Shown: one piece after another, positions 1 to 64,000 of the stretch
Position numbering within the stretch: position 1 is the stretch's first letter
Layout: each line of letters opens with the position of its first letter
NCBI RefSeq assembly: GCF_006345805.1
Contig: NC_043008.1
Span: 71,486,001 to 71,550,000, forward strand
Direction of reading: 5' to 3'
DNA length: 64,000 nucleotides
Source: Octopus sinensis
Lineage: Eukaryota
Program-made: the position numbers and the translations under genes
The notes under the pieces: generated by a model
What the model saw: only the letters and a program-made list of their open reading frames with translations
Told to the model about the DNA's origin: nothing
Database searches by the model: none

Positions 1-3000
1 TGAGAGGAAGTTAGAAGGCAAAGTGATAGAGTGGAAAATAATAAAATGGTATACATCAATAATTACGTTTAATTGGGGAATGAATGGTTGTGAGAAGAAA
101 AGAGGAACGAAGAGAGATAAAGGAGATTAAAGAAGGAATGTTAGCGAGGGGAAATGAAATATTACCGCAAAGACTTTCAACAACAATACAAAGAACAACA
201 ATAAAAGATCAACAGAAAGAATAGAAACAAAACAGAAACATAAAAGAAAAGAGCCAACAAAAGATGACAGAAGAGCAAATGCAATAAAGAGAGGAAATAG
301 TTAAATGAATGGCCATAGATGTAGAAAGTCTTGCTAAATTATTGAACCAACTGTAAATCCAAGAATTTTGAGATATCTTTATATTAACAAGATACGTATG
401 TTAAATACACAACAGAATTTCTTTTGAAAATATACTTGCAGAATAAAAGAAATCGTGGCTTTCCTTTTTCATTTTATATCTATCTGAGTATGTTGAATAT
501 GAAAATAAATTGTTGATTTACACAAAACTTTTGGTGAAGATTCTTAACTAAAAGAAAATATAGGCCTGACTTGAATAACGAATATCTAAGACACTAGAAC
601 GCTAGCAATGATACGTAATGCTAGCTTCTCAGTATTCAAAAGACAAGAACGAATCAATATTCCGAATAAATCATAATATATAGCACCAATGTATGAAAAC
701 TTTTTTCCTCTTCAAAACGTGAAATTAAAGGTTTTCACAATGAATACTAAATACACTACTGTAATGAATTCAACAATACACTTCAGCTTTCAATATGCAA
801 AATTATGGAAATCTACCTTTCGTGTGTGGTCGCACTTGAAATTTTGGGAATTATAGCTATGTTTTACAATGAATGAGAAGAATTAAACTGATGTAGTATT
901 TCGCAATACTGAAATCCCTATAATTTATTATTTATAAGTTTCAGCTCCTCTCTGCCCGCTGTGAACTGAAGATTAGAATCAGTTCAATAATTAATACCTT
1001 ATCTTTAGTATCTATGTTAATGAAAAGAAAAGACACGGAACAACAATTCGTTATGGTGAAATAACCAGTTCAAATTACTAAGTTGCTTCTATGCTACTGC
1101 TGGTGAAAGCTTTGAACAATAAAATTGTGGTACCTTTCTACAGCTAGCTTGACGATGCTAGATATCTGAGAGATCTGTACTCTGTATCTAATTCAAAGCG
1201 ATAATGCAACGGTCCCTTTGTTATTTACGCAGTGCATTAGATTATCAACCATCGCCGATTCTAATAATCCATAATAAAAAATATTTCTTTTGTGCAAATA
1301 AAACGAATACGTGTAATTGCAGATTAGACCAAAAATGAAGTGCATCACATCCACATAGGGTTATCATATTCATATTTTAACATTATAGCAATATACTATT
1401 TGGGAAACACACCTGCTTAATAATGGTGATCTATCCTACTCAGCTCAACTCTATAGAAAAAATCTGAAGCACTTCATCTTTTCCATCGTAATGTATACCT
1501 TGACAAGAGAAAGGAAATAATGAAATTCCCTATGCTAAAATAAACAGAAGTGAGAAAGAGAGAGAGAGGGAGAGAGAGAGAGACAGGAGAGAGAAAGAGA
1601 GAGAGAGAGAGAGAGCTAAGAATGATTGAATACCAATCTCTGATGATGTGACACAGATTCACAGATTTACAGCTGACATACAGCAAGCAATATTATGTTG
1701 AAGGTAATTTAAGAATTCAATTACGACTTTAAAGTAAAGCTTTAAAGAACTTATAAATATGAGCGAATTAATCAATCATTACAGACATATTCTTAATGAA
1801 TTGTTCATAAATAATTAGACATTCCTACATTTATTTTAATGACCCCCAAATGTGTATATCAATGCATTGCTTTGACAATCGCAACGTCTTTGGCCAAACA
1901 ATAATCTAATAGAATGATAAATCAATTTGTTTGAATATATATGTACGGTAGTATGTATGTATGTATGTATATATATATATATACGCATACCCAACTACCT
2001 ACATACACGGACAGACAGACACACACACACAGACCAACTCACACATATATATGTATGTTAATGTCTGTGTGAATGTGGGTCTGCGTGAATGTGTAGGTGT
2101 ATGAATATAAATGCATATACTATATATGTGTGCGTGTGTGTACATAGATATTTATACACTGTGTACACATATATATTGTGCGTTTATGTATATAAATATA
2201 TGCACGTTTCTAAAGGTATATATTGTGTGAGTCTATATTCATTAGTTCTTTTATTCTGCTATCACCACCAATACTATGCTGGAACAGCGAGCTCAGGACA
2301 TATATTAGTGTGTATGCGTATGTGTGTCTGTATATACATACCTATATGCGTGTAACTATGTATGTAATTCGATGCACACACATGCAGATATATATATTTG
2401 TGTGTGTACGTGTCTGTGAGCACGTGAGTGTGTGTGTATACATACATATATGGGGATAAAAAAACTGAACAATTCAATATTAACACGAAACACATCTCGT
2501 TTTTATGCTCTTCTACACTTTTAGAAATGCTACTAAATGACTTGACTTATCAATACATATTAGAAGTAATTATCAAATAAATTGACCACACATCCTTATA
2601 AGTTTGTGCAAGACAGGCTGATGTTTTTAGAGAAGCCTAGCAGTTGCCCGTGCAAGGTTTCCCTCTCTAGATACAAATTATCATCTAAGATAAATGTCAT
2701 TGACTTCGAGCACACACATGATATAAGTCCGATTGCAGACGTGGCTTTCAGCAGGCAAATCTGCTGAACTAATACACAATGGCGTCTTCATCGACTGTCA
2801 AACAGTCCCACCATTCCACTGCTCTGCATTGCGACTTTTCTATCGTGCTTGAAAATATCAAAGACCCCATCCGCCAATGGATTTGAGTCCAAATGAATAA
2901 TACTAAGCAAGGGACATTTTGACCTATTTCTATTGCCCATCCAGTTTCTGAAATAAATTTATGCTTGTGAGTACCACATAATGAACAAGCAAAGTGCGAC

Positions 3001-3311
3001 CTTCCAAACACAATAGGAGTTATGCGTCTGTGCGCATACTATTACTCGCACTCTCTCTTCCTCCCTCTTTTTCCATTCGTCCCCCCTCTCTTTCTTTGTC
3101 ATACGCTCAGACATAATTTAAAGTAAATCTATCACAATTATAGAATTCTCTATTTTGTGATAATCATCTTCATGAAACTTGTTCAGCATCATAAATTATG
3201 AACTATATAAATGGAATTCATTATTATTAAACAATTGCAGCGTGGAAGGTGTTTATAAGCCATTTAAGAAACACACAAAACCGTTAGATTCACTTTAACA
3301 TATAAATTTAA

Positions 3312-3362
3312 TTTGTCAAAATATTTTCGTCGGTTTGGGACCGCGACCTGTTCACTGACAAA
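3312..3362 (-). ncRNA. Second copy of G3-C8 hammerhead (opposite arm)
   Basis: Reverse complement of 3419-3469 with one helix II mismatch. Confidence 0.75.
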
Positions 3363-3418
3363 GCTTCGTGCTGCATGAAGTTTTGTCAGTGAAGCTTTAT
3401 CGAGAAGCAGCACGAAGC

Positions 3419-3469
3419 TTTGTCAGTGAACAGGTCGCGGTCCCAAAGCGACGAAAATATTTTGACAAA
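3419..3469 (+). ncRNA. Type I hammerhead ribozyme, G3-C8 core variant
   Basis: TTTGTCA-GTGAACA-G-GTCGC(ggtcccaaa)GCGAC-GAAA-ATAT-TT-TGACAAA: 7 bp helix I, 5 bp helix II, palindromic AATATT helix III, UUU triplet. Confidence 0.8.
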
Positions 3470-3649
3470 TTAAATTCATATGTTGAAGTGAATCTAACGG
3501 GTTTGCGTTTTTTTTAAATGGCTTATAAACACCTTCCACGCTGCAATTGTTTTCGTTCCAGCACACGATCTCAGATCAAGTCTCTCGCTATGCAAGTACA
3601 TCTCCGTAATTATTATCAAAATGTTATGCTAAATAAGTTGTTCTTGAAT

Positions 3650-4370
3650 ATCGTTTTACCTCTTCGTGTATATACTTTCTAGTCGGGCCCACTTGGACAT
3701 ACAGTAATGTATCTCAGATTTTAACAAGCTTTTATTGAATGACGCTCCATATGAAATAATCCAGAAGATTGAAAACTGGTTAGCTAGGATGCCATATATC
3801 TAGGAGAAAACGAACCTTGGAGAGTTTTGATGGTAGACGTACTGTCTTCCGCTACATGCTTTATTTATTCATAGCCACGCAACTTTCTCCGGCACCTCAC
3901 AGTAGATAGCGGCATTGACCATACAAAACTGATAAAGAAATGGGGAGGCATGACATCTTCCAGGTTACTTACAGCTTCCAGAACCATCTCAGTTGTTGTG
4001 ATCTTAGTATGCATGACAGCTGCATACTCATTCGGGATACAGCATAACCATCGGCCGTTCATTCGGTTTACCTTTTGGTTATGATCGAAATTTTTCTTAT
4101 CGGAGAAAAACCATAGCATTCCAGCTTCTTGGTGATTTAAGTTGTTTAGGAAGCGTTTTACACGGATCAAAAGAATTCTCTCTTATCATATCAGACGTAA
4201 AATGATCTCGTCCCCATCTCATACGACTTGTACCACTGTCTTCATTCAAAACGATTCCGATAGTATATCGTGAAACCTTTAGGTTCTTTGCAATGGCTTT
4301 GATTGATTCCCGTATTTTTTTTCTCTAAATAGAGAAACTTGTTTTCTGATGTTACAACGCATGTCTTTTG
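3650..4370 (-). mobile_element. Degenerate Tc1/mariner (maT/DD37D-like) transposase relic
   Basis: Translations SIKAIAKNLKVSRYTI (HTH), WFFSDKKNFDHNQKVNR..RWLC, VMHTK..VMPPHFF, IWHPS*PVFNLLDYFIWS; stops and frameshifts. Confidence 0.8.
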
Positions 4371-4695
4371 TCCGTTCGTGGGTTCCAGCTCCTTTCAAAC
4401 TTTGGGAAGGAGGCATCGGGGAACATTCAGGAAGCGAACTATTACTGTATTACTATCCTCCGCGTTTAAGGTAAATATTATTGTAAGTCTTTGCAATAAA
4501 AACCAATCTGATGTTTGATATTATTTTTTATCGAAGGTAAATAAAAGCTAAAAGAGCTCATGAAAGATATATCCTCATAAAGCTGACCCATTCAGTATAT
4601 TAATATAAAGTTGCACCGTATTCTTTTCTTTCCAGTTATAATCTATTATACGCATACTTGCATACATACATACACAAACATTCGGGCACAAAGCT

Positions 4696-4728
4696 ATATA
4701 TATCAACTAGTGTGTTCCTTTTCATCCT

Positions 4729-4761
<33 letters not shown>

Positions 4762-5409
4762 ATATTGTTATATTTCGGAATGGTCATATTGCCAGTTTAC
4801 CATAAAAACACACGCACTATATATTTGAGTTATTTTGCTTCAGTGATATTATTTTTATTTTAATCTTAATCTTCTTTCGGCCAGAGTTTCTTTCGTCACA
4901 CTCCTGTGACCGCATCAGTGTCCTTTGTTTTTCTTTTTCTTTCTTATTGTTTGTGTCTCTCCTTACTAACCGTCAGCCATTTTGTATTTCTATTGTATGT
5001 CTTCATTTGCGCATGCTTATATCTCTATGTGCGTCTATGTTTATTTAGTGTGTGTGGGGGGATCCCTGTAATATTTGTATCTTCTGTTTATATACATTCA
5101 TGTAATTTGTATTTTGTTTTTGTTGACACAAACAAATAAGAAAGAAGAAAACAATGGACCACTGATGCGGTCACAGGAGTGTGACGAAGAACTCTCTGCT
5201 GCTCTGCCGAAATAAGATTAAGATTAAAGTAAAAATAAATATCACTGAAGCAAAATAACGCCAAATATATAGTGGCGTGTGTTGTTATTGCTAAACGCAA
5301 ATATGACCATTCCGAATATAAACAATATCTGTTTCAACACAACGACGGCTTCACATAAAAATCTTGCACAACAAATATTTAAATATATATATATGTATAT
5401 ATATATATA

Positions 5410-5461
<52 letters not shown>

Positions 5462-5494
5462 AGGATGAAAAGGAACACACGAGTTGATATATAT
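4696..5494. mobile_element. Fold-back element with inverted arms (4696-4957 / 5125-5494), degenerate HHR in each arm
   Basis: Arms are reverse complements including (TA)n and an outer ~30 bp segment; CTGATGC-G-GTCAC(aggagt)GTGAC-GAAA motif. Confidence 0.8.
4879..4923 (-). ncRNA. Degenerate type I hammerhead (A9->C)
   Basis: GGACA-CTGATGC-G-GTCAC..GTGAC-GAAA-GAAAC-TC-TGGCC. Confidence 0.55.
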
Positions 5495-5634
5495 GGATAG
5501 AAATGCTAAAAGAATTTTATAAAAAAAAACATTTCAGTACCGGTTTCAGTTATTGTGATATTTTCCATGTTTCTGTCTGTCTCTGTCTCTCTTGTTTACT
5601 CTTGTGGGTTCGAAGTCGTTGTGAATTCTTAGTA

Positions 5635-5702
5635 GAGAAGAAGAAGAAGAAGAAGAAGAAGAAGAAGGAGGAGGAGGAGAAGAAGAAGAAGGAGAAGAAG
5701 AG

Positions 5703-5746
<44 letters not shown>

Positions 5747-5990
5747 GTAATAATAATAATAATAAGAAGAAGAAGAAGAAGAAAGAAGAAGAAGAAGAAG
5801 AAGAAGAAGCAGAAGAAGCAGAAGAAGAAGAAACAGGAGAAGTAGAAGAAGAAGAAGCAGGAGAAGAAGAAGAAGAAAAAAAAAAGAAAAAGAAGAAGCA
5901 GGAGTAGAAGAAGAAGAAGAAGAAGAGAAGAAGAAGAAGAAGAAGAAGAAGAAGAAGAAGAAGAAAAGAAGAAGAAGAAGAAGAAGAAGA
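5635..5990. repeat. Compound (AAG)n/(AAT)n/(GAG)n microsatellite
   Basis: Direct inspection. Confidence 0.95.
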
Positions 5991-6934
5991 ATGTGTGTGT
6001 GACATGACAGTAGTATGCTAAATGGTCAGCTGCGCTGGCCCACAGTTGGTGGTAGCAGTCGCTGTTTAATTGATGAAAATATTTCTTTTGAATGTTTTTT
6101 TAATGAAAATTGCGTAGGTGTTATTCTAAACAGCATTAGTGATAAAGTTAGGAAGGAGAAGGAAGGAGACGAGGAAAAAGAAGAGGAAAGAGAAGGGAGA
6201 ATAGGAAGGAACGTAGGTAGTGGGAAAGTAGTAAGGTGTTAAATGTTTAAATGACTTAAAATTGGCACGTTTTGGATTATAGCAGTGATTGGGACTGTAT
6301 TGGTTTTACTGTCTTTTTTCCTGTCCTGTTTTTGTTACGACTTTTACCCCATCGCAAAAAATCCCAAATTTTATTTCATTTGCTTTGCGGGAGGAACTGT
6401 TTCAAGAAGTCGTGTCTTGTCCATACGTTCGAACGCGGAGTAGCCGAAACAGGGACAACTGAAGAAGGGGAATATTCCTTGTGTTGTATGTCTTGGACTC
6501 TGTTTGTTCGTTGTTTGAAAAAAAAGTTTGTTTCCATGTTTTTGTTTTTATGTTTTCGTTTCTCATTGTGTTCAATGTTTTGTTGGTGTCCTGTACCCAT
6601 ATATGCATATATATATACATATAGATGTAGGTATGTACATATGTGTATATATGCATATGTTTATATATTATTTTGTTATTATGTATGTATATATGTATAA
6701 ATGTATAATAACTCCATAACGTGCGTTTAGAGCTAACATACCCTTTTGGCTACCACATTACATAATACAGCAGGATATCTTCTTATGCTGTGTTCTGGAT
6801 CTCAGTTTTCATATAGGATTAATATAAGAAAAATATAACCTGAAAATAGAAAACACTAGGCATAATAACAAATCGCAACCGTTGTTTCTGCACCGGATAC
6901 CAGCTTTAAATTGTTGAGCTTATATTTAATATCA

Positions 6935-7088
6935 GGTGTGGCCCTATAGTAAGAATCGGGCTTCCCAACGACATGGCTCCGGGTTCAGTCAAACTGTGTG
7001 GCACCTTTGGAAAAGGACTTCTAGTATAACCGTACACGAACCAAAACCTGAGCGGTTTTAGTAGGCGGAAACTGAAAGAAGACCGTGG

Positions 7089-7171
<83 letters not shown>

Positions 7172-7438
7172 GTTTGTGTATGTGTGTGTGTGAGTGTGCG
7201 TGTGTGTGTATAAGTTTATGTGTCTATATCTTTGATTTACCCCAACCATCAATTGAAAACCAATGAGTGGTGTGTTAATGTCCCCGTAACTTAGCGGCTC
7301 GGCAATAGAGACCTATAGAATAAGTACCAGGCTTAGAAAGGATAAGTCCTAGGATCGATTTATTCGACTGAAACCCTTCAAAGTGGTTCTTCAGGATGGT
7401 CGCAGTTAAATGACTGAAACTTGTTAAAGAATAAAAGA
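6935..7438 (+). mobile_element. tRNA-derived SINE family B (degenerate head, internal (TA)n(TG)n, conserved tail)
   Basis: Head resembles 54337-54500; tail GATAGAATAAGTAC..GAAACAAGTAAAAGA-like matches 48558-48685. Confidence 0.75.
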
Positions 7439-7708
7439 TTATATCATTATATAAGATCATTCTTTAGATTACCTATATACACAAATACTTTTCAGCAGTG
7501 TGCAGGTGCTTCCTCACGTGGAATGCAATCAAGCGCCGTCGGATTTCTTTGAGTTTCTTCAGCTGTACCCTGTCTATCAAAATCCACCAATCGGTTTATT
7601 AGATTCCGGGAAAATATATTGCTGTAGTGACACAAAAAAAAGAAAAAAAAGAACTAAATACGAAAGAAATATCACTATTGCAATACCAACAGCAATAACA
7701 TTGACATA

Positions 7709-7917
7709 TCTTTTCTACTGTAGGCACAAGACTCAGAAACTTTTTGGGGGGTCTAGTCAATGAGATCGATTCCACTACGCAACTGGTACTTAATCTATCA
7801 ACCCCGGAAGGATGAAAGGTAAAGTCGACCTCGGCGGAATTTGAACTCAAAACGTAAAGACAGATGAAATAATGCTAAGCAATTCGCCCGGCGTGCTAAC
7901 ATTTCTACCAGCCCGCC
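7709..7917 (-). mobile_element. tRNA-derived SINE family A (Deu/Nin-like central domain)
   Basis: Reverse complement of the 10123-10356 family; GTCGACTTT.CCTTTCATCCTT.CGGGGT.GATA core. Confidence 0.85.
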
Positions 7918-9618
7918 ATTTTATAACAATGACATAATAGAAAAAATGTGACCTTAATGATACCGACAGAAAACCAAATCAGCAACAGAAAACCAAATCT
8001 ATTTCAGTGATAGTGGTAATTAAACAAAACGAACCTGATAATGACCGCTACCAAGCACTAGACAAAGTCAGACAATGGATTAAAATAAAATAAGTATACA
8101 CGGGATTGTTTTTATTGCTATACTACATTTTTCTACCCTAAACATTAATTTTGTACTATCTATTATCTTCATGCTCTTCGGTCGTTTGGCTTCGAGTGAA
8201 CTTTATGAACACCAGTAGCCATTAATTACTAGACTATATTATATATTTCCTGAATTATATATTTATATCATTCTACTTACGTTTGCTTTGCATTCTAAAC
8301 ACACTTATCTCATATTATACGTTTACAAATTCTAAAACTCACATACACACTAATTCCTGTACATACTCCTATTCTCCCATTGTAAGCCATGTTCTGTCTC
8401 CTCTTACAAAAATCGTTAGTTATTTTTCTCCCAGTGCATGTTTATTAAATCCACTAAAAATATTACAAATACTTATTTTAGATGCACTTTCTAGCAAAAT
8501 CCCCAAATTTGATTATTGTCAACACATGATTTTCCACTGACGTTTTCAGATTTTCGCAGTCATTTCAATTCAGCTAAATGACAATTCTGATCAAGATAGA
8601 TCAGCTTACCTCACATTACATATTTGATATATTGATATATAAAATTATATTAATTATTCTTATGAACTTCAATAGCTTACAAGTGTTTCTGCTATAAGAT
8701 TCAGTTGATTCATAGATGAGTGCCTGAATAATAGCTTGCTGAATATAGGTTATAGATTCATGGATGAAGCTACAAATTGTTATTGAAGTAATAGACATAT
8801 ATCAGAAACGGCTGTAAGCAAATAGTCTTCATAAGATTATCATTTATTCTTTTGTCAGCTTATTTTCTTATCACCTCTCTATAATTGTTTAACACTACAT
8901 TCTGAAGCACACATATATTGAGTTCTACACCAGGTTATTAGTCGCACAAAGTGAAATATTACAAGTTTTGCATGGTTTAGGTGACACTTGCTGACGCACG
9001 GAAGCACTGCTTTCTATGGTGTCTACACAGCATCACTATTCTCATTCGTTTCACTAATCACAAACGAAATTTTTTGAAACCTCTTCTATTCTGCTAGAAT
9101 TACATTTAGCTCTCTTTCTTTATTTCTTATATCTTTGATCAAATGAATCTAAACAATATGTATTCTGCAGCTAACTGAAATAATAATATGCGCTTAGTTC
9201 TTACTCAACAATCTCACCATTATATTTCGCATTTACATAAATCTCTTACGTATTTGGTTTTTGTGAACAGTCATAAGAGACCTATTAAAACATCTTTTAC
9301 TAAATGAACGTTTGCAAAATCTCAGAGTGATGTGAACTACTTCCTCGCACCCCTTCATCTTGTAACTTAACATAACTTCATATCCAATGCTGAGACTAAG
9401 CATCGCGTAAGCCTTTGAAAGGATTTTATTCCATTTCGATAAGAAATTCGTTCTACATTTAATGTAATTATGAACATTCTACCCATCTTAGGCTTTATTT
9501 GTTTTAAAATCTTCCCGCTAGTTTCGTCAACATTAAATTGTTCTGGATTAAATCCACCCCCAAATGTGCATATTCAGCTATGTATCCATTCCTATGCATA
9601 TATACATACTAGCGCGCG

Positions 9619-9621
<3 letters not shown>

Positions 9622-9673
<52 letters not shown>

Positions 9674-9689
9674 ATGCTCAGATACCGCT

Positions 9690-9748
<59 letters not shown>
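9622..9748. repeat. (CA)n and (TATC)n microsatellites
   Basis: Direct inspection. Confidence 0.95.
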
Positions 9749-10122
9749 ATCTTATTTGAAAATAGTGTACATATAAACACAAGAGAAAACCACCCTTTAA
9801 CAGGTAATTTTTACATGGTAGAAGGAGCAGCCAAAACGGCCAAAACCACAATTTAATAGCAATTTTCGAAGTAAATGAAAAATGAAAGCTTTTACATTGT
9901 TCTCTTTTTGCGGTAATACCTAGGTTTCAGATTTCTTTAGCAAATAAGATTATCTGCCAGGCGAATTCTCATCAGTAACTGACCTCAATAACTAATTTAT
10001 GATTCAGAAACAAATAACATGTGTCCCATCATCATATGTTATAACGTTTCAAAATTCAGCCCGAAAGCGCAGTTTCAGTCGGCAGTAAATAGATAATGCC
10101 GAGCTCGGCATTATCTATTTAC

Positions 10123-10356
10123 GGCGGCGAGCTGGCAGAAACGTTAGCACGTCGGGCGAAATGCTTAGCGGTATTTCGGCTGCCGTTACGTTGTTAGTTC
10201 AAATTCCGCCGAGGTCGACTTTGCCTTTCATCATTTCGGGGTCGATAAATTAAGTACCAGTTACGCACTGGGGTCGATATAATCGACTTAATCCGTTTGT
10301 CTGTCCTTGTTTGTCCTCTCTGTGTTTAGCACCTTGTGGGTAGTAAAGAAATAGGT
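10123..10356 (+). mobile_element. SINE family A, full length, with 13 bp TSD
   Basis: GGCGGCGAGCTGGCAGAA head, GTTCAAATTCC B-box, Deu/Nin-like core; TSD ATTATCTATTTAC at 10110-10122 and 10357-10369. Confidence 0.9.
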
Positions 10357-11273
10357 ATTATCTATTTACTGATGGATTTGTTTAGAGTTGTTAAAAATTA
10401 CTTCATTTTTAGTGTAGTTTATATCTCCCCCTCACACTACATGATACTTTAAACTGAATGATCTAGATATTTTTATTTCATAACTTTCGTTCGAAACATA
10501 TTTCAAAAAATCTGGGCAAGGGGAAAACGAAATTTGTAGATTTCTTTTAATATTCCTATATATATGAAATTTTGGATTTAGAAATCTCTTATGTTGCATA
10601 CCTTGAGTAAAAAGTTACTCTACAGTGGTTAACACTGGATACTAGCAGACATGACACACGACTTCTAAGAGCGAACTTTAATGAAGGTAATTGATATGCG
10701 AAGGATATAACTGAATTAAGTAACAACTCTCCCTCTCTTACTAATTTTGGTAACGCAACTGTGGCCATACTGACGAAATAACTTCAATGATAAAGTCATA
10801 TGTTTGGATACTGGCAATTGGATTACTATTTATGTTATTCGCAATGCAAGGTTGATTTGCACCAGCGTTTGGGTACAGAATGTAAAAGTGGGTATCCACG
10901 TTATACAAAGTCTTCTATCAACATCACAATGACTGGCAAAATTTAACGTAACTTTAAAATTTTGTCAGATTCTCTGATGATTGAACCTATACACGGTGTA
11001 TGGGGGTCTGATATAGAAAGTGATGTGAATTTTATATCGATGGTGTTTGTAACCCAATATATAGTTATCAACTAGTTTCCTCCGCTGGAATTACATACAC
11101 ATAAACATACAGAGATATGAGGCACACACATACATGTATAAATACATACGTACATACATATAGTAATACATACATACGTACATACATATAGTAATACATA
11201 CATTCACACACACACACACACACACACACGCACGCACAGACACACACACAGACATATGTATATATATAGAGAG

Positions 11274-11342
<69 letters not shown>

Positions 11343-11850
11343 TTTATATATATACACACATACATACATATTTATATTTATATAAAACCAATTATAAGCA
11401 CTTTAGAGACATCCGGTATTTATCAAAACAGTGGTTCCACAATGTAAATTTGACACTAATTAGATAAACAACGTACGAAACAACAAATAAGTTAATTAGA
11501 GATAAGAAAATATTTTATTAAATTAGATTTGGAATTAGAACACTTGCAAAGGGCGGGTGAGAGAGATAGGGAAACGAAAAGATTGTGAATGGCTGCGTGT
11601 ATTAAATTTTGTCTACTTGTATCTATATATTTGTCTATGTACATCTATATCGGCGATCGTAGATGTGTGTATGTAGGTGCGTACATTTGAATTTGACCGC
11701 TTTTATATTACGATTTCAATGTATTCGAGATTTTCACTAACATTGATTTATTGAACATCAAATATATTTTGATCTGATTGTTACTTCCGGTTACTTTAGA
11801 AAGATTAGACGCTTTGGCCCTCCGTAGTGTTCAAAGGTGCGGGCTTTCAT

Positions 11851-11865
11851 ATAATAATAATAATA

Positions 11866-11902
<37 letters not shown>

Positions 11903-11931
11903 GTAATAATAATAATATAATAATAATAATG

Positions 11932-12008
<77 letters not shown>
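11851..12008. repeat. (AAT)n microsatellite
   Basis: Direct inspection. Confidence 0.95.
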
Positions 12009-12010
<2 letters not shown>

Positions 12011-12029
12011 TAATATGGGGTTTGGATAA

Positions 12030-12184
12030 TTCACCTTCAGAAACATGGGTATTTCGTTCAGCATCCTTAAACAACCTTTATTTAGGGACCTTTTGAGCAG
12101 GATGGGCTACGCGACAAGAAGAAAATTCTAACGGGGCCCCACCTGCAATGTCATGTGCTGTTTATTTTCATACGAGATCACCAC
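12030..12184 (+). mobile_element. Partial copy of the (AAT)n-associated short element at 58619-58895
   Basis: GAAACATGGGT..CATCCTTAAA..GGGACCTTTT..GGGCCCCACCTGCAA..GAGATCACCA matches the reverse complement of ~58750-58895. Confidence 0.8.
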
Positions 12185-12194
12185 AATAATAATA

Positions 12195-12762
12195 AAGAAT
12201 ATATTCAGAGACACGACAGAATTGGGACCTACTTATACTGGATGCTATGACAAAATTATGGAATAACAACAGAAAGAAGATGGTATAGGCTCACGCCAGA
12301 AAAGGTCACCGAAAATGAGAACGTAACAATGATATGGGATATGCCAATATACACAGATAGAGAAATTAAGGCCAATATAGTTGTTAGAGATAATGAAGAA
12401 AAATGTGTTTTCTAATTGATGTATCAATACCAACAGATGACAACGTTTCTCTAAAAGAAATAAAGAAACATTCAAAATAAAAAGACCTGGAAATAGAGGT
12501 AACTCGAATGTGAAGTCTAAAGTCAGAAACAATTCCTATCATAGTCGGAGCATTAGGTATGATAAAACAATATTCAGACAAATGCATAAAAAACACCAGG
12601 ACTAACAAATATATATATCAGACAGAAAAGAGTACTATTAGGCACAGCGTACATCCTACGCAAAACACTTTCAATACAGTAATCATAAGAGCATCACAGT
12701 AAGCCACAGCACATACCCAAGGCACACAGAGATGACAGCGTGTTATAAAAATAAGAGTACTG
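12195..12762 (+). mobile_element. R4/Dong-like non-LTR retrotransposon 3' end (restriction-like endonuclease + 3' UTR)
   Basis: YIQRHDRI, IWDMPIYTDREIKAN, LIDVSIPTDDNVSLKE..KDLEIEV, PIIVGALG, VLLGTAYILRKTL; ends in (AAT)n. Confidence 0.85.
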
Positions 12763-12841
12763 AATAATAATAATTATGTCGGATCAGAGGAAACATTAAC
12801 AATGACATAGTAAAAAATTAAAATGATAATATCATTGATGA

Positions 12842-12896
<55 letters not shown>

Positions 12897-12912
12897 TAAT
12901 AATAATAATAAT

Positions 12913-14110
12913 GGAAGGAAGTAGTTGGAATCTTCCCATGTCCTGCTTGATGATACATCTAGTGATGGCATCACAATAAAAACAATGGAAATTGCGCAAC
13001 CTGGTAATCGCTACCTCATATGAGTGACAATGAAAAAACAAAATAGCGTGAATAATGGTAGTAATGAGATTGAAGCTTTTAATGGTGATAGGGTTGCATC
13101 CGACAGAATCAGAATTACAAGGGACCAGCACACACGGCGTAGATGGAACAAACAAGTCAATGCTGTGGTCATGGAGTGTTACTACCTCAGCAATCCTGTA
13201 GTCGAAAACGGTGTTCGTATTTGGAGATATCGACAACGTGTGTATGATCAATGGAGGGAAAGATGATTGCTTCAAATCACGGAAGAGAGATTATGTGATC
13301 AAGCTAGAGCAATAACAAAAAACATCGTCGGTTGACAGAAGTAAAGCTCGAAGCTATCGAAAGACGGATATTGGAAAACAGCTGCAGAGGAAACGATGAA
13401 AATAGAGTTCCTACGGTTAAAGTAATTTCAGAGCAGAAAACTGAGGTGAAATATTTAATAAACCTCAGGAAAGGAACACTGATAGCTTGTCCGATGAGAG
13501 ACATATAGATGGTTTGAAAGAAGACAATAAAACTAATGGTAACATGACAGATGGGCAAAAAGCAATCTACGACAGAATAATAGCAAGGCTACAGGTGAAC
13601 GATAGCGACATTATTTGCAACCTTAAAAATGTTGATCGGTTGAAATTGAAACAAGAAATTCAGAAATAAATCAGAACAAAAACAACTATTTTGATGAAGG
13701 CAGCAAGTATTGTTGTAGCAGAAATGTATAAGTGTTGATGTCAAGAAAAAGATATATAATGGGAGTGAGGAAAGAAAACATCCAGGTGGAAAAGAGGAAT
13801 ACAGACGGGGTTAGACATGCTCTCGAAAGACATTTCTGTGTCAGACCGAAAGGAGAAAGGAGGGCTTAAAGGCGAACAAAAATACAGGGCACTGAAGAGG
13901 AAGTATGATATTGAATGAAAGGACCTGAAAGTGTTAATGGAGGAACTGAAATATCGCTTCGTTGTAAAGAAAGCAAAGATGGTAAAATACGACCAAAGTA
14001 TAAAGGGATAACAGCAGAATAGGTTATTCAAAGTAGATCAGAAGTGATTTTACAAAGAAATAGAGAGTGAACAGTCGAAAAGTAAACAAGTGTCAGCTTA
14101 GTCTGCTGTG
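12913..14110 (+). mobile_element. R4/Dong-like retrotransposon 5' part (degenerate)
   Basis: RRRWNKQVNAVVMECYYLSNP..RYRQRVYDQW..TEERLCDQARAI, QQNRLFK; flanked by (AAT)n on both sides. Confidence 0.75.
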
Positions 14111-14142
14111 AGTTTTCATCTAATGAAATAATAATAATAATA

Positions 14143-14192
<50 letters not shown>

Positions 14193-14259
14193 GTAATAAT
14201 AATAATAATCCTTTCTACTATAGGCACAAGGCCTGAAATTTGGGGAAAGCGGGACGGGT

Positions 14260-15700
14260 GTGTCGCTCTGCGAACTCATCGGACAAACCCGTCTGACATA
14301 TGGAAATTATCCATAACAGTCCCCGACAGGAAAGTACTCCAGAATAGACTTATTTGTTCGTCTTCGCCAACGCCAGAGTATCTCTCCGATCCTGTTGCCT
14401 GGCTTCTTGTGGACAGTGAGCGCCTGACGACATTCTAAGTGCCAGGCATTTAGTCTCGGCCTATCCTTTACTCAGGACTGCAGCTCCGTCAAGGAGACGA
14501 GCTGCGGAAAGGCATGCCTCACAAACGGAGGCCCCTAACGTTCACCTTCTAGAAGTCGCTGCAGGTGGCTTAACCTGAGTACGTGTTTGCGCATTGAACT
14601 CCATGGCATGCCTAAGCCGCCTCGCAAATGTTGGAAGCAGACCGACCATCTGATCATTGAAACGCTTCTCTTCCTCAAGAAAATAAACAGAATACACTCC
14701 AATCTAATCTTGGCTGTCTACCCTCCACGAACATTGACAAGTGAGTGCCATCCGGAAGATCGATTAGATCGGGAAGCTGGTCGATATGGCCTGCTTGCAA
14801 TGCAAGGTCAGTTCCATACCTATAACTAACCAGTTTTGCTTAGGTTTCTTGACCTCCAATATTGTGAGTTCGTCTTCTTCTAAACCTGCCAAGATGGCCG
14901 CCACTAACCAAGTAATGGAAATTTCTAGCGGCACATTCAGCACCCTAATCTTTGCAAAATGTTGGCTGCGATAATTGGGGATTAAGAAAAAGTCGTCATT
15001 CTTCAAAGAGGTCGCAGAATTACATCTAGCTTCTTCCTCCATCTAAAATCTCACATCAGTAGTACCAAATTTCTTTCCTCGGGTGATGGAAATCATATGG
15101 ACTGTATTCTCAGCAGAAAAGTAGTTTTCTTTTCAATTTCGAAGAGAATCGTAGCCATAAAGAAGCAGATGCTGATTTCTTGTTGTATATTTAGTATTAT
15201 TACTATGAATGCCCTTCGAACAAGATGAATAGGGAGGATAGTGCGTTTGTCATACGCTATTGTGACTGTTGAGTCATATTTGACCACGTCTCTGAGACGA
15301 ACCGCACTTCGACACTACTATGTTTCCCCAACCTGGCTATATAGTATTTGCTCTTCTAAATTGATCTTAAACATTTTTTTATCTGCAGGTGTGTTGCCTA
15401 CTCTACTCTTGAAATTTTTCTCCAATTGTATTATGTAGAAGTGTCCGCAAATTGATTTCTTGCTGGCCTGATCTAGGAACATTCAGTTTCACATTTCTTC
15501 AACATACATTTTGCACTTTTGAATTCATTTTCAGAGTTATAAGAGTGTCTTCAATTAGTTTCCATGACGCGTCGGTGAAATCTCTAACAGCGGCTTTGAA
15601 GCATTCATTTCCTTTTTTCTTGCTTTTCTCCTTAATGATGTTCGTGTTGGTTGCATCCGCTGGTGTTATTTTTTGCTGTCAGCAATTTCATTTGTTGTTC
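14260..15700 (-). mobile_element. Tx1/L1-like LINE relic (post-RT region joined to a putative ORF1 remnant)
   Basis: 14420-14650 is similar to 59860-60100 (GGLGMPW..MR..LRL.HL); the ORF1 assignment of 14760-15700 is inference. Confidence 0.6.
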
Positions 15701-15737
15701 CTGCGATGATAGAATGGGTTACTACTATTATTATGCG

Positions 15738-15920
15738 GGTCAGGAGCTGGGACTATCATTAGCACATCGGGCAAATTGTTGCCTGACATTTCGCGAGTCT
15801 TTGTGTTCTGACTTCAAATTCCGCTGAGGTCGATTTTGCCATTTATCCTTTAGGGGATCGATGAAATCGACTAGTCTTCTCCTTTAAAATTTCTGGCCTC
15901 GTGCCTATAGTAGAAAGGAT
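15738..15920 (+). mobile_element. SINE family A, degenerate
   Basis: TTCAAATTCCGCTGAGGTCGATTTTGCC..GTGCCTATAGTAGAAAGGAT. Confidence 0.8.
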
Positions 15921-16263
15921 TTTTATTATTATGCTTTGCATATACTTATCTTCTGCAAAGAATCTATAAATGGTATCGTACAATACAGTTTTTTATTAAT
16001 ATACCAGAATTTTACCTGTTATATGACAAGTAATTTTAAAACTATGCGAAATCTACTATGGATATTCTCAGGAAAGACGACAGACGTACAAAAATTATCA
16101 TTCAGCTTCCATCAAATTTCTTGATATTTATTCAAAAGGATGAAGTGAAGAATAATATTAAAAAGAAAAATAATAATAACCATAAAATTAAAGTTTAAAA
16201 TAAAAAATATTCTCAGTTGTATATTTGTAGCAAATATAAAATATAGATATTTGCAACGAATAT

Positions 16264-16395
<132 letters not shown>

Positions 16396-16397
16396 TA

Positions 16398-16932
16398 CAG
16401 TGTGCGGTGAATAAACTCATCTAAATTACGCAAAAAGGAAAATAAGAGTGACAACTCATTTTAACAGATATGTTTACCAAAATTACATAAAGGTGGGTCG
16501 AAATACAAAGGAGAAAACTTCTTCAATAGAATGACCATTGACTACAACCACGGCCTCCGGACGACTTCGTGATCTCCTGCAACTCTTCTGGATAGTCTCC
16601 TTGTTTCAGTTGGTGAATGCTGCCATAATCCTTGCCTTCAGTTAATCTTTAGTGTTACAAGGAGGCTTGTAAGTCTCTCGCTCAACTGCACCTTAGTTTG
16701 ACACCCAAATACTCTGAAATGTTCGTACTGGAGCTTCCGACACGAATGCCAAGCAATACAGTATGTCGTTTCCAAATTTGTGGCAGAGTGAATTGCGTAA
16801 TGGTGCTGTTTTTCTCACAGACGTTGCCCATCTGACTCTACTATACTGTGTAGTCGACAAAATCAAAAGCAAGCAATGCGCATGCGTGAAATTAGAAATA
16901 TAAAATTACGACAATTTACAGATTACGACCTG
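16398..16932 (-). mobile_element. Internally deleted Tc1/mariner (maT-like) element
   Basis: TA-CAG...CTG-TA ends; N-terminal WKRHTVLLGIRVG fused to C-terminal GAVERET..LKARIMAAF..CRRSRSRPEAVV. Confidence 0.7.
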
Positions 16933-18044
16933 TATATATGTATATGTTTGTGTGTCTGTGTTTATACCCCCGACATCGCGTTACAACCGATGTAGGTGTG
17001 TTTACGACGTAAAACTATGACTGGAGTAATCAACCAACCAAAATTTATATTGGGTGTTATTAAATACAAATGCTATAAATCAGGTTTTGTTAATGTTACT
17101 ATTAAATTTATATCCGCTGAAGAGAGAATAATATTTTAAAATGAAGTCACTTATTTTAATTAAGCATTATGTCAACCATTGCCTGTAAAATGCCGTTCTT
17201 GGTTACAGATCTCTGCTTGGGCACTTGTGCGCTCGCGATGTTTACGAGAACGGGGTGAAAAGAGGGCATAGGTGAAACGTGGATGGAATAAACATCCCAT
17301 AGTAGCTTTGTTCGACAAATACTTCACATACTATTTTAACTATCGTCTTCTTTGTATTTGGCAATTCTTCAACACGCTCTTGCTAAAAATGAGCAAAATT
17401 TCATATTCCATGTATATCTGATTATACATGTACTAATAAGCCCGGATGTCGCCAAATGTTACAGGTGCAGTATCCAACTTTATTTGCTGATAGAGAAATA
17501 CTAACCGACTTCGACAATTTCTAAATTATACGTTTTCTTAATTTACATATATCTGTGTTGTATATTCGCATTTTTGTATTCACATATCAAAATCTTTTAT
17601 CAGTTTTTGATGATGTAATTGTTATTGTTTCCGAAGCTGTCGCTGTGACTGTGAGCAATAAGCAGTTTATCATAATACATTAAATATTTTTACGTTAATA
17701 TTTAAATACATGAACAAAGCTAAAAATAAAAAAAGAGTACAGGTGCATTAATCTTATGTGCAGCAAACAATTTTAATGAGGTTTTAATTCAAATTTTAAT
17801 GCAGTTTATCAATAACATGGTTGTAAATTTTAATTGATCGAGTATGCATCGATGTGCGCGCTGCAGATACAGTGACTACTCGATATGAATGCAGCGAAGT
17901 AACGGCAGCACACTCATGCAACGAAAGTTTAACTGAAACTACCAAGACTAACTGCTTTAGATACCAACAATATCTCTTCTGGACACAAATAATCATGAAG
18001 GTCAGCTCACCATTTTAATACACCAATAATTTTAGCTTATATTA

Positions 18045-18235
18045 TTTGGCACAAGGCCAGCAGTTTCGGTGCAGCGGGAATCCATTTCATCAGCCCCAGA
18101 GTTCAACTGGTAATTATTTTATCGATTGCAAAAAGATGAAAGGCGAATGTTGAAAGGGTGAAATGGAAAGTCTACCTCAGGAAATGCCTCTAAGCACTTC
18201 ATCCGTTGTTCTAATGATTCAGCCAGCTTACCGCC
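18045..18235 (-). mobile_element. SINE family A, degenerate
   Basis: GGCACAAGGCCAGCAGTTT..CAACTGGTAATTATTTTATCGA..GATGAAAGGC. Confidence 0.7.
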
Positions 18236-19595
18236 TGTTTTTTTTTTCTTTTTTTGTAATATTAATTATTGCAATAGTCAACGAAGTTTCTCATCTTTAA
18301 TTCCTTTCATAACAGTTCAACAGGAGCGAAGTGACATCGAACCCAAGTAAGACCTATACCACCAGTTGGCTAATTTTTTGCCGGAAGCGCTGATTAAACG
18401 GAAAACACTAAAAGACTTAACCACACACACACGCGCGCGCACACACAAAAACACATGTATGCACACAAACACACACATGCAAACAGTTACACACACACTC
18501 ACATATACGCACATGCACTAGATTTATCTTTATGTGTTTCTTAGAGAGAACAACGCAATTACAAACTGTAAATTTAGTTTTACAAGTTTATGATTTCTCC
18601 AAAGCTAGAGCTCAAAGAACAGTCACCAATAAATTTATTTTATATATACTTCAATATGTACTAAATATATTTAGTTCGGTTCTATTGCAAGTTAGTCGTT
18701 CACTACGTTATATTTTGGTAATACAATCTTATAAAGTTAATAACGCTTTACCAAATTCTTACGATTCATATTTCATATCTCTAGATAACTTTATTTCGTT
18801 GCATATTATATCTTTTTCGATTACGTAACCAAACATTTGATGTACATATTTGTTTTAGTCAAATATGTATTCTCGTATATGATAATGTTCAAATGACATT
18901 TAGAAAGTTACAATGTATATTTACTATATTAGTAAAAATCGATAGTTCAAACTATCGATATTGTTTGTAATCTGTACAGATGTTTAGATGTTGATAATAA
19001 TACAAATTCAGACGTTTTTTAAAGAATTCGAAATTGAATTGAGTACAATTATTCAATACAAGCGATTTTAGTACCATAGGATACAGCAAATATGCCATAA
19101 AACAGAATTAAGAGAATTAATACATATAAAGGAAGAATAATATGATAAATTTAATTTCACATATAACACTCCAATAATATACAAATATAACACCACAATT
19201 ATAATAATAACCTAATAACATCTGCAAATTTAAAACATAACGCAACTGAGCACGCGTATAATTTCACTGTAGAACGAAGATTGAGATTATGAGAGAAGAA
19301 AATAGAAGTGAAAATTTTTACGAGAGTACATTCATAAAAATATATCTGCAGGTTTATATTGTTTAAAATTCTTAATTAAGAATTTATAGCAAAATATATA
19401 ATGCAATGATTTCGCAAATTAACGTAATTGTTCGTAAATTGTGAAAATAATGTGAATGTAAAAATATTGTTACAGTAACTGAAAACTATTGCCAAGTCGA
19501 AAGGAAAGGGAAACGTTTTACACAAAATTTTGCACACACACACGCATATATATATGCGTATAAATATATGTATGTATACACACACACACACACAC

Positions 19596-19631
<36 letters not shown>

Positions 19632-19699
19632 TAGCTACACCCCCGTTACACGAGAAAAGCCATTGCCAAGAAGACTTACTGAAATGATTCATTATTGTG

Positions 19700-21150
19700 A
19701 TGCCCTTATATGAGGTTTAAGCTAAGCGCAGCCAAGCTTTTACACAATTTATTACATACAGGACAACTGTGTTGGCTGGCAGGAGAAACAGGTGCCATCA
19801 TATGCACTCCCTTAACATGTATTTTTAGACCTCCCACTGAGAGGCAAATCCTCCCACATTTTACACTTGTTTTGTAGAGAAGTTTAATAGCCACATCACT
19901 GTTTATCATGGGTCGATTTCTCCTGAGACTTTTGATGGCTCACCAAGCTTGCACGTCTCAAATACCCCCTCTCACAAACCACACACATAAAAAGCAACAC
20001 TCCCTTACTTTCCAGAGTCCTCCTTCTAAGACCCCTCCTAATTTTCTCATACTTCACTCTCTCCCTCTCAGACCTTCAACAACCATCATGCATTATCTTC
20101 CTCCATCCATCATGGTCTTGTGCCTCCCTCTCCCAATTACCAGCTGCAATTCCTGTCTGTATTAGAGCAATTTAAAGCAATCCTTACACCTTATGCGTTG
20201 GTGTCCTGCTATCTTCCAGCTCACCATACAATAGCTGCTTGGGCAGTCGCTCATCACTCATCCTTAACAAATGTCCCCCCACCTCAAATATCTTTGCAAA
20301 ATCATTGACTCTATACTTATACTGCCAATCCTCTCATGCACCCCCACATTACTAATGGCCATTTTCCAGTTCATCCCCCAAATTTCTCTCAGACAGTATT
20401 GATAATATCGTTGCAATTGCCTTACCTGCCTATGGTAGACAACCTATGCCTCACTTCAATATAGCAAAGATGGGAGGACGCATGTGTTATATAAACTTTA
20501 ATTTGTAAAGATACATTATGTTGTTTTCACAGACGCCTATCAAGCCTACCATAAGCACTATCCCTGCTTTTCCTGTATGACATTTCATTATCAAAACCAG
20601 CAGTACCCAAGGTACTTCCCAAATAAATAAATATAAGTACAGTCTCCAACCTTTGACCATTTACACTTATAAAAGGTTCCACATACATCTCGGAGGGAGC
20701 GGACATTATAACAGTTTTTATTAGATTGATCGTTAGTCCCAATGCTGCACATGCTACACAAATCGCATTCACCATGTGCTGCATATTACCTTGCTTTTCA
20801 CCATTTTGTACAGAAAATGGATCTGATAAGGTACCTCACTTCCATCTGGTCATGAAATTGTCTAAGCATTCTCACAAATTTTTCAGGGCAGGCTAGCTTT
20901 TTTAGTATCTCCCAAGTGCAATTCTATTGATAGAATCAAACGCTATAGTTAGGGCAATGAAAATCTGGTATAAGTCCATATCCTGTTCGATGCACTTCTC
21001 TTGCAACTGTCTAGCTGAAAATATCATATCCATAAACCCACATTCTAATTCTGTTAGAACCTCATCAGCAATGTGCAGAGGCAATCTATCCAACATTACC
21101 CTACAGAGGATCTTTCCAGCAACAGCTAACAAACAGATGCTGCAATAATT
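19700..21150 (-). mobile_element. RTE (BovB-like) LINE relic, RT to C-terminus
   Basis: LLAVAGKILCRVMLDRL..ECGF..DMIFSARQLQEKCIEQ..AFDSINR; GLTINLIKTVIM..FIYLGSTL; LLYGEL..WE..WR; terminal C2H2-like CPVCNKLCKS. Confidence 0.9.
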
Positions 21151-21162
21151 ATATATATATAG

Positions 21163-22125
21163 GCATTTTTTTCCAAATACGCCAGCTAAGCTAAGTTGAA
21201 CTGTCTAAAATCGTAAGACACCTGCTGTTTTTGTCCTGTTATTACTATTATTGTTTTTTGTATTTATATTCGTGTGGCATTGTCCGTTTTTCTGTCTTTG
21301 TTTCGTATACATTCGATCCTTTTTCCAAGAAATCTAATGCTCGTAGCTTAGTTTTTCCTTGGGGCTGGCCGGATCGGAGCGATCTCAAGATTAATCAGCC
21401 GAAATTGCGAGGATGATCCGGTTCTTGACTGAAGATTAGAGGCTTCGAATGACGCGTCCGTTGTTTGTGTCGTCTATTTAATATTTTTATATATATTTTT
21501 TATACATATATTATTGCGGCGTAACGTAATCTTGTTCTCTTATGTATGTAAGCATTCCACTACTGTACGACTTCTACACACACTTTTTCAATACTTCACT
21601 AGCCTCTGTCTTTCTCTTTTCTTGCCTCTGATTCTTTGGTCTCCTCTTTCCCCACTCTCTCACATTTCTCTGTCTTTCTCACTTTGCACCTCACTGATTC
21701 TGTCGCCAAGCCAATCCTTGGCACGCTCTCTTTCTTCTCCCCTCTTTAATTCCTTCTTTCTCTCTCTTCCCCCCTCCTTTTGTGCCTTTGTCCCTATTTT
21801 TCTCTCTCTCTTTGATTCCTTTGCCCCCTTTTTTCTTTCTCTTCTCCTCTCACGTGACCGCCGGTCAACTAGCCTTTCGGCTTCTGACCACCGCCACGAC
21901 AACATCGTTTTCTTCGTCTGCCGCAAATGCATTTTTTTCCAACTACGCCAGCTAAGCCAAGTTGAACCGTCTAAAGTCGTAAGACGCCCGCTGTTTTTGT
22001 CCTTTTATTACTATTATTTTTTCCAAGAAATCTAATGCTTGACTGAAGATTAGAGGCTTCGAATGACCCGTCCGTTTTTTGTGTCGTCTCTTTGAGTGTT
22101 TTGCGTCCTTGTCCCATTTTGTAGT
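21163..22125 (+). mobile_element. (TA)n-flanked partial tandem element (~766 bp period) with decayed HHR-like motifs, PLE pseudo-LTR-like
   Basis: 21163-21470 repeats with deletions at 21929-22090; GGCTG..CAGCCGAAA and GACTGAAGA..TTCGAA motifs; related copy at 27655-27950. Confidence 0.65.
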
Positions 22126-22286
22126 TATATATATATATTTTTTTTACATATATATATATATATCACAATCAAGGACGGCCATAATAGGCCATTCACCCAC
22201 TAGAAATAACAGCCAAAAGCTTCAACCGCAAAATAAACTTAATTCTGTAAACCAGGAGAAAATAAAAGAAAACATTTACCCTGAAA

Positions 22287-22389
22287 TTCCTTATACGATG
22301 CACCGTTTCGTCTACTGTTTAATGGCAAACTAACCTGATTAAATTAAATCAAGCCAATCTACCATAGCCCTTAGATTCATCAGTAGGAA
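22287..22389 (-). ncRNA. Type I hammerhead ribozyme (inverted copy)
   Basis: Reverse complement of 22974-23076 with small indels. Confidence 0.85.
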
Positions 22390-22973
22390 TAGCCAAATCG
22401 GAACAGATATTTTTCCGAGGCATTCACGTCCATGCCTCGCCATATCTGACCTAAATTTTCAAATCGTCGCACTCGCGCCAAATTTTCGGCAGCAAATAAA
22501 TATAAGCCGCCGATTCCATTACGGAACTAACCAGAAAATTCATAATTAATCAATATAGGGAGGCAAAAAAATTTTGTAGAATTCTTTTGCCCCCAAGCGG
22601 CAAAAAGCTTCAACCGCAAAATAACAAATATATTGTTATTTTGCGGTTGAAGCTTTTTGGCTGTTATTTCTAGTGGGTGAATGGCCTATTATGGCCGTTC
22701 CTTGATTGTGATATTGAACTTAAAAATGGTTTATGACTATTTAATTTTTTCCCACTAGGCGCTGGGGCAAAGAATTCTACAAAATTTTTTTTGCCTCCCT
22801 ATATTGATTAATTATGAATTTTCTTTTCTGGTTAGTTCCGTAATGGAATCGGCGGCTTATATTTTTTGCTGCCGATAATTTGGCGCGAGTGCGACGATTT
22901 GAAAATTTTAGGTCAGATATTGGCGAGGCATGGACGTGAATGCCTCGTGAAAATATCTGTTCCGATTTGGCTA

Positions 22974-23076
22974 TTCCTTACTGATGAATCTAGGGCCTAT
23001 GGTAGATTGGCTTGATTTAATTAATCAGGTTAGTTTGCCATTAAACAGTAGACGAAACGGTGCATCGTATAAGGAA
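22974..23076 (+). ncRNA. Type I hammerhead ribozyme with extended helix II
   Basis: TTCCTTA-CTGATGA-A-TCTA...TAGA-C-GAAA-CGGTGCATCG-TA-TAAGGAA; GUA triplet, predicted cleavage after 23069. Confidence 0.9.
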
Positions 23077-23365
23077 TTTCAGGGTAAATGTTTTTTTAAT
23101 TTTTCTCCTGTTTTACAGAATAATGTTATTTTGCGGTTGAAGCTTTTTGGCTGTTATTTCTAGGGGTGAATGGCCTATTATGGCCGTTCCTTGATTGTGA
23201 TATGAACTTAAAAATGGTTTATGACTATTTAATTTTTTCCCACTAGGCCGCTGGGGGCAAAAGAATTCTACAAAATTTTTTTGCCTCCCTATATTGATTA
23301 ATTATATATATATTATAATATATATATATATATATATATGTATATGTATATATGTGTATATGTAT

Positions 23366-23402
<37 letters not shown>

Positions 23403-23419
23403 ATATAAATACACACATA

Positions 23420-23600
23420 TATAACGTTGATTTTCGGCATGGTCATTATGCTTTTTTTTCTCAAATAAACACATGTACTATATATTTTTTCTTCACTCGT
23501 TTATTACTGTTCTTATTTTATTATTATAACTCATGTCCATTGTCCTGAAATCTTTCGTCAGTCATCTGTGACCTCTTCAGCGACACTTTTCGTTTTCCTG
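23420..23600 (-). mobile_element. Relative of the 4760-4957 element with a degenerate HHR at ~23541-23587
   Basis: TTTCGG.ATGGTCA..AAACAC..ACTATATATTT shared; CTGAAGA-G-GTCA..TGAC-GAAA on the minus strand. Confidence 0.6.
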
Positions 23601-24129
23601 TGTGGTCTTGCTCCACTTATTCCATTCTGTTATTCTAAGATGGGTATCCTTATGTGCACATGCATTTGTGTCCTGGTTTGTTGTCTGTGTGCGCGTGAGT
23701 ATGTATGTGTGTGTATGCTTGTGTATGTATCATAGTTTTTAGCAGCAGTGTGGCTTTCCCTCCAATCCCATCCTCTCACCTAGTTGTGCTGCTGCTGTAC
23801 CAAGACCCGTCAAAAATATAGTATATTTGCCACCGTGGAAGTTGTAGTTGTTGTTATTGTCATCGTTAGCACCGCCACTGCTGCTGACCGTGTTAGCTGT
23901 GTTGTTGACATAGTTATGGCCGTCCATGAAGTGTCATGTTGTGAGTTTGTGTGTGTATGTTTGTGTGGGTGTGGGTGTGTGATGCATTTGTGTGTTTGTA
24001 GCGGGGTGGTGGTCCGAAAATGTGTATAGATTTTAACAGTGGATAACTCAATTCAATATCCTTTCTATTTATATAAAAACTCATTAGAAATAGTGAAAGA
24101 AGCCGGAGTAAGCTTTGAATAAAGGAGAT

Positions 24130-25085
24130 TTGTCCTAAAATCCTAATGGAAGTCTGAAAGCGCAGTCGTAATCCAAAGGCAGTGTGACTTTCAAGCAAAT
24201 CAAACCTACTCGACTTATGCCCTTTGAATTAAAAGTTAAGTTTGAAGCAGAATAACTACAAGACACGTTTCGTTACACCGTATACATCGGAATGTCCGTT
24301 CATAAAAGCATGAAAGGGTCAATGATAGGATTCGAAAAATCTGTGCGGCAAGCAAGTCATGAGCCCGGGATATCAGAATCAAGTATCCATTGAATTTTAA
24401 AGCACTGGAACGGGAAATAGATCATGCTCTCAATGGAGATAATCCGGACCAAAGAGGAGAGTTTTGTAATAGGCAAGGTATGTATGCATTTTCCAAGAAA
24501 CAACGTTAAGAGTGATTAGATTACAGTTAAATAAAATATATGATTTAGCCACCAAAATCACACATACTGGGGACTAGAGATTCAGCCTATTTCAGATAAA
24601 CATCATGTTAATCTTCCAGGAGTTACAGTGCGGTGCAGTATATTCTCTAATGGATTAATTGAAAAATTGTTTCTTGACAATATTAGGAGTGGACTTCTTT
24701 ACATGTTGAAATACTATTTCAAGTGGAGTGTGAAGATACGAATTTTTATTTCCTGGAAAATTAGTTACAATTACACTGTTTATTATAATGTAAGCTTGAT
24801 TAAATTTTGTGAAACATGGCATCTGAACGAACTGTTTTTTTGCGGAATACCCCACATGTTTACCGCCCCATCCCAGTGCTATTGCAATATTTTTTAAGGG
24901 GGATACTTTAAAGTCGATGTTTACTGCACAAAACTCGTAACAATCGACGAATTGATAGCGGTCCTTGATCGAGAATGCGCACAAATACCACTCCAAATAT
25001 TTCTTGACGTTTGCGATTCCATTCCTTCGCGTTTTCCACATCACCTGTACCAGAACGGTCATGATTTTGAATACAGTCGTCCAAA
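24130..25085 (+). mobile_element. Degenerate mariner/Tc1-superfamily transposase relic
   Basis: KSVRQASHEPGISESSIH*IL (HTH), HHVNLPGVTVRCSIFSNGLI, GYFKV..TIDEL-like; many stops. Confidence 0.65.
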
Positions 25086-25642
25086 ACAAAATTAAATTCC
25101 GTCTTTGGTATCCATTAAATTTTGAAGACAAGATGTATTTCAGTGAACACTTACTTTAGAGTCATTCAATGTATCTATGCATGAATGTATATGCATGTGT
25201 GATGTGTATGTTGTATGTGCTGTGGTTGTGTCGTATGTGTGTCTGTGTGCTCGGCGTCTCTGTTTATTTTTGTGTGGTGTGTGTGTTTCTGTATGTGTGC
25301 GTGCATGTGTGTGCATGTGCATGTGTCTGTGCGTCTTTAATTACATATACATGCAGAATACGTGAAAGGTTAAATGTTTATGCAATGCTCGACTTAAGTA
25401 GGTCATGCAGTTGATCTTGATTAGAAAGCACCGTCGCTGTAGGCGGTGACACAGATACATTTAAACACCTAAGTAAGTATTGTGACCTTATTCTAGATTA
25501 GGTGTCTTTAGTACTTTAGAGTTAGAACTTCAAGGATCTTCTGTATTTTTATTACTGCATATTTTTCGCGCATTCTCTCTAGGGAGGAGAGTTTCAGTTC
25601 CTTCAGCTCTCTCTGTTGATCATCTGCTTTAGCGACTCTTAC

Positions 25643-25681
<39 letters not shown>

Positions 25682-25929
25682 TGTCTGTGTGTATAAGGAT
25701 AAGAATCAGAAAATGCAGAACGCTTTCAAAAGTATTTAATTTAACAAGTTTCAGTTATTTAAAAAAATGTTCAAAAGTAAAGTGTGAGGCTTTGTGTATT
25801 CTCTGTGGTGTCAAGAATTAGTTTATAAAAATGTATTCAAATCAAGTGATATATAGTCTTTGACAATAATAAGAAAATAAAAATCAGTTTATATAAATAT
25901 ATCCAAATCAAGTAATAGAGCTTTTGACA

Positions 25930-26625
25930 AGGAGATAAAACGTGTATGGTTTGTCAATCAGTGGGTGGTAATGTTTCAGTCTCAGTGTGATCAGAAGCGA
26001 TAATTGTTTGCGGCATCTTAAATTGAAAAAGAGGTAAGTAGAGAAATTACATACAATTTATCGTTCTCGGATCTGGTTATAGGTATTCGCATCTGGATGG
26101 GATTTAGCAGTTACCACTATTTTGTAAAGAAATGGTGGCTCAAAATTGCCTTCTTTAAAAAAAAATGGGGTTGGTTCATGGCAGTCATGTGATCAAAAAA
26201 CTGTTCAGTCACATGATCAAAAGATAGTTCTGTTTTTGGAAAAAAGATGGCTTAGATTTCCTTCTCTCTGTTGGATGAGAATGGCATTAAAAAGCTTCCA
26301 TGGCCAAGGCAGTCACCAGATATAAACCCTATTGAACACTCCTGGGACATAATGGACAGGTGACTTCATAAAAAGAACAAGATGGTATTCTGAAAGCCAT
26401 ATGTTTTGAGATTATTTCATGAAACTTGGCAAGAAATTCCACAAGAGAATATTCCTCACCTGATTAGTAGTATGCCTAATAAGGTCCTTGCATAGAAAAT
26501 GCAAAGCGCATGTCTACTAAATATTAAATATTTACATTATAACAATTAATAAACAATTTGAATGTAAAATTTCAGATTTAAATAAATGTTAATGATTATC
26601 AGGGGGTCTATTTACTTCTGTGTAT
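25930..26625 (+). mobile_element. Tc1 transposase relic (C-terminal half)
   Basis: WPRQSPDINPIEHSWDIM motif; SSMPN. Confidence 0.75.
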
Positions 26626-26630
26626 CTATA

Positions 26631-27592
26631 AACTGAGCCACAAAAGAAACGTTCAACACATACTAAATAGAAACCGGTTTATTAACAGACTGCTATATCA
26701 TTGATTCAAGATTACTAATTAAGCAACCGTTCTTAGTATGACACTATGTGGGGCCTCAACACTTGGTCTATGTAGCGAGAAGCGGTTATTGCATTACTCC
26801 GGCCTTGACCAATGTTTTGGAAGATCACTGATCCAAGTGTCTGGCTGAGTGCAATCCCACTGCATACCATGATGCCCTCTGCTGCTCATAAGTCTCTCTC
26901 CATCACCCAGCAATCAGCATGACGTTCACACATGCTTCTTCAAACTCTAGGTCTTCCATCTGCCACAGAAATGCAAAATCAAATTTCGCCAGAGAAGACT
27001 ACAGTCCTCCACTGTTGATATTGCCAGTTCTGACGTTTTTGAGACAAGTGCAGGCGTGCCCGTCGTAGACAATCTGTGAGGATGGGGCCCCTAGGTAGAC
27101 GTCGAAAAAACATTGAAAGATTTCAGCTGGCGGCGAAATGTCTCCGCTCAAATGGGTCTGTGGTGAGTCCTTATGGCCTGCTTAGCTGATTCCGTTGCCC
27201 CCCCCCCCAGAATCGGTCCTGCAAGTGCTATCGGTGCAGGTGGCGATCTTTACGTGCCGTAGTAACCTTCGGTCACCCACTGCGCGAACGATCATTTCGT
27301 GTCCGTCTTGGCATGCTTGCTAATAAATGTAGGAACCTTTTATACCAATTAGTTAACATTCTGCACATGCATCATAGTTTTCATGAAGATGGGTTCGCGA
27401 GCATTTCCATGTTCACGAAATGTGAGCGAATTCGAGCGCTACATGCAATCCTTGTGTTTTCAAAAGACTGTGGTGTTGTGTGGTGTTCTTGATGTCAAAT
27501 TATCTAGAAATGTGCTAAAATCCATATGATATTCATATCGTGTGTGGAACAAATAATCTTTTACTGTGCGACGTTTCTTTTGTAGTTCAGTG
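26631..27592 (-). mobile_element. Internally deleted Tc1 element with TIRs and TA TSD
   Basis: TIRs ACTGAGCCACAAAAGAAACGT / ACGTTTCTTTTGTAGTTCAGT; WRTVVFSGE and GIMVCSGI remnants. Confidence 0.8.
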
Positions 27593-27595
27593 TAC

Positions 27596-27638
<43 letters not shown>

Positions 27639-27654
27639 AATAAATGTTTTTATA

Positions 27655-27950
27655 TATAAAGAACGTGAAATACAGGAAGGGACGAACACGGAACACAGAC
27701 GAATCATTCGAAGCCTTCAATCTTCAGTCAGACACCGAATCATCATAGCAAGTTTCGGCTGTTCAATTCTGATATTTGCTCCAACTCGGCCAGCCACAAG
27801 AAAAAAACTAAGCTGTAAGCATTAGATTTCTTGGTAGAAGACAAGAATGTAAACGCAAGAGACGGATGTAAATACAAGAGACGAAAACGAAATTGAAAAC
27901 AGTAATGGATAAACAAAATATAACGGTGGTTGTCTTACGACTTTAGACCA
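27655..27950 (-). mobile_element. Copy of the 21163-22125 family, (TA)n-flanked
   Basis: GTCTAAAGTCGTAAGAC, GGCTG..CAGCCGAAAC and GACTGAAGATTGAAGGCTTCGAATGA shared. Confidence 0.7.
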
Positions 27951-27961
27951 AATGAGACAAA

Positions 27962-27993
<32 letters not shown>

Positions 27994-27996
<3 letters not shown>

Positions 27997-28684
27997 TAGC
28001 AGATAAGCCCTGTTTCACCCGGTCGGTTTGGATGATGTGGCTGTAAAACCTGCTCTTTGTAAGCATTCGACTTGTTTGGACAAGATTACGTTTTAAAAAC
28101 AATGTTAGAATGATTTTTTCTGTCAAAATGCTAAAAGCAACTGACCAACAAAAAAAAACCAACAAAGATTCAACCAAATCAAAAAATAAACCCAAATACT
28201 AAGCGAACAAAGATGAATCATCCCTCTTCCATTGCACGCGCATACATTCACATACCTCCTTTTATATACACACACGCGCATATATTCACGCAGAGTTGAA
28301 AGGATGTATCTTTTATTTTTTCAGCGTACAATATTCATCATCCCACTACCAAGTATGACATCACCCTTCCTTATTCATCTATCATCCCTTCCTTTTTCAC
28401 TCATTAGCACAAGAATATTATTATAGTAGATTATCTCAGTAACCATGGGAACTATGAAGAAATATGACATCACCCTTTCCTTCCTTATTCATCCACCACT
28501 CCTTCTTTTCTCATTCATAAACACATTCATAATCTCGGTAACCGTGGGAGCTATGAAAAAATGCAAACCCTAGCATCACCACCGGATCATTCTACACATC
28601 TGTGTGATTTTTTGCGCAATGCCACCCAGCCGTTTGACCGTGAATCCGAAGACAAGAAAGAATGGCTCATATCAATTTTATATG

Positions 28685-28688
<4 letters not shown>
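27994..28688 (+). mobile_element. Helitron/Helentron-type non-autonomous element with internal tandem repeats
   Basis: TACTAGC..CCC 5' end; duplicated TGACATCACCCTT..TTATTCATC and TCTC.GTAACC.TGGGA.CTATGAA blocks; TTTTATATGTATA 3' end. Confidence 0.55.
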
Positions 28689-28738
<50 letters not shown>

Positions 28739-29099
28739 GGGGGTTTAGTTCACAGGTGATCTAATCGATTGGGTGCACTATGTAAGTGCTGTAACGGATT
28801 ACTAAGTCTCCAAGGTTATATAGTCGAGACAGTAGTTATGGAGCTAGGCAATGAAAGACAGAAAAGGGAAAATATTTATATCCATATGATTAAGCGTAAA
28901 ACAGGGCAAAAGGAAATTGTACATGAATACAGAAGGTGGAGTACTATTTATCGTTTGAAGGGGAAAAGCCTGTTACTCAGAGTTACCGTTCGTCGGACAG
29001 TTCTGATCATATTCATTGTATGATCACAACTGTCCAACGAACGTTAATATAAAACCGAGTTAGCTTTTGTGAAGACTTTTTCAGCTTCGATAAAAATTA

Positions 29100-29104
<5 letters not shown>

Positions 29105-29174
<70 letters not shown>

Positions 29175-29299
29175 GTGTATGTGTGTGTGTGTATGTTTGC
29201 ATGCGAACGTATTTTTTTATGTGCGTGAGCATTCTCTGTCTGATTGTGTGAGTGTATATATATGAGTGTATATGTATATATATATATATGAGTGTATAT

Positions 29300-29349
<50 letters not shown>

Positions 29350-29452
29350 TATATATATGTATGTATGTATTCATATGAATACAACACACACGCACACTAA
29401 TATATGCATGCATACAGGTTCATGTAAGCTTGAGTGTTGTGTGTATATACAT

Positions 29453-29511
<59 letters not shown>

Positions 29512-29605
29512 ATATATACATATATATACATATATATATGTATATATATGATAGATAGATAGATAGATATATATATATATATATAGATAGATAGATAGAT
29601 AGATG

Positions 29606-29653
<48 letters not shown>

Positions 29654-29680
29654 TATATATATATAGATAGATAGATATGT
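29105..29680. repeat. (TG)n, (TA)n and (GATA)n compound microsatellite
   Basis: Direct inspection. Confidence 0.95.
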
Positions 29681-29779
29681 GTATTTATATATGAGTTAAT
29701 ATTTATTGTTCGATAACTACTTCCTTTGGAACGTATAAAACTTGGATTTACGCCTAATTGAACTGTCAAAAAATACGTC

Positions 29780-30425
29780 TGACGGCAACGACGACGACAA
29801 CTGTGATGATGATCAGGTTCATGAAGATGGTGGCGTCGATGATCACTATAAAGCGTTGCTGTTGGTGCTGGTGGTGGTGCTGGTGGCGATAATGTTGATG
29901 ACAGCGATTAAGGTCATGTTTATCACGACGATGACAACAGTGATGTCTACGATGGTGGCAACGCCATTTTAAAATACTGGTAAAGTTAGAAGTAATGCTG
30001 ATGTTGACGATGTAGCTACTACCGCCACGTGTTAATTAACTGCTATTTTAATAGCATCAGAAGAATTCAGATCTAACTTCATTGCTAGTAGTAGTAGTAG
30101 TAGTAGTAGTAGTTGCCACAGTGGTTTTGTTGGTGGTGGTGATGATGGTGTTGGTGGTGTTGATGGTGGTGGTCATGCTTTTGTTGGCAGTAGTTGTTAT
30201 TGAACTGGCCTGGTGTTGGTGTAGTTGGTGGTGATGAGGGTGATGATACTGTTGTTGGCGCTATTGTTGATTGCAGTTTTGTTGTTGTTGGTGATGGTGA
30301 TGATGATGATGATGTTTGAGTTGTTGGTGGCGGCAGTAGTGATTAGGATATTGTTGTTGATGTTGGTGGTGGTGGTGTTGGTGATGTTGATTTGTTTGAA
30401 GATTAACATTGTGTTTGATGGTGGT
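29780..30425. repeat. Degenerate (TGA/TGG/TTG/TAG)n trinucleotide low-complexity tract
   Basis: Direct inspection. Confidence 0.85.
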
Positions 30426-31277
30426 AGTCTTCATTGCATTGCTCGTTGTGTATGTCGGGGTTAACAATATGTGTGTGCGTGCGTGCATGTATGTGTGTGT
30501 GTGTGTTTAGGTGGTAGTTTTTTTTTTTGGCATGCGTTGTGAATAATGTCGGTGGATATTGTGTGTAGGTGTTCTTTGATAGCATTGTTTTGCGCGTGGC
30601 TACTGGTATAGTTGTATGTTTGTAGTAGTATAGCTATTACTCCTCGTCGTGATGCTGGGGATAGTATTGGTTGATGCGTTGGCATTACTCCTGGTTAAAT
30701 GTGCAGCTACTAGTGTGCATTTGCATCTGTTTGTAGTAGTGTAAGTGTTAGATCTAATCGAGGATTTGGTGTTTGTATATCTTGCACGTGTTGGTTGGAA
30801 TATGTTTTCATGAATTACCCGTAGTTCTTGTTCGTAATCGTAGTAGCACGGGTAGCAGCTCTGGTAGCAGTGTTGGTGATAATATTGGCTGAATGTCATA
30901 GTGTGGGAAAAAGTGCTAATTAAAAGTTTTGTAGGTGACGTTAATGGTAAATGTTACAAAGAAAGATAGATATATTGAATATCAACAGGAACGGAGGAGA
31001 CAACATTCTCAGTGACAAACGTTTACGTTTATTTCCTGTTATTTGAAGAATGGAGAAATAATTCAAATATTTATCGTATATGCATGCAAGACACGCTCAC
31101 ATTCACTTATACATACACTGACATTCACTTGTATATACGCATATACAACACACACATACACTTATACACACATAAACACAAAAACACACAAATATGAATA
31201 TATGCCTATATAATATATAGGCATATATGTAGGTAAATATATATATATATATAGTATATATATGTATATTTACCTAC

Positions 31278-31314
<37 letters not shown>

Positions 31315-31364
31315 AAATATTGAATTTCTAAATCTCTCGTAGAGACATGTACGGTGGTGGGGCG

Positions 31365-31615
31365 ATAGAATGGTTGTATACTGTCAATCTAACAAGAACG
31401 TGACAGTAGGGGGTACACCACCGCTGTATAGCCCTAGGAAGCATCGAACGCCTCCTGATAGCTTTGACACATTTTTCCCTATATGTATATAAGGACACAG
31501 GGAAAAAATGTGTCAAAGCTATCAGGAGGCGTTCGATGCTTCCTAGGGCTATTCAGTGGTGGTGTACCCCCTACTGTCACGTTCTTGTTAGATTGACAGT
31601 ATACAACCATTCTAT
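31365..31615. repeat. Near-perfect inverted repeat (arms 31365-31480 / 31499-31615)
   Basis: ~116 bp arms with ~3 differences, 18 bp spacer, (TA)n flanks. Confidence 0.95.
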
Positions 31616-31649
<34 letters not shown>

Positions 31650-31696
31650 ATGTGTGTGTGTGAGTGTGTCTGTGTATGCATCCATTCATATATATG

Positions 31697-31730
<34 letters not shown>

Positions 31731-31887
31731 GTGTGTGTGTGTGTGTGTATTACCAACAATGAGAACTATGAGGTGTTTCAACGTACTTTAAGCTCATACT
31801 AAGGATCCAGCCAATCGTGGCACCCTACATGTTGATATATTTATATTCAATAAACATGTCAATGCATATTCTTTATTATTATTATTG

Positions 31888-31947
<60 letters not shown>

Positions 31948-31964
31948 TATTATTATTATTACTG

Positions 31965-34400
31965 GGGTGGTGGTTTGACAAGTGTTTAATATCAAGGTTT
32001 GCTTTAAGTTATCTTAGTCCAGCTGTTTTAGTGCTGAATGGGAGGTTATCAGAAAGACTTTGCTTCCTGAAGACACACTCTTCTACTTTAATGCATATAT
32101 TTTGCTGCTGCTGTTCAGCAAGTGCTGTCTAAGCGATCGTATGTCGTTCGAAAGGTATCTTCCCTGATCTCAACATTGTACCTTCTCTTATGTAAAACCA
32201 ATCGATATCACTGTTTCTGTGAATATCTCCAGTTGATGTCAGAATCTGGCGAGTTTCAGTGTGTATCGAATGGTTTCCTCCATGAGACAGTTGAGTATCC
32301 CCAATGTTGTTATCATCACTGGGAATACAAGGACATTGGCAGATATGGTCTTGTAAGATAAGATTTGCTACTGCCATATTTTCTAAGTCTTCTGTAGTAT
32401 TCTCGTGTCACTCTATCTTTATTCAAAGCACTTTCACATGCTGTCTTTTTAATGATGGTTTGGTATTTGTCTTATTTTATGTGGAATAGGTGAGAATGTA
32501 GACTCTTGAATCGTGGGCGTTTGGTCTGGGATATTAATTTTCCATGTTTCACACTCAAATCTGAATAGTTTGGGCGAAATTCAATTCCTATGACAGCTGA
32601 CATATCATGTTTAGCTGATTTTTAGTATTGTACTCATGTTTGGTATAGATCTTCAGGTCATCCACAAAGGAATTATGATCTACCTTGTTATATGCAGTAC
32701 GTGCAAATCCAGTGATGTAGCCATCAGAGTTTTATAGTTGAAATGATAAAGGATTTCCTGACAAAATAAACAGAATTACAGAAATATCTGATACGATCAT
32801 CCCGCTCTTATCTATAAGTGTGAGGGTCGTTGAGCTGGTATTTGTGGGCCTTCAATGGCGGTAAATAAGAAATCAGACACTTTTGCTAAGTTTAGTGTCT
32901 TCAGCTGCCATTAGTCGTGAGCAGAATCGAAGGCTTTCCCAAAATCAAGCTTTCTGAGACGTTGTATTCTTCAGACACTAGATTTGCTTACCAAAAATTG
33001 CTCGGTACATCTGTACCCTCCCTACTATTCACCAGCCTGCTCATCAAGCATCATGTTTTTGGAATCTCAAATATACTGGAAAAATTGGTTAAAAATTGCA
33101 CAATTTTTAAAGAAGCAATGCGCCTATAATTTTCTTCCATCTTGATAGTTTCATTCTTAGCTACAAGATACTGCAAACCAACTTGGTATAACAATCTAAT
33201 CTTCATAGCCTTTTTCAATACAAGTGTTAATGTCAGTAAAGGTATGTTTCTTGCACCTGTATCCAACTATTAGGTCCATTCCAAGTGCTTTACTCTTATG
33301 CGGTTTGTTTACAGCTATTGTGGAATTTCGGTGTTTATTGACTATATTTGTACAGTGTTTGTACAGTGTTCTTTCCTAACTATGTGTAGCCATGGCCCTT
33401 TAAGATTGAAATTTCTATTTTCACTCGTGGTCTTTGACCCAAATTATTCAAGAGGGGACTTTCTTGAATAAGGTATTCATTTCCTTCCTCATTATTTCCT
33501 TTCCCATCTCACGATATAATACCTCTGGATTGAAATGAGATATGTTGTTTATACTGGCACACTCATAATTTTTTTCCGTAAGAGATATTTTTCACTCTGA
33601 ATCCTGACATTATATTTTATAGTAATTAGCTTTTTTTCCCAGGAGCTTGCTTAAAAGATTGCTTTTGAGCTATTTTTATATCTGAAATAATTATTGTGGT
33701 CTGAACTCATTATTCTCCTTACAATCTCTTATCATGTTTAAGCTCCAAATATGGCAACGCAGATTGTTGCTTACTTTTTTTTTATTTTCAAATTTTGTTT
33801 TCCATTTAACTTAAATCCATTTAGTAATTTCACTGCCATGTGTACGGCAGATTTCCCGTACGTGTTCTATTAGAGGACTAGCAGCTGCGTATATGACGGT
33901 ATTAATTGCCCAGTAATTAATATGAAATGCTTGTATGTGTTCTCCATATGGTAGTTCACTCGATGACAGCGAACAACAAGTAAAACTATTCTCAAGGTTA
34001 ATATATGCCACAGTCGTCTCTGTCCAAAGAATTACATGCAAAGATACACGAGAGTTTGGTGATAACAGCAGCGGTGATTTCACATTATTATAGATCACGC
34101 TAATGGCAAATTTTGGCCAGTTCTCAGTGTTTTAAAGATATCGATTAGTATGAAAAAAGTAAGCCAATTTTTTCATAGAAGGATGCATGTAACCGAAGCT
34201 GTTTTGCAATAAAGATATGTTAATAAGGGTTGAACTTCATCCCAGTTTATCTCACCGCGTCATTTAGCATTGGTTTAAATGTAAAGTCCAAGTAAAATGA
34301 GGGGAGAACTTATGTCGTCTTAAATAACTGAGAAGTGTCGAAATACTGTTTGCATTGGTGTTGTTATTTTCAGTATTCAGACTTCAAGATATAATTCCAC
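31965..34400 (-). mobile_element. R4/Dong-like retrotransposon relic including RT
   Basis: LVAKNETIKMEENYRRIASL, KAFDSAH, SFVDDLKIY; abuts (ATT)n. Confidence 0.7.
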
Positions 34401-35252
34401 GTTGTAAAAGTATAGTTCGTAATCCGACCTAGATAATTATATATATATATATACTTTTAAGTAAAGATATTTATAATAGAACAAGTAAAACAGTTACTGA
34501 TTTACGTTGGTGGGCATAATTCTAGGTTTTTTTCCCCAAATTTGCTGGTTGGTAACCTAATGCACCTACTTTTTTTCTTTGTTTTAGATTTACAGTTGAT
34601 TTTAACCAATAACCACCACGTTTTCATCTTGTTCCTTTTAGCATATGAATTATGTTAATCCTCCGTCTGTTATTAATGACCATATATGAAGGATTCGTAG
34701 TCCACTCCGCCAGAATAACATTATATGCGGAGTTCTCATCTTCCACTACAGGTTATTAGTTGGAATCCAAATCAGAGTTGTATGATATCGAAGACAGGTT
34801 GTCGATTGTGAAGCGTGCCCACATGCCCACTTTAATGATAAATCCAAAACGAACAGCGAACAACATCCTTTGCACGTATTTTATAGCAACACACCAGGAA
34901 CGGTCAGACAGAATCAGGCTTGAGATAATATCTAGCTGCCTCGGGAGCCTTCGATTCTCCATTCTTGTTCAGCGTTTACTCCCGGAGCATTCTCCATGGG
35001 CGGATTGCGTGCCAAAGCTGCAGATGTTTGGAATCAGTATTTTTCTTCCTCTAGATAGGTTGCCTCATCAGTTTAACGAGCTCTGCGTACCAAACTGACA
35101 AAAAATATCTTCATGTTTTTACAATTGTTTACGACACGTTTTCGAATCCCGCGAACCATATTTTTCTATGAACGGCTGTATTCCCTTAAGGAGAATATAT
35201 AACATCATGCAATGTTGGAAATCAGTGAATGCATATATATATGCATATATTA

Positions 35253-35317
<65 letters not shown>

Positions 35318-35340
35318 TATATATACACACATACATAAAT

Positions 35341-35439
<99 letters not shown>

Positions 35440-36109
35440 CATACACACAAACACACACGCACATATTTATCAGAAATGATGAATCTCTAAAAGATGAAAG
35501 GCTAAATGGATAATCCAAAATTCTGAATAGCTCCTTTTTTCTTAATATATAAAGCTGTACACCACTTCAGTCTCACTCTTTCTCTCTCTCTCACTCTCTC
35601 TTTCTGTATACGCACACACACTCACACACACACATACATGTATACATATATACATATACATAGATATATAGATGCGTTCATACACACAAACATAGACACA
35701 TACACACACACATATATACATGAGATCATGTATTGGGTTATATAAGACACAAATCGATAGATATTCAATAAAACTCTTCAGGAGGCAGTGGGGAATTAAA
35801 AGATCAGTAAATACTAAAATACATTCATAACTAAATATAGAAAGAAGGGATTGCAACGATACATTTAATTTAATTGTTTGGACTCGCAGATCGTAAAGTT
35901 AACCACAAATAGTTTAATTTGAAAATGATCTAAGAGAATTAGTTGAAGATCACCACACCCCTAGTAAGCTGCATAATATAGTAAATATTTACCGATCTGA
36001 TGGAGCTAAAGTCGAAGCTGTACACCCTCTCCATTCAAAGAACGAATACGATAAACGAAAAAATCTAACTGAAATCCCATGCTTCATGATCCAGCGATGG
36101 AGAGATGGG

Positions 36110-36850
36110 CTATACCTTCTTTTGAGGAGGTGCTGTTGCAGTAATCCTTGGAGGTCTAAAGATCCTTAAGAGATATAGTTCTGCAATAGAACATATTGAA
36201 CGTCTTTTGATCCAGTTCATATAGGATCTGCTTTTGGAAGGGATTTTCAATTTGACTTCGTAGTTTGTTCTGTCGTCTTTACAAGAAATGGAAATTTTAG
36301 TTCTGTTGCTCTTAATGTATCTATGGTTTCTAGGAATGTGAATATATACTGAGTGTAAGAAAGTTCTACTACATTTGTCCAAACCTTAACAGAAAGGGGC
36401 GGGGTGAACCAAACAAGTTTCCGAGACCTATTCATACGACTCGATGATAGAAGAAGTGGGGGGTTGTAAAATATTTTATCAGTAAACTGCTATCTTGTAG
36501 ACATTTATAAAATGGCTCAGCCTTTTCGAATATTTCTTCGGAAAAGTGAAGGCAGCGATCATTCGGTTAATATTTGGAATCAAGTTTTTAAATACAATAG
36601 ATGGGTGGCAGGAATATTTATTAACAGATTTCTGGTAAGTACCAAGGGAGGGCTTATAGGAATTAAATTTGAGGTATAACGAAATATCTAAAAATTTAGA
36701 CCTAGTTATATTAGTGTCGATATCGATCTTAAGTCCTAAACGTTTGTTGAAGGTTTGCTGAAGGTAGAAATTAATTGCTTTCTAAACGAATCTACCACCT
36801 TGCTATCACAAGTCTGTGATCGCAAAAGACATCATTTGAAATTTCGTAAT
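36110..36850 (-). mobile_element. Penelope-like element relic (RT C-terminus/thumb-linker)
   Basis: IDTNITRSKFLDISL..SYKP..SCHPSIVFKNLIPNINRMI; EIFEKAEPFY; RKLVWFTPPLSVKVWTN; NRTKISISC. Confidence 0.8.
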
Positions 36851-37132
36851 GTTTCAAATATTCGAACTAAGATAAATTAGATTCATTCCTCGGTTGTAAG
36901 ATTAATTGCTTTCGGTTGTAAGATTTACATGATCGGTCATATGAAATTCTAATTTCATGTGCCCGATCATAAGTGCATACGAATTGTTGAATAAGCAGTC
37001 TGTTATTCTGAATACATTGGCTATGTAGGAAATCCATCGATAATCCTTTATCCCTGTTCAGTTGTGCTCTTCGTTTGGTAGGCCCGTACCGAATGTGTAT
37101 TAATACATATTCATAATGAACGTGAGTGTGTG

Positions 37133-37176
<44 letters not shown>

Positions 37177-38072
37177 AATGTATCTATGTATGTATATGTA
37201 TGTATATATCTACATGCATATAAATATATATATATATACATACGTATATATATACATATACATATACATATATATATATACATATACATATATATATATA
37301 TATGTATGTATGTATATACATATACATATACACACAATCGCACGCAAACACGCACACCCACACACCCAACCAACCATGTATGTATATTTGTTTCCATAAA
37401 CAACATGAATGAACATGTGTAGAGGAGATATAAATGTGACGGAACTAATTGTTTTAGAAATAACATAAAGCATGAGTTTAAGCCACAAAAACTAAACAAC
37501 TATAAATTATTATACAATCAAGAAATAATTAGAAATACGATATCCTACCTCGGAATTTTTCCCTTTTCCTTTTTTCCTTTCTGAAGAAGTGCTATTTTGG
37601 AAACGTTAATTCTATTTTTACTGAGCGTAAAACTAATACATTCCATGTACATATCTTCTCGTTATTTTTATTTTTAATGTTCATTCATTCAATTTGAATA
37701 CACCTACTCACCCCTTTATATATTTATATATTTACAGAGGGGTTGAATACACAGTATATAGATAACACATTCGCATGTGCAGTGTCTGTGAGGATTTCAC
37801 CCTTGAATAAATGAAATGGACTTCTGCGTGGATAGTGGCAAGGGGTCAAACCCTGATGACTGTTAAGAATGATTCAAGAAGTTGAATTATGACTCAGCTT
37901 TAGCCGCCAAGAAGTATGCAGTTCATGCGTACTAAGACATGAGGAATATACGAAGAATACTTATAATTGGCTTGTCTCCATCCCTCTCGCACACAATCAT
38001 ATATTTCCAAACTAACCCAAATATGTGTGCTTCAATTATATATATATATATAATTATGTATGTATGTATGTA

Positions 38073-39151
38073 TTAGGTTGTTTTACATGGAATGTCGTAT
38101 TTGAAAGGTAACAATAAAGTGTTCTAGAAGTGTTAGAGAACTAGCTTATTTAATCAAAGTATGATCCATGTTAATTTATGAAGTTTTTCTATGTCGTATT
38201 CCATCTTTAAAAAAACAAAATTCATCTTTGTAGTGATAAACTGTCCGAATGCTTCAATTATCTCTTCTCTATTCAAGAATTGAATTGCTTATGAAAAGCT
38301 CAAAATAATGATCAGTGGTAGAGATATCAGAGGAATGGGGAGGATGTGGCAAAATTTTATAATGCTGGCTTTGCAACATTTGGATCGTAGCTTGGGGAGT
38401 GTGCGGACGTGCACTAACGTGGAGCGAAATCGAGTCATCTCTTTTCACTAGTTTTGGTGCTTCTTTCTCAAATTCTCATGCATAAAATCTATTTCCTAGC
38501 AATACGATGTTGCTGTTACACTATTCCTTGTTGCAAAAATGAATAACAAATAACTCCCTTTGCAGACCGCCATACAGTGATCACTAACACTTTTTAGAGT
38601 GCAAAGATGGGATTTGGTAGTGTTTAGGTGACTCTCCTGCATCTAATCACTGTCGTGTTCTGCTACTGTTGTCAAATAGTATCTATTTCGCATCACAAGA
38701 AATCATTTCATGCAAAAATGGGTTTTTTTCCAGTCGAGAAAGCAATAAGGAGCACACTTCGAGGCTTCTATTTTTTTTGTTGATTTATGAATCTCGTTTA
38801 GTTGATGTGGAACAAATCTATCTGTTCTCTTGACTTTTCCAATTTTGTACAGGTGTCCCAAAACAGTTGTGCGAGATGACTGGAGTTCTAATGAAAGTTT
38901 TCGAACCTTTGTTCGAGGATTTTGTTCAACCAAAGCATTTTAAACATCATTCTAAATAACTGGTCTTGACATACCCCTTGGTTTGTTTTCAAGGCTATTA
39001 TTTCCTTAACGAGAGCCTTACGCATTTTATATACGAATATTGTTGGGAAAGAAAAGTGTCAAGATTCAATGCAAGGTATACATAATTGAGTTTTTAAATG
39101 ACCGAAATAACCACTAATTAAAAATGCGATAATTCCTTTCAATCAACCTAA
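38073..39151 (-). mobile_element. Mariner (DD34D-type) relic with TIRs
   Basis: TTAGGTTG..CAACCTAA ends; VEQNPRTKVRKL..HLYKIGKVK..VPHQL; LHVSARPH; ILPHPPHSSDISTTD. Confidence 0.85.
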
Positions 39152-39178
39152 CACAAAGGCGCGCGCGCACATGCTTAT

Positions 39179-39219
<41 letters not shown>

Positions 39220-39312
39220 GATAGATAGACAGATATTACATAGATAGATAGGTAGACAAATAGAGAGATAAGTAGATTGATAGATTGATATAGACACATG
39301 TTTATATATGAA

Positions 39313-39352
<40 letters not shown>

Positions 39353-40580
39353 ATTTCTATATATATATACATATATAATATGCTTGTTTATGAATACATA
39401 TATTTATAATGCGTGTACATGAATACATATAATTATGGTAGATGTTTGTGGGTGTGTGTTGTGTTTGCGTGAATGTGTGTTTATATTTATATTTATAACT
39501 TTAAAACAAATGCAACTCAAATAGCTTAACTACCAATTTAGTTCGAACTGACTCATTCGCCATTGATCGCTGTTCAAAACGTTGAAACTTACGACCTTCA
39601 ATGAAAGTGATCGCCGCCATTTTGATTTTCTATTTTCTGTTGCTTACATTATTCCTCTCTATTGTTTAATTATTTATTTCTTTGTTTTCTTTTTGTTTAC
39701 TATTTGTTGTTGATAATATATTTCTTCTATTGGCTTTGAAGAAAATTAAATCAGAGGCGAAATCAAATTTGCTTACACGCCTTCTCTTTTCTAAACAGAA
39801 TATGTAGTGTTGCCTTTCATGCATACACAGAGATATACTCAGCCACAGATACAATCAAATTCATGGACAAACACATAGCTGCGTACATAAGGACGTACAT
39901 GTTTCTGATCCATATTGGATTATTGATCTCACTTAGAAACGTTGTTTGACTTTTAACCTCAGATTTTTTCTTATAATACATACATACGTATGATACACAC
40001 ACACACGCACATATGTACACACACATGCACACACAATCACACACACACACACATATGTATACATACATATATATGTCTTATACAGCAACATATAACTACT
40101 GGATCGTTAGTTAGCAGATCTTCCTGCAGCAAGCCGCGTCTAGCCTACACCGAAATTTCGAATTTATAAATAACATTGTAGAAAGGAAGGCATTCTTAAA
40201 CGGTCTTAGTCTGGCATTATGTGTGTTGTGATATCAATAAATTCCTTTCTGTTTGTTGTATTGATTTGACCAAACCGCTTTGTGATCATGTTGTTTCTTA
40301 TTTCTCGTTTCTCTAATACTTTATTTTTGTTTAGTGTTCCCTGGCATTTACTCATGTTTTATTTTATTTCTAAAAATATTTCTTCTGTTGTATTTATATC
40401 CACTGTAACTATGTACATCCATGCTGTTTATGAAAATATATGTTTATATATATATATACTCCCACATCTTCATTACTAGTTCACACCCACAAAAGAAAGC
40501 CTACGCATATTTATGCATGTATACACCCCCCACACATATGTACATATACACATACATCATGCATACGAATATACATGCAT

Positions 40581-40631
<51 letters not shown>

Positions 40632-40689
40632 TATATATATATGTATGTATATTATGTATACACTTTGTAAAGAATTTCTGAATTTTTTC

Positions 40690-41180
40690 CAATGCCCTGA
40701 AGGATCACTAGAACTAATTGGCTGTTTCCGTTATCTAAGTGATCTAATTAGTAGTGGAGGGGAGGATTCCGAAAGTATAGAAGCTAATGTAAAACTGCTC
40801 GGAGAAAAAGTTCAGGGACCTACCACCTCTACAGGAAACAAAGGGATTATATTTGCGAGTAAAGGCCTAAGAGCATAATGCTTTCCTACATAGTTTCAAG
40901 TACCAAATCATGGGCAATGACATACGAAAACTATCGAAGCCTGGAAACACTAAGCATTCCTTACTGCATGTAAAGTAGAAATTAATGGATGATAGGCTAG
41001 GAAATAGTAGAGACGAAATTGCGCATAGAATGAAAGGAATGTTGTGTTTATGAGAGATGACTGAGCTAATATGATCATGTAATGCCTATGAAAGAAAAAA
41101 TTAGATAAAAAATAAGTGTCGAATGAGTAAAAAAAGAAGTAACGAAAAGAAGTGAAGGAAACCTGAAGGACTCACAATAT
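40690..41180 (+). mobile_element. RTE-type LINE 3' fragment
   Basis: CPEGSLELIGCFRYLSDLISSGG..ESIEA (FxYLG thumb region), degenerate. Confidence 0.6.
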
Positions 41181-41194
41181 CACAACAAGAAATA

Positions 41195-41374
41195 GTTCTA
41201 TAGTTGAGAGATGAGGAATTATGTACGTTATTTACATTTGACGGATATTTGTCCTCATCTTGTTTATTGTTAACATAACTTTTCGGCTGATGTACTCTCC
41301 AGCCTTCATCAGGTGTCCAGGGGAATTTCGAACCTGGGTTCTCATTCCTAAGGTATTTTCCGATGGTGTTGTTG

Positions 41375-41413
<39 letters not shown>

Positions 41414-41679
41414 TAACTTCCCGGAATCGAACTCGGAAACTTGGGGTTAGTAGCTCGCGCTCTTTACTACTACGCCAGATGCCCATGGGCAATTATGGAG
41501 TGAATTTTAGGGATTATAACTCTAATATTTTCCTATTCTTCCTTAATACCGGTTACCGTATGCTACTCATATCCGCGCTAGGTCTGCTTAAGAGGTTATT
41601 ATATCCTGGCATATGTGCTGTCTCTTTTAGTTTTCGTATTATTTTCATTCCATAATTACCCACGGGTATATATGGCGTA
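41195..41679 (-). mobile_element. tRNA-headed element carrying a hammerhead, with an inverted terminal stub
   Basis: A-box TGGCGTAGTAG (41466-41477), B-box GAGTTCGATTCC (41423-41434), (AAT)n, HHR; 41644-41679 is an inverted copy of 41471-41504. Confidence 0.8.
41272..41318 (-). ncRNA. Minimal type I hammerhead, slightly degenerate
   Basis: GACAC-CTGATGA-A-GGCTG(gagagtacat)CAGCC-GAAA-AGTT-ATGTT. Confidence 0.75.
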
Positions 41680-41882
41680 CACAGACGCACACAAGAACAC
41701 ATACACACAAACACATACAAATACAGTGAGATAAAGAGAGAAAGAGAGGGAGATCATAAAAAGCTTCGCTGGAAGTCTTTGTCCCTCACTTTATATGTTG
41801 TAGCGAAAACTACGGCAAGGAAAATTAACAGAATGTATATATTGTATATATGTATATACACATACGCACGCACGCACATACA

Positions 41883-41925
<43 letters not shown>

Positions 41926-41994
41926 ACATGCACATACACTCACATACACACATGTTCACACACGACCATGGAAACATACACACATGCCTATATA

Positions 41995-42032
<38 letters not shown>

Positions 42033-42189
42033 CGAAACGTATTTGCGCATGCGTGCACACGCCCTGGCGTCTGTGTGCGGAAGTGCTTCAAACACTTAGT
42101 AGATGCAGTAGATGCTAGTTCCGCCTCTTTATATTTTATTCACTCACATAGAAGTAGCATGCTTCATGGCAGCCTTGCAAAACTGTAAT

Positions 42190-42372
42190 TTTACTACACG
42201 TTAAATGCAAGCTTACTGCAATCTTGCTACTACCATACTGCAATTTATTGCATACTTACTGCACGCTTCTTGCAGATAACTGCAGCTTTAATGCAAATAT
42301 ACTTACATTCTTACTCCACATTTACTACAAACTTACTTTATGCTAACTGCTATCTAACTGTTGCATGCTGCA
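42190..42372. repeat. Degenerate ~12 bp minisatellite (CTTACTGCA core)
   Basis: Repeated ttactgca/ttactaca/ctaactgc units. Confidence 0.65.
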
Positions 42373-44062
42373 TTTCAGAGCAGGCAAATATAACACTTGT
42401 CAAATTTTCAGATATATCACTGCTTGAGAACGCATCATAGTGAAAGTCCTTGCAGTAAGACAAACTGCGCCATTTAACAGATATATGTCTTGATAAATTT
42501 GTTCCTGATAAGGCAAAAATGGATGGTTCTTTGGCTAGTTGGAATAGACTATATTCATAAAACTATGAAAGACCCGTTGAGTCATAGAGATTACAGCTTG
42601 TTTTTTCCGCGAGCGCGTGTTGAGGGTTTTTTTTTATACATGTTTGTTACAAAAATGTTGAACATTTAAAATTGTTTTTCAGTACTACATATGGTAAATT
42701 TCATATGAGGGGAATATTTATAGAAGTGCATGTTACATTTTTACATAGTAGTTCCAATATTATGAATTCGAAACCATCATAGGGTTACTCAATACACAAA
42801 CTGTGGGGCGATTCTGACGTTCTACAAATATGTTTTCGTTATGTTATCAAATATCTTATCTATGAATAATATTTCAACTTAGCCTTGAAGGGAATGCGTG
42901 CGAAAGAGGTTTAGTTAGAATGCATTTCATTCACTTATCCCCTTAACATAAAATATTTTGTCTTTGAAATTATTAAAAACACATAACTATATCTTAGTTA
43001 ACTGGTGACGATGAAAACAGACACATCCGGCATCTACATGTCTATGAATTCAGAATCATACAAAATTCTTAGCGAAGACTTGAGAGTTCTAAATTGAAAA
43101 CCGGACAAGAATTTTACAATCACCTCGCGTTTGAAGCTTCGGATATTACAAATTAATAATGCAACCTCTTCTTTGTTTAATTATTTTGTCGGTTCATACA
43201 TACGAATATACGTACATACATACACACACATACACACAAGCACACACTCACATACACTTAAGTATGTGTATATATATGTATACGCCTTCCAAATTAACTC
43301 TTTCTGAAGCCAAACGCTTTCCTTTCTCTAAAGTCCTTGAGTTCATTACCTGATACCATTCGTAAGAACATGCAACAATCTTGCATTGAAATTTAAGATT
43401 TCTAATAACGGCTAAATTTTGTGCTTTTGTTTATGAACAATCAATTCACTCTAATAGGTCATAGGATTTTTCGAAACACTATCCGAGAACCATCTCATTG
43501 GACACTGCCCTAGGGCTAAGTAGCGACTCTTGAGACCCAGTAGGTGTCGGTCTGAGAGTTAGGATTCATCTTAACTATTGCAATTTGTTTGTTGGTGATG
43601 TGGAGTCCAAACGTTTTGTCCAATGCACTCACAACTTGAAATTTGTGTTTATGTAATACATATATATATACATACATACACACACACACACATATATATA
43701 TATATGTTTACATATGTGTATGTGTGTGTGCGCGAGTGTTTGTGTATGGATGTGCGTATGTGAATTCGCACGCAGGAAGTAACTTGTTCTTATATTAATT
43801 TATTGGTTGTCAAAGGTATTTTTTTTCATTACTACACTCTACCGAGATATAGATTGTTAGACAACACACCTACATAATTTGGCTCTAACTTTGTCGTCAG
43901 AGAAAGAATGGACAGCGGTATCTGTTATTGTCTTCAAAGCTGCTTCGAGTTCTTTCACTGTGCATCTTCCTAAACTATCATAAACTCATGAAATTATTTA
44001 TATTTGCCATTTTGTTTCAAATTCATTGGATGTCCAGCAAGAAGCATACTGAAATCATGCAA

Positions 44063-44832
44063 GGCAGCGAGCTGGCAGAAGCGTTAGCACGCCGGGCGAA
44101 ATGCGTAGCCGTATTTCGTCTGCCGTTACGTTCTGGTTCAAATTCCGCCGAGGTCGACTTTGCCTTTCATCCTTTCGGGGTCGATAAATTAAGTACCAGT
44201 TACGCACTGGAGTCGATATAATCGACTTAATCTGTTTCTCTGTCCTTGTTTGTCCCCTCTGTGTTTAGCCCCTTGTGGGTAGTAAAGAAATAGGTATTTC
44301 GTCTGCCGCTACGTTCTGAGTTCAAATTCTGCCGAGGTCAACTTTGCTTTTCATCCTTTCGGGGTCGATTAAATAAGTACCAGTTACGCACTGGAGTCGA
44401 TATAATCGACTTAATCCGTTTGTTTGTCCTTGCTCGTCCTCCCTGTGTTTAGCCCCTTGTGAGTAGTAAAGAAATAGGTATTTCGTCTTCTTTAAGTTCT
44501 GAGTTCAAATTCCGCCGACGTCGACTTTGCTTTCATCCTTTAGGGGTCGATAAACTAAATACCAGTTGCGTAATGGGGTTGATCTAATCGACTGGCACCT
44601 TCCCCAAAGATGTCGGTCCTTATGTCTAAAGCAGAAAAAAAAGAATATTTTTATTAATCATGGCGGCATTTCGTCTGCCTTTACGTTCTGGGTTCAAATG
44701 CCTCATGGGTCGACTTTGCCTTTCACCTTCCCGGGGTCGATAAATTAAATACCTATTACGCACTGGGGTCGATGTAATCGACTCATCCCTTTCACCCAAA
44801 TTTTAGGCCTTCTGCCTGTAGTGGAAAGAATT
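44063..44832 (+). mobile_element. Tandem array of four SINE family A units
   Basis: Units restart at GG(T/C)ATTTCGTCT at 44293, 44477 and 44665; only the first has the 5' head. Confidence 0.9.
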
Positions 44833-46619
44833 ATTTTCATTAATCATAACATAGCGTTTATTTTTATAAATATCCACCAAACCGATTTACTTCTTAAACA
44901 AGAAATTTGATTGCTAATTTTATATTTTGCTTCAGGGATTGATTTTTCATCGTATCTTTTAGGACATTTATATTCTCGTATTATTACTCTTATGTTAATT
45001 AAACAGTTAAAGAGTAGTTGTATGATAAGAAAAAGAAAAGATTTGTTAAAATCTGATGTCGCAAAAACTATCAACGCCAAATAGCATTGTAATACTGAAA
45101 TATGGTAAATCCTATTCGCTCATTGTTTCTTTGTGGTTCACTTGTTTTTATTGAACAATTAATTATTTTAACAATAAGAGAGGTTATTATTGGTTTGGTG
45201 ATCTGCAATTTCATTTTTAATAAAAGCATATTAATCTACCATACTCAATTTCAATTTTCTTTTTTTAATAGCAGAAATGTTAGAAATTTCTTTAAACGCA
45301 AAGAAAATGTAACTATGACTGTTTGGGGGATTGGTACTTGTGCGTAAAAAGCACACAGAGGGAAGAACTATTACGATATAATGAACGCATTAATGTTGCG
45401 GCTATACGCAACATAAACCAATAAAAGAAAAAAATAAGTTGTCACTAGTTGTAACTGAGGTGTATAGGGTAGCACCTACATTGCTAAAAATAAGAGTTAA
45501 AAACCCTTAGAACCCCAAGGAAGCATAGTTTCATACGCTGACAGGGGACATAATCGCTCCACAGTGAGCCAGCTTACTATACCATACTAAACTATGTATA
45601 TATACATATGTGTGTGTGTTATGTGTGTGTGTGTGTGTGTGTGTGCGTATATATGTATGTATTCATGTATGTATGTATTAATGTATGTATGTATGGGTAT
45701 ACACTTGCATATGGTGTTTGTGTGAGTCTGTGCGTACATATCTAAATATAAATAGCTGTAAATGTCAAAATTTAAGTATTCATATATTTCTGTTCGTATC
45801 GCTTCTTCGTTCCCACATTTCCTCGCCTCTGTAATTTCTCCTACCCCACGACGGGTTTTACTTTTCATACTCCCTCTAGAACTCCGTCGGCTCGGTCAAA
45901 ACATATCTAATAACGTAAACATTGGTGATGTCACATGCTTACTGATGTTATATGCTTCTTTTTTTGATACACTGAGTAGCTGCAGAATTTCATCCATGAA
46001 AAATCCCAGTAAGGCGTCGAGTGTTTAAAATCAATGAATAACTGCAAACCAGAAAGTATTAAGTATGACACATATTTAATATATGTTTTCCCTGAACAAA
46101 ACTCCGCAGCTAATAAGCGTATATACGAAACACATGCCTTAAGAATGTGACATTAGTTTACATTATTACAGTTGCTTGTAATTCAAACTTAATTTTGTTC
46201 TACTGTAGCATCACTTTTACTCATTACAATATAGATTTTACGCTATCTGCATATGTAATTCAGACAAAAGATTAGCATTCATTTCAAGGTGACTTCTATA
46301 TATATTGCCAATAAGCTGAATTACCAGCGAAATACCGATATCCACCATTCTTATTCACCCTCAGAACTATTCGCTATTCAGCGCTTTTTAATACTGAACT
46401 TCTTAAAGGTGTATTTCCGTGACAAATTGTCGCAACTACTAAGTATACATATTTTTTTGTATGTGTGTATCTGTAAGATTGTGGGTAGTTAGTATGTTTT
46501 GCACATCAGGGAGTACTCATTGGGGATGGTAGCACATGTGTATGAGTGATGTACCTGTATGTGAGTATGTATAACTGACTGTATGTGTTGAGTCCAAATG
46601 GCGTATTTCAGTACATATA

Positions 46620-46802
46620 CAGGTGGTGGCGATCCCTGCTGTACTCTTTCGCCACAACTTTCTCTCACTCTTTCTTCTGTTGGCCTGCTCACTTAGCCAG
46701 CGGGGTGGCGTCGTTTGAAGGCTAAAACAATGCGAAGCGCATTCTGACCAGCGATGTGTAACAACATCTGATAGCCTGGTCGGTCACGGTGATCACGGTG
46801 AT
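46620..46802 (+). mobile_element. Short retroposon 3' end with (CACGGTGAT)2 tail
   Basis: GC-richer island ending in a tandem tail then (TA)n; family assignment from recollection only. Confidence 0.5.
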
Positions 46803-46911
46803 ATATATATATAGGCAAGGAAAAATTATAAAAAGGCAGAATGCTAATTTGAAGGTAAATTTTAATGAAAATGGGTGTATGGAAAATGAAAAAATATTTT
46901 TTTTAAATATT

Positions 46912-46953
46912 AACTCTAACCGGTTTTCGCCGCAATGCAACTTTTCAAGAATT
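46912..46953 (-). ncRNA. Type I hammerhead ribozyme, U3-A8 core variant
   Basis: AATTC-TTGAAAA-GTTGC(att)GCGGC-GAAA-ACCGGT-TA-GAGTT; palindromic AACCGGTT helix III, UUA triplet. Confidence 0.75.
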
Positions 46954-47166
46954 GTAAGGTGAAAAGAAGATATATATATATATATGTTTGTGTATATATA
47001 TATATACACATTATGTATGTAAGTATAGTTTCCACTGAACTGAATGAGGGTGCTAGTCTGCACCTAGCATTGCTAGAAATAAGAATGAAACAGCTCTTAG
47101 AGGCGTGGGAGCACCTTTAAAACGACTGGCAAGAAAGACAACCCCCCCCTACGGTAAGCGAGATGT

Positions 47167-47214
47167 AGTTATATCAACGCTGATTTCAGATTTGACTTAT
47201 CTTCATCAGTGACC
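47167..47214 (-). ncRNA. Type I hammerhead ribozyme within a ~540 bp (TA)n-flanked element (~47015-47555)
   Basis: GGTCA-CTGATGA-AGAT(aagtcaa)ATCT-GAAA-TCAGCGTTGA-TA-TAACT; AUA triplet. Confidence 0.8.
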
Positions 47215-47555
47215 CATTCTTCAGTTGCTGAGGGCTACAACAATAATTTGCCTTGTCAATCATATAGAGAACAACATAGGAAACATTGATACCGAAAATA
47301 GTGAAGCGTATATCATAGATTATTAATGTGGCTATTCACAATTTACAACCGAAAGAGAACAAGTATAATTATCACTAAATTGACTAAGGATGCTTGTCAG
47401 CACCAAGATTGCTAGAAGAGTTAAAACATCTTTAAGCTAGGTGAGAGCACTTTCCTAACGACTAACAAGGGAAACAAGTTGCCTCTCAATCACTTTAGTA
47501 ACGACTACACTTGTTATTTTTCGTTTGTAAATTGCGGATGGCCATCTTAATAATT

Positions 47556-47596
<41 letters not shown>

Positions 47597-47944
47597 CGTG
47601 CACGTGTACAAGTATGTGCATAAGCGCATGAATAAACAGTATGGTGTTTCACTACGAATATTTAAAAGCATATACGATCGCCATCACTGAAATTACCGAC
47701 ATGTTGTTCCACTGATTGCCTGTCTGTTAACCAGGTAAAGACAACCGATATTACTCCGATGATGTGAATGCGTCTCTAAGTGAGTTACATTAAATCAAGC
47801 AATTTTGGCTTCTAAGAGATAATGTATCATAGGTTACCTGGCGAAACATAAGCAGATGTAAGTCAGTGCATTTGTATTCGGTAACTCATTTAGTCTTCAC
47901 AATTTATTCCATCGATATGTATAGATATCTTATGCATTTCACCT

Positions 47945-48362
47945 TTTATCTTTCACTTGTTTCAGTCGTTGGACCGCTGCCATGCTGGGGCACCGGCTCC
48001 GCAGTGTTAGTCGAAAAACATCAACGCATTCATGTAATTTCTGAGTCTTGTTCATATTGAAGACTTTCCATATGCCGAAGCGGTATGTCACAGGGAGGTA
48101 AACGAACCATCAAAGTTTGTTAAGTGGTGGTGGGGAACAAACGCAAACAGGAACATACACGCATAAATACACACATACAAACATACAACGTATACACACA
48201 CACACACACAAACAAACACACACACACGTATATACTCGACCAGTTTCTTTCAGTTTGTGTGTACAAAATTCCCCGATAAAGATTTGGTCAGGTTCAGAGG
48301 GACTGAATCCGTAACCGTATGGTTCAGAAGAAAAGCAAGCTTCTCCCGCATAACTACGCTAG
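47945..48362 (-). mobile_element. SINE family B, degenerate
   Basis: CTTGTTTCAGTC..CCATGCTGGGGCACC tail, (CA)n middle, decayed tRNA-like head. Confidence 0.65.
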
Positions 48363-48557
48363 CACCGTACTCTCTCTCTCTCTGTCCCACTTTTTCTCTC
48401 ACTTTCTCCCCCTCTCTCTCCCTTTCTCTCTATCTGTATGTATATATATATAATATATATATATATGTATGTATGTATTGTGTGTGGGTGCGTGAGTGCC
48501 TGTACGCATGTCAGAACGGCATTCTTTTCGTCAGAAACGTAGATATAATTTTTTATC

Positions 48558-48685
48558 AAAGAAACCGATAGAATAAGTACTAGGCTTACAAAGAATAAGT
48601 ACTGGGGTCGATTCGCTCGACTAAAGGCGGTGCTCCACCATGGCCGCTAACAAATGATTAAAACAAGTAAAAGAGTAAAAGAGAG
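48558..48685 (+). mobile_element. SINE family B tail
   Basis: GAAACCGATAGAATAAGTACTAGGC..AAGTAAAAGAGTAAAAGAG. Confidence 0.85.
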
Positions 48686-48993
48686 GGCTATATTCAAAAA
48701 TATACCTATACATATCAAAGTTGTTTTATATTCTATAATTTTCACAGACAATAAATACGATATTATTTGTTATTGCCTGAGATTTTGGTGTAATTTGAGA
48801 GGATAATACAAAAGTTATAGATGATTTAGTGATTTACTGAAAAAACCATGGCGGTCAAAATGATCAGAACGGTTGCTTTTACTCCGTGTTTTAGTATATT
48901 TAACCGGCGAACTCTAATGTTTTGAATTTGTTTACGTGGCGGTTCGTTTACTAAACATTAGTAAGAATATTTGCAGTGTACTTTGTTTATATA

Positions 48994-49872
48994 ATGCCAC
49001 TTACTCCGTTACCAATTCGTCAGTAGATTATTAAACTTCGAAGGAAGGATAATTTAAGTATTGGATCTATTGCACAGATTGTTAACAAGTCAAAAAGTGT
49101 TCTACACGGTATTCTTGAGGTCTACGATGATTGTGGTTCGTGTGAAGCAAGAAAGTTTACAGGTAGTCCAAGAAAAATGACCAAGAGAGAAGATCGTGCT
49201 ATGGTAAAGTTGGTTAAAAAGGACAGATTTAAAACTGCTGCTGCTGTTTCTCGGAAAATGAGCATTGTATTGAAGAAAACTTTATCTCGAAAAACTGTGT
49301 CTCGTCGTTTAGTTGAACATGATCTACAAGCAAGAGCACCTGCAGTGAAGCCACTGATCAGCTCCAAAAATAAAAAGTGTCGTCTTACCTTTGCAACCGA
49401 ACATGTGTTGTGGTCTCAAGAAAAATGGCAAACGGTGCATTTCAGTGATGAATCTAAGTTAATGTTATTTGGCTCAGATGGGAAAAGGTACGTTCGTAGA
49501 AAAGTAGGTGAAAAGTTGTCGCCTAAATGCCTTAAGACTAGTGTTAAATTCGGTGGAGGAAGTGTCATAGTTTGGGGAATGATATCTGGAGATGGTGTGG
49601 GCCCTTTGGTGCGATTACATGGAAAGGTAAATGCAGGAGTTTATAAACAACTTGTAAAAGATCATGTCTTTCCTGTGCTGAGAAATTCAACTAAGCGACC
49701 ACCCATATTCATGCAGGACAATGCCCCATGTCACAAGGCTAAGGTGGTCATGAACTTCCTCAAGGCTGAAAAGGTTATTCTTATGGATTGGCCTGCTCAA
49801 AGCCCAGATCTCAATCCTATTGAAAACGTATGGAATATTCTAGGAGAACGTTCGAAAGCGAGAAATCCTAAA
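48994..49872 (+). pseudogene. Tc1 DD34E transposase pseudogene
   Basis: In-frame ATG at 48994, premature TAG at codon 11, GSPR (GRPR-like), FSDESK, KFGGGSVIVWG, FMQDNAPCH, SPDLNPIE with exactly 34 residues between D and E; homology lost after ..ARNPK (3' truncated). Confidence 0.92.
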
Positions 49873-50121
49873 TACTTACATCTATATGCAAATGCTTGCA
49901 TTTATGCAGCCATACAATATGTAAACATTACAAGTATGTGGATGCAAACAGGAAGAATAAGACTCAAAATATGACTAAAGGCATATTTTCATTAATATTA
50001 ATCAGAAGCAACAGAATGATTCATGGTCCGAGAGTTTTGTGCGTTGGTAATTATTATAAAGTTTACTTCTGCTAAATATTGGTAAAAATCTATGTAAGCA
50101 TTTCTCTCTCTTTCTCTCTCT

Positions 50122-50188
<67 letters not shown>

Positions 50189-50212
50189 CAGGTATATTTT
50201 TGAATATAGCCC

Positions 50213-50385
50213 TCTCTTTTACTCTTTTACTTGTTTCAATCATTTGCCAGCGGCCATGGTGGAGCACTGCTTTTAGTCGAGCGAATCGATCCCAGTACTT
50301 ATTCTTTGTAAGCCTAGTACTTATTCTATCGGTTTCTTTTGCCGAACCGCTATGTTACGGATACATAAACACACCAGCATCGGAT
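50213..50385 (-). mobile_element. SINE family B tail
   Basis: Reverse complement of 48558-48685, extending further into the element. Confidence 0.85.
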
Positions 50386-51646
50386 TCCCAGACATCGTAT
50401 TTTTGTTGGCCCTTAGTCCTTATCAATGGGAAATACCATGGAGAGGCAACTCTGGACAGATTTTCTTAAGGCTTTAACTGAAATACTATACAGTCAACAA
50501 CATTGCCTTATTTGTGCCAATAGACCGGCAGAGTTTAGGCAGTGTTACTTAAAATAAGTTTATGACATATTTCAACTGCTAAAAGAAAAATTCACTACAG
50601 TTACCTTGGAGAAAAAAATCATGAACTAGAACTTCAATCTTCATTCACTCGAGCGCCGTTGACTGTTTAGTTATACATTATGGTATTCCTGGAAAGTAGA
50701 AGACAGATATCGAAATCATTTAGCCCGAAAACTCTGCATGTATGTCTGATAGTATTATTGATACAATGAATATATGTTTGTATATATCATCCAATATCAG
50801 CTGTAGGATGAAAAATTAATCCGCAATACATAAATGTTCAATGTATCTAGAGTACTTAGAACATTTATGTAATTGTATCAGATCTTTGTATTTTGAGCCC
50901 TGTCGAGATCAACTTTGCGTTCAATATAAAACACTACTCAAGTAACGAGATCTAGTTAGTTGGTTGTTGATACATATCTCTTTGAAGTGACAGTCAGGCG
51001 AAAGCAGAATGCCGTGTCTCATTATCATCTATCCGTAACCTTCTGCATTAGTGCCAACATACTATATACTTGTAGATTAATCTTTGTCGAAACGTGTCAT
51101 ATCGCATTAAGTAATATAGTGATTGCTAAACCAAGGGAGAAAAAATAACTAAAGATGGCTTTTGTTAGAATCACTTCATTAAAAGTTTTGGTCCACCAGA
51201 GATAAACGCTGAAATCAGATTTTCTTCAAAACATGTAAGCTTAAATACATTGTAAATGTGATGGTCATGGCTTGAACATATTTGAGTAAAGATCAACCCA
51301 AAGAGTTGCCGCCTGATTAGTAAGAATAACTCTATAGATCTACATGACTTTGTGGATGTGCATGTGGATGTGGATGTGAGTATGCGTGTGTATCGTATTA
51401 TTGTTTCGGTATAAACGCATCACTTCTACTTGTAATAACCTGAGTCGGACACAGAAGAAGATTACTATCCACATATAGATATAGACATCCAGTCGATCTA
51501 TACTACTGTTGTATGGATTATATTCAACGGCAAGGCATGGATACTGAACTATAAATAACCACATAGCCACACCCAAATATACATACATATATATCTGTGA
51601 CTTTATCTGTTCATGCGTTTTGTAACTATTGATATGTGTGGATGTA

Positions 51647-51679
<33 letters not shown>

Positions 51680-53081
51680 ATATGCAAGCCAGCAGAGATG
51701 AGTTGAATGCGCTACGAAATAGTTTAAACACATTACATTGTTATATGTTGATCGACGGAACTTTGTAGACGACAATGATTAGAAATAGAGAAGATTTATG
51801 ACTGGAGATAGAGGCTATTTCTGTGTCAGGAAAACAACATTGTGATATTGAATAGATAAACTTATTGGTTAGTTACATTTGGACAGTAAATAGCATCAAT
51901 GGAAGCTGTCTGGGCCGGAGATATCGATAATTGAGCGATTGTTTTCATGTTCTGATCAACGTATCATTGCATTCTCTTCGAAACAACTTCAAGTATTATA
52001 TATGTGTATGTATTTTGGCAAACAATAGAAAAGTGCACTCTATCTAATACTTGGGTGTAAATATATATATATTACAGTGGTGAATTTACTCTGTTACTAC
52101 TCAGAATTTCGCTGGACCTGTTGTTCAAGTGCCTCCTTTATAACAGAGAAGATATGTATCATTATGTACAAAATGCTTAAGAATAACGTAATTGGGATAA
52201 ATGTACAATAATTTATGCCTAGGGTTTAAATCACGAGTAAATAATTTAATGACAGAAAAGGGAAGCACGACCTTTTTATGCCCAGGTATCTAGCATCGTA
52301 GCTATGACGTGGGTGTATTAATATTGAAAAGATACATAAATCTACACATTCATGTAAATATAAATTAACAATGTGCTACGCGTCTCTTAGAATTATTTGC
52401 ATTAACTTAACCGATTTCAGAATATTAGTAAGTGAAAGTATTAACAACATTAGGAGCTGCGAGATTCGTACAAAATAGAACTGTGAACCAATCTGTGAAT
52501 ACTAGAATTAATCACATTTGTATTCTCATTTCTACATATATACACATTTCTGTTTCTCGCTTATGCATTAACAAACATATTTTTTTATATAATTCACAGA
52601 CGAACACGTAGAAGCCTCTACACGAAAACAAAATCAAAAGAGAAGGATAAACAGATAATGATTACATTGAAGTGTTGAATGTTTCTACCATGTACCACTA
52701 TAATCCAGACACACAGAAGTAATAAAATAAATATATGAGTTATGGAGGAAGAGTAAATAAAGGTGTAAAGAAAAACAAAATGTATTTGCAAATGTTCAAC
52801 GGTATGTCCTACCAGAAGAGAAAGTTCCGAAATCGAAAGAGACAAACTCATACAGTAAAAATCAAATGTAATACAAATTCCCCACGACATGTCCTCTACA
52901 GGTTGGATATCCAACAGAAGAAAACAACTCGCATTACACACACAACGCTAATACAAAAAATATTCAGTCCAAACTCATATCAAAACATATGTATGAATAC
53001 GTATGTGTATAATCGCCCTAACATTAATCAGAATAATAATAAGTCTAGTGGCTTCAAAGATAAAGTGATACATAACCCCTC

Positions 53082-53082
<1 letters not shown>

Positions 53083-53158
<76 letters not shown>

Positions 53159-53198
53159 TAATAATGATAATAATAATAATAATGAAAATAACAACAAC
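53083..53198. repeat. (AAT)n microsatellite
   Basis: Direct inspection. Confidence 0.95.
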
Positions 53199-53199
53199 A

Positions 53200-54220
53200 T
53201 GAGCACTCACAGAGCGCAAACCTCTCTCAAGCTAACACTAACTTCCTCCCAACGAATAGCCGGAGATGATTTTTTTAAAATAAGAATATCTGAAATAAAC
53301 TCGACTGCTCTCACAAACGAGAATACTAAAAATGAGCCGGATCGCTCACAAAAATTAAGTAAAAAACAGGAAATATGATCCAGAATGCTTGTCCGGTACC
53401 TGATCGATCCCATGGAATGCGAAGGTGGTGGGTGTGCAGACCGTGTTTGTAATGCTGTGTCTTTGTCGTCTGCAGTGGGAATAGAGACAATTTTCTCTAT
53501 AAAGGCCTTTTTTTTGGTCTATTCACTGATATAGTGCCTTTACGTCCATTAAGATCTATAGTGAAAAATTTATCCTTGCGTGAAAGAAAACGGAAAGGAC
53601 CTGCATACAGTGCTGTTAATGGAGTTTTAACAAGAAGTAAAGCTTCCTTCAAGGTAGAGCTAGAAATGCAATTTCAAGTAAGAGGCTTTAAACAAGAGCG
53701 ATATATTCAAAATTGGTAAAACTAAAACTTGTCGAGGATAACGTAAATTTATTATTGTTAGTGAATATGTTAGTGTTATTTAATTTCTGAACAGTTTTGC
53801 TGTCGTTTGTTTATATAGTTTGATTTCTTTATCCGTCAGTTTCTACTAGGAGAGAGACGCGAGTAAAATTAATAATAGAGGAACTAAGATAAAACCTTGG
53901 AAACAGCAACGCCGCCATAACATACGTGGAAACCATGAACGTACTTTCAAGTGAGATAATTAGAGATGGACTTGAAAGCCAACGTAAGGTTGTAATTCTT
54001 CATGTAAAGTAAAGTAAATATAAAAAATAATCCAGAATCCTTATCCGGTACCGGATCGATCCTGAAATCTAAGCACTTCGTGCCAGTTACAGGACAAAGA
54101 AGCATCCCTGAATATTTCGTCCGAATCCATCCTGTGATTCTTGAGATAGCTTGTCCACAGGCAAACAAAGAAACAAATATGACTGAAAAAATATCTCCGC
54201 CTTCGCTAAGGTGGAGATAA
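53200..54220 (+). mobile_element. Helentron-associated (HINE-like) element in two pieces (53200-53412, 54020-54220)
   Basis: GAGCACTCACAGAGCGC 5' end; TCCAGAAT.CTT.TCCGGTACC.GATCGATCC duplicated; terminal hairpin ATCTCCGCCTT cgct AAGGTGGAGAT. Confidence 0.6.
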
Positions 54221-54251
54221 TAATAATAATAATAACAACAACAACAACAAC

Positions 54252-54313
<62 letters not shown>

Positions 54314-54336
54314 TAATAATAATAATGATAATAATA

Positions 54337-54500
54337 GGCGCAAGAGTGACTGTGAAGTAAGTAGCTTGCTTACCAACCACATGGTTCTGGGTTCATTCCC
54401 ACTGCGTGGCACCTTGATCAGTGTCTTCTATTATAGCTTCGGGCCGACCAAAGCCTTGTGAGTGGATTTAGTAGATGGAAACCGAAATAAGCCCGTCGTA
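54337..54500 (+). mobile_element. SINE family B head (tRNA-like + CORE-like)
   Basis: GGCGCAAGAGTGACTGTG..GGGTTCATTCCC..GGCACCTTGATCAGTG. Confidence 0.8.
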
Positions 54501-54505
54501 TATAT

Positions 54506-54540
<35 letters not shown>

Positions 54541-54542
<2 letters not shown>

Positions 54543-55086
54543 TGGTCCCTCATAGCGTGTTGGTATCTACGCATAGTAGTACCCTCAATATAATATAAAT
54601 GAATATTTTCAAAGAGGAAGAATTTACGGATTTTTTTTCTCTTACGATGTTTTTCACGCTGACTACTGATAATTTCTTTTAAAGATTTTATCCTCAATTG
54701 TTAATTTATATTTTTCACCGGAATAGTTCAATACTGAATTTTTATTCCGACTAGGCAATTTGTTACCGAAATGCATTGCGAAAAAGCCCGCCATTTTCAT
54801 AGATATGTAAGGATAAACATTCGTACATGCTACGACGAATTCTACGGTTGGCTATCGAGTTTGTAATGTTATGTTTTTTCTTATATTTCTTGAGTCTGTT
54901 GCACTGACGAACATGAAATGCATAATCTGCATTAAATGCGAAATCACATGTGATATGTAACTGAATTCTTTTTTAAAATGATGTATTTTGAAGTTTTGCA
55001 TTCGGTAAAATTTTGTTTATTTTTAGTAGTTTTGCCCGCATTGGTCCCTCTTAGCGTGTTGGTATCTACGTATAGTAGTACCCTCA

Positions 55087-55095
<9 letters not shown>
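54541..55095 (+). mobile_element. Retrozyme-like element, 499 nt monomer + ~56 nt terminal redundancy
   Basis: 54541-54596 repeats at 55040-55095; single HHR; (TA)n on both sides. Confidence 0.88.
54898..54961 (+). ncRNA. Type I hammerhead ribozyme
   Basis: GTTGCA-CTGACGA-A-CAT...ATG-C-GAAA-TCACATGTGA-TA-TGTAAC; perfect palindrome ATCACATGTGAT; AUA triplet, predicted cleavage after 54955. Confidence 0.88.
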
Positions 55096-55119
<24 letters not shown>

Positions 55120-55396
55120 CAACAATTGAGGGTAAAATTAATTAATCAATTTCACCAAGTGTTCAGTATGTAAAAGGACCATTTAAGGCGAATTCAAAAT
55201 ATTACATTATATAATTAGGGCTTAGTAAAATAAATTACTTTGCCACATACTGAACATAATAGAAATAGCAGCCAAAAAAAAATTTTTTATCCATTTCTAC
55301 TACTTAAAGAAAATTTCTCTCAGATAATGTTTACTCAAGATAACTCACGAAGGTATGGAGGTAAATACAGAAAAATATCACAAGTACAAAGATCGT

Positions 55397-55457
55397 TTGA
55401 GAACGTCAACGTTTCTAGATTAGCCAAATAAAATCAGCATTTCTTTCGTCAGCTCAA
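55397..55457 (-). ncRNA. Type I hammerhead ribozyme (copy of 55774-55834)
   Basis: Exact reverse complement. Confidence 0.8.
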
Positions 55458-55773
55458 AATTTCTTAATTTGGATTTGGAAACACTAAAAAGAAAGAACTT
55501 TACCTCTCGGCGAACTTATCACCTCAGATGAACCAGCTCAAACTGCCAGTGCTAACAAATTCAAAATGCGCAAGCGTAAATTCCTGCACTCCTCTTCCAC
55601 CCACGTGGTCCATCTAGCAAACATTATATTTTAACCGCGAGGACCGAGGCAGTATGACAGAGAGAAATGAATTATAATATCAACAATTGAGGGTAAAATT
55701 AATTAATCAATTTCACCAAGTGTTCAGTATGTAAAAGGACCATTTAAGGCGAATTCAAAATATTACATTACTA

Positions 55774-55834
55774 TTGAGCTGACGAAAGAAATGCTGATTT
55801 TATTTGGCTAATCTAGAAACGTTGACGTTCTCAA
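55774..55834 (+). ncRNA. Type I hammerhead ribozyme
   Basis: TTGAG-CTGACGA-A-AGA...TCT-A-GAAA-CGTTGACG-TT-CTCAA; GUU triplet. Confidence 0.8.
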
Positions 55835-56949
55835 ACGATCTTTGTACTTGTGATATTTTTCTGTATTTACCTCCATACCTTCGTGAGTTATCTTGAGTAA
55901 ACATTATCTGAGAGAAATTTTCTTTAAGTAGTAGAAATGGATAAAAAATTTTTTTTTTGGCTGCTATTTCTATTAAGTTCAGTATGTGGCAAAGTAATTT
56001 ATTTTACTAAGCCCTAATTATATAATGTAATATTTTGAATTCGCCTTAAATGGTCCTTTTACATACTGAACACTTGGTGAAATTGATTAATTAATTTTAC
56101 CCTCAATTTTACCCACTGCTTTGTCACTTCATTCGAGAGTTGTGGGAGGCTATCGAGGTAGCCGATAAAGTCCATAAATCCTTGTGACTGACTACTTTCT
56201 CTGAAGAGTTGAGCAAAATGATGCTTGAAGCCGTGGATACTTGCTTTGAATCGTACAGTAAGCGTCCATCCTGATTCGTGAAAGACTGAATTGTGGCCTT
56301 CTTACCCTTAACCTCCCAAGCCCATTAAACTCATTGAATTTATTCTTGTTGTAACAGATTATTACTAACGTTGACAAAGCATCCTTCGAATAAATTGCAA
56401 GTTGGATGCATTTCTAATTGCCTCCTCAGTTTACTAACAAACTCCCCCTCCTCCTCCTCATTCTCCTCTAATCTATTTCTCTCTAAACACAATAACCACT
56501 GTATTTAATTGCCCTTGTTGTTGACTACTTCACCTGTCAAATGCCGCTTCACTAGGTCGCTAATTCAGTTTCCGCATTTATCTTTTCGTGTTGGGAAAGA
56601 TGCATTCCATTTCCAGTAACCGGATTCCTGTCTATGTGTCCTATCTGAAGTAATTACGCAGATTACAAGTTTGTGATTTGTGTAACCGGCCAGTTATAGA
56701 GATTTTAAAAAACTATATTTTCCAGCTAACTTAACTTATAATCAAAGCACGATTTGGAAAACCCATTTTTGTGTAAGTTGACATTTTCGAAAATTCCGTT
56801 GGGTACCTATTAAAATCTGGAAACGTCGGAACATGTTTTGCAGGGAAATGTATCGCCTTCTGTGTGTTAAACCTACACAATCCATCTTGCGTGCAAAACA
56901 ATATTCTACTCCCCTGGTACGAACCGTGGTGTGGTGGTGCTGATGAGAA

Positions 56950-58592
56950 AGGATCTGAAGTAGGGGGACCAAAGGGAAAATTTAGGTTCATAACTCTCTT
57001 GAGCGCAGCTTACAAGATTTTGGCCAAGGCGTTAGCCAACAGGATAGCGCGTGTCGTCAATAAACTGGCCGGTGTCGAGCAAACAAAGTTATCCTGAGTA
57101 AATCTATCAACGACAACCTCCATGTCAGCACGCGTTAAATCATAGACAACGTAGTGAAGGAACCAGTCATGGGTAGGGCCCTGATCATTTGGGATCAAAA
57201 GCTTTTGATAGAGTCTACCATCAATCCTTGAAAACTCTCCTCGTAGCACCTGGTTTCGATCGCGTTTTCAGAAGCTGGATCGCTGCAGTATCCATCGACA
57301 TCTTCTCGGTGGTCAAAGTCAATGGCCACCTATCGGAAACGTTTATTATCGTACGTTCGGCTCATCAAAGATGCCCACTCTAGCCTCGTCTCTATGTACT
57401 GGCCCTCGAGCCACCACTAAGCAAGTTTGATGTTTCGAAAGGTGTATCACGTGAGTTAGGATGCGGAAATCTCGTGTCGGCTTATGTGGATGACATCACC
57501 CTAATAGTGTCGGACATCTCGTAAATCGAGGTGATCAACACTACCTTAAAGAGTACGAAGCGATTACAGGAGCAACGATTCACCCGGAGCATTTAGTGGA
57601 TATGGAGCTCGGCATCAGGAAAGGCAGTTTCATGTCGGTTAAAATGCTTGGAGTCTGCTTTGTTCCGCACCTCCAGGTGGACTAGAACTGATGTCAAGTG
57701 ACGAGAAGGGAATTTGCTCTTCGGTTTTCTATGTAAAGAACGTGTTCAACTTACAGCCATCTGGCTGTTGGATAGTGATATCGGTGGCAGTTCCTCATTG
57801 GAATTCGACAGGGGAGCAGTGGTGGGCAACAGCGATTACTTCCTCGGGAAAACTTTCGGGCCGTGGCCTATTGATAATCTCCAGATATTCTTGTTCTAGT
57901 AATGCTATCGGGAGTTCTGCCTGTTCAAGACAGGCTCTACAGGAACCAAAATATTGTCAGACGGATGTGTGTGAGAGGTGCGCAGGGCGATGAAACCGTC
58001 TAGTCCCTGGGTATTAATGACACGTAAATCTTTGCGGATTAGCTGCTGATATGTGTAGGACGGATCAGGTTGTCAGCCGAATCCATCGTGAAGATCGCCA
58101 TGCTACCTTGCTTTAGACTGGAAGGGAAGACAGTTTTCTTCTACCTACTGGCTATGCGAAAGAGCTAGTATGATGCACGAAGTTGAAAGAACCAAAGAGA
58201 GATATTTGCTTCGGATAAGCCCTCATCGACTTTTCCAAGTTCTATTTGTAAAGGGAATTGAGGGTGGAGAGGGAAATATTGCCTCCCTAGTATTTTTGTT
58301 GAAAGGTGAGTGAATATGGCGCGAATGGCCCGTGTAAATGTGTCTACTCTGAACGTATACTTCTAAGCTTGAGGAAAGAGCCATCTGTTGAGATCGGGTA
58401 ATCAGGATGTGTGAGGTTTTTACGATGTCTCGGATTCGAAGATCCCCCATTTGAGGATTTTTATTTTTGGATTGTGTTAAATATTTTTGCTTTATTTTTA
58501 TTAAAAAAGTTTTGTGTTAAACCCGACGTGTCATTTGTATCATATCGTCCCTTTTTGTCTTGTGTTCGGCCCTTCTGGACAATAAAGGTAAG
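56950..58592 (+). mobile_element. Tx1/L1-like LINE relic (RT through zf-RVT and 3' UTR)
   Basis: FRFITLLSAAYKILAKALANRI, SKAFDRVYH, HQRCPL*P..ALEP, AYVDDI, CERC..DETV; multiple stops. Confidence 0.88.
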
Positions 58593-58618
58593 CTAATTAT
58601 TATTATTATTATTATTTT

Positions 58619-58895
58619 TGAGTGAGAAAGCAGTGCATGCCATCAAAGTAACACTGGGGTAAAATATACGAAGCCCAGTATACCCATCATGGCTACCCAT
58701 CTGATAAGTGTACACCAGGCACATGCATCACAGCCATATGTGCGCGAAATGGTGATCTCATATCAAGATAAACAGCGCATGACCTTGCAGGTGGGGCCCA
58801 GTTAGAATTTTCTTCAGGTCGAGTAACCTATCCCGCATAAAAGGTCCCTGAATAAGGATTCTTTAAGGATGTTGAACGAACCACCTATGTTTCCA
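58619..58895 (-). mobile_element. ~280 bp non-coding element inserted in (ATT)n/(ATC)n
   Basis: Second partial copy at 12030-12184; trinucleotide repeats on both sides. Confidence 0.75.
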
Positions 58896-58899
58896 TGTT

Positions 58900-58934
<35 letters not shown>

Positions 58935-58972
58935 TATTATTATTTTTATTATTATTATTATTATTATTATGT

Positions 58973-59075
58973 AAGGCTGCACGCTGTCACAATCGTTAGC
59001 ACGCTGGGCGAAATGCTTAGCGGTATTTCGACAACCGTAACCTACTGAGTTGAAATTCCGTTGAGGTTACCTTTG
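58973..59075 (+). mobile_element. SINE family A head
   Basis: CGTTAGCACGCTGGGCGAAATGCTTAGCGGTATTTCG..GAGTTGAAATTCC. Confidence 0.8.
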
Positions 59076-59089
59076 AAAGACTGGGCGCG

Positions 59090-60105
59090 AAGAACGAGGT
59101 GGGGGTAATACAAAGACAGACATAAGGTGTGGATATTTACATATAATTAAATGATAAAATGTAAGACGGTAAGAAAGTAAACATGCACGGTATACACTGG
59201 AAAAGAAGGGACATATGCATATCATACAAAGGTTTTAAAAAATAAGTGGCCTTGAGGATGATAAAGATGTGGCCCTCCTGATACAGGAAGGATTTTAAGG
59301 GTAATCGGGAAACCCCACTGCCCGAGATTTCTCTGAAACACGAAGAACAAGTACCCTCTCCAATTCCCTCTCCACCAGCCTTTTCCATCAAACATCCTTT
59401 TTCGCCACAGACATCAAGCAAAGGAAAACTAATTTGCCGGCCCGATTGAAGGAGGCCGGCAGTGTCATCATTACTACAGACTCGGCCGACAGACGGATCC
59501 GTCCCACACGTTACAGCAGCTGTTTGACATAACCCCACAAGTAAGCGATGTCCAGACACTGAACCAGAGCGAGCAGAACGGTTTCGTCACTCTGCGTCCA
59601 ATCTGAGAGTACATCCGTACCCATAGAGTTTATCTCGAACCGGTAGCATCTCCCTGTAGCACTGCCAGGCCAAGGACATTTTGAAATTATCCATGATATT
59701 TCCCGACCGGAAAGTCGTCCGGAACATACTAGCCAGTTCGTTCCCGTCGGTACCCAGAGTCTCCCTGAGAACGTCGTCGTACTTCCCCATCACTAATCCT
59801 CAATACTTTTCTAAAGCGGAATATCCATCGTTCCCATAGCACGACTGGTACATGGTTCTGAGCTTCTGACGACATTCTAGGTACCAGGCGCCCAGTCACC
59901 GTTTTTTCTTCACTCAGGACTGCAACTCCGTGAATGAGACTATCTGCGAAAAGACGAAAGCTCGCAAATGGAGCCCACACACGCTCGTTGTCCAGAAATA
60001 TTTGCAGGTGATGTAACCTAAGAGCATATCTGCGCATTAGGATCCACGGCATACCTAATCCGTCACACAGAGGATGCTGGAATCAAACTGACCAACTGAC
60101 CAATA
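59090..60105 (-). mobile_element. Tx1/L1-like LINE 3' relic
   Basis: GLGMPWILMRRYALRLHHL; LAWQCYREMLPVRDKL (zf-RVT-like); similar to 14420-14650. Confidence 0.75.
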
Positions 60106-60321
60106 AACCTGTTTAAAATAAGATTCTAAGCTAAGAAAACTATAAATTTCAGCTCAGGCGTGTGTGCATATCAGTATGTGTGTGTGTGTGTGTGTTTGTG
60201 TGCGTGTTTGGGCTTGTGCAAATTTGTGACTTTTTTTTCCTGTTTGCAAAGTGGTGTCTTGCGTTCTACCTGTGTTCTTTGCATTCACGTACATATATAT
60301 GTAGGCTATGTGTGTGTGTGT

Positions 60322-60365
<44 letters not shown>

Positions 60366-60518
60366 CTGTGTGGATGTCTCGGCGGTTATTCAACAAGATA
60401 AACAAATTTTGAATATAGCGAATTTAGCAAGATTGTAAGCTGTCAGGCAAGACAGGAACAGTGAAAAATTACCGTCTAAATAATTAATAATGAATCAAAT
60501 CATCGAAGATTTTTGTGA

Positions 60519-60586
<68 letters not shown>

Positions 60587-60962
60587 TTATATATTTATAT
60601 ATATGCACGTATATGCGTGTATATATGCATCCATGTATATATATAGTAATGTTTATTTTTATTGGATTTTTTTATATCTAATTGCTCTACAAAGAAATAA
60701 TAATAGTAAAAAAAATAAATGATAATAATAAAATATTTCTCAGTTCAGTTGTCGTTGTGTTTATTGTGTTTGTTTTGCTTGTTGTGTTTGTTGTGTTGTG
60801 TTGTCTGAGCAAAGGTTTAATTCACTTAGCAAAGAAACTACAAAGAAAGAGCCATAACTCTGCTGCAGCTGTTTTACTAATGCAATTACCGAGACTAGTA
60901 TTGAATAGATTAAAGATATAAAGGAATTAGAGTTGTTGAGGTTTGCCTGTAAATATATACAT

Positions 60963-61152
60963 ACATGTGTGTGTTTGCGTGTGCGTGTGTTTGTGTGTGC
61001 GTGAGTGTGAGCGTGCGTGTTTGTGCGTGTGTGCGTGCGTGTTTGTGCGTGTGTACGTGCGTGTTTGTGCGTGTGTGCGTGTGTATGTATCTGTGTGTGT
61101 GTGTGTGTGTGCGCGTATCTGCTTATGTGGAAGTTAATGTATGTGTGTGTCT
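60963..61152. repeat. (TG)n/(TGCG)n microsatellite
   Basis: Direct inspection. Confidence 0.95.
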
Positions 61153-61972
61153 GGTGGATGCATGCTGTGTATAGTCCAGAATGAGAATTTACGTATGTGA
61201 GGGTTATTTGAATATGTTTTGGAAATTAAACAACAAACGTAACGGAGGATTTAAATAAAGCACTCAGACACACGTAATAAAATGTAGTGAACGAACATCA
61301 AACTAAATTGACCTTTAAACTCTATAAATGAATATTTTTCATTTTTATTTTTGTTTTCGCTAGTGAACTTTGGTGTACATTTTGTTTTTAAAATATCACA
61401 ACCAAATATAGCTATTCATGTCTCTGTGTGCATATATTTCCTGCTAAATTAAGCTTTAGTTCTGGTAAAATAACAAGGTTGAATATATTTGACATATGCG
61501 ATATATCTCAAAATTTATTGTTTTCAATCGGTCTCGTACAATTTTTATACTCACACTTGCTATTCAGGGTTTGATGAAACCAAATATAGCACCACGAACT
61601 TCGTTAAACGTATTAATTCTCTAAATTTGGTATGTTACTGTTCCCTATATATATCTGTCTCGTATCTGCAGACCCATCAGCTGTCGCTGTTATTCACTGA
61701 CAGTTGAATGGAATAAAAATATGAAATTCATGTACAATGGCGTAATACGCCGTCAATTTCGAAGACTGAACCGGCAGTGTAAGATTATAAGCGCAAGTCT
61801 CAAACTACTACGCCAAGCGCCTTCACCAATAACTTTAATGAAGGTCAAATATATTTCAGGATACAGTTAGAATATCGATGAAATGAAAGGAGTATCTCAG
61901 TGTTTGTGTTGATATGACTATTTTGAAAATTTATTCTCTCTACTGTACTACTTCTTTAGCTAATAGTAAACA

Positions 61973-62140
61973 TTCTTTTCTACTCTAGGCAAAATACCCA
62001 AAATTTTAGGGGAGGGGGTCAGTCGTTTAGATCGACCTCAGTACGCAACTGGTACTTAATTTATCGAAACCTAAAGGATGAAAGGCAAAGTCGACCTCAG
62101 CGGAATTTGAACACAGAACGTAAAGACAGACGAAATACCG
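61973..62140 (-). mobile_element. SINE family A (headless unit)
   Basis: GGATGAAAGGCAAAGTCGACCTC.GCGGAATTTGAA. Confidence 0.85.
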
Positions 62141-62274
62141 ACGAGTATACCATTTGCGCACACATATATCGTTCAACATAATTTTCCAAACTGAAGGTTA
62201 TATCAAACTGTGAAATGTGAAGCACTACGGTCTAATCTATTTATCTGATGAGGGTATAAAATAATATTAATTTC

Positions 62275-62480
62275 AAATTTTGGCACGAGACCAACAATTT
62301 AAGGGAAGGGATAAGTCCATTACATCTAACCCAGTACTCAACTTGTTCTTATGTTATAGACACTGAAATAAAGAATGGCAAAGTCTCACCTCGACGGAAT
62401 TTGAAATAAAAACGTAAAAACTGTTGAAACACCAGTAAACATTTTACCCGGCACGCATAAGATTTTGCCAGCAGTCTGCC
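62275..62480 (-). mobile_element. SINE family A, degenerate
   Basis: GGCAAAGTC..CCTCGACGGAATTTGAA..TTTTGCCAGC. Confidence 0.7.
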
Positions 62481-63135
62481 TTAGAATATCAAATGATACT
62501 GGTGACAATTTCACTAGGTACATACAGCATATATTTTAATGTTGAGATGCTGTACAAAATCAGGTATTTAGCTATTAAGCTGGCATCAGATACATTGGTT
62601 GGTGGTAATGAAATGAAGTGAATTCAGCAGGGAATTGAAACAGTAATCACTTTGCTCTTAACTTGATAAGAATGTCGTTCTTATGTCATGACTACTTAAC
62701 GTAAAGATAGATTTATATCGGTTAGGCTGTTATTTATCTTAAATGCAAACGACTGCAGTTTGTAAGTAATTCTCCTTGCTTGAAAGGTGGGGGAGAAAGG
62801 ACTAAAAAAGAAAATGACTTTGATAATAGACTTCAGCTTGTGATTTATTCAGTAAGTTGTGTGGAGAGAAAGCAAGTATAGATCAAATTGCAAAACCTAA
62901 CAAAACTATTAAAATTTCCAATCTTCCCCGCTGGACGGAAATTTCCCTAAAACCAACGTCTATAAAATATGTCTGCTCACATACTCTGGAAGAGATATTT
63001 TTTTCATTTTTTAATGTAAAATGAATAAGGGAATTTGATATAATTTCTAATGACAGTTTTGGAACTGTGATTTATGTAGTCGATACATTCAACGTACATA
63101 CACATAACATGCATATATATTTATACACACATGTG

Positions 63136-63182
<47 letters not shown>

Positions 63183-63300
63183 TTTTATTATTTTATATAT
63201 GTAAATATAAATGCATACGTGTGTTCAGATATAGTTCTATTTATTCACATTTATGTATGTATGTATTTATGTATTTATGTATATATGTATGTATGAATAT

Positions 63301-63333
<33 letters not shown>

Positions 63334-64000
63334 AATTTACGTAATGCATAGACTAGCATACATACACCTAAGCATGTCCCTCTATATAATATACACGCAT
63401 ATATATCCATATATATATATATATCCTTTCACACACGCATACACACACATACACACATGTACATACATATACATAAATAAATAAATACACACACACACAC
63501 ACAGATATATATATTGCCATATACTCATAGTTCTTTTACTAACGCTAAATTCTGTGCAAGAAGCATGTACTAAGTATATTCAGGTATTTTTAAACATGGT
63601 ATTTCTATGTTCTTCTTCTGTGGTGTTAAAGAAATGTATATTTACTTCTCTTTCTCTTTCTCCCTCCATATCTCTTTCACTCTTTCTCTTTCACTCTCAA
63701 TATATACATATTTAGCTTTTCTCTTGATCAATTATCTACGCTCCAAACCTGACCCAGCCATTCATATTATATACGATGCTAAACACGATTCTTTTATCTG
63801 ACACTGTCGTCATTTTTTAAAGCTATTGTGGCACCAGCGAAGGATTGTAGCCAATAATGCACTATTTCGTTCGAGTGCTTGTTGTTGTAGTTTATATTAT
63901 TACTGTTATTGTTCTTGGTGTTTTGCTTCACAGCACCTTTAATAGCGCAGATTCACGATCAAAGACACTTCAAACGTGAATATGCTGACTGTTTTCGAGC

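Follow-up and report, generated by a model that had tools for sequence, protein, structure and literature searches.

How did a non-coding repeat of 490 nt come to lie more than once on one strand and again, head to head, on the other, in what is probably a single insertion into (TA)n DNA? The insertion is found in a microsatellite-rich window, by which we mean the whole 64-kb stretch of DNA analyzed here. In a self-comparison of the window, 22630-22815 was repeated at 23120-23305 with 95.8% identity over 189 columns, which sets the period at 490 nt and pairs 22634 with 23124, the re-entry point given in the original prediction. The plus arm consists of a first copy of 186 nt, 5'-truncated and equivalent to a pseudo-LTR (22630-22815, plus strand), followed by one complete 490-nt unit (22816-23305, plus strand) whose 3' end overlaps (TA)n. 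The minus arm, an inverted copy at 22160-22627, runs from 22627 to 22601, skips about 100 nt and continues from 22600 to 22160. Its part at 22160-22593 aligns with 23203-22764 in reverse complement, with 93.7% identity over 445 columns (blastn E 0.0), and crosses the unit junction at 23120 uninterrupted, as had been proposed. Between the arms, 22601-22627 and 22633-22659 are inverted repeats that match perfectly over 27 bp and enclose five loop bases, ATATA (22628-22632), forming the hairpin that had been described; this palindrome (22601-22659) constitutes the head-to-head junction and is the likely fold-back point. The minus arm amounts to about 0.95 unit and the plus arm to 1.38 units, and the former is nested entirely inside the span of the latter. 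The longest stop-free frame of the unit is 70 aa, and self-comparison detected no further copy of the family within the 64-kb window.

The insertion sits between a (TA)n target tract on the left (22126-22163) and a (TA)n/(CA)n target tract on the right (23303-23423), within which a target-site duplication is unreadable. Its flanks are two different sequences and not an inverted pair, indicating that the palindrome is not an artefact of a read folded at an adapter. Each arm overlaps (TA)n at its 3' end by 4-5 letters (TTAT/ATAT for the plus arm, GATAT/ATAT for the minus arm), and the two 3' ends, at 23305 and at the place matching 23203, are 102 nt apart. Read on the minus strand from 22627 to 22601, the left arm of the hairpin is identical to the first 27 nt of the unit, indicating that both arms share one start near 22630, which in unit terms is 51 nt beyond the predicted ribozyme cut. 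The claim that the minus copy begins at a different position in the monomer therefore had to be abandoned; moreover, the arms would not count as independent permutations should the minus arm have arisen by fold-back. After its first 27 nt, the minus arm jumps to the position matching about 23249, and the piece that it skips is the whole domain closed by CTAGTGGG/CCCACTAG. This join would be compatible with a GGC overlap, given the loss of one G, a type of error common here. Comparison of the minus with the plus arm shows 9 substitutions and 14 indels, and comparison of the direct repeats within the plus arm shows 1 substitution and 6 indels; the indels fall mostly in homopolymer runs and look like assembly errors.

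A type I hammerhead was predicted in the plus arm at 22973-23077 (plus strand) by a descriptor scan, a constrained fold and family variation. It has a helix I of 8 bp, the core CTGATGA at 22981-22987, a helix II formed by a 66-nt extended domain with A.C as its first pair, GAAA at 23054, and a helix III of 3 bp with the palindromic loop TGCA; the GTA triplet places the predicted cut after 23069. All elements of the type I core (CUGANGA, GAAA, NUH and three helices, with helix I open) are present. The ends of the insertion do not coincide with this cut, in agreement with the original prediction, which had likewise placed the cut at 23069 and had named the hairpin CAGATAT..CGAGGCA / TGCCTCG..ATATCTG at 22914-22959 (plus strand). 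Folding reproduced this hairpin, and family variation is concentrated in its loop (22931-22939). The corresponding hammerhead of the minus arm (22286-22390, minus strand; core from 22383 to 22377; predicted cut between 22294 and 22293) escaped the strict scan, and its helix I is one T shorter than that of the plus copy. With one hammerhead per arm, the locus alone would release no unit-length RNA. The scan yielded three hits in the window, namely the motif at 22973-23077, a degenerate hammerhead at 9975 and a weak hit at 6459; 20 shuffled windows gave none. Rfam gave no match at gathering scores across the 64-kb window, and no hammerhead was among its 62 weak matches in 22100-23400; the Rfam models are probably defeated by the long helix II.

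The predicted helices appear to be maintained by compensatory change, as supported by one diverged contig (record 29), whose variants were assigned via its depth of 17.4 and registered by hand on the core. Relative to the locus, helices I and II each have two pairs altered on both sides, the loop III palindrome TGCA is replaced by TATA in a double change that preserves the palindrome, and two one-sided changes create Watson-Crick pairs; none of the 16 positions checked is broken. Since these changes come from a single contig registered by hand, the covariation is taken as support and carries no statistic. In another family contig, the cut triplet GTA is replaced by GTC, which is also valid. 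We considered the A.C first pair of helix II as the mark of a dead copy and rejected it: family members have C, T or A there, and similar mismatches of the first helix II pair occur in the other hammerheads of the window. For the hammerhead region, the free minimum (-38.1 kcal/mol) differs from the active, constrained fold (-35.2 kcal/mol), with a gap of 2.9 kcal/mol. The linear unit folds at -150.2 kcal/mol (z -5.95), a value matched by none of 100 shuffles. Circular folding of the monomer, a check suggested with the original prediction, gave -144.5 kcal/mol for the hammerhead strand, as against -110.4 +/- 5.3 kcal/mol in 50 shuffles and -95.1 kcal/mol for the opposite strand.

Part of the stretch was found in 20 sequencing runs from 10 studies, none of them listed as RNA; of 24 runs listed, four were aligned. 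The family sample comprises the runs with labels A, B and C and a fourth run, excluding small shares under labels D and E; run X9, guessed to be RNA, was counted as family sequence and not as expression, as contigs carry no information on where an RNA ends, on its strand or on its amount. The runs of labels A, B and C, which are three species labels, contained 7271, 3660 and 983 family contigs, respectively, mostly 90-99% alike to the locus copy and with coverage of all 29 bins. Records 29 and 30, both from the fourth run, bridge the predicted cut site and the 23120 junction, indicating that the head-to-tail join is a property of the family and is not peculiar to the locus. Family contigs cross the unit junction but are too short for two consecutive hammerheads, and the locus, with 1.38 units, is likewise without two complete hammerhead-bearing units. 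The palindromic junction and the 100-nt skip were absent among the joints listed for the family contigs, so that both are documented by this assembly alone, and no (TA)n tail was seen among 24 of the 203 loose-end rows. The family data also list no site at which molecule ends accumulate, a feature that contigs do not display. At 23164, near the jump point of the minus arm, 53, 20 and 8 contigs from three runs have differing sequence upstream of the shared motif described below, and may represent a subfamily or a partner element. A splice acceptor or back-splice at 23118 was considered and rejected, as A23117 is G in most of the depth of X1, X5 and X9 (not X2). Pattern scans for additional loci gave no hits in metagenome contigs, viral contigs or prokaryote genomes. 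In the literature we found no description of this 490-nt family, which Repbase, Dfam or preprint supplements may already contain; the word 'ribozyme' occurs 0 times in the available part of the Octopus vulgaris repeat annotation (PMC13282606).

Several properties of the family are those of animal non-LTR retrozymes: the unit is non-coding, measures a few hundred bases and repeats head to tail, its GC content is under 50%, it has a single type I hammerhead and pairs strongly with itself, and its copies are numerous. The mismatch at the base of helix II also has a counterpart in the axolotl retrozyme HHR_Amex2. The unit of 490 nt is longer than the 170-400 nt circles and 150-450 bp repeats given in the available part of PMC7229834, and falls within the 51-972 bp range given in that of bioRxiv 10.64898/2026.07.22.740005. 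As a further difference from these retrozymes, several of which are known as circular RNAs, helix II of the unit has a long extension. With one hammerhead per arm, the locus also departs from the two-unit rule for active copies in the same preprint. Inverted copies, which are present here, are not described in the accessible portion of the preprint, and the word 'Inverted' occurs 0 times in that of PMC7229834.

Four unrelated hammerhead-like insertions in the window share parts of this build, namely partial tandems, inverted copies, a 5' palindrome and microsatellite ends. The element at 55111-56108 is an unrelated young hammerhead element with arms 99.4% alike; it comprises a minus-strand partial tandem with a period of 562 and one 3' end in (TA)n, and an inverted truncated copy that begins in ribozyme helix I, the 3' ends being 13 nt apart. 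Decayed LINE-like reverse transcriptase remnants adjoin it at 56100-58000. Two (TA)n tracts enclose a 499-nt partial tandem at 54543-55105, which has a direct repeat of 64 nt (92%) and a hammerhead at 54904-54955; its 3' end, ACCCTCAAT, matches the 3' end of the neighbouring element. A head-to-head pair at 3229-3552 has a minimal hammerhead-like motif in each member, with palindromic helix III AATATT and the core GTGAACA; this G3-C8 swap is described as partly functional in PMC11167929. On the minus strand, an element running from about 10120 to 9750 starts with a perfect 19-bp palindrome, has a degenerate hammerhead at 9975 and an 18-nt motif at 9836-9819, and ends near (GATA)n. Inverted-arm elements are also found beside (TA)n at 31365-31615 and 4762-5328, in which the scans detected no hammerhead. 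The distance from cut to 3' end is 90-291 nt in the four hammerhead families measured.

The 18-nt motif, TTTTGGCTGYTATTTCTA, is common to three mutually unrelated hammerhead families of the window. At the locus it lies at 23145-23162 and 22655-22672 on the plus strand and at 22201-22218 on the minus strand. It occurs six times in the window, against 0.21 expected, each time downstream of a hammerhead on its own strand; two of the families served to define the motif, which leaves the hit at 9836 as the sole independent one. In whole-unit alignments between families 1, 2 and 3, the scores of 37, 45 and 42 stayed under those of the best shuffles (49, 51 and 59), indicating that the families share a short motif only. 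Elsewhere, the window contains a Tc1-like transposon at 48558-50339, whose terminal inverted repeats measure 157 bp and whose transposase frame (49027-49974) is 315 aa long, and a 184-bp dispersed repeat (44063-44850, 10123-10359, 7704-7917 and 61970-62140, with a 2.6-copy tandem at 44111-44593), which we take to resemble a tRNA-derived SINE. Together with the density of microsatellites in this animal DNA, the SINE-like repeat suggests an octopus host; a 20-mer of the SINE had no match in the literature.

We consider it likely that the locus represents one insertion of an abundant non-coding 490-nt hammerhead repeat, probably a non-autonomous Penelope-like element of the animal non-LTR retrozyme kind, which a Penelope-type reverse transcriptase/endonuclease supplied in trans would have copied into (TA)n. 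Published descriptions of Penelope-like elements, cited here from the available portions of each source, contain the same components. PMC3846280 describes elements with direct and adjacent inverted pLTRs, palindromes of 18 and 38 bp at the 5' end and microhomology deletions, and attributes head-to-head junctions to an antisense template that primes itself. In PMC8557442, such elements are reported to form partial tandems and to have inverted copies truncated at the 5' end, tails of 30-40 bp and (TA)n targets. Elements of the Hydra clade, one of which is from Octopus bimaculoides, have their hammerheads close to the 3' end in the same source; Hydra hammerheads are often without a Watson-Crick first pair in helix II. 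A purified Penelope enzyme cleaves both strands at ATT, initiates internally and acts mainly on uncut RNA (PMC11167929). Recently active Penelope families are known in Octopus vulgaris (PMC13282606), and animal retrozymes have been argued to be non-autonomous Penelope derivatives (bioRxiv 10.64898/2026.07.22.740005).

Similar to Penelope/Poseidon, Neptune and Hydra elements (PMC3846280, PMC8557442), the locus has a partial tandem in the form of a pseudo-LTR with an adjacent inverted 5' copy, and a palindrome where the inverted copy joins. It also has deletions at microhomology, 3' ends that are unequal and both in (TA)n targets, and a hammerhead shortly upstream of the 3' end. Unlike these elements, it has no RT/GIY-YIG ORF, the entire element being the 490-nt non-coding unit, and is thus not an autonomous Penelope-like element. 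Its 3' ends are 102 nt apart, an offset larger than the published 30-40 bp tail, which counts against our reading. Also comparable are non-autonomous Chlamys elements such as MRC1 (PMC8557442), which are ORF-less and Penelope-dependent, with pseudo-LTRs and head-to-tail insertions; these are green algal, most Chlamys are without a canonical hammerhead, and those of the MRC1 type resemble their autonomous partner at the 3' end. Of the 74 frames of at least 95 aa within the window, 54 were compared with Pfam, and neither a Penelope RT nor a GIY-YIG domain was detected in them. The RT-like remnant at 56777-57097 was considered as a partner and rejected, as its match is weak (E 0.008) and resembles a decayed LINE. 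Six short motifs from elements of the window had no hits in the available part of the PMC8557442 supplement, a weak comparison in which sequence lines are wrapped or cut, and no sequence link of the 490-nt unit to a named Penelope family was found.

The geometry of the locus, its fold and the size of the family are observed; the enzyme, the template and the order of events we infer as follows. A Penelope-type enzyme acting in trans would nick the AT-rich (TA)n DNA, and reverse transcription would start at an internal point of the RNA, which lies 236 nt downstream of the ribozyme cut, aided by the TTAT/ATAT overlap. It would then copy 676 nt with a single crossing of the cut site; given that one crossing, the template would be an uncut multimer, a circle, or a monomer used via an end-to-end jump. 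The end of the cDNA would fold back across the 5-nt loop and extend itself, skipping the 100-nt folded domain at a short GGC-like overlap. This second copy would halt 102 nt before the first end and join the other (TA)n side by the GATAT/ATAT overlap. In the original prediction, reverse transcription around a circular or multimeric RNA with fold-back priming had been invoked. The copying of more than one unit and the fold-back are retained here; a circular RNA is one of several possible templates, since a single pass along uncut head-to-tail RNA, or a jump from one template end to another, yields identical DNA.

A circular template, produced by hammerhead cleavage and ligation of the unit and followed by the reverse transcriptase for 1.38 turns, is a possible source that we entertain tentatively. 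The cut site is crossed without a scar, the unit folds well in circular form, and the 189 columns aligned between the direct repeats contain 1 substitution, compared with family contigs that are mostly 90-99% alike; however, a young homogeneous tandem source would give equal identity. Circular RNAs are known for the retrozymes of coral, mussel and axolotl (PMC7229834), and the route has already been proposed for Penelope-like elements, for which circular templates were suggested to account for more-than-unit reverse transcription (PMC4209133). By contrast, the purified Anolis enzyme mainly used uncut RNA, with no reads ending at the cut in the data described (PMC11167929), and only one of nine frog retrozyme dimers was cleaved in vitro (bioRxiv 10.64898/2026.07.22.740005). 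In the second family of the window (55111-56108), the 3' ends 13 nt apart point to preferred rather than scattered starts.

We then considered whether the arms could come from two RNA templates, one per target strand, copied by a dimeric enzyme and joined head to head as cDNAs with no fold-back. For the Anolis enzyme, a predicted dimer, cleavage and extension take place on both strands (PMC11167929), and both 3' ends have a few-letter overlap with (TA)n. The arms disagree at 23111, and a 5-nt indel between them is polymorphic in the family as well (18% of depth in X1), differences that count against our reading in that a two-template origin also explains them. They carry the same letter, however, at 18 of the 19 variable places tested (out of 37 listed), and have in common rare letters such as G23037, found in 0-4% of family depth, as well as T22937 (10-34%). 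Moreover, independent 5' truncations would be unlikely to coincide at one base with a perfect 27-bp palindrome, and the inverted arm is nested in the long arm both here and at 55111-56108. Taken together, the shared start, the nested short arm and the shared letters favor a single, self-copied fold-back cDNA, and make two templates possible but improbable.

Still less probable is an origin at the DNA level, in which a pre-existing, satellite-like copy of 1.38 units was inverted and duplicated by fold-back at a break or fork without any RNA, and a later 100-nt deletion stabilized the palindrome. Fold-back inverted duplications and deletions at their center are general genome processes. Satellite-style local amplification of retrozymes has also been discussed (bioRxiv 10.64898/2026.07.22.740005). 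At this locus, however, the duplicated part consists of element sequence only and includes no flank; inverted arms occur in two other hammerhead-like families within the 64 kb and a 5' palindrome in a third, and this layout is already known to mark insertions of Penelope-like elements. The inverted arms, the TA flanks and the Tc1-like element elsewhere in the window might point to a TA-targeting MITE or foldback DNA transposon whose terminal inverted repeats are long. Such an origin is very improbable and largely refuted, as the arm ends are 102 nt out of register and so do not form in-register terminal inverted repeats, the unit is repeated head to tail, and the fold is strand-specific with a hammerhead preserved by compensatory change.

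The locus is real and well explained by known Penelope biology, as an insertion of the retrozyme or non-autonomous Penelope kind. Its layout is published, as are the proposals of a circular template and of self-priming, and the family itself was not found described; the case is therefore useful to the specialist rather than surprising. A more speculative and rather doubtful extension is that several unrelated, very abundant, viroid-sized hammerhead RNAs circularize and are rewritten into DNA by a Penelope enzyme that rounds the circle, recognizing them via the shared 18-nt signal downstream of the ribozyme. We found no demonstration of the step of circular-RNA retrotransposition, proposed in 2014, in the literature examined; if the extension is true, more-than-unit fold-back insertions would be a genome-wide record of it. 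In the available parts of that literature, the link between retrozymes and Penelope has so far been based on shared ribozymes, co-occurrence and phylogeny, and an ORF-less hammerhead repeat with the full footprint of a Penelope insertion adds mechanistic support to it. With thousands of matching contigs from three species, the starts of reverse transcription, the fold-back points and the sharing of alleles between arms could be mapped, and the family thus offers a test system for distinguishing circular from multimeric templates and fold-back from twin priming.

What the first reader, a model, noticed from the sequence alone, without database searches (positions are those of the whole stretch)
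46912..46953. Hammerhead with a U3-A8 core pair
Seen: core UUGAAAA with all three helices pairing, inside a ~160 bp segment between (TA)n tracts. With the canonical and G3-C8 forms, three of the four Watson-Crick 3-8 combinations occur in one window. That covariation argues for selection on catalysis.
Basis: partly seen in the sequence, partly recalled or inferred. Interest (0 to 1): 0.72.

Follow-up and report, generated by a model that had tools for sequence, protein, structure and literature searches.

The report
Variant-core hammerhead in abundant animal repeat
A 42-base motif with the shape of a small hammerhead self-cutting RNA, whose core C-G pair is replaced by U-A, sits in a 156-base repeat found in many copies that keep the variant core; it likely belongs to a Penelope-like jumping gene and would cut only as a pair of copies (untested), and this core variant was already published in 2011 and 2014, so it is a new example of a known kind.

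Summary
The motif is real. On the minus strand, 46953-46912 has type I minimal-hammerhead anatomy: 5-bp helix I, core UUGAAAA, 5-bp helix II opened by G10.1-C11.1, an 8-nt palindrome as helix III, and a UUA site. A strict descriptor gave 3 U3-A8 hits in 2,565 shuffled windows. It is not single-copy: 546-1,390 contigs per DNA-type run lay on the stretch. None of four runs shows a variant of 3% or more at U3, A8 or G10.1, and the common helix variants keep pairing, including G-C to A-U. U3-A8 is already known in natural hammerheads (PMC3088659) and in Schistosoma Penelope-like elements with the same core heptamer (PMC4209133). The 'three of four pairs' are in unrelated repeats. The C3-G8 copy is decayed and the two G3-C8 copies are one inverted duplication, so the window-level covariation is weak (about 0.07 by chance). 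No reverse-transcriptase gene could be linked, and cleavage is untested. The G3-C8 pair at 3.3-3.5 kb is the more novel lead: I found no natural G3-C8 report in the papers I could search. Verdict: new member of a known kind.

The parts
46912..46953 (-). Type I minimal hammerhead motif with U3-A8 core pair, palindromic helix III and UUA site
   Evidence: Sequence; descriptor scans; folding energies
46942..46948 (-). Core heptamer U3-A9; U3 = 46948, A8 = 46943
   Evidence: No variant at or above 3% of depth in 4 of 4 runs laid
46929..46941 (-). Helix II (5 bp, 3-nt loop), opened by G10.1-C11.1; no inserted base after A9
   Evidence: Variants among copies: 46930 U.G to U-A (97-99% in the three DNA-type runs); 46938/46932 G-C to A-U; 46929 G-C to G.U (2-15%)
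46918..46925 (-). 8-nt palindrome, predicted to form helix III between two copies
   Evidence: Self-duplex -10.1 kcal/mol; double-hammerhead fold -18.1 against +1.1 for the monomer fold
46916..46917 (-). Predicted scissile bond after A17
   Evidence: Hammerhead numbering and NUH rule; A17 is U in 13-35% and G in 3-9% of depth in the three DNA-type runs; cleavage untested
46814..46969 (-). 156-bp non-coding multi-copy repeat unit (likely a solo pseudo-LTR or short non-autonomous derivative): 16-nt U-rich leader, hammerhead, 98-nt AU-rich tail
   Evidence: One copy in the window; summed contig depth 14,400 at the core and up to 107,000 in the tail in run X1, against 16-57 for the single X1 contigs listed
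46801..46813 (.). TA tract at the 3' end of the unit, likely the insertion target
   Evidence: Sequence; contigs of other copies also run through this tract, and loose ends before 46801 end in TA repeats (tables 7 and 8)
46970..46985 (.). TA tract at the 5' end of the unit
   Evidence: Sequence; whether other copies share it is not shown, since depth falls to about 200 at 46969
3419..3469 (+). Unrelated minimal hammerhead motif with G3-C8 core, inserted base after A9, 7-bp helix I and UUU site
   Evidence: passes the strict descriptor
3312..3362 (-). Second G3-C8 copy, the other arm of the inverted repeat 3229-3374 / 3407-3552
   Evidence: differs from the first at one helix II base
41272..41317 (-). 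Unrelated, decayed C3-G8 minimal hammerhead
   Evidence: Core and 6-bp helix II found; first helix I pair and palindrome broken

Best explanation
The motif is a minimal type I hammerhead-shaped sequence with a U3-A8 core pair that is shared across the laid copies of an abundant 156-bp repeat, which is likely the leftover terminal repeat (pseudo-LTR), or a short non-coding derivative, of a Penelope-like retroelement that would have inserted into TA microsatellites. Mechanism, step by step. (1) Shown: the anatomy, the multi-copy family, U3-A8 in more than 97% of laid depth, and helix-keeping variants. (2) Predicted: one copy cannot close helix III; two copies in a tandem or read-through transcript pair their palindromes into an 8-bp helix III and form a double hammerhead. 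(3) From established chemistry: U3-A8 replaces the C3-G8 pair that positions residue 8 in the active fold, so cutting after A17 is retained, probably slowly and perhaps only with help from the element's protein. (4) Inferred: cutting trims unit-length element RNA out of long precursors. (5) Inferred: selection acted on the source elements, while scattered genomic copies such as this one drift neutrally.
For: Strict descriptor: 3 U3-A8 hits in 2,565 shuffled windows; 35 hits of any core in 475,943 shuffles of the segment; 1,390, 1,221, 546 and 133 contigs laid in runs X1, X3, X10 and X15 (four studies; X1 may be the source sample), with no listed variant at 46939-46968. Variants by depth in X1/X3/X10: 46930 restores U-A (97/99/98%); 46938 (31/42/59%) with 46932 (4/43/58%) turns G-C into A-U, both changes being present in the single X15 contig covering the motif; 46914 turns U.G into U-A (13/31/33%) at matching frequency with A17 to U (14/29/35%). 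Dimer fold -18.1 kcal/mol, within 2.2 of the two-strand optimum, against +1.1 for the monomer. PMC4209133 describes dispersed single minimal hammerheads from truncated Penelope-like elements, about 1,300 U3-A8 hits in S. mansoni, a U-rich 5' and AU-rich 3' flank, and low but detectable dimer cleavage; its row S. mansoni(4) has the same core heptamer, and the M. japonicus row has the same no-insert, palindromic-helix-III, A17 layout. TA-repeat targeting is described for Penelope-like clades (PMC8557442). Pattern-only control: 0 of 13 metagenome matches had both helices.
Against: No reverse-transcriptase or GIY-YIG gene could be tied to the repeat: 126 of the 216 window ORFs of 70 aa or more were scanned and none matched near the motif, and no genome was available. 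No second copy lies in the window, so this copy has no nearby dimer partner. In run X1 the two halves of the G-C to A-U change do not match (31% against 4%), although half the depth ends between the two positions. Invariance at 46939-46968 may partly reflect how contigs are seeded, and the high depth there hides rare variants. Most variants are transitions, about half of which keep pairing anyway (my estimate). The usual inserted base after A9 is missing. U3 could mispair with A17, by analogy with the C3-G17 trap (PMC3884650). Some copies are decayed: G12, A13 or A14 changes at 3% or less in the DNA-type runs, and G12A in the X15 contig. Rfam does not score the motif even at E up to 10.
Confidence: 0.75

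Rival explanations
1. The fold is real and inherited from a Penelope-like element, but in this family it is attenuated or dead as a catalyst and is kept as an RNA structure, for example a protein-binding or folding signal. U3 pairing with A17 would hold it in an inactive form.
For: A17 is the majority allele. A 3-17 Watson-Crick trap is proposed for C3-G17, and G3-C8 is reported as less active with C17 (PMC3884650). In the anole element, ribozyme mutants still inserted in vitro and no RNA-seq ends were found at the cut site (PMC11167929).
Against: The 3-8 pair belongs to the active conformation (PMC3884650) and is kept as a compensated pair. G12, A13 and A14 vary at about 3% or less in the three DNA-type runs. 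U3-A8 ribozymes are reported active in vitro (PMC3088659). The U3-A17 trap is my extrapolation.
Confidence: 0.13
2. The unit is an independent non-autonomous retrozyme-like element that spreads through small circular RNAs cut and joined by the hammerhead, borrowing a Penelope-like reverse transcriptase.
For: Short, non-coding and very abundant. Animal non-LTR retrozymes carry type I hammerheads and are proposed to derive from pseudo-LTRs, with monomers among their copies (bioRxiv 10.64898/2026.07.22.740005; PMC7229834).
Against: Not in tandem here. The 156-bp unit is shorter than the roughly 300-bp monomers described. The short helix I without a loop is the minimal Penelope type. Two joints between opposite strands in run X3 (one contig each) fit inverted Penelope-type insertions, and no head-to-tail joint was listed.
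Confidence: 0.1
3. The motif is a chance look-alike in AT-rich repeat DNA.
For: A loose U3-A8 descriptor hits 0.046 times per shuffled window; the strand is not more stable than shuffles; Rfam finds nothing.
Against: Strict rate 0.0012 per window; pairing-preserving and compensatory variants among copies; match to the published layout.
Confidence: 0.02

Closest known systems
Minimal hammerheads (min-HHR) of metazoan Penelope-like elements, U3-A8 variant of Schistosoma mansoni Cercyon elements (Cervera and De la Pena 2014, PMC4209133)
   Same: Type I topology, short helix I, G10.1-C11.1, palindromic helix III, NUH site, U-rich and AU-rich flanks, dispersed single copies; identical core heptamer to the S. 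mansoni(4) row.
   Different: No inserted base after A9; longer palindrome (8 nt against 4); A17 instead of U17; different host (none of the 56 alignment rows is a cephalopod); no linked coding gene found here.
Atypical PLE hammerheads with a small palindromic helix III (M. japonicus and S. kowalevskii(2) rows; Drosophila, rotifer and mosquito forms; PMC4209133)
   Same: No inserted base, short palindromic helix III and A17 in the M. japonicus and S. kowalevskii(2) rows.
   Different: Those rows have C3-G8; this one has U3-A8.
Natural U3-A8 hammerheads (Perreault et al. 2011, PMC3088659)
   Same: Same compensated core pair, reported there as natural and as previously shown active in vitro.
   Different: Here the motif has no stable helix III as a monomer and lies in an animal repeat.
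Non-LTR retrozymes (PMC7229834; bioRxiv 10.64898/2026.07.22.740005)
   Same: Non-coding, abundant, type I hammerhead predicted to work as a dimer.
   Different: Defined by tandem units that each carry the ribozyme; this copy is solitary and shorter; circular RNA not tested.

Membership tests
Metazoan PLE minimal hammerhead (min-HHR) | Core strands N3-UGA-N7-N8-A9 and GAAA with a Watson-Crick 3-8 pair | tested here: met
   U3-A8; accepted variant in PMC4209133
Metazoan PLE minimal hammerhead (min-HHR) | Short helix I (about 3-5 bp) and helix II opened by G10.1-C11.1 | tested here: met
   5 bp each; common variants keep pairing
Metazoan PLE minimal hammerhead (min-HHR) | Palindromic 15.2-16.2 / loop 3 allowing a dimer; NUH site | tested here: met
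   8-nt palindrome, UUA; dimer fold -18.1 kcal/mol
Metazoan PLE minimal hammerhead (min-HHR) | Unpaired base between A9 and G10.1 (consensus feature, not universal) | tested here: not met
   Absent. Also absent in 2 of the 44 published rows read (M. japonicus, S. kowalevskii(2)), so it does not define the family
Metazoan PLE minimal hammerhead (min-HHR) | Occurs as a multi-copy family with compensatory changes | tested here: met
   one compensated pair, concordant in 2 of 3 DNA-type runs and in the X15 contig, discordant in X1
Metazoan PLE minimal hammerhead (min-HHR) | Self-cleavage as a dimer | not testable with these tools
   Needs an assay; only contigs were laid, which cannot show RNA ends
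Penelope-like element (EN+) | RT plus GIY-YIG ORF flanked by pseudo-LTRs that carry this motif | tested here: inconclusive
   No such ORF among 126 of 216 window ORFs scanned; no genome held; most published min-HHRs are also solitary
Penelope-like element (EN+) | Insertion bias for microsatellites such as (TA)n (some clades) | tested here: met
   TA tracts on both sides here; other copies abut TA at the 3' end; PMC8557442
Non-LTR retrozyme | Tandem units that each carry a type I hammerhead | tested here: not met
   Single unit in the window; other loci could not be examined
Non-LTR retrozyme | Circular RNA intermediate | not testable with these tools
   No raw-read RNA run was offered for this stretch
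Rfam hammerhead families | Score at or above the gathering threshold | tested here: not met
   0 hits window-wide at gathering; no hammerhead among 19 matches at E up to 10 in 46700-47300

The most novel reading that the evidence does not exclude
This genome's retroelement families have independently fixed three of the four Watson-Crick pairs at the catalytic 3-8 position. One is a working G3-C8 family (3.3-3.5 kb) of a kind I could not find reported as natural. Position 17 would shift with position 3 to avoid, or to use, a 3-17 mispair: G3 with U17, and U3 with A17 or U17. The U3-A8/A17 form would then be a self-attenuated ribozyme and its U17 subfamily the faster form, giving a natural series for testing whether Penelope hammerheads are selected for cleavage rate.
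Probability: 0.3. Interest if true: 0.55.

Novelty: new member of a known kind. Interest (0 to 1): 0.3.

Why it matters
As it stands it adds a host and an abundant family to a published variant, and shows that standard Rfam scans miss such motifs. The value is as material for an open question: what hammerheads do for Penelope-like elements, given that cleavage was dispensable for insertion in the one in vitro system (PMC11167929). A family that keeps a compensated catalytic pair and has natural A17/U17 subfamilies is a ready test set. If the G3-C8 motif proves to be an abundant, cleaving family, search descriptors would need all four 3-8 pairs.

Tried and rejected
Whole-genome analysis: no genome held. 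Rfam: nothing at gathering and no hammerhead at E up to 10 around either motif. Relatives in public collections: 0 matches in viral contigs and in prokaryote genomes; the 13 metagenome matches were chance (0 of 13 with both helices). Expression: no RNA holder listed; X15 is only guessed to be RNA and contigs cannot show ends, so nothing is concluded on transcription. Search for a linked RT/GIY-YIG gene: none near the motif; only a Tc1 transposase and a sub-threshold RVT_1 match 10 kb away (90 low-complexity ORFs of 216 were left out). Host identification through the transposase: no taxon names returned; 'octopus-like' rests on my recall of a cephalopod SINE and is untested. Supplements of PMC8557442 and PMC13282606 did not contain the motifs searched (one irrelevant coding match); file 1 of the PMC4209133 supplement could not be searched. 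Rejected as hammerheads: the look-alikes with position 3 at 47209 (-), 46692 (-) and 23580 (-), which lack helix I next to a valid NUH site. No A3-U8 motif passed. The paper on small dimeric hammerheads of Penelope-like elements (Lunse et al. 2017, recalled) is not held and may bear on the G3-C8 novelty claim.

Full report
SETTING. The window is AT-rich (31-43% GC), full of microsatellites and repeats and nearly free of coding sequence. It reads as animal intergenic or intronic DNA. From recall only, the tandem SINE at 44111-44593 resembles octopus repeats; this was not confirmed (one search gave no taxon). No genome was held.

THE OBSERVATION. A type I descriptor without an inserted base returned one hit in the window, exactly 46953-46912 on the minus strand. 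It has a 5-bp helix I, core UUGAAAA, a 5-bp helix II opened by G10.1-C11.1, GAA, an 8-nt perfect palindrome from A15.1 to U16.1, and A17. The unit between the TA tracts is 46814-46969, 156 bp. Allowing one base after A9 adds two G3-C8 motifs, 3419-3469 (+) and 3312-3362 (-). These are the arms of one inverted repeat with 146-bp arms, 95% identity and a 32-nt spacer. The best canonical core, at 41312 (-), keeps helix II but has lost the first pair of helix I and its palindrome. Three other look-alikes fail, and no A3-U8 motif passes.

CHANCE. In 2,565 windows shuffled in 250-nt blocks with dinucleotides kept, the strict descriptor gave 34 hits (9 Watson-Crick at 3-8, 3 of them U3-A8). The loose descriptor gave 1,062 hits (284 Watson-Crick, 119 U3-A8). 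The strict features come from the published consensus (PMC4209133). The motif is therefore unlikely to be chance (about 0.001 per window), but two independent motifs both being Watson-Crick has a chance of about 0.07, so the window-level covariation argument is weak. The three motifs are unrelated in sequence. The monomer is not unusually stable (z +0.94). Helix III cannot close in one molecule (+1.1 kcal/mol), whereas two copies form a double hammerhead at -18.1, near the two-strand optimum of -20.3.

THE FAMILY. One search listed 24 runs, 20 holding at least part of 45720-47550, from 9 studies. I laid four runs (X1, X3, X10, X15; four studies, three coded organism labels; X1 may be the source sample) on 46780-46984 at 80% likeness and 3% share: 1,390, 1,221, 546 and 133 contigs. 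In X1 the summed depth is about 14,400 over the core and up to 107,000 over the AU-rich tail, against 16-57 for the single contigs listed. The tool warns that this is no copy number, but many distinct copies are plainly present. No variant is listed between 46939 and 46968, which covers U3, U4, G5, A6, A8, A9, G10.1 and the 5' strand of helix I. U3-A8 is thus a family trait, not a double accident in one copy. Percentages of depth in X1/X3/X10: 46930 makes U.G into U-A (97/99/98); 46938 (31/42/59) and 46932 (4/43/58) make G-C into A-U; 46914 makes U.G into U-A (13/31/33), at matching frequency with A17 to U (14/29/35); 46929 makes G-C into G.U (15/2/6). The single X15 contig over the motif carries both halves of the compensated pair and extends helix I by a C-G pair, but it also has G12A and a broken palindrome, so it is a decayed copy. 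Results against: the X1 frequencies of the compensated pair disagree; palindrome-breaking changes reach 3-11% at 46920-46921; A17G reaches 3-9%; transitions often keep pairing by default; seeding may favour the invariant run; and a sister family with C3-G8 below 80% likeness would not have been laid. Other copies abut TA repeats at the 3' end. Loose ends behind 46894 show that the tail is shared with copies that continue differently. The 5' flank of other copies was not resolved.

CONTROLS AND CONTEXT. The same core-and-palindrome pattern matched 13 metagenome loci, none with both helices. Viral and prokaryote collections gave nothing. Rfam missed the motif. Of 216 ORFs of 70 aa or more, 126 were scanned after a low-complexity filter; none near the motif matched an RT or GIY-YIG domain. 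The link to a Penelope-like element therefore rests on anatomy, TA targeting and precedent, not on a linked gene.

MECHANISM. Shown: anatomy, family, conservation. Predicted: dimer-dependent folding through the palindrome. From the literature: C3-G8 forms in the active conformation (PMC3884650, passages); U3-A8 versions are active in vitro and natural (PMC3088659, section 8); minimal Penelope hammerheads cleave weakly as dimers and not as monomers (PMC4209133, parts 1-2 of 4 and part 2 of supplement file 2); the anole element's ribozyme needs the element's protein, is killed by single 3 or 8 swaps, is partly rescued by the double swap, and is not needed for insertion in vitro (PMC11167929, parts 1-2 of 4). 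Inferred: in source elements the ribozyme trims element RNA from tandem or read-through precursors; this solitary copy is a by-product with no partner in the window. One detail is unexplained: U3 could pair with A17, as C3 is proposed to pair with G17. The U17 subfamily and the U17 of the G3-C8 motif would avoid such a trap. This is my extrapolation.

COMPARISON AND NOVELTY. U3-A8 was reported as natural in 2011 and, in about 1,300 hits, in S. mansoni Penelope-like elements in 2014, one row having the same core heptamer. The finding is therefore a new member of a known kind. Of the 56 rows of that paper's alignment (12 seen as passages, 44 read), 3 begin with U3, 53 with C3 and none with G3; none is a cephalopod. 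Searches for a natural G3-C8 returned only engineered mutants, and a search pairing hammerhead with octopus listed no ribozyme report among the 20 of 51 papers shown. The library lacks most subscription papers, including Lunse et al. 2017 (recalled), and one supplement file could not be searched, so absence from print is not established. Also consulted: PMC8557442 (passages and a supplement search), PMC7229834 (passages), PMC6155905 (passages), PMC13282606 (passages and a supplement search; Penelope-like elements cover 6.83% of the O. vulgaris assembly, with no mention of ribozymes in the main text), and bioRxiv 10.64898/2026.07.22.740005 (part 1 of 5). Earlier AI notes of this scan report U3-A8 and G3-C8 candidates in other genomes; they are unchecked leads and are not counted as support.

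VERDICT. Observation confirmed; interpretation partly supported; best explanation 0.75; interest 0.3. The G3-C8 inverted pair deserves its own follow-up.

Noticed in passing
window 3229-3374 / 3407-3552: Inverted repeat (146-bp arms, 95%, 32-nt spacer) in which each arm carries a G3-C8 minimal hammerhead reading outward from the centre, with a 7-bp helix I, an inserted base after A9, a 6-nt palindrome and a UUU site. I found no natural G3-C8 report in the papers searched; family size untested.
   Followed up: partly
window 41272-41317 (-): Decayed canonical C3-G8 minimal hammerhead next to a (TTA)n tract at 41378-41409; a third unrelated repeat.
   Followed up: partly
window 23545-23586 (-) and 47170-47215 (-): Two more canonical core look-alikes with helix II but no clean helix I and NUH site; possibly old decayed copies.
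   Followed up: partly
window 46780-46813: End of a different repeat that also stops at the TA tract; its summed contig depth (about 650,000 in X1) is about six times that of the hammerhead unit's tail, so two elements share one TA target.
   Followed up: no
window 48558-50339: Tc1/mariner element: 157-bp inverted ends (96%) around a 315-aa transposase frame at 49027-49971 (HTH_Tnp_Tc3_2 and DDE_3); closest database relatives 70-82% identical over most of its length.
   Followed up: partly
window 55124-56108: Long near-perfect inverted repeat (arms of about 330 bp, 99-100%, 316-nt spacer), MITE-like and probably recent.
   Followed up: no
window 44111-44593: 2.6 tandem copies of a 184-bp unit with dispersed relatives near 7755-7917, 10126-10288 and 61968-62140; recalled as a cephalopod SINE, not tested.
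   Followed up: no
window 56777-57094 (+): Weak reverse-transcriptase match (RVT_1, E 0.008, below cut-off) in a more GC-rich stretch; probably a decayed retroelement fragment.
   Followed up: no
window 47010-47555: Internally repeated region (65-bp direct and 121-bp inverted matches, 71-78% alike) between TA tracts just upstream of the unit on the minus strand.
   Followed up: no
window 31365-31615: Hairpin-like inverted repeat with 115-bp arms (97%) and a 21-nt spacer.
   Followed up: no

Follow-up and report, generated by a model that had tools for sequence, protein, structure and literature searches.

A 499-nt non-coding unit with a predicted type I hammerhead ribozyme, present in the window as a 1.11-unit insertion (element A), is the repeat of a family that exists in many copies and in which the unit closes on itself. 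The window is the whole stretch of 64,000 nucleotides that was analysed. Element A is real, well formed and explained by a known class: it is probably a non-LTR retrozyme, a non-autonomous Penelope-like element, of a probable cephalopod family. It was very probably copied from an RNA longer than the unit, as a passenger of a Penelope-like element. The full proposal, in which that RNA was also a circle, is given an even chance.

Structure and insertion site of element A

The features of the element and of its surroundings are as follows.
54337–54500 (+): SINE-like head with A-box- and B-box-like words, by inspection
54499–54542 (no strand): left part of the (TA)n target, native to the SINE-like repeat
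54541–55096 (+): element A, the non-coding 499-nt unit repeated 1.11 times, with a GC content of 32%
54541–54597 (+): left copy of the terminal overlap, with the inferred 5′ truncation point
54650–54713 (+): region common to A and the neighbouring element B, 70% over 67 columns
54898–54961 (+): predicted type I hammerhead of A, cut after 54955
55040–55096 (+): right copy of the terminal overlap, ending CCTCAAT...ATAT; inferred reverse-transcription start of A
55087–55119 (no strand): right part of the (TA)n target, common to A and B, tail-to-tail

The initial annotation had described a 499-nt monomer with about 56 nt of terminal redundancy and only two differences between the ends. Both statements hold. 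The copies of the overlap, 54541–54597 and 55040–55096, are spaced by 499 nt and agree at 55 of 57 positions, with a BLAST E of 3e-21 inside the window; they differ at 54552/55051 and 54572/55071. As the last 5–7 nt are AT-only and could derive from the target, "about 56" is a fair figure for an overlap of 56–57 nt. Element A contains one hammerhead, which is internal, and no ATG-initiated reading frame of more than 55 codons; (TA)n flanks both ends. There is no second copy of A within the 64-kb window.

The (TA)n adjoining A had been attributed to the head of a SINE. The left tract does belong to a SINE-like repeat, since the one other copy of the head in the window (6948–7090, 74% identical) precedes the same microsatellite; the description is incomplete in that (TA)n also stands on the right. 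The segment 54337–54500 is presumably a SINE; ARAGORN finds no tRNA in it. Words of this SINE-like repeat would suggest an octopus as the host. Upstream, (TAA)n tracts interrupt the unclassified sequence of 52500–54216, in which 53357–53410 and 54007–54062 form an 82% repeat.

Terminal overlaps of this size could be taken for the fixed 45–56-nt LTRs of a TRIM or an LTR-type retrozyme. Within the overlap, 54543–54587 happens to begin with TG and finish with CA (by inspection), in keeping with such an element. However, no primer-binding site follows the left overlap, and the 23 nt before the right overlap hold 7 purines and no polypurine tract. The hammerhead is of type I and lies outside the overlaps, whereas that of LTR retrozymes is of type III and within the LTR. 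In the family, 54711 serves as the end of other copies, and the overlap is traversed head-to-tail by contigs. The LTR origin is thus largely refuted and must be regarded as exceedingly improbable.

The unit is that of a multi-copy family

As the window holds no second copy, the family was examined in contigs of public sequencing runs. The A stretch, or part of it, is held by 20 of the 24 runs listed. Four runs, three guessed to be DNA and one RNA, were aligned at the level of contigs only, and 65, 1090, 679 and 38 contigs fitted A. Contig depth was not taken as copy number, and a depth dip over the hammerhead in one run was left unused.

In all four runs, contigs span the 55039|55040 boundary at which the right overlap begins. 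Two contigs continue head-to-tail past the overlap, with joints leading back by 499 nt (in the guessed-RNA run) and 497 nt (in a run guessed to be DNA), one contig each. The 32 pieces listed, of 1897, bridge every one of the 499 positions of the loop with 31 letters on each side; the DNA-guessed pieces among them bridge 436. Because contigs cross the overlap and run on head-to-tail, the 56 nt are ordinary family sequence and the unit is circularly permuted. Contigs also read through the cut site at 54955|54956. No copy with two hammerheads was seen among the contigs, which are too short to span two.

The initial annotation had put forward two other sources of the repeated ends, and neither survives. 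Direct repeats of the LTR or TRIM kind do not fit an overlap that is crossed by contigs, two of them running on head-to-tail. A locus-specific target or local duplication of 56 nt, for which it can be said that animal retrozymes are described with target duplications of more than 4 bp (PMC7229834), is refuted by the continuity of these 56 nt with the unit in contigs of all four runs, and scarcely any weight is left to it. As both sources failed on the contig evidence, a template longer than the unit is supported.

The 1.1-mer might instead have arisen at the DNA level, if deletion or recombination inside the (TA)n had cut back an originally longer tandem or a pair of successive insertions. The 3′ half of the SINE-like repeat was not found beyond A and B, so that the site may have been rearranged, and a non-seamless join of 54590 to 54553 in one contig indicates that stacking of copies may occur. 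Element A itself, however, is seamless, a contig of depth 197 passes 54711 with 0 differences, and the right end of A falls on a motif-defined ATAT. An origin of this kind is considered unlikely. The join in the 54590–54553 contig is head-to-tail and lies at the upstream end site; another single contig joins 54878 to 54594, which would lose the hammerhead and adjoins an ATAT site.

The predicted hammerhead is constrained

An internal hammerhead cut after 54955 had been annotated, and three observations bear this out: the pattern, the three-helix minimum free energy (MFE) fold, and the constraint in a diverged contig. The pattern comprises a 6-bp stem I and a 4-bp stem III with a palindromic loop; an A.C pair replaces G-C at 10.1-11.1. 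The MFE fold of the isolated motif recovers the three hammerhead helices, with no extra stability over shuffled sequences (z 0.07). The motif has no Rfam match at gathering score, nor up to E 10; over the window, Rfam gives nothing at gathering score and, up to E 10, only (TA)n-driven and other sub-threshold matches. In the predicted fold of the circle, the pairing probability is 0.2–0.3 for stem III and about 0.5 for stem I, which is not decisive.

The diverged family contig differs from A by about 14% (35 differences over 257 nt). Of its eight changes within the 64-nt motif, seven fall outside the 48 positions that are paired or belong to the core (P 1.3e-4); these changes were ascribed to the contig by matching depth, from all but 5 of the variant rows. 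One change restores G-C at 10.1-11.1, and a flanking pair changes from C-G to U-A. In most copies of the family, position 10.1 is A, the depth of G being 20.5/362.8, 2636/9789, 46/29628 and 43/89.8 in the four runs. From these sequence comparisons, the hammerhead of A is probably real despite the lack of an Rfam call and a stability at the level of shuffles. With its single predicted ribozyme, A could not itself release a monomer. The subfamily diverged by about 14%, with G-C at 10.1-11.1 and also loose ends at 54880 and 55058, is a candidate for a more active ribozyme. The hammerhead motif of A had 0 matches in metagenome and viral contigs.

Copies end at few sites behind a conserved motif

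Three right ends were found. That of A itself, 55095, is equivalent to 54596 and lies 140 nt past the cut. Among the 18 of 160 loose ends listed, one contig passes into (AT)n at 54606 (150 nt past the cut) and 21 contigs do so at 54711 (255 nt past the cut), the latter in all four runs (2, 5, 13 and 1). All three are ATAT words, of which the unit has seven, and each lies at most 25 nt after one of the two CCTCAAT motifs of the unit. None of the same 18 listed ends lies at the ATAT words of 54806, 54886 or 54956, or at the cut site. Left ends are barely visible; those listed include a single AT-rich one, which lies before 54697 and is found in 2 contigs.

The clustering of right ends at few ATAT sites indicates that the permutation point is not free and that there are preferred entry sites. 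This modifies two earlier expectations. The ends of A had been described as unrelated to the cut; they are, without being arbitrary, since the right end is an ATAT behind CCTCAAT, 140 nt past the cut. Other copies were expected to have different permutation points; there is indeed more than one right end, but the ends are confined to a few ATAT sites behind the conserved motif, a pattern that suits the internal start of reverse transcription in Penelope-like elements.

All six matches to the end motif in the 64 kb lie within A or B, where 1.35 are expected. In metagenomes, the motif occurs at 27 loci, none of which extends over more than 45 nt or has a hammerhead-like pattern; as candidate relatives they were therefore set aside as chance matches. 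An autonomous partner carrying the end motif of A was not found in the supplement of PMC8557442, where line breaks can hide matches.

A second element enters the same target

On the right, the (TA)n tract is entered from the opposite side by element B, which has its own, different hammerhead, cut after 55402.
55116–55770 (−): element B, a 561-nt unit with a 94-nt identical overlap
55774–56108 (+): inverted, 5′-truncated copy of B, 335 nt, 99.4% identical, beginning at the hammerhead

A and B were compared by local tests, a global alignment having given no useful information. Significant similarity is limited to about 65 nt of the end region, with E 2e-5 and a score that 0 of 500 shuffles attain. 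For the hammerhead, post-cut and pre-cut regions, 43, 370 and 190 of 500 shuffles attain it, and the similarity is not significant. The similarity stops at the 54711 site of A and at the terminus of B, which are matching places. The end motif common to A and B is a candidate recognition signal. By eye, the 5′ truncation of B falls at a spot resembling the upstream end site of A.

Further features of the window may be recorded here.
3229–3552, 22160–23305 and 31365–31615: long palindromes or inverted structures, nearly perfect, that may be further inversions or MITEs
9752–10125 (−): a third piece of hammerhead-like sequence; it opens at its 5′ end with a near-palindrome of 44 nt, has a degenerate stem I and finishes in (GATA)n some 160 nt after the cut
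36200–36830 (−), approximate: fragment of a decayed reverse transcriptase (RT), by eye similar to the Penelope-like RTs of the Hydra clade
41250–41370 (−): short end of Penelope-like type, adjoining a (TAA)n tract, in which the hammerhead-like core is minimal
49027–49974 (+): 315-codon frame of a Tc1/mariner-type transposase (PF01498, PF13358)
56777–57097 (+): LINE-type RT fragment (weak PF00078, E 0.008), just past the inverted copy of B

Pfam assigned no family to three suspected Penelope fragments and gave no match for 36200–36830.

Circular or linear template

The data show directly how A is built, that its family has many copies, that the unit closes, that right ends cluster and that the hammerhead is under constraint. 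The proposed route would begin with transcription of a donor of two or more units. The transcript would be cut twice by its ribozymes and ligated into a circle. A Penelope-like RT/endonuclease, probably of the Hydra clade, would nick the (TA)n tract, and reverse transcription would start inside the RNA at the ATAT just after CCTCAAT, primed by pairing of ATAT with the target. The enzyme would likely run 1.11 times round the circle and stop at 54541, a presumed truncation. The idea that such elements are copied by going more than once round an RNA circle was put forward in 2014 (PMC4209133; also PMC7229834), and circles of retrozymes are reported from a mussel, a coral and the axolotl (PMC7229834).

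The initial annotation favoured an RT running slightly more than once around a circular RNA. Of this, the template longer than the unit is supported; the circle is not established, as an uncut tandem transcript yields the same 1.1-mer. With the same element and enzyme, an uncut read-through transcript of a tandem donor would give an overlap that is the ordinary pLTR or tail of Penelope-like elements, with a fixed internal start and a 5′ truncation 57 nt into the next unit. This is a serious alternative, held to have somewhat less than an even chance.

Several observations point to an uncut template. Initiation is internal and uncut RNA is the dominant substrate in the experiments of PMC11167929: the Anolis Penelope-like protein used uncut RNA in vitro and inserted ribozyme mutants equally, and the purified protein had two internal RT start sites downstream of the hammerhead, cleavage being dispensable. 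Even Naiads, although they have no canonical hammerheads, show partial tandems as a rule (PMC8557442). Most copies of the A family have A.C at 10.1-11.1, eight of nine frog retrozyme dimers did not cleave (bioRxiv 10.64898/2026.07.22.740005), and B has the same build as A plus an inversion. The experiments in vitro, the A.C pair of most copies and the failure of most frog dimers to cleave favour the linear route. On the other hand, an uncut template leaves the hammerhead constraint in a non-coding unit unexplained, unless the fold is a protein-binding or processing signal. This constraint, together with the read-through of the cut site, modestly favours the circle. The two differences between the ends fit the decay of once-identical ends (1.2–1.6 expected from 6–8 private changes per 555 nt), and fit a homogeneous tandem equally.

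Relation to known elements

Non-LTR retrozymes have been argued to be non-autonomous derivatives of Penelope-like elements (bioRxiv 10.64898/2026.07.22.740005). Like A, those of metazoans have a non-coding, low-GC, permuted head-to-tail unit with one type I hammerhead; solo monomers are known, and movement by Penelope-like elements via circles has been proposed (Cervera and de la Pena 2020; Li et al. 2026). The 499 nt of A exceed the 150–450 nt first quoted and fall within 51–972 nt. As a 1.1-mer, A fails the two-ribozyme rule of Li et al. for 'active' elements. Motif-defined ends and (TA)n targeting are not described in the sections of PMC7229834 and bioRxiv 10.64898/2026.07.22.740005 on which this comparison draws.

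A and B share hallmarks of Penelope-like elements: the partial tandem, the inverted truncated copy (B) and an opposite-strand joint (one A-family contig). Known traits of the group are partial tandems, inverted truncated copies, 5′ palindromes, microsatellite targets and discrete 3′ ends (PMC8557442, PMC3846280). By comparison, the driving enzyme is probably of the Hydra clade, in which 26 of 27 families have a (TA)n target and whose tabulated hammerheads have the layout of A, B and the third hammerhead-like piece; copies of an octopus member end at one site (PMC8557442 supplement). Hydra-clade elements share with A the (TA)n target and a hammerhead layout near a fixed 3′ end (layout by eye), and Hydra-1_Obim ends in ATATA, like the ATAT end of A. 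In contrast to Hydra-1_Obim, A has no RT/endonuclease frame, and no sequence match between the two is visible by eye; the distance from end to cut is 140–255 nt in A and about 40 nt in the clade (PMC8557442).

With the pLTR and tail of Penelope/Poseidon (Arkhipova 2013, PMC3846280; Frangieh 2024, PMC11167929), the shared features are partial tandems, inverted truncated copies, 5′ palindromes and two internal start sites downstream of the hammerhead. The motif sites of A are 115 nt apart, whereas the known Penelope/Poseidon tail is 30–40 nt. The starts of A coincide with 4–6 nt of ATAT microhomology to the target, unlike Penelope/Poseidon; the start site of the Anolis protein is not homologous to its target (PMC11167929). 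Chlamys elements such as MRC1 are non-autonomous Penelope-like passengers with pLTR-like overlaps, once mistaken for LTR elements; most lack hammerheads and their host is algal, whereas A has a predicted hammerhead (PMC8557442).

Hammerhead loci have been reported from squid, and Penelope-like families with recent activity from octopus (PMC6962438, PMC13282606); the portions of these two papers considered here do not describe the A family. No paper on cephalopod retrozymes was found in the literature searched.

Implications

The concept of the retrozyme and its circle is already published. What is added is a probable cephalopod family, an end signal common to two otherwise unrelated units, and a test for the circle in genome data. 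A tentative extension is that several unrelated hammerhead circles share a cis-signal, TTTTAYCCTCAATTGTT followed by ATAT, that would recruit the Hydra-clade enzyme, fix the entry of the RT and allow priming paired with (TA)n; this is rather doubtful at present. The short, young, multi-copy A family makes it possible to test how the head-to-tail arrangement of Penelope-like elements and retrozymes arises and what the ribozyme is for. With its motif-defined ends, the test can be made from one assembly, through the identity of overlap ends and the linkage across the cut, and with small RNAs at the bench. If the shared signal is real, many insertions of near-unit length would be a genomic record deciding between circular and linear templates of Penelope-like elements.

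Follow-up and report, generated by a model that had tools for sequence, protein, structure and literature searches.

The locus at 55120-56108 of the window (the whole 64-kb stretch of DNA that was analysed) holds 1.16 tandem units and a head-to-head inverted, 5'-truncated unit of a high-copy, non-coding hammerhead repeat. We regard it as the probable result of a single, recent insertion by the reverse transcriptase (RT)-endonuclease of a Penelope-like element (PLE) acting in trans, in which the break inside helix I of the ribozyme would be nothing out of the ordinary. The repeat is most likely a non-autonomous, retrozyme-like passenger, because a partial tandem, an inverted 5'-truncated copy and a (TA)n target correspond to the published layout of PLE insertions. 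The focal insertion is an ordinary example of a described insertion type. Its parts are as follows.

55087..55119, no strand assigned: left target, (TA)n, common to the neighbouring element, which lies tail-to-tail; ATAT microhomology with the focal element's own continuation
55120..55770, minus strand: direct arm, a full 561-nt non-coding unit (approximately 55120-55680) and a 5'-truncated 90-94-nt piece of the next unit, which precedes it in RNA sense
55771..55773, no strand assigned: junction, 3-nt CTA between the two RNA 5' ends, with no target-site or clean microhomology signature
55774..56108, plus strand: inverted 5'-truncated arm of 335 nt, head-to-head with the direct arm

The first-pass annotation had described a 561-nt monomer present in about 1.16 minus-strand copies, and this is borne out by a perfect direct repeat of 94 nt at period 561 (55116-55209 and 55677-55770), i.e. 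approximately 651/561 = 1.16 units. The direct arm represents a pseudo-LTR-like partial tandem with its RNA 3' end towards the left (TA)n; the exact left end of the insertion is ambiguous over 55116-55120, because ATAT also occurs in the (TA)n. The near-identical inverted copy that had been proposed to begin at 55774 was confirmed as well: in the BLAST alignment, 55774-56108 matches 55457-55124 with 99.4% identity over 335 columns, and the arms differ at only two places, a substitution at 55256 and a 1-nt indel (an extra A in a homopolymer) at 55273. The inverted arm starts at the second base of helix I and stops 4-8 nt before the position that corresponds to the outer end of the direct arm. 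Read on the minus strand, the insert is thus ordered as inverted arm, linker, 90-94 nt of the 3' end of one unit, the full unit and (TA)n; the RNA-sense 3' ends of both arms point outward and lie 4-8 nt apart on the unit, while the 5'-truncated ends meet in the centre. The CTA previously called a 3-bp linker is present, but it is not cleanly untemplated, as its letters can partly be assigned to either side.

The right junction is not (TA)n. Comparison of the flanks revealed no target-site duplication (TSD), the 30-40-bp tail typical of PLE insertions is absent, with the focal outer ends differing by 4-8 nt, and there is no junction palindrome in the focal copy. A period-12 direct repeat of 10 nt (56093-56114) straddles the right junction; either the target resembled the end of the element or the RT slipped at its start. 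The sequence beyond it can be listed as follows.

56109..56330, minus strand: right flank, read by eye

This piece resembles what we take to be a decayed part of a LINE ORF2, for which no Pfam or PDB match was obtained. A weak RVT_1 match exists at 56777-57094 (E 0.008). The region 56109-57500 as a whole resembles a decayed LINE, in which a piece on the minus strand gives way to an RT piece on the plus strand; this change of strand may reflect a separate twin-priming inversion. Elsewhere in the window, a Tc1/mariner element at 48558-50339 has 157-nt inverted ends (95.5%) and an open transposase frame of 315 aa at 49027-49971 (HTH_Tnp_Tc3_2, DDE_3).

Typical PLE insertions are described as a partial tandem with an adjacent inverted 5'-truncated copy and a bias towards microsatellites (PMC8557442, Craig et al. 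2021; PMC3846280, Arkhipova et al. 2013). That the whole layout matches this known structure had escaped the first-pass annotation. Two of the features used to recognise insertions of endonuclease-bearing (EN+) PLEs are found here: the partial tandem or pseudo-LTR is joined to a head-to-head inverted 5'-truncated copy, and the target is AT-rich (TA)n, the latter at the left junction only. The tail of 30-40 bp and the TSD are missing at the focal insertion, and both are described as optional or often unreadable in microsatellites (PMC8557442). An ORF for a telomerase-like RT with GIY-YIG endonuclease was also looked for, and no such domain appeared in 150 of the 632 stop-to-stop frames of the 64-kb window. 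Work on PLEs furthermore notes pairs of hammerheads on opposite strands 100-700 bp apart (PMC4209133); the two focal hammerheads lie on opposite strands at a distance of 327 bp. Biochemically, purified PLE protein is reported to cut and extend both target strands, to start internally at adjacent sites and to use uncleaved RNA (PMC11167929, Frangieh et al. 2024). Non-coding type I hammerhead repeats have been described as non-LTR retrozymes (PMC7229834) and as non-autonomous derivatives of PLEs (bioRxiv 10.64898/2026.07.22.740005).

On this background, the following course of events can be proposed. A PLE protein would bind an uncleaved RNA of more than unit length, either a multimer or a circle, and its GIY-YIG endonuclease would cut both strands of the AT-rich target. 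Reverse transcription could then start from both target ends, at internal sites of the RNA so close together that the outer ends would come to lie 4-8 nt apart. One cDNA would grow to 651 nt, passing through the ribozyme into the next unit, and the other would stop after 335 nt, before the truncated ends of both are connected head to head by end-joining, with the addition of a few bases. Priming and joining are the steps that we infer, and the step with two primers would look the same as fold-back synthesis.

The 561-nt unit has a GC content of 33.5%, its longest ATG-started ORF comprises 34 aa, and it folds better than shuffled versions (z = -5.2, none of 100 shuffles as good). Part of the stretch was found in 20 of the 24 sequencing runs listed, half or more of its words in five, which come from organisms coded A to C; no RNA run was listed as containing it. 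Family depth was analysed with contigs of four DNA-type runs (X1, X2, X4 and X5) on the stretch 55210-55773, without flanks; 1360, 4120, 979 and 2115 contigs could be placed on one unit, respectively. The depth figures are sums over overlapping contigs and not copy numbers; in these terms the family is approximately tenfold deeper at the RNA 3' end, and its depth falls below 55666. The tandem joint 55770->55210 is present in the contigs of all four runs. Depth is low at 55495-55551, which we attribute to diverged subfamilies and not to truncation, given that the loose ends at 55489 and 55498 are similar to the sequence of the unit there. At 55659, many family contigs among the loose ends listed agree with the unit at its 3' end and over some 20 nt past it, and then continue into other sequence; these may be either subfamilies with different bodies or an autonomous partner. 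Searches of metagenomes gave 0 matches by pattern scan, and seven matches of a 21-mer were rejected, as they do not extend and lie on contigs with 45-51% GC. In the accessible text of the papers cited here on retrozymes and PLEs, the family is absent.

At 55290, the two arms carry the same letter, which is missing from 97-99% of the family depth, and therefore they come from one source. At 55256, where the arms differ, the inverted arm carries the letter of the family (87-94% of depth). The earlier view that near identity means recent insertion holds with 1 substitution per 334 nt between the arms, which corresponds to approximately 0.4 My (interval 0.01-2.3 My) if the octopus calibration of PMC13282606 applies, bearing in mind that gene conversion between the arms could make the insertion look younger. 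The SINEs and the microsatellite load may point to an octopus.

The predicted ribozyme of the focal unit was located by motif scan and folding.

55390..55464, minus strand: type I hammerhead-like motif

The motif follows the core order CUGANGA ... GAAA ... NUH, with CUGACGA at 55452-55446, GAAA at 55415-55412, a short helix III and a predicted cut after 55402 (GUU). Helix I of this intact copy is built from 6 proximal pairs, between 55458-55453 and 55396-55401, and from a 3-bp outer stem that follows a 3x3 loop. Helices I, II and III are able to form around the core, the catalytic fold being predicted at -8.4 kcal/mol, i.e. 1.4 above the minimum free energy of -9.8 kcal/mol; predicted pair probabilities amount to 0.63-0.87 for helices I and II and to 0.12-0.13 for the weak helix III. 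The closing pair G10.1-C11.1 of helix II is replaced by an A.A mismatch; a U.U mismatch at the base of helix II is reported to be tolerated in a retrozyme of the axolotl (PMC7229834). Rfam returned no hammerhead family for the focal motif, neither at the gathering score nor at E<=10, hence the hammerhead call rests on the motif. In the scan, the real window gave matches at 5 cores (the one at 6459 doubtful), while 2 of 30 shuffled windows contained one match each. The candidate core at 6459 and a relaxed match at 46948 were dropped as chance-like. Within the family, the predicted cleavage triplet at 55402 reads GUA instead of GUU in 54, 46, 51 and <1% of the depth in X1, X2, X4 and X5, respectively, and a variant at 55407, which makes helix III palindromic, accounts for 33-55% of family depth; among the 40 of 58 variants listed for the family contigs, none affects the core or helix I. 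As modelled, the motif fits the conserved dimer-type PLE hammerhead in the form described in PMC4209133, with weaker letters in the focal copy. A further copy of the hammerhead lies on the plus strand within the inverted arm, with its core from 55779 and its predicted cut after 55829; this copy has lost one pair of helix I. The breakpoint had originally been placed at the first base of helix I; it is indeed inside helix I, but at the second base of the 6-bp proximal stem. The arm only seems to start at the first base, since one base of the sixth pair was lost with the truncation.

Three other hammerhead insertions of the window allow for comparison.

54541..55090, plus strand: left neighbour from a second family, a partial tandem of a 499-nt unit with (TA)n on either side
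22160..23305, no strand assigned: third family, internal control, approximately 490-nt unit; partial tandem 22630-23305 (plus), head-to-head inverted arm 22593-22160 (approximately 434 nt)
4762..5328, no strand assigned: fourth, older family, internal control, head-to-head arms 84% alike between (TA)n tracts

In the left neighbour, the hammerhead core lies at 54904, cleavage is predicted after 54955 (AUA) and helix III is palindromic; the 5' end of this element lies 357 nt upstream of its own helix I edge. Its unit aligns to the focal unit with a score of 139 compared to 130 +/- 10 for shuffles, only a motif at the 3' end being common to both. Any homology among the focal, left and third units had to be rejected, as it was not above shuffles. 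At 54541-55134, two unalignable hammerhead families hence stand tail-to-tail in one (TA)n and bear the same end motif ACCCTCAAT just after a hairpin, which makes it a candidate for a shared RT start signal; the left unit has a second near-copy of the motif at 54685-54711. The third family shows the same tandem-plus-inverted layout as the focal insertion and breaks elsewhere. Its hammerhead (core 22981) has an 8-bp helix I and a 66-nt helix II, neither of its 5' ends is at helix I, and a separate 60-nt snap-back palindrome sits at the junction; the outer ends, both in (TA)n with AT microhomology, differ by about 100 nt. The fourth family carries a variant hammerhead-like core, CUGAUGC, which was called by eye with lower confidence and 37 nt upstream of which the right arm starts. 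Helix II of each of the three well-formed hammerheads contains an internal loop and has a mismatch at its base (22988, 54911 and 55445: A.C, A.C and A.A instead of G10.1-C11.1), possibly a conserved lineage variant. Moreover, long palindromes without hammerhead were observed at 3229-3552 (88%) and 31365-31615 (94%), the latter between (TA)n tracts; they are either MITE-like or stumps of head-to-head insertions.

With regard to the position of the break, one base inside helix I, we consider ordinary truncation the most likely cause, with at most a mild preference for this site. Of the seven arms with a hammerhead in the window, only one terminates at the edge of helix I. Four others end 312, 357, 343 and 209 nt upstream of this edge, and for the last two the upstream distance is counted from the core (37 and at least 39 nt); the seven arms stem from 4 insertions of 4 families and form a small, non-independent set, in which the fourth ribozyme was called by eye and from which the palindromes 3229-3552 and 31365-31615 were left out, as they are devoid of a hammerhead. 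By chance, one of 2-3 ends would lie within 1-5 nt of 2-5 ribozyme landmarks in 2-27% of cases, and in 2-3% at the tightest setting; these figures do not yet allow for the focal case having been picked from many. The contigs of the family point in the same direction as the arms. In the bins directly inside and outside the helix I edge, summed depth amounts to 155886/172380, 164612/177918, 14096/18592 and 389481/408983 in the four runs, i.e. there is no depth step at the edge in any of them, nor a site with many ends among the 24 of 244 loose ends listed, although a small peak at helix I would be missed at this coverage. Literature searches by title or abstract start did not retrieve a paper on breakpoint enrichment at PLE hammerheads.

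Among the alternatives, the break could mark the end of the template. If the copied RNA starts at the outer edge of helix I, with transcription beginning there, or is spliced at this place, the RT would simply run off, and the ribozyme would mark the site without acting as a block. For Penelope of D. virilis, an intron end was indeed mapped to the 5' end of helix I (PMC4209133), and the focal stop is 5 nt upstream of the core. However, the missing depth step in 4 of 4 runs, together with similar depth far upstream in X1, X2 and X4, speaks against a preferred 5' end, and so do the six of seven arms that extend past the edge, including the direct arm of the same event, which reads 312 nt beyond it. 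Furthermore, the nearest good-looking splice acceptor, as judged by eye, is located about 26 nt upstream of the break. We therefore hold such a template end to be unlikely. The same idea can be put more broadly, namely that several unrelated 490-560-nt hammerhead repeats are retrozymes caught in Penelope-type insertion from RNA of more than unit length, with a common helix II variant and with the helix I edge as a preferred 5' end that is set by RNA start or splicing. This is a speculative proposal, and on the whole we doubt it. If it were true, it would provide a handle on the role that hammerheads play in PLE transposition, and 5' ends, once mapped, would show where the template begins and allow the function of hammerheads in the PLE cycle to be examined.

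It is also conceivable, though decidedly unlikely, that the inverted arm arose by self-priming, i.e. by fold-back of the first cDNA or of an antisense template, in which case 55457 would be the start of synthesis, chosen by short homology, and not a stop. Such a mechanism was proposed from junction palindromes (Arkhipova et al., PMC3846280), and the 60-nt palindrome at the junction of the control element 22160-23305 would suit it. The focal copy, in contrast, has no junction palindrome. A 7-nt word common to the helix I 5' strand and to the last 20 nt of the direct arm gives a weak hint, but this word occurs at 3 places of the unit and is not exactly reproduced by the junction. Moreover, self-priming alone leaves unexplained why the arm ends 4-8 nt from the 3' terminus of the family, short of (TA)n.

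The first-pass annotation had attributed the break to stalling or template switching of the RT at the folded ribozyme, and this claim is not supported; we rate it as very improbable. It has in its favour that the break is inside helix I. However, the stop is on the exit side of the structure, because an RT moving along a sense template had by then copied the 3' strand of helix I, helix III, helix II and the core. At 55457 the whole motif has been copied from a continuous sense template, so that helix I is already open. Stalling could work only if the RT jumped to the 3' end of a second, cleaved RNA in which helix I was still closed. Helix I is, in addition, a weak AU-rich stem of 6 bp, and the energy required to open the 4 or 8 bases that the RT would have met next does not stand out (ranks 108, 91, 154, 205, 266 and 379 of 561 positions in six settings). 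The absence of a depth step and the read-through of the ribozyme in six of the seven arms argue against a block as well, and mutation of the hammerhead is reported to leave insertion size and product unchanged in vitro (PMC11167929).

We give next to no weight to the possibility that the inversion arose as an artefact, from assembly or from fold-back in the library, or through rearrangement of the DNA at a later time. The inversion junction is not among the listed joints or the 24 of 244 loose ends listed for the contigs of the four runs, but the arms differ at two places with the inverted arm carrying the family letter at the substitution, 316 nt of spacer remain unpaired, the flanks differ, both outer ends are at the family terminus, and two more head-to-head insertions, with arms 84-94% alike, are present in the window.

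Returning to the Penelope-type insertion as the preferred reading, one further expectation concerned its RNA. Transcription through the locus had been suggested to yield approximately 334 bp of dsRNA, and the geometry agrees with this, as 333 bases are predicted to pair between the arms in transcripts of either strand. Nevertheless, this property is not specific to the locus but generic to Penelope-type inverted insertions, since read-through of the control element 22160-23305 would pair as many as 458 bases. Small RNAs could come from the hairpin RNA only in the case of read-through transcription of the locus, a condition that holds for any inverted PLE copy.

As a single insertion, the locus carries little weight, since it repeats a described architecture. 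Compared to PLE-type hammerheads (Cervera and de la Pena 2014, PMC4209133), it shares the type I fold, the conserved core, a long helix II, a short helix III that is palindromic in the family variant, and the opposite-strand pair within the reported 100-700 bp; it differs from the forms described there by A.A at the base of helix II, the GUU triplet and a non-palindromic loop 3. The comparison with animal non-LTR retrozymes (PMC7229834; Li, Clavereau and Pollet 2026, bioRxiv 10.64898/2026.07.22.740005) shows on both sides a tandem unit that is non-coding, low in GC and strongly self-paired and contains a type I hammerhead, together with a high copy number and a proposed dependence on PLEs. The focal unit is indeed non-coding, with a GC content under the 45% used to recognise retrozymes, and highly self-paired. 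Its 561 nt exceed the 170-400 nt given by Cervera and de la Pena 2020 (PMC7229834) but are within the 51-972 of the 2026 preprint. In contrast to retrozymes, the focal locus has a single ribozyme in its tandem and an inverted arm; an active retrozyme, as the preprint defines it, has at least two consecutive units each with a full ribozyme, compared to 1.16 units here. Text searches of PMC7229834 and of the 2026 preprint found no inverted retrozyme insertion, and octopus appears in neither.

The likeness to insertions of EN+ PLEs extends from the pseudo-LTR partial tandem and the head-to-head inverted 5'-truncated copy to the (TA)n, the hammerhead within the repeat and a ribozyme that was read through uncut. 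The focal copy deviates from these insertions in that it lacks an RT/GIY-YIG ORF, i.e. it is non-autonomous, that its outer ends are 4-8 nt apart without a 30-40-bp tail, and that neither a TSD nor a junction palindrome was found. This genome accommodates at least four hammerhead repeat families in 64 kb. The locus is of modest value in that non-coding hammerhead units here bear the full Penelope insertion signature, which adds evidence from insertion ends to the sequence-derived view that animal retrozymes are mobilised by PLEs.
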